From: Macrostomum lignano
Taxonomy: Eukaryota
DNA length: 64,000 nucleotides
Reading direction: 5' to 3'
Assembly: GCA_002269645.1 (NCBI GenBank)
Contig: NIVC01001747.1
Span: 62,001 to 126,000 of the forward strand
The notes under the pieces are model-generated. The model saw only the letters and a list, made by a program, of their open reading frames with translations. It made no database searches and had not been told where the DNA came from. Of this stretch, positions 1 through 64,000 are shown one piece after another; position 1 is the first letter of the stretch; the number at the start of each line of letters is the position of its first letter. Made by a program: the position numbers and the translations under genes.

Positions 1-1153
1 GGCAAAATGACTTCCTTGCCACAACTTACCTGCACTTTAAAATCAGCGTAAACGGAGATTGAGCCGGTGTTACACTTTAGACTATCCGGGGTTTTTTTTT
101 CTGGCCCGGATATACGAACGCACTTACGATATCCGCCCGGATACTGCCAAGCAAAAAACCTGCTTTGTTTTCTCCTTCCCGGATATCTTGAGCTGCTTTG
201 CATTGTCCGGGCACTTTGAGATGTCTCTCCCGGACATCCTACGGTACTGACTCTGCTATCCGGCCCGGAGATCACAAGAAGGGAAGTTGTCTCAGGACAT
301 CCGACTGTAGGTAGAAAGAGAGGGGTCAGCCTGCGGAGACAGAGGTTTGCTTTAGGACTGCTACTGGAAGGTTTGCTACTGATATCCGGGGCTAGAGAAA
401 TAGCAAAATTTTGAAATCAATTTCCACAAAGTAGAAAAAACTTTTTGCTACTTTTTTCAATTGGCAAACATGTGCGTCATGCTTCTTTAACCGAGTATAT
501 TTTCAATCACTATTTTGCATTTCACACACTCCAAACAGAAGTAAAATTAAAGCTGTTGATACTATATATTGTCAACCACAAAAAACTGTTACTTGATTCA
601 CCAATCTTCATGTACGAGTAATTCGATCAATCAAAACAGGCGATCCGCTGAATGAAGCATGAAGTTTTTGCTCTTTTGTCTGATTTTTCTTTTTAGATCA
701 TCTCTCTCTCGTACTGGAATTTTCCGGCTGCTCAACATACAGCTCGTCGTTCAAAACAAACCTTTGTAAAAACACTTGGTTCAGCGATACTTTAGCCATC
801 GAGAGATAATAAATTTTCCTAAACGTAGAACTTCGACAAGAAATAAGCTCTATATATCTTAAAAGTTGCGTGTAATATACTCGTAATTTGCGCAACACTT
901 TCCTTTGTCGGCTATTAGCTCGTACACTGATCTTCACTGCACGTACGCTTGTAGTGCTAGCAATGTGACGCCAGTCCATTATCGATTTATTCTTAGACTG
1001 CACCTCATTTGCCCCTCCACTGTCTAAGGTGCAGTCAGGGCCCTTCCTGGCCTCTGAGTCAGCCCCATTCTCTCGAAATGATGTCCTGCCCCATTCACAT
1101 GCGCTTTCTCAGGTAAATAACTTGGCCACCTTGCCACCCAAATCTTAATTTAT

Positions 1154-1870
1154 TCACCCCGGACAATTTAGGACCCCGGATATTTCAAAGCCCGATTTTG
1201 TTGTGCCTTGGATTATCCAGGGTAGGTTATCGCAAAGCGACAATAATTTTGCTTTGCGATGTCCCCCGGATAAATTAAGACCCCGGAGAACAGAAAGCCT
1301 AACACCGGCCACGTCTAGAACACCACTGACATACGCTAAGAAATAGCTCATTAAAATCCAGTTCATGATGACAACCTGAAATCCTTCAGGCTTTTTGCTC
1401 TTCTCATCCAGTCGACCTTTCACCTCCGCCAGACTCAGAGAGCTGATGTTATCGTCATCTTCAAATGCCTCTTCCATGGCTTTTAAGCGTTGAACTTCCT
1501 TGTTTAGGCGACCGGAGACAGTTGCAATCGAAGCGGAGTGTCGAACAGCGGCTGGCTTTGAGGACAGATAAGCCGGTGCATTAGGAAAGATAGTTGGTAC
1601 TGCGTCCTTCTTTAAATACCTTTTCGTCAGCTTGTTCGTTTCAAAGTTCTTCGATCTGCGAAAATTGCTGTCGGAATGTTCCTCGATGAAGTCACTGGGC
1701 ACAAAATGCAGGGAGCACATCCTCGAGTGCTTAGAAGGAACAAAATCTTTTCTTGGGTTGGCTTTCAACCATAAAGCTTGAAAAGAATGAAATGTCACCT
1801 TAGTCTCGACTTGTTGCGAATGATTTTTGTAGCCACTTGTGCAGCCAAATGCACGACACTTGTAATCCAT
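1154..1870 (-). CDS. THAP zinc-finger domain protein (N-terminus typical of P-element/THAP9-type transposases; probably truncated or transposon-derived)
   Basis: Translation shows the C2CH THAP signature: C-x4-C (CRAFGC), FHSF, W/P (LWLKANPR), CSLHF and the terminal AVPTIF box, then a coiled-coil-like stretch. No transposase catalytic domain is recognisable downstream. The last ~40 codons probably run out of the real exon. Confidence 0.8.
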   Translation of the reverse strand: MDYKCRAFGCTSGYKNHSQQVETKVTFHSFQALWLKANPRKDFVPSKHSRMCSLHFVPSDFIEEHSDSNFRRSKNFETNKLTKRYLKKDAVPTIFPNAPAYLSSKPAAVRHSASIATVSGRLNKEVQRLKAMEEAFEDDDNISSLSLAEVKGRLDEKSKKPEGFQVVIMNWILMSYFLAYVSGVLDVAGVRLSVLRGLNLSGGHRKAKLLSLCDNLPWIIQGTTKSGFEISGVLNCPG

Positions 1871-2430
1871 GTTCTTTTAGTAATAGAAACGATTTTAGTA
1901 TATAGGATTGGTGAAGTAAAAACTTGAATCAGTAAGGTAGATTGAGATTGCAGGATAGCAGGTTTGTAGGAAAACTATATTCCTACCATTTTCTTCCTGT
2001 ATTTAATATGAGGACGGGAAGAATGAGAGAGTACATTCAAGAACAAAAAGAAAGAAGAGTGGGATATGTACGGACATGCTAGGGTTGAGTCACACGAAGC
2101 CCAATCTGTACACTGTAATCCCTAGGCCTAGAAACCTTGTATGCACTTGCTCTTAACAAAGACTTGGTTCCGAAGCGCACAAAAATGAAGCTGAAGCACT
2201 GAACAGGTACTTTGTCTCTTCCCTACCCCACCCACATAAAGACCAGAGGAACGAATTCCTAGCTTGAACAGTCTCAAAGTAAGGGGGAGAGAGAGCTCTG
2301 GGTCCGGGACAGAGGGAAAATGCTACCCACTCATTCGTTTTGGCCTTGGCCGTATGTCGTACGCTAAATTAAAATTTTCCTTTTCTGTTTCTTGTCCAGA
2401 CCTTCTACTACTCAAGGGTCCGTGTCACAG

Positions 2431-2656
2431 GTAAGGTTCACAACGTCTCTTTAAAATTCGCTTAAAACATTTACAACCGCAAAGCTGCATTTCTGTTCCC
2501 TCCCCTCTACCGCCTTTCCTTTCTTTCTCCCCCCTCTTTCTCCTTTCCTACCATCTTTTCCTTTGCCTATTTCTCCCTCCCCACTTTATCGCCCCTCTTT
2601 CTCCCTACGTCTCTTTCTCTTTTCTTCTCCCATTCTCAACCTTTCTCATCCAACAG
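2431..2656 (+). other. Probable 5'-UTR intron of cGLR copy 1 with long polypyrimidine tract
   Basis: CAG|GTAAGG donor at 2431, CT-rich tract ~2475-2650, CAACAG| acceptor at 2656. An equivalent arrangement precedes copy 2 (14242-14437). Confidence 0.55.
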
Positions 2657-2669
2657 GCTCCTAAGAACA

Positions 2670-5600
2670 ATGGGTCAAAGTCAAAGTCGCCATCAGCGCA
2701 TCACCATAGACAACATCACGCCAACTGCTCGAGGTGCTGCAACCGAAGGGCACTTATCTGACATCCATCAGGACATTTGCACTGCTGTACGCAAGGGTCG
2801 CTTTGAAGACGTCAAGTTACTCGTTCCACAAATCAATGACCAATCAAACAGGGACACATGCTGCATCAATGCTGCCAAAAGAGCTGCATTTTTTGGTTAC
2901 TTTGAAATCGTCAAGTTTCTCGTCCCACACATCAATGACCAATCAAACAGGGACACCTGCTGCATCAAAGCTGCCAAAAGAGCTGCATTGTTTGGCCGCT
3001 TCGAAGTCGCCGAGTTTCTCCTATCACAAATCAATGGAAAATCAAACAGGGACACCCGCTGCATCAATGCTGCCGAAAAAGCTGCAGTCAAGGGTTACTT
3101 TGAATTCGTCAAGTTTCTCATCGCACAAATCAATGACCAATCAAACAGGGACACCTGCTGCATCATTGCTGCCGAATCTGCTGCACGTAATGGTCGCTTT
3201 GAAATCGTCGAGTTTCTCGTTCCACAAATCAGTGACCAATCAAACAGGGACACCTGCTGCATCAATGCTGCCAAAAAAGCTGCAGTCAATAGTCACTTTA
3301 AAATCGTCAAGTTTCTCGTCTCACAAATCAATGACCAAAAGAACAGGGACACCTGCTGCATCAAAGCTGCCGAAAAAGCTGCAGTCAACAGTTACTTTAA
3401 AATGGTCAAGTTTCTCGTCTCCAGTCACTTTGATATCATCAAGTTTCTCGTCTCACAAATCAATGACCAATCGAACAGGGACACCTGCTGCATCAAAACT
3501 GCCGAAAAAGCTGCAGACAATGGTCACTTTGAAATCGTCAAGTTTCTCGTCCCTCAAATCAATGACCAATCGAACAGGGACACCTGCTGCATCAATGCTG
3601 CCAAAAAAGCTGCAGTCAAGGGTTACTTTGAAATCGTCAAGTTTCTCGCCCCACAAATCAGTGACCAGTTAAACAGGGACACCTGCTGCATCAAAACTGC
3701 CGAAAAAGCTGCAGAAAATGGTCACTTTGAAATCGTCAAGTTTCTTGTCTCACATATCAAGTGCCAATCAAACAGGGACACCTGCTGCATCAAAGCCGCT
3801 GAAAAAGCTGTATTTTGTGGTCAATTTGAAATCGCTGAGTTCCTCATCGCGTGTCTCTCAAGTCCCGATCTAAAAGCGAATCTCCGTTTTCAGTGCGCAG
3901 TCGCGGCTTGCTCTCGTCTTCGCGAAAGTGTCATTGCCTTCCTCGGCGGCCTCGAGCCCGACTGGCTTTTCCAATCCAACACCATCCTCAGCTTCACTGC
4001 AGCAATGGCCATCGAAGGCAGGAACTCTGTTCTCAACAAAACCCTCTCTCGAATGAAGTCGGCTCAAATCACACACCTGCTTCGTCTCTCCATCTCTCAA
4101 AGACACGTCGCTCTTGCCGCCACACTGCTCAATCATGAGCGATTCAGCACACAGAATGTCGATATCCCAGATAAAAACACCGGAGCCACCGCTCTCATGC
4201 TCGCAGCTGATGCAGGTCATCACGAGCTCATTCACAAACTCATCGATCTCGGCGCCTCACTGCACGCTCAAGACACTCACGGTCGCACTGCTCTCTCACG
4301 AGCCTGCCAAGCCGGTCACGTGCGAGCAGCGAAGACTCTCATCGACAATGGAGCCGATGCCAGCCATCGAGACAGTCAGGGCCTCACGTGTGCGCAGCTC
4401 GCACAGCGATTTGAGCAGAGTCAGGTGCTGCGGCTGCTGAATCCCAACAAGTCAGTTTGCATTAGTTGCCATTCTACTCGCAATCACTTCGCTACCTTAC
4501 CTCGCTTTCCTTCACACATTCCAGAAACACACAGCAACCCCAGCCAGACGCTCACTGCCTCCATCCGTGAGTCTGGCCGCTTTTACTGCCACCTGCCTTC
4601 CTTGGATTGAGTGTCCGGGTCGGTTTGGGTGCCCAGTCCCGAGTACAATATATATTATACGTGATATAACAGGCGTTGTGACACTCTGTCTGTACTTTTA
4701 TGAATACGAGCAGGCGTAACGACGCTCTGCGATAATAGTCCGATCCTTCTGGTGTTGTGACACTCAGAGTTCACGCTGCGGCTCGAGGTGTGGTGACACT
4801 CTCGGGTGCTTCTAGTCTCGAGACTGTAGGTTGTACACACTATATAGAGTAGACGGTACAGTACTACAAAAGCTATATGATCTACCGGCGTTATGACGCT
4901 CTGGCAAGAACTCAGCCTAACAAGCTCCCAGAAAAGAAAGAACTCAAACAGCAGGCGGCTTACCAGTGGCCAAATCGCTATTGCGTTCATTGATTCGCTC
5001 GTTGTACAGTGCAGGTTCTAACCTCCGAGATTCTTCTTAAGGCTCTTGTGTTTCTTAGCTAGAGTATTCAATAGCTAGAGTTGCTGTTTAACTGTCTAGT
5101 CTCGCACTTGTACTCTGCGAGCACACCAATTCCAAAGCACGAAACAGCACGAGCAAAACAAACAGAACAAACAGAGAAACAGAGAAACAGAGAAACAGCG
5201 CGAAGGGCGTGAGCAAGGCCTAGAGCCGCATTAAATAATAACCGAACCCTGGGGCCGATGGCCCCACCGGCTAAGCTCACCAAAACAAACCACGCCGGCC
5301 CAGCCAATCAAAACCCCGCCTAAGGGGCGAGGGGCTGCACCCGCGCCAAAGCTGGCCCGGCCGCAGCCAACCAGCCCTGAGCACGGGGCAGGGGCACGGC
5401 TGGGGAGGGGCACGCGCAAAGCACGGCCGGCGGCCAGACCCTGCCACGCCCGCCAACCCCCCAACCAGCCCCAAAGTGCAACGCGCCCTGCCAACTGACA
5501 AGGGCGCATGCACTACATGAGCTTGGCCACTGCAATTTTAAAATCCGTCTCTACTGACTGCACCTGCACTCTGACCTTCAATACTTTACACACTCGCATC

Positions 5601-8600
5601 CTTCCAGACTCTCAGACGAGGAGCTGCATCGACTGCTCAGCGATGCGGGATTCACTGACCAGAGAGCAAAGTGTCAGCAGAGACTGGCTGACAGGCTGGA
5701 AGAAGTGGCTCGAGTCCTCACACAGGATGACGATCGCAGGCAGATGACGGGCAGCTACGCAGAGGGCTGGGCCAACAGTCTGGTGCAAGTGAACGGCAGG
5801 ACAGCTGCAGACTCGGACATTGACTGGACTGTGCTGGTTGCTGGGCAGCAGTTCCATCTGGAAGGTGGCTGCAACAGAGATCGGCAGCAATGCAGAGACG
5901 CCACTCGGCTGCAGGTCACGGAGGGCCACGCACAGGTTGCAGTGGGAGCAGGTGAGTGAGGCTGGGTTCATCATTAGAATGTTGAGATCCGCATGCAACT
6001 AGGAGCAAGTTAACTTTGCTCAATTTCAAATTCGCCCGAGTGGCGAACAAGAGTCCAGCAGCTTCTGTGACTGCGAATGTCGGCTTGGGTGCTGAAACAA
6101 GCGGCAGGCGAAATTGAAAAGAAAACTCTGATGCCGACTGGCTGAGCCGGGCCATTGGGTTTTGAATTCACAGGCTCCGATTGCAGCAGAGTGGGTGCAG
6201 CGGTGCTTGGGTGACCCACGGTAGGCGGCACGGCTCTGCGTAGGTGCCGCTGCTCTCAGTTCAAAAATTCAAATAAAATTGGAAAAGCCGCCCTGACTGC
6301 CTGATTGGTGCCTTGCTGCTGGCACTGAGTCCTGATGATGCTTGATCAGCTGTGCTGAGCTGCAACCTGATGAAGCCAGAGCAGCTGAAGCTGAAGCTGG
6401 GCTAACTTAGTGGGTGCAGAGGCTCATGCCTCACAAATGCATATATTTGGCTCTTCAGAGAGCGTGTAAATTCTGTGGAGTGCCAAAAATTGCCAAAGCT
6501 TTGGCGGGTGCCAAAAATCTGCTGAATAAAATTGGAGGACTGAATAAACATTAATAGCATTAGCGCGCATGTGTACATTTGGCGAGTGTGTAAATGGCGT
6601 TTCCGCCAAAACATTTATTGCAGGATTAAATAAAATTCTACCCTTCGTTTCAAAGGATATTTTGAAATACTTAAAACTCCAAACGAGCCAAAAGAAAATC
6701 TGCAGTTTCAAACCAACCAATTTTTTCACTCGACACAAAGCGACTCTCCTCTCACTGCGCTCTTCAGGCAGCCAACCAGCAGTGACAGCCACGGCGTGCG
6801 GTGTGCGGCCTGCACAGGACACGTGCCATGCGATCCTGTGCTGCAGCAGATTCTGTAAGGACAGGATTAAAAAACTGACTGCAAACAGGAATGATGTTCA
6901 CCTCGTTAGGGCGACCAGACCGAGCTCGACCAACGAGCTCAGAGTGAGCTTCAGCTTTCAAGAGAAAGACATCATGAGAGACCTGAGCACAGTCCAGGGC
7001 CAGCTGTTCACACTCATCAAGTTCATCTTCAAGAGACACTTGCCGCTCACTCTGGACACACCTGGACTCAAGACCTACCATGCAAAGACTCTGCTATTCT
7101 TCATGCTGGAGAAGCATGGCACCCATCCTAAAAATGAGGCTTGGCAGCCCCACAATCTGATCGCTCTGCTCAAGGAGTCTCTCGACATGATGCTGAGCTT
7201 CATCGACTCGAGTAGCTCTCCCGATGAGTGCATGCCGCACTTCTTCATGCCCGACGCTCCGCTCTACTTCAAGAACGCTGGAATCGGCAGCAACTTCGAC
7301 AACACGAAGGCGAGGGTACGAGACCGACTTTGTGAGGTGATAAGCGACATCGGCGGAGTGGTCGAGCAGCTGAGGAGACTCGTGAGACCTCTGCGGTCAG
7401 AGAAGTTCTACTTTCACCCGTTCACTCTGCTGCCTCTGACAGCGCCGCCTGCTGTCACGGAGATCAGGAAAGGAAGTGGCTCTCAACAATTGTACTGCAA
7501 GTTCGCAGATGTGTACAGTTTGGTGCACCAGTGTGTGAGCGAGCTGCAGTCGGAATCGAGCGACAGAGACACCCTGATGAGGCAGCTCAGTCTCCTGCAT
7601 GAGCTGCAGTGGTGCAAGTGCGCCGCCCTGTGCATGACCGCCATGGCGCATTTGAAGTTCGGAGAATCTGAGAAGGCTGAGAGACTCGCGATGGAGCTTC
7701 AGAGACATCAGGTTGAATCAGGGTTGATGCCACAGGATATTCAAAACAACGAGAGCTGGTACATGTTCAATAAAATACTGCCAGAAGACTCAGACTGGGC
7801 GTGGAGGTTCTGCCTCCCCTGCGACTCTCCGCCTCGCTTCCCATTCCTTCCCGAGTTCACGCAGACTCTGTTCACAGCCAGACTGTCGCAGCCTCTCTCC
7901 TCCCACCTGTACGTGAACTTCCGCTGCCTGAGCTGGAGTCTCCAAGCTGAGCTGCTCCGCAATCGCGCACCTGTAATCGCATTCGATCATTGGATTGAAC
8001 AGCTGCTTGGAGACCCGGACTTGGAGGAGCTGCTCACTCTGGCTCACTACAGCGACTGCCGCGAGCACGTGGAGCTCAGCCTGCAGCAGATGGAGATGAT
8101 CGAGAAAGAGAGACGCGTCGCCATGGAGACGCAGGACAAGGAGAAGATCGGCTGGGTCAGGCAGAAGCGGTGGCGAGTTTCGAACCGCAGCGGCAGTGAC
8201 AGCGGTGCTCACCGCAGCAGGGAAGATGAGGAGCGGAGGCTGTGGGCGATGGCGAGGCGAGACGGGACCGACTTGGGTCACCTGGTTGCCATGGAAACTG
8301 CAGCGGAGCAGAGAAACAGATGGACTCACAGATGGACTCACGTGTACAGTGTGGTGCACCAGTGTGTGAGCGAGCTGCAGTCGGAATCGAGCGACAGAGA
8401 CACCCTGATGAGGCAGCTCAGTCTCCTGCATGAGCTGCAGTGGTGCAAGTGCGCCGCCCTGTGCATGACCGCCATGGCGCATTTGAAGTTCGGAGAATCT
8501 GAGGAGGCTGAGAGACTCGCGATGGAGCTGCAGATACATCAGGTTGAGTCAGGGTTGATGCCACAGGATATTCAAAACAACGAGAGCTGGTACGTGTTCA

Positions 8601-9385
8601 ATAAAATACTGCCAGAAGACTCAGACTGGGCGTGGAGGTTCTGCCTCCCCTGCGACTCTCCGCCTCGCTTCCCATTCCTTCCCGAGTTCACGCAGACTCT
8701 GTTCACAGCCAGACTGTCGCAGCCTCTCTCCTCCCACCTGTACGTGAACTTCCGCTGCCTGAGCTGGAGTCTCCAAGCTGAGCTGCTCCGCAATCGCGCA
8801 CCTGTAATCGCATTCGATCATTGGATTGAACAGCTGCTTGGAGACCCGGACTTGGAGGAGCTGCTCACTCTGGCTCACTACAGCGACTGCCGCGAGCGCG
8901 TGGAGCTCAGCCTGCAGCAGATGGAGATGATCAAGAAAGAGAGACGCGTCGCCATGGAGACGCAGGACGAGGAGAAGATCGGCTGGGTCAGGCAGAAGCG
9001 GTGGCGAGTTTCGAACCGCAGCGGCAGTGACAGCGGTGCTCACCGCAGCAGGGAAGATGAGGAGCGGAGGCTGTGGGCGAGGGCGAGGCTGCGGCGAGAC
9101 GGGGCCGACTTGGGTCGCCTGGTTGCCATGGAAACTGCAGCGGAGCAGAGAAACAGATGGACTCACGCCAAGCTCAGTCGGATGAGACTGGAGAAGCTGG
9201 AGAGACTTGATGGAGCATCCGAACTACTCCAAGTCAAATCGCAAAACCAAGGTCGCACAAGGAAGACTTTTGTTTTATTTTGTTTTGTTTTGCTGTGGTT
9301 TTGCTTCTGTTTGTCAGTAATTTTTTTACAAAACGAGTACATCGATAGCTGGAGAGACGTTGTTGAATCAAACTGCTTATTCTGA
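2670..9385 (+). CDS. Ankyrin-array + Mab-21/cGAS-like nucleotidyltransferase (cGLR) fusion gene, copy 1; exons 2670-4450, 5608-5951, 6768-9385 (~1580 aa)
   Basis: Donor AA|GTCAGT at 4451 (phase 2) matches acceptor CCTTCCAG|A at 5607. Donor G|GTGAGT at 5952 (phase 1) matches acceptor CTTCAG|GC at 6767. Joined length is 4743 nt = 1581 codons. Exon 1: ten 33-aa ankyrin-like repeats plus canonical ankyrins (GATALMLAADAGH, GRTALSRACQAGH). Exon 2: GSYAEGW...ADSDIDW. Exon 3: QDTCHAI, VHLV, LRVSFSFQEKDI, LIKFIFK, GLKTYHAKTLLF, MPHFF, which are Mab-21 hallmarks. Confidence 0.85.
2832..3854 (+). repeat. Coding tandem array of ten 99-bp (33-aa) ankyrin-like repeats plus one 33-bp partial repeat
   Basis: Consensus INDQSNRDTCCIxAAxxAAxxGHFEIVKFLVxQ repeated 10 times, with an extra HFDIIKFLVSQ after repeat 6. 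Confidence 0.9.
4612..5517. mobile_element. Solo LTR (906 bp) in intron 1 of cGLR copy 1
   Basis: Begins TGT and ends ACA, flanked by a 4-bp direct repeat TGAG (4608-4611 and 5518-5521). The paralogous intron in copy 2 has the empty site (GGTTGAG CTTGGG, ~15835-15846). A 4-bp TSD is typical of Ty3/Gypsy elements. Confidence 0.8.
7511..9172 (+). repeat. In-frame 831-bp tandem duplication of the C-terminal helical domain in cGLR copy 1
   Basis: GTGTACAG... starts at 7511 and 8342 (period 831 = 277 codons) with near-identical translations (VYSxVHQCVSELQ...RWTH). The junction carries a duplicated 12-mer AGATGGACTCAC. Confidence 0.9.
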
Positions 9386-9985
9386 TGCACGCTGACTTGA
9401 TGAGGGTTCTGCGTGATCTGCATGAAAGCCCCTGGAATTTCTGGCTATTGGGTTTAGTTTGTCTTTTAGCTTTTTTGGATTGAGCGCATCGAGTTCGAGC
9501 AGCCCTCCCGCTATGAACTGCAGTTTTATACATTTGCGCTTTAATTAAATTCACACCGCATACTGAACTGCTTTTTCTCTTCAAACTGCGTGTCTGCTTT
9601 GATGCGGGCTTTTCGATTTTGCGATTATGTTCTGCATGTTCTTTATGTTCAATGCACAATTGTTAATGCTGTTTAATGAAATATTCAAGCCAAATGTACA
9701 GGTACATGTAACATTTGTTTGCATCATCCTGCAAAATTTAAAGGTCAGCTGGGTCAGGGAGAAGCTGAAGAGACTTGATGCAGCAGCTTGAGTTTAACTC
9801 GGAATTTTTAAGACCTCTCTGGCGTTTTGAAGAAAATGTGCGGCATATATTTCTGATCACTTTTAGATGTATATTTTTGCTTAAACTATTGTGTGCACAT
9901 GCTCCTTATTCTTTAAGCACCTGCTATCAGAATCATCTCAAACAGTCTGCAAATTTATTTCATCATGTACCCCTGTACCCTGCAG

Positions 9986-11296
9986 TCTGACAGCCTGACA
10001 GCTCCCTCATGAACAGTCACTGACTGACAGCCTGACAGCTCCCTCATGAACATTCAGTGACTGACAGCCTGACAGCTCCCTCATGAACATTCAGTGACTG
10101 ACAGCCTGACAGCTCCCTCATGAACATTCAGTGACTGACAGCCTGACAGCTCCCTCATGAGCATTCAGTGACTGACAGCCTGACAGCTCCCTCATGAACA
10201 TTCAGTGACTGACAGCCTGACAGCTCCCTCATGAACATTCACTGACTGACAGCCTGACAGCTCCCTCATGAACATTCAGTGACTGACAGCCTGACAGCTC
10301 CCTCATGAACATTCAGTGACTGACAGCCTGACAGCTCCTTATGAACATTCAGTGACTGACAGCCTGACAGCTCCCTCATGAACATTCAGTGACTGACAGC
10401 CTGACAGCTCCCTCATGAACATTCACTGACAGACAGCCTGACAGCTCTCTCATGAACATTCAGTGACTGACAGCCTGACAGCTCCTTATGAACATTCAGT
10501 GACTGACAGCCTGACAGCTCCCTCATGAACATTCAGTGACTGACAGCCTGACAGCTCCCTCATGAACATTCACTGACTGACAGCCTGACAGCTCCCTCAT
10601 GAACATTCACTGACTGACAGCCTGACAGCTCCCTCATGAACATTCAGTGACTGACAGCTCCCTCATGAACATTCACTGACTGACAGCCTGACAGCTCCCT
10701 CATGAACATTCAGTGACTGACAGCCTGACAGCTCCCTCATGAACATTCAGTGACTGACAGCCTGACAGCTCCCTCATGAACATTCAGTGACTGACAGCCT
10801 GTCAGCTCCCTCATGAACATTCAGTGACTGACAGCTCCCTCATGAACATTCACTGACTGACAGCCTGACAGCTCCTTCATGAACATTCAGTGACTGACAG
10901 CCTGACAGCTCCCTCATGAACATTCAGTGACTGACAGCCTGACAGCTCCCTCATGAACATTCAGTGACTGACAGCCTGACAAGCTCCCTCATGAACATTC
11001 ACTGACTGATAGCCTGACAGCTCCCTCATGAACATTCACTGACTGACAGCCTGACAGCTCCCTCATGAACATTCACTGACTGACAGCCTGACAGCTCCCT
11101 CATGAACATTCACTGACTGACAGCCTGACAGCTCCCTCATGAACATTCAGTGACTGATAGCCTGACAGCTCCCTCATGAACATTCACTGACTGACAGCCT
11201 GACAGCTCCCTCATGAGCATTCACTGACTGACAGCCTGACAGCTCCCTCATGAACATTCAGTGACTGATAGCCTGACAGCTGCCTCATGAACAGCA
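9986..11296. repeat. 37-bp minisatellite (TGACTGACAGCCTGACAGCTCCCTCATGAACATTCAG/CAC), ~35 copies
   Basis: Directly visible period of 37 (e.g. 10021, 10058), with variant and shortened units. Confidence 0.95.
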
Positions 11297-12181
11297 ACTA
11301 AAATTCGATTATTTTATTTACTGCTGTTTCGTATTGATCAAAAACTATAAAAATAAAAAATTCCCCAATCTGTACTTCAGTAGCTGAAGTTGCTTTGCTC
11401 AAATGCGCTTGTAGTATGTTTGCTTGCTTTTTACAGCTCACAAATAGATTTAAAAATAATGGAAGAGTTTGTGCATGAGTTCTTAAACTCATCTTTGGTG
11501 TTTTCTGCCCCACAATGCTGCCTTCAAAGTTCCGCGTGGTGAGAGATTTTATGATTTTTCAGTTCACGAAACAAAATACCTTAGTGATTACCTCAATATA
11601 ATATGAGAATCATACAGTGAATCAACTGTAAAATCCCTGAAGACAAGAATAAAAGTACATAAAAGGCTGCAAGGTCACAATAACATCAAAGGTCAGCCGG
11701 CACTTCCTCAGCAAGCAGGCAGTCGCAGAATGGCCGGTGGCTGCCTGCAGCGCCAGCAGCGGCACCTCCTGAACTTCCGGCTGTGGGTGGCCGCTCGGCT
11801 CTGCAGCATCTTTTTACATCTAGAATGTCATTTACATCGGCATTCTTTTTACAGATAACTTTGCCTTGAGACATCAAAGCACTTTGGTGCAGCGAACACA
11901 CCGTAAGGATTCGATTCAAAGAACTACGAGCACTTAGTATTCCTTGAAGGATTCTCCTGTGCTTGCGGGTTTTGTGTTCAATGGATAGCGCATATTGATG
12001 CAGAACGTGTTGTGAGGTGTGAGGAACTCTAAGAAAACTGAATGCGAATTACCGAAAAATCCCAGTAAATAATCAAAATATCAAACTACATCCTACATGC
12101 TTTTGTGACATAGTGCTGGCCTCACTGCCGAAGTCAATCACGTTTTTCCACGCACTGTGTCTTCACCATCACTGACGCCAT

Positions 12182-12378
12182 GCCGCAATGCAGGGGCAGC
12201 AGGAAAAGGGCGCCAATGCCAGGCCGCACTGCAGGGGCAGCAGGAAAAGGGCGCCAATGCCAGGCCGCAATGCAGGGGCAGCAGGAAAAGGGCGCCAATG
12301 CCAGGCCGCAATGCAGGGGCAGCAGGAAAAGGGCGCCAATGCCAGGCTGCAATGCAGGGGCAGCAGCAAAAGGGCGCC
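12182..12378. repeat. 41-bp GC-rich tandem repeat, ~5 copies
   Basis: GCCGCAATGCAGGGGCAGCAGGAAAAGGGCGCCAATGCCAG at 12182, 12223 and onward. Confidence 0.9.
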
Positions 12379-12730
12379 ATGGCTGCGGTGCGGAGGCTGC
12401 ATTTGGGCGCCGGTCCTCAGCGGCTGTCCTGGCGGGGTTGCCAGAAGGGCAGCTCAAAATTTCAGTGGGGCCGCAGCAGCCCCTCAGCTCAGCCGCTGGA
12501 TTCGCCCCTGCTGTGGCCGCGTGCAGGGGCGAAAATGGCCGCGTGCCGCACTGCTCAAACTCAAACTGCAGCAGGATGGTGGAGACAAGCAGACAGCAAA
12601 AATTCTGTGTGTGGCAGGTGGGCGAGCGGTCAGCCCTGGCTACAGAGGAGACATGGAAGCTGCCAGAACAAAAAAGTGTTCTGCATTAAATTTTTTTAAG
12701 GTCAATAATAACTTTCAAAAATTTTACAAC

Positions 12731-13170
12731 GAAACTCGTGCTCAGATTCCAAAGTGAAACTCGTGCTCAGATTCCAGTGAAACTCGTGCTCAGATTCCAG
12801 TGAAACTCGTGCTCAGATTCCAGTGAAACTCGTGCTCAGATTCCAGTGAAACTCGTGCTCAGATTCCAATGAAACTCGTGCTCAGATTCCAATGAAACTG
12901 GTGCTCAGATTCCAATGAAACTCGTGCTCAGATTCCAATGAAACTCGTGCTCAGATTCCAATGAAACTCGTGCTCAGATTCCAGTGAAACTCGTGCTCAG
13001 ATTCCAATGAAACTCGTGCTCAGATTCCAGTGAAACTCGTGCTCAGATTCCAGTGAAACTGGTGCTCAGATTCCAATGAAACTGGTGCTCAGATTCCAAT
13101 GAAACTGGTGCTCAGATTCCAATGAAACTGGTGCTCAGATTCCAATGAAACTCGTGCTCAGATTCCAATA
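12731..13170. repeat. 23-bp minisatellite (GAAACTCGTGCTCAGATTCCAGT/AAT), ~19 copies
   Basis: Direct inspection. Confidence 0.95.
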
Positions 13171-13817
13171 AAGCTTGTCTCAGTTGTGAAGAATCTGATC
13201 TGAATCCCGGCTTTAAAGTGAGACTGAAATGGCCTATTTTAATTTTGCTATTCCGATATTCCGAAAGCGTTTTGGACACGATTTTCCTGCCAATGCGCAG
13301 TTACATGTACTCATTGGTGTGAGGGCTAAATGCTTTCTTTTATGTTTCCTCTGTCTGCCCAGTCAGCCCTCCCAATGTGCGGGAATGATTTTCCATTGTG
13401 GCCGCTGCACAAACTCGCATTAAAAAGACCCCACTCTGCCGTGCGTTTTTTTGCTCTGCTTTGCAGTCTGGTTTTTCTCTCCCAGCCTTTCCTCATTCCA
13501 ACCAGCGTTCGGTATTTCTGTAGCAGCCCGCCGCTGCTCTTGGCTAGAACTTCTGCCCCTCTGCCGTCTTCTGTCTCTTCCTTTATCCCAAGTATCAGTG
13601 TTGGCTTGCTGCAGAGCCTCCTGCCTGCTTTTGCGAGTTCCGCCTTCTCTGCGGCCTGGGAGTCTCTGCCTGCCGCTCCGTCAGCAGACTGGCGAGTTCA
13701 TAATCATAACTGGCGATCGGTGAGTCCTGCTCTGCCCTGCTTCAGTCTGCTAGGTTTGCATTGGAGTGAGCTGTTAATTGGGCTTGCGATTGCTCACTGA
13801 CTAAGAGTCACTATCTA

Positions 13818-13819
13818 AG

Positions 13820-13862
<43 letters not shown>

Positions 13863-13869
13863 CAGATAT

Positions 13870-13922
<53 letters not shown>

Positions 13923-13929
13923 CAGATAT

Positions 13930-13986
<57 letters not shown>

Positions 13987-13993
13987 CAGATAT

Positions 13994-14046
<53 letters not shown>

Positions 14047-14047
14047 C
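13818..14047. repeat. (GATA)n microsatellite with periodic GACAGATATA interruptions
   Basis: Interruptions at 13861, 13921 and 13985. Confidence 0.95.
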
Positions 14048-14441
14048 AGCACGGATGACGCTACCATTTAAACCGTGCCTAGTGAGGCTCAGATTGCTGG
14101 GGCAGGCGGTAGGTAAACAGGTTGAACATTTCAGCATAATCTGAATTTTAGACTGCCTGACCGGGGCAATAAGGGCGAACTGAGCTGCAGACAGCACCGG
14201 TGACTGACAGCTGCTACTTTGACAGCAGCCAAAGATCAAAGGTAAGATTCACCTCTCCATCTCTCCCTTCCTCTCTTTCTCTCTCCCTCCCCTTTTTATC
14301 TCTTCCTGCCTTTCTCCTTTCCGCCCCCTCTTTTTCCTACCCTCTTTCTCAATCCCATTTTCTCGCTCCTCTCTTTCTCCCTTCCTCCTTGCTTTTTCTC
14401 TCACTTTTAGCCTTTCACCTCCAATGCCGCTCTCCAGAACA

Positions 14442-17048
14442 ATGAACCAAAATCAAAGTCGCCATCAGTCCCTCACCACCGACAACATCACGCAAACTGC
14501 TCGACGCGCTGCAACCCACGGGAACTTTAACGACATCGTCGAGGCTACTTGCACTGCTGCAAGAATTGGTCACGTTGAAGACGTCAAGTTTCTCGTCTCA
14601 CAAATCAATGACCGATCAAACAGGGACACCTGCTGTAATAAAGCTGCCGAAAGCGCTCTACTTTATGGTCACTTTGAAATCATCAAGTTTCTAGTTCCAC
14701 AATTCAATGACCAATCAAACAGGGACACCTGCTGCATCGAAGCTGCCGTAAATGCTGCAGACCGGGGTCACTTTGAAATCGTCAAGTTTCTTGTCTCACG
14801 AATCAATGACCGATTAAAAAGGGACGCCTGCTGCAAAAACGCTGCCGAATGGGCTGTACTTCCTGGTCACTATGAAATCATCAAGTTTCTAGTTCCACAA
14901 TTCAATGACCAACCAAACAGGGAGACCTACTGCACCAAAGCTGCCGGTATTGCTGCAGACCGGGGTCACTTTGAAATCGTCAAGTTTCTCGTCATGCAAA
15001 TCAGTGACCAACTAAACAGGGACACCTGCTGCATCAATGCTGCCAAAAACGCTGCAGAAAAGGGTCACTTTCAAATCGTCGAGTTTCTCATTGCGTGTCT
15101 CTCGAGTCCGGATCAGAGAGCGAATCTCCGTTTCCAATGCGCAGTCGCGGCTTGCTCTCGTCTTCGCGAAAATGTCGTTGCCTCCCTCGAACTCGAGCCC
15201 GAATGGCTTTTCAAATACAGCTCCATCCTCAGCTTTACTGCAGCAAAGGCCATCGAAGGCAGAACCTCTGTTCTCACAGATACCCTCTCTCGAATGCAGC
15301 CAGATCAAATCACACACCTGCTTAACATCTCAATCTCTCAAAGACACGTCGCTCTTGCCGCAAAACTGCTCAATCATGAGCGATTCAGCACACAGCATGT
15401 CGATCTCCCAGAAGACAACACCGGAGCCACTGCTCTCATGCTCGCAGCTGATGCAGGTCATCACGAACTAATTCACAAACTCATCGATCTCGGCGCCTCG
15501 CTGCACGCTCAAGACACTCACGGTCGCACTGCTCTGTCACGAGCCTGCCAAGCCGGTCACGTGCGAGCAGCCAAGACTCTCATCGACAATGGAGCCGATG
15601 CCAGCCATCGAGACAGTCAGGGCCTCACGTGTGAGCAGCTCGCACAGCGATTTGAGCAGCGGCAGGTGCTGCGGCTGCTGAATCCCACCAAGTCAGTTGC
15701 TATTAGTTGCCATTCTACTTCCAATCACTTCGCTACCTTACCTCGCTTTTCTTCACACATTCCAGAAACCCAAAGAACCCGCAGACAGTCGCTCAACGCC
15801 TCCATCCGTGAGTCTGACTGTCTTCCTCCCTTGGGTTGAGCTTGGGCCACGCTGCAAATCCACCTCCACTGACTCCTTTCTCACCTCTCCACCCAGACTC
15901 TCAGACCACTCCGAGCAAGACCGCCGTCTCAGCGAGGAGCTGCATCGACTGCTCAGCGAGGCGGGATTCACCGAGCAGAGAGCAAAGTGTCAGCAGATAC
16001 TGGCTGACTGGCTGCAACAAGTAGCACAAGATGTCGCACAGAATGACAATTGCAGGCAGATGACGGGCAGCTACGCAGAGGGCTGGGCCAACAGTCTGGT
16101 GCAAGTGAACGGAAGGACAGCTGCAGACTCGGACATTGACTGGACTGTGCTGGTTGCTGGGCAAAAGTTCCATCTAGAAGGCGGCTGCGATGGACAAGAA
16201 AGCTTCCGGGATTCCTGCAAAGACGCCACTCCGCTGCAGGTCAAGGAGGGCCACGCACAGGTGCCAGTCGGAGCAGGTGAGTGACGCTCGGCTCCCTATG
16301 CCAATCCATGAATTGCTCAATCGATTTTTTATTCAATACGAAGTTTCTGAATTTTTGAGTTCACAAGTTTAACCTGAATTTAAAACCATTCTGAAAAACA
16401 TCCAGCTCTCATTCCACTTTGAAAAAAATTCTGGCAACCAATCAGGCAACTTGTTTGATTGTCTTTGGAATTGACTTCCAGTCCTTCAGTTACTTTCAGC
16501 CTTCTCAACAGCTCATCTCAACAGACACTTAGTGTTCTTTTCATTGTATTTCGTGACTATTTAAGTTAATGAGCACGAGGTAATATACGCCAGACAATCG
16601 TTGTCACGGACGGAGACCGCTGATTATTTATCCAATGTACTGCCTCAGCACCTCAGATGTTATGATTACAATGCTTACTATGCGCAGTACGTTAAAATTT
16701 GATCTTAAAGGAAGTTTAATAACTTTTCGCTTTCTCTCCCCATCATCAACCCCATAGCACTTTAACGAATACTTTGCTTCATTCATTGATTACAGTAGTA
16801 GCACTGACACATGAGCAGAACGAACTCAACCAGCACATTCAAGCAGTTTCAAACAAACTTATATTATTCACTCGCCATAAAGCCACTCTCCGCTAACTAC
16901 GCTCTGCAGGCAGCCAACCTGCAGTGACAGCCACGGCATGCGGTGTGCGGCCTGCACAGGACACATGCCATGCGATCCAGTGCTGCAGAAGTTTCTGCAA
17001 GGCCAGAATGATAAAACTGATTCCATTCAGTATTTTTGATGGTGATAC

Positions 17049-17082
<34 letters not shown>

Positions 17083-18629
17083 AATGATTATGATTATGAT
17101 GGTGATGATGATGATGATGATGATGACGACATTAATTATAAAATTAAGCATTATGGCAAAGTTCACCTCGTACGGGCGACCAGACCGAGCTCGACCAACG
17201 AGCTCAGAGTGAGCTTCAGCTTCCAAGAGAAAGATATCATGAGACGGCTGAGCACAGTCCAGGGCCAGTTGTTCACACTCATCAAGTTCATCTTCAAGAG
17301 ACACTTGCCGCTCACTCTGGACACACCTGGACTCAAGACCTACCATGCAAAGACTCTGCTCTTCACAATGCTTGAGAAGCATGGCACAGATCCTGAAACT
17401 GAGGCTTGGAAGCTCCACAATCTGATCGCTCTGCTCAAGGAGTCTCTCGACATGATGCTGAGCTTCATCGACTCATCAGCTCGCCCGATGAGTGCATGCC
17501 GCACTTCTTCATGCCCGACGCTCCGCTCTACTTCAAGAACGCTGGAATCGGCGGCGACTTCGAAAACACGAAGGCAAGGGTTCGAGACCGACTTTGTGAG
17601 CTGAGAAGCGACATCGGCGGAGTGGTCGAGCAGCTGAGGAGACTCGTGAGACCTCTGCAGTCAGAGAAGTTCTACTTTCACCCGTTCACTCTGCTACCTC
17701 TGACAGCGCCGCCTGCTGTCACGGAGATCAGGAAAGGAAGTTATGCTTCAGAGTTTTACTACAAGTTCGCAGACGTGTACAGTGTGGTGCAACAGTGTGT
17801 GAGCGAGCTGCAGTCGGAATCGAGCGACAGAGACACCCTGATGAGGCAGCTCAGTCTCCTGCATGAGCTGCAGTGGTGCAAGTGCGCCACCCTGTGCATG
17901 ATCGCCATGGCGCATTTGAAGTTCGGAGAATCTGAGGAGGCTGAGAGAATCGCGATGGAGCTACAGAGACATCAGGCTGAGTCAGGGTTGAGGCCACAGG
18001 ATATTCGAGACGAGAGTAGCGACTGGAGTATATTGATAAAATTGCAAACAGATTCAGACTGGGCGTGGAGGTTCTGCCTCCCCTGCGACTCTCCGCCTCG
18101 CTTCCCATTCCTTCCCGAGTTCACGCAGACTCTGTTCACAGCCAGACTGTCGCAGCCTCTCTCCTCCCACCTGTACGTGAACTTCCGCTGCCTGAGCTGG
18201 AGTCTCCAAGCTGAGCTGCTCCGCAATCGCGCACCTGCAGTCGCATTCGATCATTGGATTGAACAGCTGCTTGGAGACCCGGACTTGGAGGAGCTGCTCA
18301 CTCTGGCTCACTACAGCGACTGCCGCGAGCACGTAGAGCTCAGCCTGCAGCAGATGGAGATGATCGAGAAAGAGAGACGCGTCGCCATGGAGACGCAGGA
18401 CGAGGAGAAGATCGGCTGGGTCAGGCAGAAACGGTGGCGAGTTTCGAACCGCAGCGGCAGTGACAGCGGTGCTCACCGCAGCAGGGAAGATGAGGAGCGG
18501 AGGCTGTGGGCGAGGGCGAGGCTGCGGCGAGACGGCGCCGACTTGGGGCGCCTGGTTGCCATGGAAACAGCAGCGGAGCAGAGAGAGAGCTGGACTCACG
18601 CCAAGCTCAGTCGGATGAGACTGCAGTGA
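14442..18629 (+). CDS. Ankyrin-array + Mab-21/cGAS-like nucleotidyltransferase (cGLR) fusion gene, copy 2; exons 14442-15691, 15897-16276, 16910-18629, with one apparent 1-nt deletion at ~17475
   Basis: The ATG at 14442 is homologous to the copy-1 start (AGAACA-ATG). Donor AA|GTCAGT 15692 and acceptor ACCCAG|A 15896 (phase 2); donor G|GTGAGT 16277 and acceptor CTGCAG|GC 16909 (phase 1). Same NTase and Mab-21 motifs as copy 1. Total 3350 nt is one base short of a multiple of 3, and the sequence reads ATC GAC TCA TC AGC versus copy 1 ATC GAC TCG AGT AGC. It is either a pseudogene or carries an assembly indel. Confidence 0.8.
14604..15098 (+). repeat. Coding array of five 99-bp ankyrin-like repeats (cGLR copy 2)
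   Basis: Five 33-aa units of the same consensus as copy 1, with different variable residues. Confidence 0.9.
17038..17130 (+). repeat. (GAT)n microsatellite read in frame as poly-Asp within the NTase exon of copy 2
   Basis: Translates to DGDTDDDDDDDDDDDNDYDYDGDDDDDDDDD and is absent from copy 1. Confidence 0.85.
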
Positions 18630-19963
18630 TCTGAAGACTTCGTTGCTCTTGAAGTACTTTTGGTTTTCCTGGGGTGGTCTAGTAGGTCTTGAAATCCCAC
18701 CGCTGCCCCCAATGTTGTAGCTGTGCTTATCCTGCTGTCTAGCACAGTGATTTGGGCTAACCAGCTTTAACCGGAAGCCTTCTATTAGCTCTTAGTAGCG
18801 TAGGTAGTGCTGCCACCAGTTTTTTAGGTCTTGGCCTTTGATGAGGTGAGCTTCCCGTCGAAACGAAATAAACAAGTCAACGAACTCAGCACAGCGTGCA
18901 GATTTGCAGATTAATGAACAAGGCGTCCTGGTGGTCAGCAGATCCCACCGGGCTCAGGGGGTGGTTGGGAAGACAGTGCTAGCCTCCTTTAGGCTTGGGC
19001 GTCTAAGTTTAGTCAGGCCAATTACAGATAGCCTAAATGGGAAACTGAACTAAGTCTGGAAAACTAAAGACTAAAGAAGAACAAGAAGACTCCGAATCTT
19101 TGACTGAACCAAGGGTGAGGGGCACGTATTTATAGGTAGGAAATCCCCGCTGCGCCAGTGTGTGCCAGACCTCGTGACTCTGTTCTATTTTTAGAACTGA
19201 CGTCACCCTCCGCCTTAGAGAAGGCAGGGTCTGCGGGTAAAGTGCAGAGGGCCGCATGACTCAGTATCTATTTTTAGAAACAAGAGTCACCTATTACCTT
19301 AGAGAAGGCAACGGCCCCGAAGTACGTGATTCCTCCCGTAAACACGGGCAAACGAGCCATGTTAAACATGTTTACTGCACTTTAGGACTTCGAGAAAACA
19401 ATACTTGTCAGGTGACTTGCTCAGATTTATAAGTTTTGCTGGACCGGAATTTTAGACCCAGTTACTTAGTACTTTTACCGTTCTGTTTTCCTGTTTTCCT
19501 TACCGTTGTATTTATTTGATTCATAAGTTTTGTACATGCTCTTGGGTTATTGTGCATAGATCTTCCATTGTGGCTGACTCAGTTGCACTTTTAGGAAATG
19601 AGCACATCGAGAGCCATCGAGTTCCAGCAGCCTTCCTGCTGTGAACTGCAATTTTGTACATTTGTGCTGCAATTAAATTCACACTGCATGCTGAATTGCT
19701 TTTTCGGTTCAAGCTGCGTATCTGCTTTGATGTGGGCTTTTCTCTGCGATTTTGTTCTGCGGACTTCAATACCCAATTGCCAATGCTTTTAATGAAATAC
19801 TCGTATATAAGCCAAATGTACAGTAGCAGTTTTCTGCATGAAACTTGAAAATTTAAAGGTCGGCTTGGTCAGGGAGATGCTGGAGAGACTTGATGCAGCA
19901 GCTTAAGTTGAATTCGTAATTTTGTCAGCTTCTCTGGCTTTTGCGCGAGCTGTTTGAGTTGTT

Positions 19964-20212
19964 CACAGTCACCAATGAGTGAGTCACCAATGTGGCCTCA
20001 GCTTACAGTCACCAATGAGTGAGTCTCCAATGTGGCCTCAGCTCACAGTCACCAATGAGTGAGTCTCCAATGTGGCCTCAGCTCACAGTCACCAATGAGT
20101 GAGTCACCAATCTGGCCTCAGCTCACAGTCACCAATGAGTGAGTCACCAATGTGGCCTCAGCTCACAGTCACCAATGAGTGAGTCACCAATCTGGCCTCA
20201 GCTCACAGTCAC
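19964..20212. repeat. 40-bp minisatellite (CACAGTCACCAATGAGTGAGTCACCAATGTGGCCTCAGCT), ~6 copies
   Basis: Direct inspection. Confidence 0.95.
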
Positions 20213-20375
20213 TTCAAAAGCAGGTAACAAAGCCGCAGGTCGCCATGGCAACAAAGCATTTTATGTCCAAACTCGCGCCCCAGAGGAGCCGCGAGCGCCG
20301 CAGGTGCGCAGCCGCAGTGTTTCTTAGAAATTTTATTTCCGCTCTGACGCCAGTTAGAAAAAAGCACAGGGAAGG

Positions 20376-21060
20376 TCAGAAGCCGCCGCTGCCGCTGCCT
20401 GACTCGGGGTGATCACATGATATGTGATATGAGTAGCTAACCGAACAGATGAGCACATATGTTCCAAAGAAGAGAAGCAAAACGCAATTGCCAATCAAAA
20501 TCCTTCTAGCAGACGAGTAGCGGCCCAGAACGCTTCTTCTGACGCGGCGAGCGAGATGCTTGCGAACGGCTGCCAATAGGCACTCCTTGCCAATGGCAAA
20601 TCCGTAGTGCCGGGCCTTCTGTTCTGTGCTAAGAAGACCAGGGGCGACAGGCCGCAAAGGCAGATGAACAGGGCAACGAGGCTGAACCTTACGGGTGGGT
20701 CTCTTCCCCGGTCCAGCTGGTCCTTATCGGTGCTTTCTGGACCTGGCAACGCTCGCGCTGTCCTTCGGAAGCTCCTTTCAGCCAGTGACTGCTGCAAGAG
20801 AATCACCAATCACTTACATGTATATTCAATAATTGAATATCTCACCTTGGTATTTTTTATGCGATGTTGCAAAGCTATTGCAATGACTAGTCTGACTCAC
20901 CGACCCCCGCATCAGCTGCTCGACCTTCTCTCTCGTGCCCCTGGGGTCGCAAATGGCTCGCCTGTGTCTCTGAACCAGTTGGACAAGCAGGTAGCAGGCC
21001 TCGCAAAGCTCAAGAGTTACAAGCAGCTCCTGAACGTCTGGACTCGCACAGCGGGGAGTT
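20376..21060 (-). other. Possible coding exons of an unknown protein with a C-terminal hydrophobic helix
   Basis: GC-rich open blocks bounded by AG/GTGAGT and GTAAGG-like sites (e.g. DVQELLVTLELCEACYLLVQ...MRGS), and a terminal segment ILIGNCVLLLFFGTYVLICSVSY. No family recognised. Confidence 0.25.
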
Positions 21061-21612
21061 CTTCAAACGACAGTTTAAGTTTCACATCGTGATCCAGATC
21101 TCTGTGAATCTGAGCGCTTTTGGGACTCCCTTTCGAGCTTTCTGGTTCCATCTTCCACAGCCTCGCAGGCTGTGTTTGAGTCGATCTGTTCGCAGAAAGT
21201 TTTGTTAAGTTAAGGTGGTTCAGTCAGTTGTACGAGCACAATTTAGCAATTAATTATAAGTCATTAAGCATAATATTATATGTAATACAATTTTGTGACT
21301 GTGACTGTATTGGTAATAGGAATAGGGACTATTTGAATGCATTAGTGATTTGTAGCGTTATAAAAGGTTGACGGGGTGTAGGACGCATTACTCGTGGGCT
21401 CTTACACAAAGGGAAAGACAGAGGTGAGAGAATAGCTGCAGGACTTGAATGAATGGTTTCGAGGGCAATTGAATCATTGTCAATGCAAACATGATTTGAA
21501 CACATTTCATCTCACCTATCCACGACATTCTATTCGAATCGCCTTATTACATGCCATAAAAGTCCCTCGGTTGTTACTTCTGGGTTTATTGCGGGAGTAT
21601 AATTAAATATTA

Positions 21613-22290
21613 TTAAATAGTATTATCCAAATCGTTGGTTGAGTTTGGTGACAGTACTCCGAATGCCGCAATGTTTTCCTCCAACTTTTGAGCTGCACGA
21701 AGTGCCGCATCGTCTTTAAAAAGGTAGCCGTTCACTGCATCGCTGCGCCAGTCGCCGTTGCACCGGATTTCCCGGACCTTCATGCTGACCCTGGCTGCCA
21801 AGTGGCCGCAACTCTTTGCAGGATGTGCACTGAGTACTGATGCCAGCAGGGCTGAGACAGGTCTTAAAGTGCTGTGAGTCTTGACGTCTGGACTCTGGTG
21901 CTCTGATGAGCAATTGACGGAAGAAAACAGACCCTGCTGCGACAGCCTCAAACGATTGCAGCGGATGTGGTCCTGCAGTGCCGCAACGGGACAGAGCGGA
22001 TGTCCGGGTGTCAGTGCTGGCGGCAGCACGCTGTGCGTCCCCGCGGAACTGGTTAGTTTTCCGCAGCAGGAAAACGAGCAGCAGAACTTCTTTGCACTTT
22101 GACAGCGAGCTCAAACTCAGGCGGATCAACGCTGGATAGCTCGACTCGCTGGCAGCAGGCTGGACTTCCAGAACATTCTCCATCAGAGGTGCTCACGGCA
22201 GTAGGACACACTGTAGTAGGTGGCAGCAAGGCGCTCCCAGCGGCCCTGTAGAAGCAGTATGGCCCCACACTGAGTCTTTCCAATGCGGGG
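21613..22290 (-). mobile_element. Degenerate DIRS-type tyrosine recombinase fragment
   Basis: Motifs spread over shifted frames: KTNQF, HPLCPVAAL, and IRCNGDWRSDAVNGY, which matches the G-x-W-x-S-x-x-x-x-x-Y catalytic Tyr box of DIRS/Ngaro recombinases. Confidence 0.65.
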
Positions 22291-22574
22291 CTGAACGGGA
22301 TGAACAGAGGCTTGGGATCTGCAGGTGAGAAATAGAATAAATCGTAAAGTTAATCAATGCCCGAGCATGCCAGAGCATCAAATGTATTCAACTACTGTAA
22401 TTGACTATTACGTTTGCATAGGGGCGCATTGCGCAAGTGTTTTCTATAGGACTAGATACGCAGTTGTAAGGTGCTCAGGTGTGACAGCTAACATCCCAGC
22501 CAGAGCTGCTGCCCTATCACAGCAGAGTGAACTGCAGCTCAGCCTCAGCAGATGTGCCATAACAACAGCAAACA

Positions 22575-22955
22575 AAAAATACGCGACCCCGCATGCAAGG
22601 TCACAGAGCAGGGCGCGTATGATAGCGCGACGCAGAGCCTGGGAAAGAACGAAGTCCGCTCCGTCGGCAGTGTCGGGCGCCCCAGCGTCGCACAGCAGGC
22701 AGTCCACGTATCAACGGGTTCGGCCTGATCCCGCCTGAACGGACCCTGCAAGGTGAGCAGCAGGACGTCCTGAACAGGTTGGAGGCAGTAGCCCTCGGCC
22801 CGGTTCACGTGGCCTGCCAGTTGAAGTCGCCTCCGGCGCAGGATGATGGACGGGGGCTGCAGCTTGGCCAGCTCAGATCGTACAGGGCCTCGGTCCCGAC
22901 GCTCTCGTCAGCTCGAAAGGCCGCACGGAGCAGCCCTGAGTGCGCCATGTGCATA
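22575..22955 (-). mobile_element. RTE-like non-LTR retrotransposon 3' fragment (5'-truncated, frameshifted)
   Basis: GLLRAAF...ALY / RLQLAGHVNRAEGYCLQPVQ matches the element at 47.1-47.8 kb. Both share the T/G-rich tail CGTATTTT..GTTGTTAT. Confidence 0.75.
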
Positions 22956-23019
22956 AATACCACGCACATACAGAATATAAACTCTTGATCACACAAATGC
23001 ACTCATGACCGCTCACCCA

Positions 23020-23313
23020 GACTCCGCACCAGATAGACGCTGAGTGCCCTCTCGCCTCCGCAGATCTCTTTAGCATCACCTGGGCAGCGAGCTCCGCAGG
23101 CAGAGTTCTCCAGCTTGAAGCTGTTGTTGCCAGGCAGCTCGTTGCCGCAGTAGCAGATGGCGCCAGCCAGCAGGCTCATGTACCTGTAGACAGCGTTGTA
23201 GCAGCACTCGGCGCACAGGCTGAGTCGGAGCCGGTCAAACATGAAGCCGCTCAAGCATCCGGCGCCTGCGGCCCAGCAGCCGAGGTAAGTTTGCAGCGGA
23301 CCTGCATTTGAAC
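23020..23313 (-). CDS. WSC (carbohydrate-binding) domain exon
   Basis: YLGC...CAECC...YRYMSLLAGAICYCGN...CGARCPGDAKEICGGERALSVY fits the WSC cysteine pattern. Acceptor AAATGCAG| near 23313 and donor GTGAGC near 23019. Other exons were not confidently identified. Confidence 0.75.
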
Positions 23314-23929
23314 ATCGGGTTGTGGAAATTCGTATGCAAGTCCCACAGATACGATAATGAGTATAGTATCGATCTTTTATAAAAAAGATTTAATTCCTCT
23401 GAAATTTTTTTATCCCCTAATAGGTTGCTGAAACAGAGCAAACGAAACAGAATCGGATGTTTTTTATGCACCTCTGTGCGCTACTCTGCACTGCGCCTCA
23501 GTGCGGCCTTGCCAATCCCCTTCAAATTTAGAAGGGGAAGCAACGTCGACCAAACAAGGGTGACGCGGACACAAGTAAAATTTTATTTCTGTGGAAAAGG
23601 CGCGGTCACCGAAAAGAAGATTGCTTCCACCGATCAAAGGCTTGTCAATTGTGTAGCAAGACTGGACACCTGAAATTTTTGACGATCTGAAAACGGTGGT
23701 TCTAATTTTGGAAACAAGACAAGATCAATTCAGCAGCAACGTCAAGCGGTAAGCCCAGTGGCGGACTCAATCAGTGGTCTTTAGTCTTCAGTCGAGTTTA
23801 CAAGGACATGCCGCACATCTCAAATATCAAGCCCACAATGAAAAGGTTTGCTGAATATAAGGGAGAGCCAGTGCACGTCTCCGGCGAAGCCATAGTCCAA
23901 CTGGGTGAAAAGAAAGAAAAACCACAGAC

Positions 23930-24160
23930 CTAAAGAAATTTTCGTCGGTGGTCTCTAAGGAGCGCTTTATCGTCTCATTATCGATTGAGCAAGGAACAAA
24001 ACCAATTTTCAAGAGAATGTGAAGGCCGAACTGAACCGAATGGAGGAGGCTGGACGGTTAAGGAAAGTCAAAGCTAGCAAATGGGCTACACTAATTGTGT
24101 GCGTCAACAAGCAATCCGGGAGGATTAGAATCTGTGGGGACAACAAATTTACGCATGGTC
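23930..24160 (+). mobile_element. Ty3/Gypsy reverse transcriptase N-terminal fragment (degenerate)
   Basis: From 24025: AELNRMEEAGRLRKVKASKWATLIVCVNKQSGRIRICGDNK, the canonical Gypsy RT start (S-x-W-A-t-p-i-V-x-V-x-K...R-i-C-G-D), preceded by a KPIF-like segment. Confidence 0.75.
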
Positions 24161-25469
24161 TCCACAAATAGGAAATTAGGAAAGGCAAAACGATTCTCGA
24201 CATTAAACTTGACTAACGCCAAGTCCAGTGCAAAAAGACAGCAGCGCCATGCAGACGTGGAGTAGGTCAAACGTGTTTGATTAAGGAGTCATGGATGTTT
24301 GATCATTATTATATATGGAATTAAGCAAAAACAACTCCGATGAACCGGTTCCTTGATCAAACAAACGTTGGTTCTACGAAGGGCTCCGAGTCACTTCTGT
24401 TTGCACATGACTCATTCTAAATATCGATGATCTAAAAATAGATATGACTCATTAGGACTCATTCTAAAAATAGACTGCGAGTTTCAATTGTTTCTCTTAG
24501 ATGTTACTTTACGTAGTGCATTACGGTAAGACTAACGGTTGTCTACATGGACTATATTAGCTATATAACCTAACCTTTTCTATTTTTATGTTTAAAATGA
24601 GCTACATTTATCAGTAGTAGAAGGACAAAGTTCCCCTTTTTAATAAGTTTTTGTTCTTATAAGTTTTCAAACTTTCTCGCCACAATAGATCAACCCTAGA
24701 ACACGAAACTCGAGGACATTGGTTGAACTATTTGTTGCAAAACGTCTGAAGCAAGCACCTAGTAACCTTTCCTCCAGACCGAACTAGAAATTTGGTTTTG
24801 ATTTGCTAAGAAATTGGAAGTTCAATACTAAATAATATTTTATCACTCCTCTCATATGTAACTTATCGGATTTTGTTTTTGTCTCGCATACTTGCTCTGC
24901 TTACTTTCTCTTGAATACCAAAATAGTATTGTTACTAGCCATTTAGCCCCCCGCTGGGGAGCCTTGAAAATGACACCAATTGGTTTTTATTTTGGCACAA
25001 GAGTAACCTTACTATAATCATCCAAAATTTTTATTTCCAATAATCAAAAATTACCTTTTCTCATTTTGGCAGAAATAAATTGTCATTAATCCGAATTTTA
25101 TTGGCCAAAAAAGTTTCCTTCATCAGCACAAAACCCTTTCTAAATCAGCAAATAGTGCTTATCTTTTCAAGCACAAACTCTTAGTGCATATCGTCACTGG
25201 CCGGGGCATATTCTTATCCGCAGCAGGAGCTCAATATGCAAATCCCTGACGCCCTTAGACCCTCTCTCTATATTAGCCTAAATCAAAGGATCAAACCAGC
25301 GCAAAGGATTAAATGCGCTGGTATTTCCTATTAGCAGAAATCAGCATCACTTGTGTGTACTTTTTCATTATCTGAATTACATCAGCTACTTGAGCCGTAC
25401 TACCTGACTATCTGACAATCGCCCAACAACCTAACACCCCCCAAAAAAATTCAGCCATCGTCCATGAGC

Positions 25470-26210
25470 CTTGACATCTCAGCAATTTCCACAGTAAGCC
25501 TTGAGATCTCAGAAATTATCCCAGTAAGCCTTGAAATCTCAGCATTCCCCCAGTAAGCATTGAAATCTCAGAAATTATCCCAGTAAGTTTTGAGATCTCA
25601 GCAATTCCCCCAGTAAGCCTTGACATCTCAGCAATTCCCCCAGTAAGCCTTGAAATCTCAGCGTTCCCCCAGTAAGCATTGAGATCTCAGAAATTATCCC
25701 AGTAAGTTTTGAGATCTCAGCAATTTCCCAAGTAAGCCTTGACATCTCAGCGATTCCCCCAGTAAGCCTTGACATCTCAGCAATTCCCCCAGTAAGCCTT
25801 GACATCTCAGTAATTCCCCAAGTAAGCCTTGACATCTCAGCAATTCCCCCAGTAAGCCTTGAAATCTCAGCAATACCCCCAGTAAGCCTTGACGTCTGAG
25901 GAATTCCCCCAGTAAGCCTTGAGATCTCAGAAATTATCCCAGTAAGTTTGGAGATCTCAGCAATTCCCCCAGTAAGCCTTGACATCTCAGCAATTCCCCC
26001 AGTAAGCTCTGAGATCTCAGCAATTCCCCCAGTAAGCCTTGACATCTCAGCAATTCCCCCAGTAAGCCTTGAAATCTCAGTAAGCATAGAAATCTTAGCA
26101 ATTCCCAGTAGGACTTGACCTCTCAGCAATTCCCCCATTAAGCCTCGACATTGCAGCAATTCTCCCAACGCAGTAATTAGCCTTGACATCCCAACAACCC
26201 AACTCCCCTC
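25470..26210. repeat. 30-bp satellite (CAGTAAGCCTTGACATCTCAGCAATTCCCC), array 1
   Basis: Period 30 (e.g. 25741, 25771, 25801), decaying into degenerate copies up to ~26900. Confidence 0.9.
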
Positions 26211-28128
26211 TCCCAAGAATTCAGCAATCGCTTTATAAGCCTTGATAACTCAGCTATTCCCCCATGAGTCTTTAATTGATTGTTGACAGCGGTTAATCTA
26301 TGATTGAACCAAAACTGACCCTAAGCCCCCAAACCTACCCATAAGTGAGTCTTGGCATGTTAGCAATTTCCACTATGAGCCTTGAGCCTCAGCATTAAAG
26401 TAACTTCCTCATAAGGTTTGTAATCTGAATTTCACCGAAAGCCTTGACCTGTCAGCAATTTCCCGTAGAGCCAAAGCATTTAAGTAATTCGCCCCAAGAG
26501 CCTTTAATCTTGGCAATTCCTCGATGGGTCATTGATGGTTGTCACGACGATCGCTCTATAATTTAACCAAAACCATAACCCTTAACCTGTAGTCGAATTT
26601 CAGCAATTCCCCAATGAGCTTTGGAAATGTTAGCAATTTCCCCATGAGCCTGAAAATTGAGTGACTAACCATTTGATATCTTGGCACTTGCATTTCAACA
26701 ATTAATTTCAGCAATTTCACAAATGAACCTTGAATTCAAAGCAATTCTCCCCAGAATGACATAATTATAGCAATTCCCCTTTGTCTTGATATCTTATAAA
26801 TCCTTCCATGAGTATTGATATATCACAGCAATTTGCCATACCAGCATTATGCTCGTAGCAATAGTCTTAGCAGTCTTAACAGTCTTAGCAATTCCCAATG
26901 AGACTTTTACCTTCGAAAGGGCACTTTTTTATGATTGATATGATGATTCTTGTTCGCTTTTTCTTGCCTTTGCGTTTTCTTCTCTTTAAAAGAAGTTTGT
27001 ATTAAAAAATACAACATTTCAGTATAGCTTTCTGCAGTTTAGCAATGGTTCACCAGCAGTTTAGCAATGCAGTTTAGCAATGCTTCACCAGCAGTTTAGC
27101 AATGGTTCACCAGCACTGTTTTGCACAATCAGTGAGCAGATGGCCACTAATCTTTGCATATGGCCATATTGCTTCTGCATAATCAAAACCATTTAAAATG
27201 TTTTTGCAACTTGCAGGGTAAATTTAATCTCCTTACATATTTATTATTTTATTATATGCGTCAGATTAGCACTGCTCTCCCCGATTAGCGCTGCTCACCC
27301 AGATTAGCAATACCCTTTGCAAATTAGCACTTACAGCAGATAAGCACTGCTCTTGAAGCTTAGCGTAGCCCCAGCGAAAGTATATATAAAATAAAATGTT
27401 AAAAATTTGCATGAATTCCCATAGGAAACAATGATTATTGTCACAAAGATAAATTCGCTGCTTCAATGTAGACTCGAATTGCCGACCTTCTACTAAAAGC
27501 CTTATACTATTCTAGAAGTTTAGTAACTTCGCACTTTAAAGTTAACCCCCTCCCCCCCAGAAATCGGCAGTTATCCCCACAACAACCTGAAATTAGCTAT
27601 CACTTCTAATCCCGCAAACAGACTGCAGTCATACTCTTGGCAGCCTGCAGGTACTACTGTCTACAACTTTCATTAGCATCGGCAAACTACAATAATTCAC
27701 TCAGCAGTCCGCAGTTACTCGTATCCCCTCAACAACTTGCTCTGCTATACACTCATAAGTCTGGAGGAATACCTCAGCAGTTTTTTTCAATTTTTCCCTT
27801 TGCAGTCTGCATGAATGAGTCTTCTCAGCAATGATTCTTTCAGTATTCTGAAAATTTTCTCAGCATTTAGTAGGGCTCACTAATCAATTTTCGATACATA
27901 TCGGCTATCTTTTGCGCAGCTCAGCATTTAGCAGTTTTTTTACAAATCAAATTTAAAATGCACTGGCTGAAATCAAATCAAATTCAAATTGACAAAATCA
28001 AGTTTGTTTAGCAACTTGTGTTGAATAGCAAAAATCATTCATTGAGTGTGGCTTACTAATTAATAAAAAATGATTCACTTAGTTGAGGCGCTAGGTATAA
28101 ATGAACTAATTTATTTAATTTTAATTAT

Positions 28129-28210
28129 CGGCCGGCGAGGCGGACTCGAACCTTTGACCTTACGCCTAGCCTAAACCTAGTCCTAGTGCCTACACTGCGG
28201 CTATTCCGCC
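28129..28210 (-). ncRNA. tRNA-derived (SINE-head-like) segment; further copies at 32573-32651, 38336-38416, 38941-39023
   Basis: Minus strand GGCGGAATAGCCGCAGTGTAGG (A-box-like)...GGTTCGAGTCC (B-box). Stems are imperfect, so it is not a canonical tRNA. Confidence 0.6.
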
Positions 28211-29699
28211 TACTGATTGGAGGGCGCAAAAATCAGCCATATATGCTTTGATGTTGCGGTCAAATACATAGCAGTGATAGGCTGCTCAGTGTGCACAGGT
28301 TTGGTGCCGGCAGAGCCGTTCAGCCAAGGTCAGAAGAATGTACACACGCAGCCACTGAGCATTATTTTATTTTAAAACTTTTAAAATGCACTGGCTGATT
28401 TCGCTCTCCCTCCAGAGTGCCTGCGCAATGCATGGCACACTGCCTCCAGCTGAAAAGCTCCGAGTCAGTTTACAGCGAGAATATGCAGTACGCAGTTGTG
28501 GCGCAATCATAATTAGAATTGGAATTCAGCCAGTCAATAATTCAACCTTGCTTGGCCTTCTATTAAAAGCATTAGAAACACTCGTTTTTAGAATATTTAA
28601 TACCTTTAACATTGAAGCAGCTACAACATAACTGTCTTATTTCCAGATAATTACTAATCTTTTGGCAAAAACGCGATTAAAATTGGTCAATTGGTTCGAT
28701 CTCTAGAGCGCTACACGAATACACGAATACTAACACAAAGTCTGTTCGAGTGAACATCACACGAAGCAGCTATGACATAATCAAATACGCAGGCAGTCAT
28801 TATCAGTCTAAATTAAAGTTAGCAATATGGTTACGCAATTTCTGTCTTTCAACTTGGCACAGTGTTTTCAAATTGTTGTGATGCAATCTTTATCAGAATC
28901 AGAACTCAGCCAGCCAGTTTTTTCTCTAGCATTCGTATAGTGCACTTCAAGTCGAAAAAGCTGCTTGACCTTTGAAAAAAAGCATGTTTTTCGAATATTT
29001 AATCCCTTTAGCATTGAAGCAGATACAAGAAATTTTAACCGTCTTCTTTCCAAACAATTTAGAATCTTTTGGCGAAAACGCGATAAAAATCGGTGAAGAA
29101 TTGCAATCTCTAGAGCGTTATGGACAAGCAAGCAAGCAAGCATACAAATATTAGAGATTTAGTATATTTAGACTAGCCATTTAGCCCCCCTCTGGGGAGC
29201 CTTGAAAATGACACCAATTGGTTTTTATTTTGGCACAACAGCAACCTTACTATAATTATCCAAAATGTTGATTTTCATTAATCAAAAATTACCTTTTCTC
29301 ACGTTTGAAAAAATAAGTTGCCATGAATCAGAACTTTCATTAGCCAAAGTTTCCTTCATCAGCCCAAAACCCTTTCTCAATCAGCAAATAGTGCTTATCC
29401 GTTCAAGCACAAACTCTTAGTGAATATCGTCACTGGCCGGGGCATATTCTGATCCGCAGCAGGAGCTCAAAATGCAAATCCCTGACGGCCTTAGACCCTC
29501 TCTGTTTATTAGCCTAAATCAAAGGATCAAAACCTTTAATAAATGCGCTGGTATTTCCTATTAGCAGAAATCAGCATCACTTCTGTGTACTTTTTCATTA
29601 TCTGAATTACATGAGCTACTTGAGCCGTACTACCTGACTATCTGACAATCGCCCAATAACCTAGTAACCCCCCCCCCCAAAATTCAGCCATCGTCCATG

Positions 29700-30160
29700 A
29701 GCCTTGACATATCAGCAATTCCCCTGTAAGCCTTGACATCTCAGCAATTCCCCCAGTAAGCCTTGGCATATCAGAAATTCCCCCAGTAAGCCTTGGGATC
29801 TCAGCAATTGCCCCAGTAAGCCTTGACATATCAGCAATTCCCCCAGTAAGCCTTGAAATCTCAGCTTTCCCCCAGTAAGCATTGAAATCTTAGCAATTCC
29901 CAGTAAGACTTGACATCTCAGCATTTCCCCAGTAAGCCTTGACATATCAGCAATTCCCTTAGTAAGCCTTGAGATCTCAGAAATTCCCCCCATAAGCTCT
30001 GAGATCTCAGCAATTGCCCCCGGTAAGCCTTGACATCTCAGCAATTCCCCCAGTAAGCCTTGACATCTCAGCAGTTATCCCATTAAGCCTCGACATCACA
30101 GCAATTAAACTCGAGCCTTGACATCACGCAATTCTACCAGCGCAGTAAGCCTTGACATAC
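29700..30160. repeat. 30-bp satellite, array 2
   Basis: Same unit as 25470-26210. Confidence 0.9.
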
Positions 30161-30984
30161 CAACAACCCAACTCCCTTTTCCCAAGAATTCAGCAATATC
30201 CTTATAAGCCTTGATAACTCAGCAATTTCTTTATGAGCTTTGTCAACAGAGCGATTCCACAATGAACTTTGATTATATCTAAACAAGTCTTTAATTAATG
30301 GTCACCCTAACCCATAAGTGAGTCTTGGCGTGTTGGAAATTTCCACCATAAGCCTTGAGCCTCAGCATTAAAGTAACTTCCTCATAAATAAGCTTTGTAA
30401 TCAGAATTTCACCGAAAGCCTTGACCTGTCAGCAATTCCCCGTAGTAGAGCCAAAGCATTTAAGTTTTCCCCCCAAGAGCATTTAATCTTAGCAACTCCT
30501 CGATGGATCATTAACGATTGTCACGACGATCGCTCTATAATTGAACCAAAACCATAACCCTTGTAGTAGAATTTCAGCAATTCCCCAATGAGCTTTGGAA
30601 ATGTTAGCAATTTCCCCATGAGCCTGAAAATTGAGTGACTAACCTTTTGATATCTTTGAACTTGCATTTCAACAATTAATTTCAGCAATTTCACAAATGA
30701 TACTTGAAATCAAAGCAATTCTCCCCAGAATAACATAATTATAGCAATTCCCCCTGAGCCTTGAGATCTTATAAATTCTACCGTGAGTCTTGATATCACA
30801 GCAATTTCCCATACCAGCATTATGCTCGCAGCAATAGTCTTAGCAGTCTTAACAGTCTAAGCAATTCCCGATGAGACTTTTACGTTCGACAGGGCGCTTC
30901 ATTTATGATTGATATGATGATTCTTGTTCGCTTTTTCTTGCGTTGTGTTTTCTTCTCTTTAAAAGTTTTTATTAAAAAAATTAC

Positions 30985-31675
30985 AATATTTTACCATAGC
31001 TTTCTGCAGTTTAGCAATGGTTTACCAGCATTTCAGCAATGGTTCACCAGCATTTCAGCAATTGTTCACCAGCAGTTTAGCAAAGCTTCACCAGCCTTTC
31101 AGAAATGGTTCACCAGCATTTCAGCAATGGTTCACCAGCAGTTTAGCAATGCTTCACCAGCATTTCAGCAATGGTTCACCAGCAGTTGAGCAATGCTTTA
31201 CCAGCAGTTTAGCAATGCTTCACCAGCATTCAGCAATGGTTCACCAGCATTTCAGCAATTGTTCTGCAGCAGCTTAGCAATGCTTCACCAGCATTTCAGC
31301 AATGGTTTACCAGCATTCAGCAATGCTTTACCAGCATTTCAACAATGGTTCACCAGCAGTTTAGCAATGCTTCACCAGCAGTTTGCATTAGCTATTGTTC
31401 ACCAGCATTTCAGCAATGCTTCACCAGCAGTTTAACAATGCTTCACCAGCAGTTTAGCAATGGTTCACCAGCATTTCAGCAATGGTTCACCAGCATTTCA
31501 ACAATGCTTCACCAGCAGTTTAACAATGCTTCACCAGCAGTTTAGCAATGGTTCACCAGCATTTCAGCAATGGTTCACCAGCATTTCAGCACTGGTTCAC
31601 CAGCAGTTTAGCAATGCTTCACCAGCAGTTTAACAATGCTTCACCAGCAGTTTAGCAATGATTCACCAGCACTGT
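30985..31675. repeat. ~22-bp CAGCA-rich minisatellite (TTCACCAGCAGTTTAGCAATGC / TTCACCAGCATTTCAGCAATGG), ~30 copies
   Basis: Direct inspection. Only about 3-4 copies at the homologous sites 27050-27115 and 36900-36990. Confidence 0.9.
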
Positions 31676-34600
31676 TTTGCACAATCAGTGAGCAGATGGC
31701 CACTAATCTTTGCTTATTGCCATATTGTTTCTGGATAATCGAAACCATATGAAATGCTTTGTCAACTTGCAGGTTAAAGTTGATTTGTAATCCCCTTACA
31801 TATTTATTATTTTATTTTATACATCAGATTAGCACTGCTCTCCCCGATTAGCGCTGCTCTTAAAGCTTAGCGTAGCCCCAGCAAAAGTATCTACAAAATG
31901 AAAATGCTAAAAATTTGCATGAATACTCATAGGAAACAATGATTATTGTCACAAAGATAAATTCGCTGCTTCACTACAGACTCGAGCTTCCGACCTTCTA
32001 CTAAAAGCCTTATACTATTCAAGAGGTTTAGTAACTTCAGCAGTTTGAAGTTAACCCCTCCCCCAGAAATCGGCAGTTATCTCCACAACAACCTGAAATT
32101 AGCTATCACTTCTAATCCCGCAAACAGACTGCAGTCATACTCTTAGCAGCCTGCAAGTATCCACTGTGCATGAATGATAGCTTCGACAATCTGCAGTTCC
32201 CCTCAGCATCTGCAGTTCTCATCTCCAATAATATAAAAATGTGCTCAGCATTTTACGGCTCACTAATCAATTTTCAATTCATATCGGCATTCTTAAAAAG
32301 CTCAAAATTTAGCAATACCTTTAAGCAATTTTAGCAGAATAGTCTGCAGTTTAATAGCAATTTCATACTTTCATGGAGCTAGGCAGTACTCATTGATGGG
32401 ATCAGTAATACACGAAGCAGTTTTTTAAAATCAAATTTGATAAGTGGCTTGTGCCAAGTAGCAAAAATTAATTTGCATTAATAAAAAATGTTGCAATTAA
32501 AATTAATAAAAAATATGTTATATTCAGTCGAGTCACAAGCTACAAATGAATGAATTAATTTGTTTTAATTATCCACCGAGGTGGACTCGAACCTGGGACC
32601 TTACGCCTAGCCTAAACCTAGACCTAGTGCCTACACTGCGGCTATTCCGCCTACTGATGGATGGGCGCAAAAATCAGCCATATATGCTTCGACATTGCAG
32701 TCAAATACATAGCAGTGTTAGGCATGCTCAGTGTGCACAGGTTTGGTTCTGACGGAGCCATTCAGCCAGGGTCAGAAGAATGCACACACAGCCACTGAGC
32801 AGTTAAATGCTTGCGCAATGCTTGGCACACTGCGTCCACCTAAAAAGCTCAGAGTCAGTTTATAGCGAGACTATGCAGAACGCTGTTGTGGCGCAATCAT
32901 TTAGAATGAAAATTCAGCCAGTCAAGAATTCAACCTTGCTTGGCCTTTCATTAAAAGCATTCGAAAAGCTCGTTTTTCGAATATTTAATACCTTAAACAT
33001 TAAAGCACCTACAAGAAATTTTAACTGTCTTCTTTTCAGACAATTTTGAATGTTTTGGCGAAAACGCGATCAAAATTGGTCAAGAATTGCAGTCTGTAGA
33101 GCGTTTTACATGGACATAGATTAGAGTTTTAGAATATGCCCAGCATTCAGAGTAATTTTATTTTTGACCCCTGGTATGGTTGCGCAATTTAAATAAAGTA
33201 ATTATCTGGGCAGTGGGGCTCACTGAGTTTTCTGATCAGTTGGCTCTGGCGCAATCATTAAAATTGGCTGTGAAATTCTCTCGCTGCGAGCAGGTTGATA
33301 AAAAATACATTGAAGTCGCCCATTTAAAACAGTTTTTCGAATATTTAATCCCTTTAGCATTGAAGCAGATACAAGAAATTTTAACTGTCTTCTTTCCAGA
33401 CAATTTTGAATCTTTTGGCGAAAACACGATCAAAATCGGTGAAGAATTGCTCACTCTAGAGCGTTATGGACATTCATTCAAGCATACAAACAAACCTTAG
33501 AGATTTAGTATATTTAGATTAGAAGACTAGCTAATTAGAGCTGGCTGCCAGCAGCCAGAATAATTTTTTTATTGCCCCCCTATAAGTGGAGCGGAGTGAG
33601 TTTTCTTATCAGTTGGCTCTGGCGCAATCAATTAAAATTGGCAGTGAAGTTTCTGGCTGATAAAATTTGCATTGAAAAAGGCCATTTAAAACAGTTTTTC
33701 GAATATTTAATCCCTTTAGCATTGAAGCAGATACAAGAAATTTTAACCATACGATCCCAGGCTGATTACAAATCTTTTGGCGAAAACGCGATCAAAATCG
33801 GTCGAGAATTGCGATCTCTAGAGCGTTATGGACATTCATACAAACAAACCTTAGAGATTTAGTATATTTAGATTAGACTAGCTAATTAGAGCTGGCTGCC
33901 AGCAGCCAGAATAATTTTTTTATTGCCCCCCTTTAAGTGGAGCGGAGTGAGTTTTCTTATCAGTTGGCTCTGGCGCAATCAATTAAAATTGGCAGTGAAG
34001 TATCTGGCTGATAAAATTTGCATTGAAAAAGGCCATTTAAAACAGTTTTTCGAATATTTAATCCCTTTAGCATTGAAGCAGATACGATAAATTTTAACCG
34101 TCTTCTTTCCAGACAATTTTGAATCTTTTGGCGAAAACGCGATCAAAATCGGTGAAGAATTGCAATCTCTAGAGCGTTATGGACATTCATTCAAACATAC
34201 AAACCTTAGAGATTTAGTATATTTAGACTAGCCATTTAGCCCCCCGCTGGGGAGCCCTAAAATGACACCAATTGGTTTTTTTTTCGCACAAGAGTTACCT
34301 TACTATAATTATCCAAAATGTTGATTTCCATTAATCAAAAATTACCTTTTCTCATTTTGGCAAAAATAAATTGCCATGAATCAGAACTTTCATCAGCCAA
34401 AAAAGTTTCCTTCATCAGCCCAAAACCCTTTCTCAATCAGCAAATAGTGCTGATCCTTTCAAGCACAAACTCTTAGTGCATATCGTCGCTGGCCGGGGCA
34501 TATTCTTATCCGCAGCAAATATGCAAATCACTGACGGCCTTAGACCCTCTCTTTTAATTAGCCTAAATCAAAGAATGAAACCTTTAATAAATGCGCTGGT

Positions 34601-34739
34601 ATTTCCTATTAGCAGAAATCAGCATTACTTGTGTGTACTATTTCAATATCTGAACTACATGAGCTACTTCAGCCGTACTACCTGACTATCTGACAATCGC
34701 CCAACAACCTTACACCCCTAACAATTCAGCCATCGTCCA

Positions 34740-35280
34740 TGAGCCTTGTCATCTTAGCAATTCCCCCAGTAAGCATTGTCATCTTAGCAATTCCCCCCAG
34801 TAAGCCTTGAAATCTCAGCAATTCCCCAAGTAAGCCTTGACAAGAATTGCTAAGAATTGCTAAGAATACTTAGCTAACAATTGCTAATACTTGCTAAGAA
34901 TTGCTGAGAAGCCTCGAGATCTCAGCAATTCCCCCAGAAAGAATTCACATCTTAGCAATTGCCGCAGTAAGCCTTGAAATCGCTGCAATTCCCCCAGTAA
35001 GCCTTAACATCTCAGCAATTCCCCCAATAAGCCTTGACAGCTGAGGAATTCCCCCAGTAAGCCTTGAAATCTAAGCATTTCCCCAGTAAGCCTTGAAATC
35101 TCAGCATTCCCCAGAAAGCCTTCACATTTTAGCAATTCCCAGTAAGACTTGACATCTTAGCAATTCCCAGTAAGACTTGACATCTCAGCAGTTCCCCCAT
35201 TAAGCATCGACATCGCAGCAATTAAACTCGAGCCTTGACATCTACGCAGTTCTCTCAGCTGAGTAAGCCTTGACATCCCA
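34740..35280. repeat. 30-bp satellite, array 3 (interrupted by GCTAAGAATT repeats)
   Basis: Same unit as arrays 1 and 2. Confidence 0.85.
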
Positions 35281-38200
35281 ACAACCCAACTCCCCTCCCC
35301 AAGAATTCAGCAATCCCCTTATGAGCTTTGATATCTCTGCAATTTCTTCATAAGCCTTGTCAACTCAGTGATTCCATTCATGAGCTTTGATATCTTAGCA
35401 ACTCCCATCTTAGCAAGTCTTTAGTTGATGGTTAACAGAGTGGTTATTCTATGATTGAACCAAAACTGACCCTAAGCCCCTAACCCTAACCCATAAGTGA
35501 GTCTTGGCATGTTAGCAATCTCCCCCGTGAGCCTTGAGCTTCCTCATAAGCTTTGAAATCTAAATTTCACCGAAAGCCTTGAACTTTCAGCAATTCCCGA
35601 AGAGCCAAGGCATATAACTAATTCGACCCTTTAATCTTTGAAATTCCTTGATGAATCATTTATGATTGACACGACGATCGCTCTAGAATTAAACTCAAAT
35701 CCTAACCCTTAACCTGCAGCCGAGTCACAGCATTTCAGCAACTCCCCCTCTCAGCCCAAGAATTTCAGCAATTCCCCAATGAGCTTTTGAAATCTTAGCA
35801 ATTTTCCCATGAGCATGAAACTTTAGCGACTAACCTTTTGATATCTTGGCACTTTCACATGAGTCTTATGGTTGAAAACTAACCCTGCCAAGTCACAGCA
35901 TTTCAGCAATTCTCACCGTAAACCACAGCATTTCAACAAATACCCAATGAACCTTGACATTTCGTGAATTTCAGCTATTCGCTTTAGGAGCCTTTGAAAT
36001 CTCAGTCATTCCCCCGTGAACCTTAGTATCTCAGCAATACCCAAGAGTCACAGCCTACAGCATTACAGGGATCCCCCGTGAGCTTTGAAATCTTAGCTAT
36101 TCCCCAATGAGCCTTGATATCTCAGCAACTCCTATTTGAGCCACAAAATTTCGGCATTATGAGCAGGTACTGCAATCACAACAATCCCCCTGAGCATTGA
36201 GCCACATTATAATTCGGATATCCCCCACGAGCCTTTAAAACTTAGCAATTCCCCAATGAGTATTTAATGTTAGACAGGCCTATTCATTTATATGGTTTAC
36301 GTCTTACTCTTACCCTAACAATGTCGGCAATTCCCTCAAGAGCCACAGCATTCCAGAAATTATTTCCATGAGCCTTGACAGCAAATAATTTTAATGAGCC
36401 TTGATACCTCAGAAATTTCTCAAATGGAATTTGAAATCAAAGCAATTCTGCCCAGAATCACATCAGTATAGGAATTTCCCTCTGAGACTTGACAAGACAT
36501 CTCAGAATTTCTCTCATGGGCCTTGATCTGGCCCATGGCCCAGTAAGCCTTGAAATCTCAATAATTCCCCAGTAAGCCTTGACATCTCAGAAATTCCCTC
36601 ATTAAGATCGACATCGCAGCAATTGAACTTAAGCTTTGAAATCAAAGCAATTCTCCCCAGAATCACACACATCATTATAGCAATTACCATTGAGCCTTGA
36701 GATCTTAGAAATTCTCCCATCAGTCTTGATATCACAGAAATTTTCCATACCAGCCTTGACATCTTAGAAATTCACATTGAGTATTTTATTCTCGACAGAC
36801 CGCTTCTTTTATGGTTGACATGATGATTCTTTTGTCGCTTTTTCTTGTGTTGAGTTTTCTTCTGTTTAAAGTAGCATTTATTAAAAACTTACAGTGGTTT
36901 ACCATCACTTTAGCAATGGTTTACCATCACTTTAGCGATGGTTCACCAGCAATTTAGCAATGGTTCACCAGCAGTTTAGCAATGGTTCACCGGCACTGTT
37001 CCGCAAAATCTGGGAGCAGATGGCTACTGATCTCCATATGCTTCTCAATAATCGAAGCCATTTGAAATGTTTGCAACTTGCAGTTTAAATTTGATTTGCA
37101 ATTCTCTTACATATTTATTAATTCATTGTACGTCAGATTAGCACTGCTCACCCAGATTAGACCCTTTGCAAATTAGCACTTACAGCAGATTAGCACTGCT
37201 CTAGAAGACTAACGCAGCCCCAGCAAAAGTATCTTTAAATTTAAGTGTTTACCATCTCCATGAATCTGCATAGGATGCAATCATTATTGTCACAGGTCAC
37301 AAAGATAAATTCGCTGCTTCAATGCAGGCTCGAACTGCTGACATCAAAGCATTCTGTTTGCTTCTGCTTGATACTGCCTGCCTACTGCGGCTATTGTGCC
37401 TATTGACATGTGTTTAGCAACTTCAGCCGTTTGAAGTTAACCCCCGGAAATCGGCATTTATCCCCACAACAACCTGAAATTATCCCTTCATCTAATCCCG
37501 CAAAAAGACTGCAGTTATTTCTTAGCAGCCGGCATTTATCATCCACTTTGCATTTTAAAACTTTTATTAAAATTAAGAATGCATACCCTCAGCGGCATAG
37601 AATTGTCCCCTTAGCCAAAAATATTTCACTTAGCAGCCGCAGAAATCCCCTAAACAACTTGTACTTAATCTTCCACAGTAAATATCCACTCAAAACTCAA
37701 TAGTTAGTTATAAGCCTCAGAAGTCTGCCATTATCCTCTAATTAGTCCGCAGTTTTCCCTCTCAGCAGTCTGCAGCTATACGCTCACACGTCTGGAGGAA
37801 CTACCTCAGCAGTTTGCAGTTGTTTCCCCTTTGCAATCTGCAATGATCCCTTCGACAGTCTGCAGTTCCCCTCAGCAGTCTGCAGTCATTTCATTTTCAG
37901 TCTACAACTGTACCATTAACGATTTTCATTCATTCTCTCAGCAGCCTGCAGTTCTCCTCTCGGCCGGCTCCTCAGTCTCCTCTGCAAACTGCAATTTGCT
38001 CAGCATTTTACGGCTCACTAATCAATTTTCGATACATATCGGCAGTTTTGAAAAGCTCAGCATTTAGCAATACCTTCAGCAGTTTTTTTTTCAGAATCGT
38101 CTGCAGTTTAGCAATTTCATACTTTCATGGAGCTAGGCAATATACCCATTGATGGGATCAGTACGCTCGTAATACATGTACTTGAAGCAGTTTCTACAAA

Positions 38201-41200
38201 TCAAATTTGCTTATCGACTTGTGCCAAACAGCAAAAATACATGTAGTTCATTAAGTGTGCCTTGTTAATTAAGCATAAAAGTTTCAATTAGTCGAAGCAC
38301 AAGCTAAAATAAATAATTAGTTCAATATTAATTGTCCGCTGCGAGCCAGACTCTAACCTGGGACCTTACGCCTATCCTAAAACTGGTCCTAGTGCCTACA
38401 GTGCGGCTACTCCGCCTATTGATCGGAGGGCGACAAAATCAGCCATATATGCTTTGGCACTGCAGTCAAATACACAGCAGTGATAGGCTGCTCAGTGCAC
38501 GGGTTGTATGCAGGCAGAGCCAATGCGCAGTTAAGTAAAATCTATAAATTAGATTTAAGTCTGGAGGAACTACTTCACAGTCTGCAGTTCTTCTCTGGCC
38601 GGCACCTCAGTCCCCTCAGAAAACTGCAATTTGCTCAGAATTGTACCACTCACTAATCAATTTTCGATACATATCGGCAGTCTTGAAAAGCTCAGCATTT
38701 AGCAGCATTGTCTGCAGTTTAGTAATTTCGTACTTTTATGGAGCTAGACAATACCCATTGATGGGATCAGTTATACTCGAAGCAGTTTTTACAAATCAAA
38801 TTTGATTAGTGGCTAGTGCCGAGTAGCAAAAAATGAATTGCTAATTAATAAAAAAATGTTTCAATTGAAATTAAATAAAAAATGTTTCAATTAGTCCAGG
38901 CACAAGCTATAAATTATTGAATTATTTGAATTTTAATTATCCGCCGGGGAGGCAGACTCGAACCTTGGACCTTACGCCTAGCCTAAACCTAGTCCTAAGT
39001 GCCTACACTGCGGCTACTCCGCCTATTGATGGGAGGACAACAAAATCAGCGATATATGCTTCAGAACTGCAGTTAAATACATAGCAGTGATAGGCTGCTC
39101 AGTGTGTAGGCGTGCAGGCGGAGCCAATGCACAGTTGATTGAGTGAAATCTATAAATAGCAATTTTCTATGGAGTCCGCCAGTCAGAGCCAGGGTCAGAA
39201 TGTACGCACGCAGCCACTGAGCATTTTTTCTCCTTGCACACTGCAACCAGTATTGAAGCTTACACAGTGGAGAGAGAAAAGTTATGGCGCAATCATAATT
39301 GGAATTGGAATTCAGCCAGTCCAGTCAAGAATTCAACCTAGTTTGCCCTACCATTAAAAGCATTGGGAAAACTCGTTTTTCGAATATTTAATACCTTTAG
39401 CATTAAAGCCAATTAAAGAAATTTTAACTGTCTTCTTTCCAGATAATTACAAATCTTTTCGTAAAAACGCGATTAAAATTGGTCAATTGGTTCTATCTCT
39501 AGAACGTTATGCAAATAATAACACAAATTCTCTTCGAGTGAAAGTCACACGAAGCAGCTATGACATAATCAAATACTCAGGCAGTCAGCATCAGTCTCAA
39601 TTAAAGTTAGCAATATGGTTACGCAATTTCTGTCTTTCAACTTGGCACAGTGTTTTCAACTTGTTGTGATGCAATCTTTATCAAAATCAGAATTCAGTCA
39701 GTCGGTTTTTTCTCTAGCATTCTTACAGCGCATTTCAAGTCGAAAGAGCTGCTTGACCTTTGCAAAAAAGCATGTTTTTCGAATATTTAATCCCTTTAGC
39801 ATTGAAGCAGATACAAGAAATTTTAACCGTCTTCTTTCCAGAAAATTTTGAATCTTTTGGCGAAAACACGATCAAAATCGGTGAAGAATTGCGATCTCTA
39901 GAGCGTTATGGACAAGCATTCAAACATACAAACCTTAGAGATTTAGTATATTTAGATAGAAGATTTTTCTCGATTTCTCGATATTGGGAATCTTATGATT
40001 CTATTCTATTCAGAAAATATATACTTTTTACAACGAATTTGCTCCAAGTTTTGTTTACTTCTATTTCTAACTACAAGTAATAACAATTTTTTTCTTGGGT
40101 ATAACATTAAATTTAATACTACCTGCAAAAACAGTTCCGGGAATTGGAGTTCGGTGGACTCAAAATCCGCGGGTTTCAACAGCTTGTAGACTTAAAATGA
40201 GGCAAAGACAAGGGCAGGAAGAGGAGCAGAGCTGAAGTAAACTGAAGCAGGCATAAATAATAAGGCAGCAAATGAATTCAGCAAACAAGTAGGGGGGGCA
40301 GAGTGGAATGCAGCAACGCAGTAAAAAATATACAGCATCAACCATCCATTTCAAAGTTTACTGAAGCTCAAAGATGAGGCTCCGGCCGGAGAATATTTGA
40401 TGAGCCCGGCACGGGGCCGCTCCTGGGGAGGAGCTAGTGGGGCGTCAAAGACCGACAGCCACCTCCGACAAGCGTAGCAACCGAGGGATGGACGCGGGAC
40501 CGGGCCGCACAAGAGGACAGTGAAAGAACTCAGGACTGACTTCCCCCAAATACTCCAACTCAACCAGAGTAAACTGATGAGTGTAACCGCCTCACCCTCA
40601 CCCCGTAGCAACTCGCGTGTTGAATGCTAATCTTATTGCAAGCGCTGTTTGTGTAACACTTGCCGTCGTTAACCACGCGACATCCCACCCCATCTACGGC
40701 AGGGGATGAAATTGGGGGTATTTTTTAGAATAGACGGGAGCTCCGCCCACAGGTGCACTTCTTTCTTACTCGCTTTTAAAGAACCGAATTCACAAACTGA
40801 AGTCATCTCGGTTGTAAGCTCTCAAGAACACAGCAGAATCCATTAGAACTAGAATATGGCATAGCACTAGAAAAGGATTGTAAAGGACATTAGATCGTAC
40901 ATGTATGTAAAGTGTTGTGCGAATTTTTTTTTCGCAAGTTTTTCACAAGGCTTTTTTTAAACGGATGAACTTTTGACAAGTAATTGATGGAAACTGTTTA
41001 TGCATCTGAGCGTAAATATAACAGGCCAAATACGAGCCATATTTAGATGGCTCAAAGTAAATTAGAAACTAGAAACTAATATATTATTAAAAAACAAACA
41101 GTTCTGATTTCAGGTTTGGTTGTAAAGAAAAGTAAAAGTTTGGCTAATGAACTGCAGCATAAAGGTTAAATAGCTGAATTTTTTATTTTGACTTCACGCT

Positions 41201-42069
41201 CGACAATAGGGATGAAGTGAACTATTGAACGCTCGTATATAAAGGATTTGTGCTTTCACAAAATTGCACCTATGTAGGTGCAGCAGTATCTATCACGCCG
41301 AATAAAATTGGGTAATAATTACAAACTAGATTTGACAGAACCAATGGACAATAGCTAGATCCACTGACACCAGTCTACAATAAAGCCAGAATAAAGCCAG
41401 ACAAGGAAATTTTGATGGAAACTGTTTATGCATCAGAGTATAACTGGTGTCAACTATATTTACAAAGCTGAAACAGATTTTGAATAAAAACAGCATGTTT
41501 GTTTTTTCAGAGAAGTTTTGGTTGAAAGTCGAAAGCAAAAGCATAGCTAATGAACTGCAGCATAAAGTTAAAATACATGTAGCTGAATTATTTATTGTGA
41601 CTTTGTCGACAATAGGCCATGTGTAAACTGTTTGAATTGAACGTTTGAACATTTGAACATTTGAACATTTAAACGCTTGTATTAAAAAGGATTTGTGCTT
41701 TTTTGAAACATAGTAATAATATATTTGCAAATTGCAAAATTTGCAATTGCAAACTACTAGTAGGTTTGTTAACACCAAAAGACACAAGATACACAGACAC
41801 ACTACAATTTTATGCTCTTTGAGCATTTATTGATTATTATTCGGCATTTTTATCAAAATGTTGTTAAATACATTGCTTTTCGGAGTCAGAAGGTTGCATT
41901 GAGAAATTTAACAAAATTCTGTGTACTGTAAACAGAGGCCGGGTGCTGCATTATTAGATGATCAGTTTTGGATACTTGCACATGGTTATTGACCGTGAGA
42001 AATATAATTTTTTAATTAAATCTCTCCATCCGGTTGCTCTTATCTGGAGCTGCCTGCAGTTTCTCAGAA

Positions 42070-42816
42070 TCAGTTAAGAGGCGACAGACACTCGCACAGG
42101 ACATTAGAAAAATTAGTTTTTGTTTCGCCGGCATCCATAAGACCAATAAAATAGACATGTCTTCCAATTACACTCTCACTACCTTCGTAGTTATTCGGCT
42201 GGCCAGTGGCCCAAAAAGCGGGATCAACAGTGGTGTTGCAGCTCACCCAGTACCAGCCGCCAGCCGGCTCCGCACTGCCTTCTGGCTGGAGGCCTCCGAG
42301 CCAGATCGATTGTCCAGAGCTGTAGTTCGAGTAGATCCATTCCACGTGGCTCATCTCCTGCTCGCTGGTTACGTCGGCCATGATGACCAGACCGCTCTCT
42401 GACTCGCACTTCTGCCTGCTCGGCCACCACGTCCCAATGCCAGAGTACAGCTTGTACTTCACTCCGCACAGGTCCATGCCGTAGCCAGACGGACACAGCG
42501 CGCCCGCCTCGAGTCCCGGCCGCTGCTTGACGAACACCCGGCCTCTCCTGGAGCAGCCGCAGCTCCTCACCGACTTGCTGCACTTGTCGAACACGAATAG
42601 CTGGCACGGACCGTCAGCCAGGCTGAACGCCTGACAGCGCAGCTTCTCGGAGCACAGAGCAGCGCACCCAATTTTGCTGTCCTCGTTCGGGTAGGACTCA
42701 ACAAACTCATCGTTGATGCAGAGGCTGCCGTCAATGAGGGTGTACACCTGCTGGCTGGCTGTAGTGAGGCCGAATACAAGACTCATCCAGGCCACAGTAT
42801 TCGATACGCTGACCAT
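42070..42816 (-). CDS. Secreted PAN/apple-like + C-type lectin domain protein (single exon, 248 aa)
   Basis: Hydrophobic N-terminus (VAWMSLVFGLTTA); PAN-like CAALCSEKLRCQAFSL..CQL; CTLD motifs CPSGY, TWWPSRQKC, IWLGG, WYW, FWATGQPNN, terminal LCE. Confidence 0.85.
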   Translation of the reverse strand: MVSVSNTVAWMSLVFGLTTASQQVYTLIDGSLCINDEFVESYPNEDSKIGCAALCSEKLRCQAFSLADGPCQLFVFDKCSKSVRSCGCSRRGRVFVKQRPGLEAGALCPSGYGMDLCGVKYKLYSGIGTWWPSRQKCESESGLVIMADVTSEQEMSHVEWIYSNYSSGQSIWLGGLQPEGSAEPAGGWYWVSCNTTVDPAFWATGQPNNYEGSESVIGRHVYFIGLMDAGETKTNFSNVLCECLSPLN

Positions 42817-44229
42817 TTTTTTCTCGTAGCTGTCGGTGGCTAGCTTTGTTTTTTTCTAAATTAGTCGAAGTAATAACGAGAAGCGATGCAATTCGCCTTT
42901 AACGTAAAAATTTCCAACAACAAACCGATTATATTTGCTTTTTTCCCGACCAAACATGGGCTTGCTCTTCGGGAAATTTTTCATTGGTGGAAAATTTTAA
43001 CTCCCAGATGTGATAGCCAATACTATGTTGACTTTGGCCCGAGCGACCGCGGGCAGATGATGCTGCGTAAAGAGATCCGGTGGTGATTGTGTCCGTAGCG
43101 GGGTGCCCCTTCGAAGAGTCTAGGAGGTCGATAGCCGCTCTCCCGGTAGCCCTTAGGTAGGTAGCTTAAAAGCTAACAGAAACTCTCGGGCCTGAAAAGG
43201 TCCGAGTTTGGGCCCGAGGTACATGTACATGAGCCTGGCCTGAGCAGAGGATGAGCAGTCACAGATAAAGTGCTCCGCATTCTCCACACCGGAGTCTCTT
43301 GGTGAGCGCCCCTGTCTCAATTGGTGGGCGCCGTTGATGCAATTCCTTTCAAGCCTTGACATCTCAGCCATTCCCCCGAGCAAGCACTCCCCAGATAGCA
43401 AGCACCGCCTCCCCTTTCCCAGACAAAAATTTCCTCAGCTAGTGCAATAGCTTGTAATTCCTTTCTCATCTAGTGAAATAATCCATTCCTCATGTATTGC
43501 ATTAATCAATTTTTCAGCCAATGCAATTAATTTATGTCCCAGCTAGTACAATAGTCTTTTTCTCAGCTATGGATAAATAATATAACTTATTTCATGACAT
43601 TTTATGCTGTACTTTTTTATTATAAATAAAAATGAACTACAAAGATTCGATCTTTTGCTCGGCCTGATTTTCATAGTCTTCTTTTAATTTTAACATTCTA
43701 CGAGCGTATAATCTTACTCAGCGATCAGACTAATCTCTATCAGTGTTTTTTCATATTTTGCATTTTGTATGTTTAATAAGCGCTACTCAAAATAGTTTCT
43801 GAGTAGTACATGGGAAAATACAAAAATCGCTAGTCCACAGAAGGGGGTTTCACAAACTCGAAATTTCACAACATTGTAAGCACCTTCTTTCACAAGATCG
43901 AAGTTTCACAAGGTCGAAGTTTCACAACATTGAAAACTCTAGCAAGAGACTTCATAAGGTTGATGGGTTTCGACCTTCGAGCTCCTTGTTAGGGAAGCCT
44001 TCGGGCCTCAGGCTCAGAAATAAATCAATTAGAGACCTGGCCCCCCACTCCTGTCAGATGGTCAGCCCCATGGTAGCTTGATCGTGTGGCGAGCAGTCTA
44101 GGTCCTATAGCTAAGAGAGGGACAGCGAGAGACGAGCAGGGAGAATTTTGAAAGTAGAAATTAGCTAATCCGCAGATCAACTAACTTGCTGCCACCAGCC
44201 CGTGCGCCCTGGCTCACCACACCGGGACT

Positions 44230-44480
44230 CTCGAAATCGGGCTTCCGACTAGAAGGGGCTTTGCACTTACCTGCCAACTAGTGTCTTTTTGCTGTCAATC
44301 TCGAAGTCATAGCCGATGATAAGGGACACTGCTGGGACTAGATCGCATTGGCCATGCAGGTACAGAGGGGACTTGTGCAGGGGATTCTTGCGGTGGCGAG
44401 TCTATGGGGTAGCTACATGTACTATTACATTGCTAAATACGAAGATATGTACTTTTAGCCTTCAACGCGCCAACTAGCCT
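44230..44480 (-). mobile_element. Possible highly degenerate Gypsy RNase H remnant
   Basis: A minus-strand IGYDFEI motif resembles the L-x-G-Y-D-F-x-I box. The surrounding motifs are poorly preserved. Confidence 0.3.
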
Positions 44481-46339
44481 CTCATAGCGCTGATGATAGA
44501 CTAACTCGAACTTCAGAGACCGCATGATTCATTTACCCGAGCCGCTTGGCTACCCTAGAGTGCACAAAGTACATCTCTGGCGCCGATTCTGCACTTCTGG
44601 CAGTTTTGCTCACTGATTTGATAGATTGGTCGACTGAGAACTGCCTTGCCATTGGTCCACTGCGACCGGCGCCTACTAGCTTAGCTACTCATCTGAGCCA
44701 TCGGCGATCAAAGAAATAAAACCGATAAAAATAACTGTTAGATTTAACCTTCTCCTTAGTTCACTTCACACTTCAGATTGAATTGGAGTCTTAGACTACT
44801 AGCAGTATTATTGAATGATTTCTGCCTCAGCAACAGCACTACTGAACAAAATGAGCAAAAGTGTGCGCCTAATTCAGCTACTGCAACAGGGGACAGATAA
44901 GGGATCACTCAATCAAGCAAGTCTAGGTAGCCTCTCACCCAACCAATCAGAAACTCAACAGCCGGAGACCAGATAATCCACAGTGACCGAATCGGCTCGA
45001 TGCTCTGCAGCTGTAGACTCGGGATGATGCTGTCACAATCTTCGCTGTTAGCTAGCAGGTGATGCTCTTAACTTGATGTTCGTTGCTGATGACCGGGGGA
45101 CTCGTCCTTGATGATGATGGGGGGAGGTCGCAATCCGGGGATCAAGAAACGACGGTCAGTTCCGGGCCGGTGGAGTAGGAACCAGGCCAGAGTCGGAACA
45201 GGTACAGGTCCAAGCGGGCCAAAAACACCGGTTTAAATAGCCGCCAACTGGACCGCAGTTTGTTATAATGGAACACGTCAATTCTGATTGGCTGAGCCGT
45301 TTTGTTAAAATGAGCGCTGAATTTTCTGATTGGCTAAGCTTGTTGCTACCCAGAATCACGTGACCGAGAGATCCTATCAGTTCCCACAGGGTCGTAAAAA
45401 GATGACAGGTGCGGCCATAAATCACTCAAAATCGCAACAAAATGATTTATGACTTTTTGCGTAGGATTGACGGAAATTAATGAAAAAATATACATTAGAA
45501 AGCTCTCATTAAATAGAAAGTGAAGATAATGAAGAGAAATCGCTAATCGCTAATCCCAAAGTACTTTTAGGGGTAAAACGCATAGCTGTCAAAACTGTCA
45601 CACGCTTGAGTGAATCCGAACAATAGGCTCCGACCTCATAAATCTTAATGGCCTGTCAAACTGATGAGAAAAAAGCTACCGCCCGCATCCTCTCAGACCA
45701 TCTGGCGCCCGCCTCAACACTGAGTTAGCTGTGAGGCGCAGGTGGCTGTCAGACCGGCTTCGAAAGCGATGATTTATGACCCAAAAAGCTGCGCCTATGT
45801 TATTATGATACTAGTATGACCAGACATTATATCTAGTATAGATTCTTTGACAATTCGCAGAAAAAGGATAAAAATGCCCACTGCCCACTGTTAGTAGGCT
45901 AGTAAGTTCAGAGCCCATGTGCTAGCGCGGGATTTGGGAAAAAGTGCGTCCTCATCAAGGTCGAAATTTCACAACGTAGAAAACTACTGCATAGTTATTT
46001 TTATATTAAGTTTTCGACGTGGGCCAGTCGTGTGTTGAGTCCAAAACACAAATCAGGTCAGGCCTGAGGACCTCGGCGGTGGCGTCTCAGTGGCTATCGA
46101 TATGGTGAGGTACTTAGTTGCGGCGCCCAAGACCCGAAAAAGAGGGCTGAAGCATGCTGGGCGAACAAAAATTATTCAGTAGCGAGACAAGTATAGTGCA
46201 TGTGATAATAAAATAAACAAAATTACGGCATGCTTGTATTAACTCGTACAGTACATAGATCGCTATGTACTCCCGAACCGACCCTTTCCAAGGAACCAAT
46301 TGTATGCAGGATTTTCTGTAAGCTACTCAATTCACACTT

Positions 46340-46829
46340 TCAGGTGTTGTCATAATGTAGTGCATCAGTCACGTTCTCTTCCACAACCTTGATTGCCTTC
46401 ACCAGCTCCACGGCTTGCGTGTTGTACAGAACGTCGTCAGATTTGAGAATGTCGAACTTCATCAGTCGCTTACAGTCGGAGTTGCAGGTGGTCAGCCGAG
46501 TCAAGAATAATATGTCCGTCTGAGGACTGACTCGGCTCATGGTCACGGTGTCGGTGGGACAGAAGTACACGTCGGAAACTCGAATGGCAGCGCAGTAGAC
46601 AAGCTGGTGGAGAGCGGCACACTGGCGAACTGCAGGCCCAGGGTGTGTACATGTGGTAGGTGAACCCGCCGTAGGTGCCCAGCAGGAAGCAGAGCCACAG
46701 GGTTCTGCCGAAGGTGCTGGCCTGGGCCCCGAATCTGCCCAGTCCGTGGGCGGTGGTGTAGCTGCAGAACTCATTCAGGTAGCTGCGAATGGTGCTGCCG
46801 TCAGATGCTTCGTTGCTCCTCTCGGACAT
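46340..46829 (-). pseudogene. DEG/ENaC (amiloride-sensitive channel) N-terminal fragment with two frameshifts
   Basis: MSERSNE...EFCSYTTAHGLGRF (HG motif), then TM1 RTLWLCFLLGTYGGFTYHMY. It continues in a second frame (TLGLQFASVPLSTSLSTALPFEFP) and a third (DVYFCP, equivalent to FPxVTxCN). No further ENaC exons found. Confidence 0.75.
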
Positions 46830-47049
46830 GAGTAGAATTTTCCTATTGAAATGTATCTGCACAAGTCCAAACACAGCTGGTCACTGCAAACGCATAAATT
46901 GTGAGCTGAGCCGCCAGGTGCTCAGTATTAAAGCGGCACTCCCATGCAGCTGGATAATTAACCCCATTTTTATAAGCAGCAGACATGCAGTCTAATTTGT
47001 CAAGATTTATCCGACTTCATGAGCTCCAACAGTATAACAACAAAATACA

Positions 47050-47800
47050 ACAAAATACGCTGTCAGGATGGCAAAAGTCAGCGTCACAGGGCGCGTTTCA
47101 TGGCTGCACCGGCTGTGGGCAGTACGACTCGGCGCGGATGAGATGGCCTGCGAGCTGGAGTCGCCGACGGCGCAGTAGATCGCTTGGACGTGGCAGGCCA
47201 GCGCGGTGATAGAGTGCCGCGTTGTTGACTCGCTCGAGGCCGATGTTGAAGGCGGCGCGCAGCAGGCCAGCGTGCGCCACGTCGACTTGCTGTTCAAGTG
47301 AGTCTGTCAGCGTCCAGGTCTCGGCGTTGTAGAGCAGGACGGTCTCGATTACCGCCTGGAACAGCGCCGCCCTCTGGCGGTCCGGTAGGGCCTCGGACTG
47401 CAGGACTGCCCTCACAGAACGAAAGGCAGCCAGGTTCAGCGGATTGCGCCGCTTTTGCCCCGTCAGAGCGTTGATGGCGGACCAGGCAACGCGCCGTCTG
47501 GCATCGGGCCCAGCGGCAGAGACAGCCTGAATGGCGTCATCGACAGCCGCTTGTTGGCGCTGCAGGTAGACAGCTTCCAGAGCTGCCTCTGCCTCGCGGG
47601 TTGGTCGCCTGCTCAAGCGGAGCCTCTCCAGATCTTCCCTCGCTGCCTGAATCGCGGGGTCGTCCTGCCAGACCGGCTGCCCACGTTGAGCCGGTTGCAT
47701 CATCGGGACTGCTTGCTGTTCTGACTGCAGCGCACACTTCCGCATACTCTGCACTTCCACGCTTGTCGCCCAGCGCAGTGTTAAAGGAGCTAGCAAAGCG
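47050..47800 (-). mobile_element. Internally deleted RTE-like non-LTR retrotransposon (RT core missing)
   Basis: The ORF joins a linker region (AWSAINALTGQKRRNPLNL) directly to post-RT motifs (FQAVIETVLLYNAETWTL...RRRRLQLAGHLIR). No YADD box. Confidence 0.75.
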
Positions 47801-48594
47801 ACGCTGCGTATCGGTGGCTCTGAGCGCGCGGTAGTAGCACCACGTTGGCCGCTTCGGCGGACGGTAGAGCGTCCAACAGTATGTAATTAATTATATAGGG
47901 TTTGAAATTAAAAATTGCATTCACGACATTTCCAGCTTCCTCAACTCGGGCCTCTCAGGCGGTGCAGTTGGCATGGGTGGGGGCTGCATAACTGCATAAT
48001 TAGCCGCTCATTAAAATCAAGTTGGCATCTGCCAATAGACTACCCTTTGCTATGGGTAAGGCATTGCAACGCGGGCTTAATTGGTGGTGACAATTGAGCC
48101 AATGCATGTTCTATTGAATAAAGACGAAAGCTCAGTAGAAGTTATGGTATAAAGAGGAGGGACATTGCTGTTGGGTCAAACTAGGGAATAAAAGTTAAAT
48201 GTGCTGAGTCAGAGCAACTCAGGACTGCCTGTCTTTTAAATTTTAGATTTTAATGATTATATTGACCGAAGTAGCTTAGCCAGTCAGCAGCACTATTTCA
48301 TGCTAACAAAATGAAATGATTGTATCGATAAACTGGATATCTCGATAAAAACAATTTAATCCCACAGGGTTAGCAAGTACCACCGAGGAAAGACACTAGG
48401 ACAAACAATGTCTCGGGGAATATCGGAGCAAAAGCAGGATACGCAAAATAAATGTAAATGTTTGTCTAAAACAAAATTATTTTTTAAAAAGACGCAGCTC
48501 AAGACTATCAGCAGTAGTTTGTTTGTGGTAGTTTGAACAAAAATTTGAAGTTTTGAAGAAATATAAAAGTGAAAATCAACATAGATTATATTCT

Positions 48595-48885
48595 TTCGAC
48601 GCGTTTCGGTCCAACTAGGGCCATCTTCAGGTCTGTTATATTTTTAGTCACACAACAACTTTTATAAGAGATAAGCGAACAAATGTTTACTGTACAGTCC
48701 AAGGGGCATATCATGGGCAGAGAATTTTCAAAGTAAATGAGCAGAGATCACGGGTACATTGTTCAGGTTTGTGCCTTCACTTAGAAAACCTTGAGCAAAT
48801 GGCCCGCACCACAATGGGAGAGCTGAATATTCAGGTTTGGTTTTTGGTTTTTAATGTACATGGATTCAAGTATATTAAGCCTAAA
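48595..48885 (-). mobile_element. Penelope-like element 3' remnant (GIY-YIG C-terminus + hammerhead-like motif)
   Basis: LNILESMYIKNQKPNLNIQ is the typical end of the Penelope GIY-YIG endonuclease. It is followed by CTGAAGA...GAAACGCGTC at 48633-48598. Confidence 0.7.
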
Positions 48886-48894
48886 GTCAGTCCC

Positions 48895-49130
48895 AGTCCC
48901 CTCTCTCTTCTTCCCCTCTCTCCTATCTTCCCTCAATCTCCCCTGTCCCTCTCTCCTCTCTCCCTTCTCTCCCCTATCTTCTCTTCTCCCTCCTCTCTCC
49001 TCTCTTACCTCTCTCTTCGCCCCTCTCCTCTCTCCCCTCTCTCTTCTCTCTTTTCTCATCTGTCCCCTTTTTCCTCATCTTGTCTTGTTTCTTATCTATT
49101 CTACTCCATCTCCTTTCCTCTCTCGTCTGG
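48895..49130. repeat. CT/GA-rich low-complexity tract
   Basis: Almost pure pyrimidine on the + strand. Confidence 0.85.
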
Positions 49131-51868
49131 CCCATAGCCATGAGCTGGATTCTTCATCCGGTCCTTGCGGTAAAAAAGTTTGATGAACGAATAATTCTTA
49201 AATACACTGAAAAAATTGTTTGAATCTGATTGACACACTCTATAGAGCCATAAGTACTATTGCCAATCCTTAAAACTGGAGCGTGTTATTTTTATAAGCA
49301 AGTGCAGGGCATAGTTAAGCTAGGGACAATTTTAGTTATAGACGAGACTTCTTTCTTGTCTAGAAGTCCTTGAGTTAAGCATTTGCATGAGTTTTGAACT
49401 TGTTACAAAAAACTACCTAAGCTCGACGGCGAGTAGTCAAAGTACTTTGTTGTTACTGTGTTCTATGAGTTCTATTGGCGTACTGTTTAAAAAGCTGCTT
49501 ACCGCTTCGAAAGAATTCACCTGTTTTACTTTTTTGAACAGTCAGTCAAGTCTAGTAGAGCAGTCTTGCCCCAAGCATTTTCAGTGCTCCAATCGGTAAG
49601 CCAGTAAAGCTAGTGGAATTTTTTCTACAGCAGCCTTCATCAGAGCCGTAGAGGAATTACAGATCCGTGTGATTGGTGAATGTCCCAGCTGATAGCATAG
49701 CTTTGAAGTCAATGAGGGGCTCATGGAAGACTTTAGATGTTGAATCCAGCCTCATAGCTTTGAATCTGTCTTGTCGCTATTATCAGCAGTGCGCCCGCGG
49801 AACTCGTCAGACAGGTCTTCGCAGTTGTCAAACTTCAGAAGCTTATGTAGTTTGATCTCTCTGGCCACAACTGCTTTAGACTGGCGCTCTGATCCTTTTC
49901 CTGGGGTTTATTTTGAAAAATAAAAAAACTACACTGCACACTCACGGTCGTTTTGATTTCTCTACATTATTTACTGGTTTTCCCTTCAATTCAATACACA
50001 CCGACGTCGACATTTACATCACATCGACGGATAAGGGCTACTAGTATTGGCCTGCCAGCTGTTTAGCCCGTCGGAGAAGGGCCGCAGTCTGGTTGAGGCT
50101 GAACGTCGATGAAATGTAAAAGTACGTATCTGTCATCGACATCGGCCTAAATACGTCGGATTGCTTTATACGGGAATGTACGGGAATGTATGAGTATAAC
50201 AAATATTGTGAATTAACGTGAGTTATTTTTTGTACAACATGCAATTTTGTTTCGTCTGATAGCTCACTCATTTTTGATAGGGGATTAGAACTATTGTTGG
50301 ACTTAGTTTACGAGCTAGTTTACATGTAATTTTATTAGCGCGTACATTTGGTTGGTTAGTTGTAGCTAATTAGCTTTAGCTTTATCATTGACCTTGTTTG
50401 AATTGCAAACCGTATTCGAAAACTAACAAATACAAGAAATTCATCAATCTTTGAATACTTTCGTTACAATATAGCTATTTATCGCCACATATACAAAACT
50501 TAACGATGGGACAACTGGACAAATAATACAACTGGCTGAAGCACGTATTCTTCTTTCTGATTCCTGAGATATATATCATACTAATGTACAAAACAGGCAG
50601 GCGTAATCTCAGCATTCAAAGAAAACACTAACAAGTTTGAGCTCAGAATCCATGTACATTGTGATGCTTGTATGCGTAATATATTATTAGCGATATAACT
50701 TTTTTTATTTCACAACAACAAACGGCAGACTTTCATTTGAAGCGGGCTTTGCACAAATATTCATCCTAATGTCTTAACGTTAAAACTAACTTCGATACAA
50801 AAAACAGTTAAAAAATTGCTTAGGATTGACATACAAAAATATGTGTATGAATCTACAAATTCATTTTAATGTATTGCAATTTTTTCATCAAATATCAATA
50901 TTCTAATTATAGAAAACGAAAAAAGTTGACATAATTTAAATTTTTAAGCCGTGGAATGAATCTAAACAGTTGCGAGCGTGAACTTGAAGCTGAGTTGCCG
51001 CTAACATCGACCCAATCGAGCATGCTTTAGTGGACAAGACACTTTGCTAAATAGATGTGCGACTGCAGTATTCGTTCTCTTTGATTTATAAGCAAGCTTA
51101 GCTCTACGTGTGTGTACATGCTTTTTTTTAAGTTTTCTAATAATAAGAAGGGGGCGCTAGAATTCGCGCGACTAGATTTTGAACTACGAGTAACTGGAAT
51201 CCTAGCGACTGAATTTCGCGGGAATGTATTTAAACACATTTACACCAACAAATACTCCTATCTAAACCCTCTAACTCAAATCCAATTGCGCGAATTCTAG
51301 CGTCCCCTTAAGAAGCTTAGCTTGTGAGTAAATTTTAAAGCCCTAAACTAAGCTGTGGAGCATCCATAACACAAATTAATTCGTAGAATCTCTTTTAAAT
51401 AAGACCAGCTAGAAATGATGCAATTAAGCAATTTCATACCGTAGCGAAATTCAAAAAATGCTACTTAGAATGAATACTAATTAGTAGTATATGCACATTA
51501 AACTTACTACATTGTTTTCAAAACTGAGAATGCTTGAAAGTCAAAGCCAGTACGAGCTAATGAATATATACAAAAGTACAAGCAAAATACGCATCCTAGA
51601 ACAGAGCATTGTGACCCATCTGGATATGCAAAATACAATTTACTACCTTAGTTCAAATATTTTTTTTTGTTTTCTTTGAAGGTAAGCGTCATTCTACTTT
51701 AATTATCTGTACTACAGTAAGCAGAGAGTTGTTATTACTGCCATCTGAGTCTTTAATAACAATCACCAGGTAAATTGTGTTCAGTGGATAAGATAAAAAG
51801 CACATTATACTTTTAAGCGAATGAGAAGGTGTTTTGTGAACCAATTCAGATGTTAAAAGCACGCTTTT

Positions 51869-62769
<10,901 letters not shown>

Positions 62770-64000
62770 CTGAAGGGGTGGGGTGGGGGAGAAATACAGT
62801 AGAGACGGTAAGTGTGTTATTACGATGTTCGACTTTGAAAGAAACGTCATAATTACAAAGTGAGATAATAATTTGTTTTTCCTTTTTTGACCCTTAAATT
62901 TGTCGTGTGAAAATTGTTTCAAAATAATAAATTATTTACGAAAAATAGACGAATTCGGGCTACAAAAAAAGTACACAAAAGAGAGACTGGAACAGGTGAC
63001 ATTTCGCAGAAACTTTGCTTAAGAACCAAAAGTGCAATCAACCGTGGACTAAATCACACAAACTTGAGAAGGTGAGGCAATCTTAATTCAGTGAAATGCA
63101 TGCAGCCTTTTCCGGAACTTGCACAAATTTAAAGCCTGACGTAGTTTAAAGTGCATCGAATGATAAAGTTGTAAATTTTGATGCAGACTTTGTACTTTTG
63201 AATAAGCATTGGTCCGAACTCGAGTTCTTATCTCGATGTCAGCTTGGTAGCTTAGCCTTCACACTACTAGTAGAGGTACAATGCTCAATATTCACCCACT
63301 GATGGTGCAGCACGAATCAACACAGCCATTCAGTCAGTCAGTCAGCCCAGTCGTATATCACCAGCTATGCAAACTATGAGCACTTAGTGAGACGTAGAAT
63401 TTTTGAATATCGAATGGAAATTCCCTGTAGTAGCTAAGGGCACACACAGACTGTCGGGGCAATTAAATTACCATCTGGCAGTGGGCATGATGGTTGCATT
63501 TTTTAAACCCAACTGAGCTGCAGTGCAAGCAGTCTGAGCAGCTCATTGCAGCAGTTAAAGCACAAATTATTAATGCCAACACCAGTGGAGAGCTAGTGAC
63601 AGAGGACGCGGGGACATCCTAAAAGTGGACGGCAAAATGGTCAATGCATTGGCCTTGCCGTGCGGACAACAGCAAATGCAGAACTTTATCTGGAGCGCGC
63701 ACGGCTGCAAACCCGGCCAATACAGATTTTACTAGCCAAATCAGCTCTCTGCACATGTACTGCATGTAGAGCTGTTAAAAAACTCCGTCTTCCTTCCTTA
63801 CCGCCATCGCCATAAAAAGTGGCTAAGCCATGGTGACCCCTGCTTGTGCCCGGAAGGCATAAAACCGGTACGATACTCGTTAAGTCCTTGTCTATACACA
63901 GCGCGAATCGGCATCATAACATTGGGGAAGCGCCGGAAGACAGTTTTCTAGATAAGTCTCGTTTCTTTTGAAATAAGTGTAGCGTTGGTCTGACTCAACT

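Follow-up and report, generated by a model that had tools for sequence, protein, structure and literature searches.

The window analysed here, by which we mean the whole stretch of 64,000 nucleotides of Macrostomum lignano DNA (contig NIVC01001747.1, positions 62,001 to 126,000), raises the question whether two of its loci encode ankyrin-fused cGAS-like receptors (ANK-cGLRs) that come together only on splicing, and whether both copies could still act as enzymes. The original prediction, made from the letters of the DNA alone, described such a tandem pair and credited each copy with a complete catalytic signature. In our judgement the two genes are probably tandem paralogues from a large Macrostomum-specific ANK-cGLR expansion, of which gene 1 is open and gene 2 most likely a pseudogene, while the intact members of the family would be ligand-activated nucleotidyltransferases. 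Both genes belong to a family, and display an ANK-cGLR architecture, that were catalogued earlier (Li et al. 2023, PMC9980059). The initial observation is real but overstated, being confirmed in part, and its interpretation is likewise supported in part.

The two paralogous loci occupy the same, forward strand, gene 1 at 2670-9385 and gene 2 at 14424-18629, as had been proposed, and a scan of the window for other copies of the ANK-cGLR family returned none beyond these two. Each gene consists of four coding exons in the order ankyrin exon, 42-nt mini-exon, NTase exon A and last exon. The ankyrin exon bears ankyrin-like repeats of 33 residues in a variable array, together with three canonical ANK repeats; NTase exon A encodes the N-lobe of a Pol-beta/Mab-21 nucleotidyltransferase (NTase) with its GS and DxD motifs; and the last exon supplies the third Asp of the active site, the helical lobe Mab-21_C and a conserved ~250-residue C-terminal domain. 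The closest point of reference is the M. lignano protein P0001 (PAA68676.1 / BOX15_Mlig016402g1), 85% identical to gene 1 over the NTase and C-terminal region, which has the same four exons, intron sites, order of ANK, NTase, Mab-21_C and C-terminal domains, and catalytic motifs as the window genes.

In gene 1 the first coding exon (2670-4450) opens with MGQSQS, which matches the N-myristoylation consensus, and proceeds through the 33-residue array and a helical linker to the three canonical ANK repeats at its 3' end. The array itself (2792-3810) comprises ~10.3 units of 99 bp, one of them an 11-residue partial (TRF period 99, 83-87% matches), and its variable positions cluster directly before a G[HY] motif. 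That the N-terminal reading frames are ankyrin arrays is borne out by this 99-bp unit and by Pfam, which scores the region at 160 bits for Ank_2 (in 7 stretches), 148 bits for Ank_4 and 105 bits for Ank, so that the tandem repeats of ~33 residues match ANK profiles. The ankyrin exon of gene 2 (14424-15691) has its homologous start Met at 14442, yet the N-terminus there reads MNQNQS and has lost the myristoylation Gly, whereas P0001 shares the MGxxxS start of gene 1. Its array (14568-15089, TRF) comprises ~5.3 units of 99 bp, and the variability ascribed to the array thus holds in copy number, with 10.3 units in gene 1 against 5.3 in gene 2, or about ten, five and three repeats in gene 1, gene 2 and P0001 respectively.

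The splicing on which the proposed fusion depends is borne out at the level of the sequence. All four junctions that had been named (4450/5608, 5951/6768, 15691/15897 and 16276/16910) show GT..AG borders, homologous flanks and equal phases in the two genes, the introns being of phase 2 after 4450 and 15691 and of phase 1 after 5951 and 16276. In gene 1, where the donor at 4450/4451 reads AA|GTCAGT, these junctions yield a single open frame of 4743 nt and 1580 residues that joins the ankyrin array to the NTase. The donor of its NTase exon A, CAG|GTGAGT, is the same in the M. lignano loci L001 and L002, and intron sites homologous to those of genes 1 and 2 are used in the NIVC01 gene models P0001 and P0005, models built on a genome-guided transcriptome from RNA-seq (PMC5730564). 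The claim that the genes are hidden by splicing is apt for prokaryote-style ORF calling but not for public eukaryotic annotation, in which the fused architecture is already present.

What the original exon list overlooked is the conserved mini-exon of 42 nt, which in both genes sits in frame downstream of the ankyrin exon and upstream of NTase exon A. In gene 1 (KNTQQPQPDAHCLHP, 4525-4566, forward strand) it is flanked by AG and GT, keeps the frame, and divides the intervening sequence into introns of 74 nt (4451-4524) and 1041 nt (4567-5607). The gene 2 counterpart (KNPKNPQTVAQRLHP, 15766-15807, forward strand) closely resembles that of P0001, ENPQHLQAAAQRLHP. A homologous mini-exon is used in the transcript-based models P0001 (L001 11078-11119) and P0005 (L002 12283-12336) and is skipped in other M. 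lignano models; the 42-nt exon may be optional.

Whether the downstream exons encode a Mab-21/cGAS-like fold is a question to which direct sequence comparison contributes little. In a phmmer search of the NTase region against the PDB only weak C-lobe matches appeared (MAB21L1 E 0.007, cGLR1 0.1, cGAS 0.3), so that a family profile and structure prediction were needed. Of the two Pfam domains expected on the original prediction, Mab-21_C (PF20266) is found at 30.2 bits (cutoff 24.1), but Mab-21 (PF03281) gives no match at E<=1. The family profile matches cGAS (E 9e-6) and Sp-cGLR1 (E 2.6e-5) in the PDB, and hhalign against a protein with both PF03281 and PF20266 returns a probability of 98.7%. 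When the profile was aligned by hhalign to single Mab-21 or bivalve cGLR sequences, the alignments began only at the third Asp or the C-lobe, and the homology of the N-lobe therefore rests on the AF2 model (pLDDT 83.2, pTM 0.84) and its Foldseek comparison. The 50 best PDB matches of this model are cGAS, MAB21L1, Sp-cGLR1 or MiD51 and nothing else, all at probability 1.00 (E 2e-7 to 5e-5); 315-397 columns could be aligned, and the target-normalised TM-scores lie at 0.45-0.59. Pfam Mab-21_C, the profile matches in the PDB and Foldseek accordingly agree on the fold, and the predicted bilobed structure, the sequence homology and the conserved catalytic residues would together assign the proteins to the cGLR/Mab-21 group.

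The catalytic residues themselves are well preserved. Both genes contain GSYAEGW, SDID and AQD: in gene 1, NTase exon A (5608-5951) encodes helix alpha1, GS (5750-5755) and SDID (5813-5824), and the third Asp (6818-6820) falls in the last exon (6768-9385), which also holds Mab-21_C (~7052-7264) and ends at the stop codon 9383-9385; in gene 2, GS (16067-16072) and SDID (16129-16140) fall in NTase exon A (15897-16276) and the third Asp (16960-16962) in the disrupted last exon (16910-18629), all on the forward strand. Conservation of GS, SDID and the third Asp extends over ~40 paralogues; G48, S49, D70, D72 and D132 each reach at least 90% conservation in an alignment of 27 sequences, and in one of 10 sequences descending to 32% identity the first four do not vary and D132 again reaches at least 90%. 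In the AF2 model the residues are placed on strands in the expected order, with a strand at 44-47 leading into G48-S49, and D70 and D72 opening strand 70-84. To be counted against the enzyme reading are the missing PF03281 match and the spacing from GS to DxD, which at 20 residues in the window protein is longer than in cGAS and OAS. Bivalve cGLRs have 9-10 residues between the two motifs (Li et al. 2023 Table S3, PMC9980059).

A conserved fold need not imply catalysis, and the family might instead consist of NTase-fold scaffolds or adaptors, comparable to MiD49/51, MAB21L1/2 and crustacean Mab21, in which no second messenger is made and the ankyrin and C-terminal domains work via protein-protein interactions. 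We consider this unlikely. MAB21L1/2 and MiD49/MiD51 share the Mab-21 fold but lack a functional catalytic triad, which the Macrostomum family conserves. The conservation of G-S, D-x-D and the third Asp among paralogues down to ~30% identity would be unexpected for a dead active site, and the window proteins do not exhibit a degenerate site of the MAB21L1/2 or MiD49/51 type; the retained triad therefore keeps them out of the non-catalytic Mab-21 subgroup. Li et al. (PMC9980059) describe Mab21L1/2/3 as without a predicted functional active site, whereas the window proteins have one. To be set on the other side are the Foldseek matches to MAB21L1 (5eom, 5eog) and MiD51 (4oaf), likewise at probability 1.00, and the shrimp Mab21 proteins which, according to the abstract of a 2026 report (PMC12928593), activate IKK-epsilon 'outside the canonical nucleic-acid sensing paradigm'. 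The published enzyme screen also belongs on that side. Li et al. (PMC9980059) catalogue ANK-fused cGLRs and cloned five from M. lignano, among them P0001, the top match of gene 1; in the Table S3 of their 140-enzyme screen the 'Note' field, where the 15 active enzymes that were characterised are named, has no entry for any of the five, so that no M. lignano member is annotated there as active, and the ligands given are poly I:C and dsDNA only.

With the nucleotidyltransferase reading retained for intact members, the further question is which of the two window copies is intact. By comparison with gene 1, gene 2 lacks 1 bp after 17474. This deletion lies inside the Mab-21_C domain, and from there onwards the sequence, PDECMPHFF included, is no longer in the frame of the catalytic exons; the upstream frame ends at a stop at 17602-17604, while the homologous frame resumes at 17475 and reaches its stop codon at 18627-18629. 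A (GAT)n/poly-Asp insertion of 123 bp, in frame, occupies ~17030-17155 (TRF core 17037-17126). On account of the frameshift, the microsatellite insertion and the changed N-terminus gene 2 is probably a pseudogene. The assertion that the catalytic signature is complete in both copies holds in so far as all the motifs (GS, SDID, third Asp, RVSFS, KTYHAKT and PHFF) can be found, but PHFF of gene 2 is out of frame, and the signature is therefore functionally incomplete in that copy.

Gene 1 has peculiarities of its own, notably an in-frame internal tandem duplication of 831 bp that doubles the C-terminal domain (copy 1 at 7523-8332, copy 2 at 8354-9166, both within the last exon on the forward strand). 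It has also lost the stop codon at which gene 2 and P0001 terminate, and its tail runs on into T-rich sequence. By comparison with M. lignano ANK-cGLRs such as P0001 and PAA93208.1, therefore, gene 1 differs in its duplicated C-terminal domain and extended tail and gene 2 in its frameshift. The frameshift of gene 2 could be an assembly error, and it is conceivable, if quite improbable, that errors of assembly or consensus account for both this frameshift and the internal duplication of gene 1, the two genes being in reality intact standard members. The published M. lignano assembly does contain extensive near-identical duplication, amounting to 180-312 Mb (PMC5730564), and the two C-terminal copies of gene 1 are separated by a dS of only 0.018. 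Yet the 1-bp deletion is situated outside any homopolymer, among several substitutions, and gene 2 has in addition the in-frame 123-bp insertion and the altered N-terminus, and so several independent changes.

A further possibility, that a segmental repeat made up of gene and satellite was recently amplified and has left two non-functional copies in decay, whose motifs survive only through the youth of the duplication, appears to us equally doubtful. Directly 3' of gene 1 lies a 37-bp satellite of 35.8 copies (9987-11293, TRF) that is 93-96% identical by blastn to M. lignano L001 36237-36991; since it recurs behind the M. lignano paralogue, it forms part of the duplicated unit, and alignments of the introns and this satellite with M. 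lignano loci run at 89-96%. This joint duplication would suit a relic, as would the low dS between genes 1 and 2 (0.06-0.18), their dN/dS of ~1.0 in the C-terminal domain, the frameshift and microsatellite insertion in gene 2, the odd internal duplication and lost stop codon of gene 1, and the absence of the four window ORFs, on exact look-up, from a collection of 15 billion proteins. It is less easily squared with the frame of gene 1, which stays open over 1580 codons and four exons with intact splice sites, with dN/dS values of 0.38-0.67 in the NTase and ANK-C parts (about 0.4-0.7 over the ANK and NTase parts), or with the transcription of close paralogues in M. lignano (PMC5730564). As dN/dS is high and dS low, constraint on the window copies is only weakly demonstrated; an open gene 1 beside a damaged gene 2 fits birth-and-death turnover within the ANK-cGLR family.

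That family is extensive. Among the top 41 protein matches, almost all from M. lignano and the best at 85-86% identity, many are annotated with Ank and PF20266, and the closest are RNA-seq-transcript-based M. lignano models that already join ankyrin repeats to Mab-21_C. The family comprises at least 81 clusters at 50% identity, and its description as lineage-specific stands, in that every member sampled among the profile matches is from M. lignano. With human and mouse cGAS and Stylophora Sp-cGLR1 (PDB 8gjy) the window proteins have in common the bilobed NTase fold, the GS, DxD and D residues, and the C-lobe motifs WR.SFS-like (RVSFS) and Y-H-.-K-T. They differ in an identity of merely 12-16%, a longer GS-DxD loop, the absence of a recognisable cGAS Zn-thumb motif, and the addition of an N-terminal ankyrin array and the C-terminal domain of ~250 residues. 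Coral and other invertebrate ANK- or TPR-fused cGLRs likewise attach repeat-type interaction modules to a cGLR core, modules which Li et al. (2023, Fig 1C/4C, PMC9980059) read as ligand or partner interaction domains. By contrast with those fusions, the window array is built of an atypical, recently amplified 33-residue unit (NRDTCC..AA..GHFEIVKFL), and a single flatworm genus, in a phylum mostly without cGLRs, shows a great expansion of the family.

The intact members would, in the mechanism we favour, make a nucleotide second messenger on activation by ligand, and the ankyrin array and/or the C-terminal domain would serve to bind ligands or partners, or would be autoinhibitory. A model of the C-terminal domain by itself (pLDDT 83) found no significant match in a structural search of the PDB, where IFIT1 and further TPR-like proteins came closest (E 0.55). 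Ligand specificity supplied by the ankyrin array, synthesis of a cyclic dinucleotide and a role in immunity are proposals of the original prediction. They might be extended to suppose that Macrostomum has evolved its own expanded sensor family, in which nucleic-acid binding has given way, as the ligand-sensing or signalling module, to a rapidly evolving ankyrin array and a novel C-terminal domain, with output via a product or receptor other than cGAMP and STING; this we regard as decidedly improbable. The phylum is otherwise held to be without cGAS/cGLR-STING signalling through secondary loss. The loss of cGAS and STING in flatworms was reported by Wu et al. 2014 (PMC4117786) on the basis of Schistosoma, and a literature search for Macrostomum with cGLR, cGAS or STING yielded nothing relevant beyond the supplements of Li et al.

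The significance of the loci is modest, in that two unannotated paralogues are added to an already catalogued cGLR expansion, and the questions they raise on ANK-cGLRs concern the whole family, known to specialists, rather than this window alone. The host is a regenerative flatworm model that supports transgenesis, and the pair, with its tandem arrangement, its differing repeat numbers, an internally duplicated domain and a probable pseudogene, illustrates birth-and-death evolution in a candidate innate-immune receptor family.

Two minor features of the C-terminal tails may be mentioned. A transmembrane anchor at the C-terminus of gene 1 (Kyte-Doolittle 2.9) was considered and rejected: the segment is T-rich and lies past the stop codon of gene 2 and P0001, and on both grounds the tail is probably 3'UTR read-through. 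Likewise, an extra intron removing 'RWRVSN...SRMRL', which would have accounted for two forms of the C-terminal tail, was discarded, as no GT..AG pair yields the QK|LERL junction. The P0005 tail is contiguous in the genome, and we treat the difference, from the sequences compared, as a probable indel between paralogues.

Two ankyrin-type ORFs appear on the plus strand in the six-frame ORF list, at 2670-4610 in gene 1 (2670-9385) and at 14424-15839 in its paralogue gene 2 (14424-18629), and downstream of each lie shorter ORFs with GSYAEGW and SDID and then a long ORF with RVSFS, KTYHAKT and PHFF. The original prediction fused these by splicing at 4450/5608, 5951/6768, 15691/15897 and 16276/16910 into ankyrin-nucleotidyltransferase (NTase) genes, and the sequence bears out these junctions, in that all four are bounded by GT..AG, their flanks are homologous between the loci and the intron phases agree at both (phase 2 where the ankyrin exon ends, phase 1 at the end of the first NTase exon). 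For gene 1 this splicing yields one uninterrupted frame of 1580 codons. We also retrieved the genomic loci (L001 and L002) of two M. lignano paralogue protein models, P0001 and P0005, and mapped the proteins back onto the DNA; their introns occupy positions homologous to the predicted junctions, with splice-site sequences nearly identical to those of the window genes (..GA followed by GTCAGTTGCC, ..GCAG by GTGAGTGAGGCTGG, and cgctctgcag by GCAGCCAA). Since the GenBank annotation of the M. lignano assembly was built from an RNA-seq genome-guided transcriptome (PMC5730564), spliced ankyrin-NTase transcripts exist for close paralogues.

The paralogue mapping also uncovered a 42-nt in-frame mini-exon, overlooked in the original prediction, that separates the ankyrin exon from the first NTase exon. 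Both genes conserve it, flanked by AG and GT, on the plus strand at 4525-4566 in gene 1 and at 15766-15807 in gene 2, and the gene model needs it added. As the mini-exon is absent from the M. lignano models P0002 and P0008 and used in some other transcript-based models, it may be alternatively spliced, and the direct junction may thus represent one isoform. Intron sizes in the family vary widely: in P0001 one intron spans about 17 kb (L001 11582-28692) where the window genes have 816 and 633 nt, and a Ty3/gypsy-type pol gene lies near P0001 in the same locus.

The assignment of the downstream part of gene 1 to the Mab-21/cGAS-like fold was upheld by both profile and structure comparison. Pfam matched exon 1 strongly to ankyrin families and gave a Mab-21_C match of 30.2 bits (gathering cutoff 24.1), with no match of the N-lobe model PF03281 to the gene 1 protein; a 10-sequence family profile matches cGAS (E 9e-6) and coral Sp-cGLR1 (2.6e-5) in the PDB. 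An AlphaFold2 model of gene 1 residues 595-1229, computed from an alignment of 27 paralogues (pLDDT 83.2, pTM 0.84), has as its best 50 Foldseek PDB matches exclusively cGAS, MAB21L1, Sp-cGLR1 or MiD51, each with a probability of 1.00 and 315-397 columns aligned. In this model the first strand is followed by G48-S49, D70/D72 stand at the start of the next long strand and D132 on a later one, a predicted order that is as expected for a Pol-beta-type NTase. Conservation of all five across the family is at least 90%, and the 10-sequence set, which spans down to 32% identity, shows no variation at G48, S49, D70 or D72. The GS and DxD motifs are separated by 20 residues, a spacing exceeding that of cGAS and OAS. 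It is likewise longer than the 9-10 residues in the bivalve cGAS-like receptor (cGLR) sequences of Li et al. (2023; Table S3, PMC9980059). In the NTase lobe, H83, C88, H107, C139 and C140 of family alignment A2 (gene 1, plus strand, about 5855-5930 and 6839-6844) are invariant or nearly so family-wide, and might together bind a structural metal.

A search with gene 1 minus its ankyrin part returned 41 proteins, nearly all named Macrostomum lignano, the closest at 85-86% identity and many with prior annotation of ankyrin families plus Mab-21_C; introns and the flanking 37-bp satellite match M. lignano genomic loci at 89-96% identity. On this evidence the window, which is eukaryotic, belongs to M. 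lignano or to something very closely related. The exact window ORFs were not found in a collection of 15 billion proteins, and these two copies are therefore unrepresented in public protein sets. Against 1.84 billion representative proteins the family profile returned 1094 matches at E<=1e-3, of which 81 reach E<=1e-30, those sampled among the strong ones being all from M. lignano. In the next tier (E about 1e-14) PF03281 and PF20266 are both present, and hhalign of the family with one such protein gave 98.7% probability with the third Asp aligned.

The ankyrin array is a 99-bp tandem repeat of about 10.3 units in gene 1, 5.3 in gene 2 and about three in P0001, so that the proposed variability holds for copy number; a role in ligand specificity would be a further, conjectural step. 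Units within one gene are closely similar, variation clusters immediately upstream of a G[HY] motif, and unequal crossing-over is suggested by one partial unit of 11 residues. At the other end of the protein, the approximately 250 residues after Mab-21_C form a C-terminal domain conserved across the family. Modelled by itself (pLDDT 83, pTM 0.84), it has no significant match among PDB structures, the best being TPR-like IFIT1 (E 0.55), and the high two-domain pTM suggests that it takes up a defined position against the NTase. The C-terminus of P0019 is strongly hydrophobic (Kyte-Doolittle 3.5), that of P0024 more weakly so (1.65).

The predicted architecture, fold and catalytic residues stand for gene 1; gene 2 is a damaged copy. 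Alignment of the two last exons shows gene 2 to carry a 1-bp deletion after 17474, outside any homopolymer, within the Mab-21_C region and immediately upstream of PDECMPHFF; the frame with the catalytic residues stops at 17602-17604, and the homologous frame runs from 17475 to 18629. Gene 2 further carries a 123-bp (GAT)n insertion encoding poly-Asp, in a loop whose length differs among paralogues. As assembled, it is probably a pseudogene. Its N-terminus reads MNQNQS (14442-14460), as against MGQSQS in gene 1 (2670-2690) and MGQNQS in P0001, both of which match the N-myristoylation consensus MGxxxS; on this motif, some family members may be membrane-associated.

Gene 1 has peculiarities of its own. 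In its last exon an 831-bp in-frame tandem duplication doubles the C-terminal domain (7523-8332 and 8354-9166, plus strand; 96% amino-acid identity, dS 0.018); this may be genuine or a product of the assembly. The stop shared by gene 2 and P0001 (after ..SRMRLQ) is missing (9170-9385), and the frame therefore continues into T-rich sequence. The tail beyond the lost stop, KLERLDGAS, is similar to the alternative one in P0003 and P0004, and the T-rich stretch after it, encoding VLFCFVLLWFCFCLSVIFL, is probably UTR read-through. The two window genes differ by a dS of only 0.06-0.18; their dN/dS lies at 0.38-0.67 for ANK-C and NTase and at about 1.0 for the C-terminal domain, and comparison of gene 1 with the M. 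lignano paralogue gives dS 0.11 and dN/dS 0.68. These values are consistent with a family that is young and turns over fast, or with partial decay, and argue only weakly for constraint on these particular copies.

The survey of about 3,000 cGLRs by Li et al. (2023) found most platyhelminths to lack them except for Mab21-like proteins, and 87% of cGLRs to be single-domain, with some joined to TPR or ankyrin modules (PMC9980059). Its Table S2 lists PAA68676.1 with Ank_2, and Table S3 records five M. lignano proteins that were cloned for the screen of 140 enzymes, among them PAA93208.1 and PAA68676.1 (BOX15_Mlig016402g1, which is P0001, the top match here); the 'Note' column, marking the 15 characterised active enzymes, is blank for all five (PMC9980059). 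As ANK-fused cGLRs the family is already on record, a paralogue 85% identical to gene 1 included, and it has entered a biochemical screen with no activity reported. Li et al. themselves remark that many cGLRs seem to lack activity in vitro, the probable reason being ligands yet to be identified (PMC9980059). Wu et al. (2014) concluded from Schistosoma that flatworms have lost cGAS and STING, and our literature search turned up no Macrostomum study of STING or of cGLR function. That these proteins make a second messenger and sense through their ankyrin repeats is plausible but unproven, and the interest of the gene pair is modest.

Immediately 3' of gene 1 lies a 37-bp satellite of 35.8 copies (9987-11293), also found 3' of the M. 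lignano paralogue (L001 36237-36991) at 93-96% identity, so that the duplicated unit seems to comprise gene and satellite. Between the two genes stand tandem repeats of 41 bp x5 (12177-12379), 23 bp x20 (12727-13183) and (AGAT)n x57 (13820-14046). The long minus-strand ORFs at 25575-26216 and 57441-58166 were rejected as genes, being purely minisatellite or microsatellite, with (E/M)ISRLTGGIA units and (SQSV)n. Upstream of gene 1, a 238-residue minus-strand ORF (1154-1870) that encodes a THAP-type zinc finger (Pfam THAP, 48 bits) may be of transposase origin. A 248-residue Cys-rich ORF (42070-42816, minus strand) has no Pfam match at E<=0.001; it has a hydrophobic N-terminal leader, and visual inspection suggests C-type-lectin-like motifs (IWLGG.., GWYW). 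Finally, minus-strand exons at 53323-61540 encode a receptor-type guanylate cyclase (Pfam ANF_receptor, a protein-kinase-like domain, HNOBA and Guanylate_cyc).
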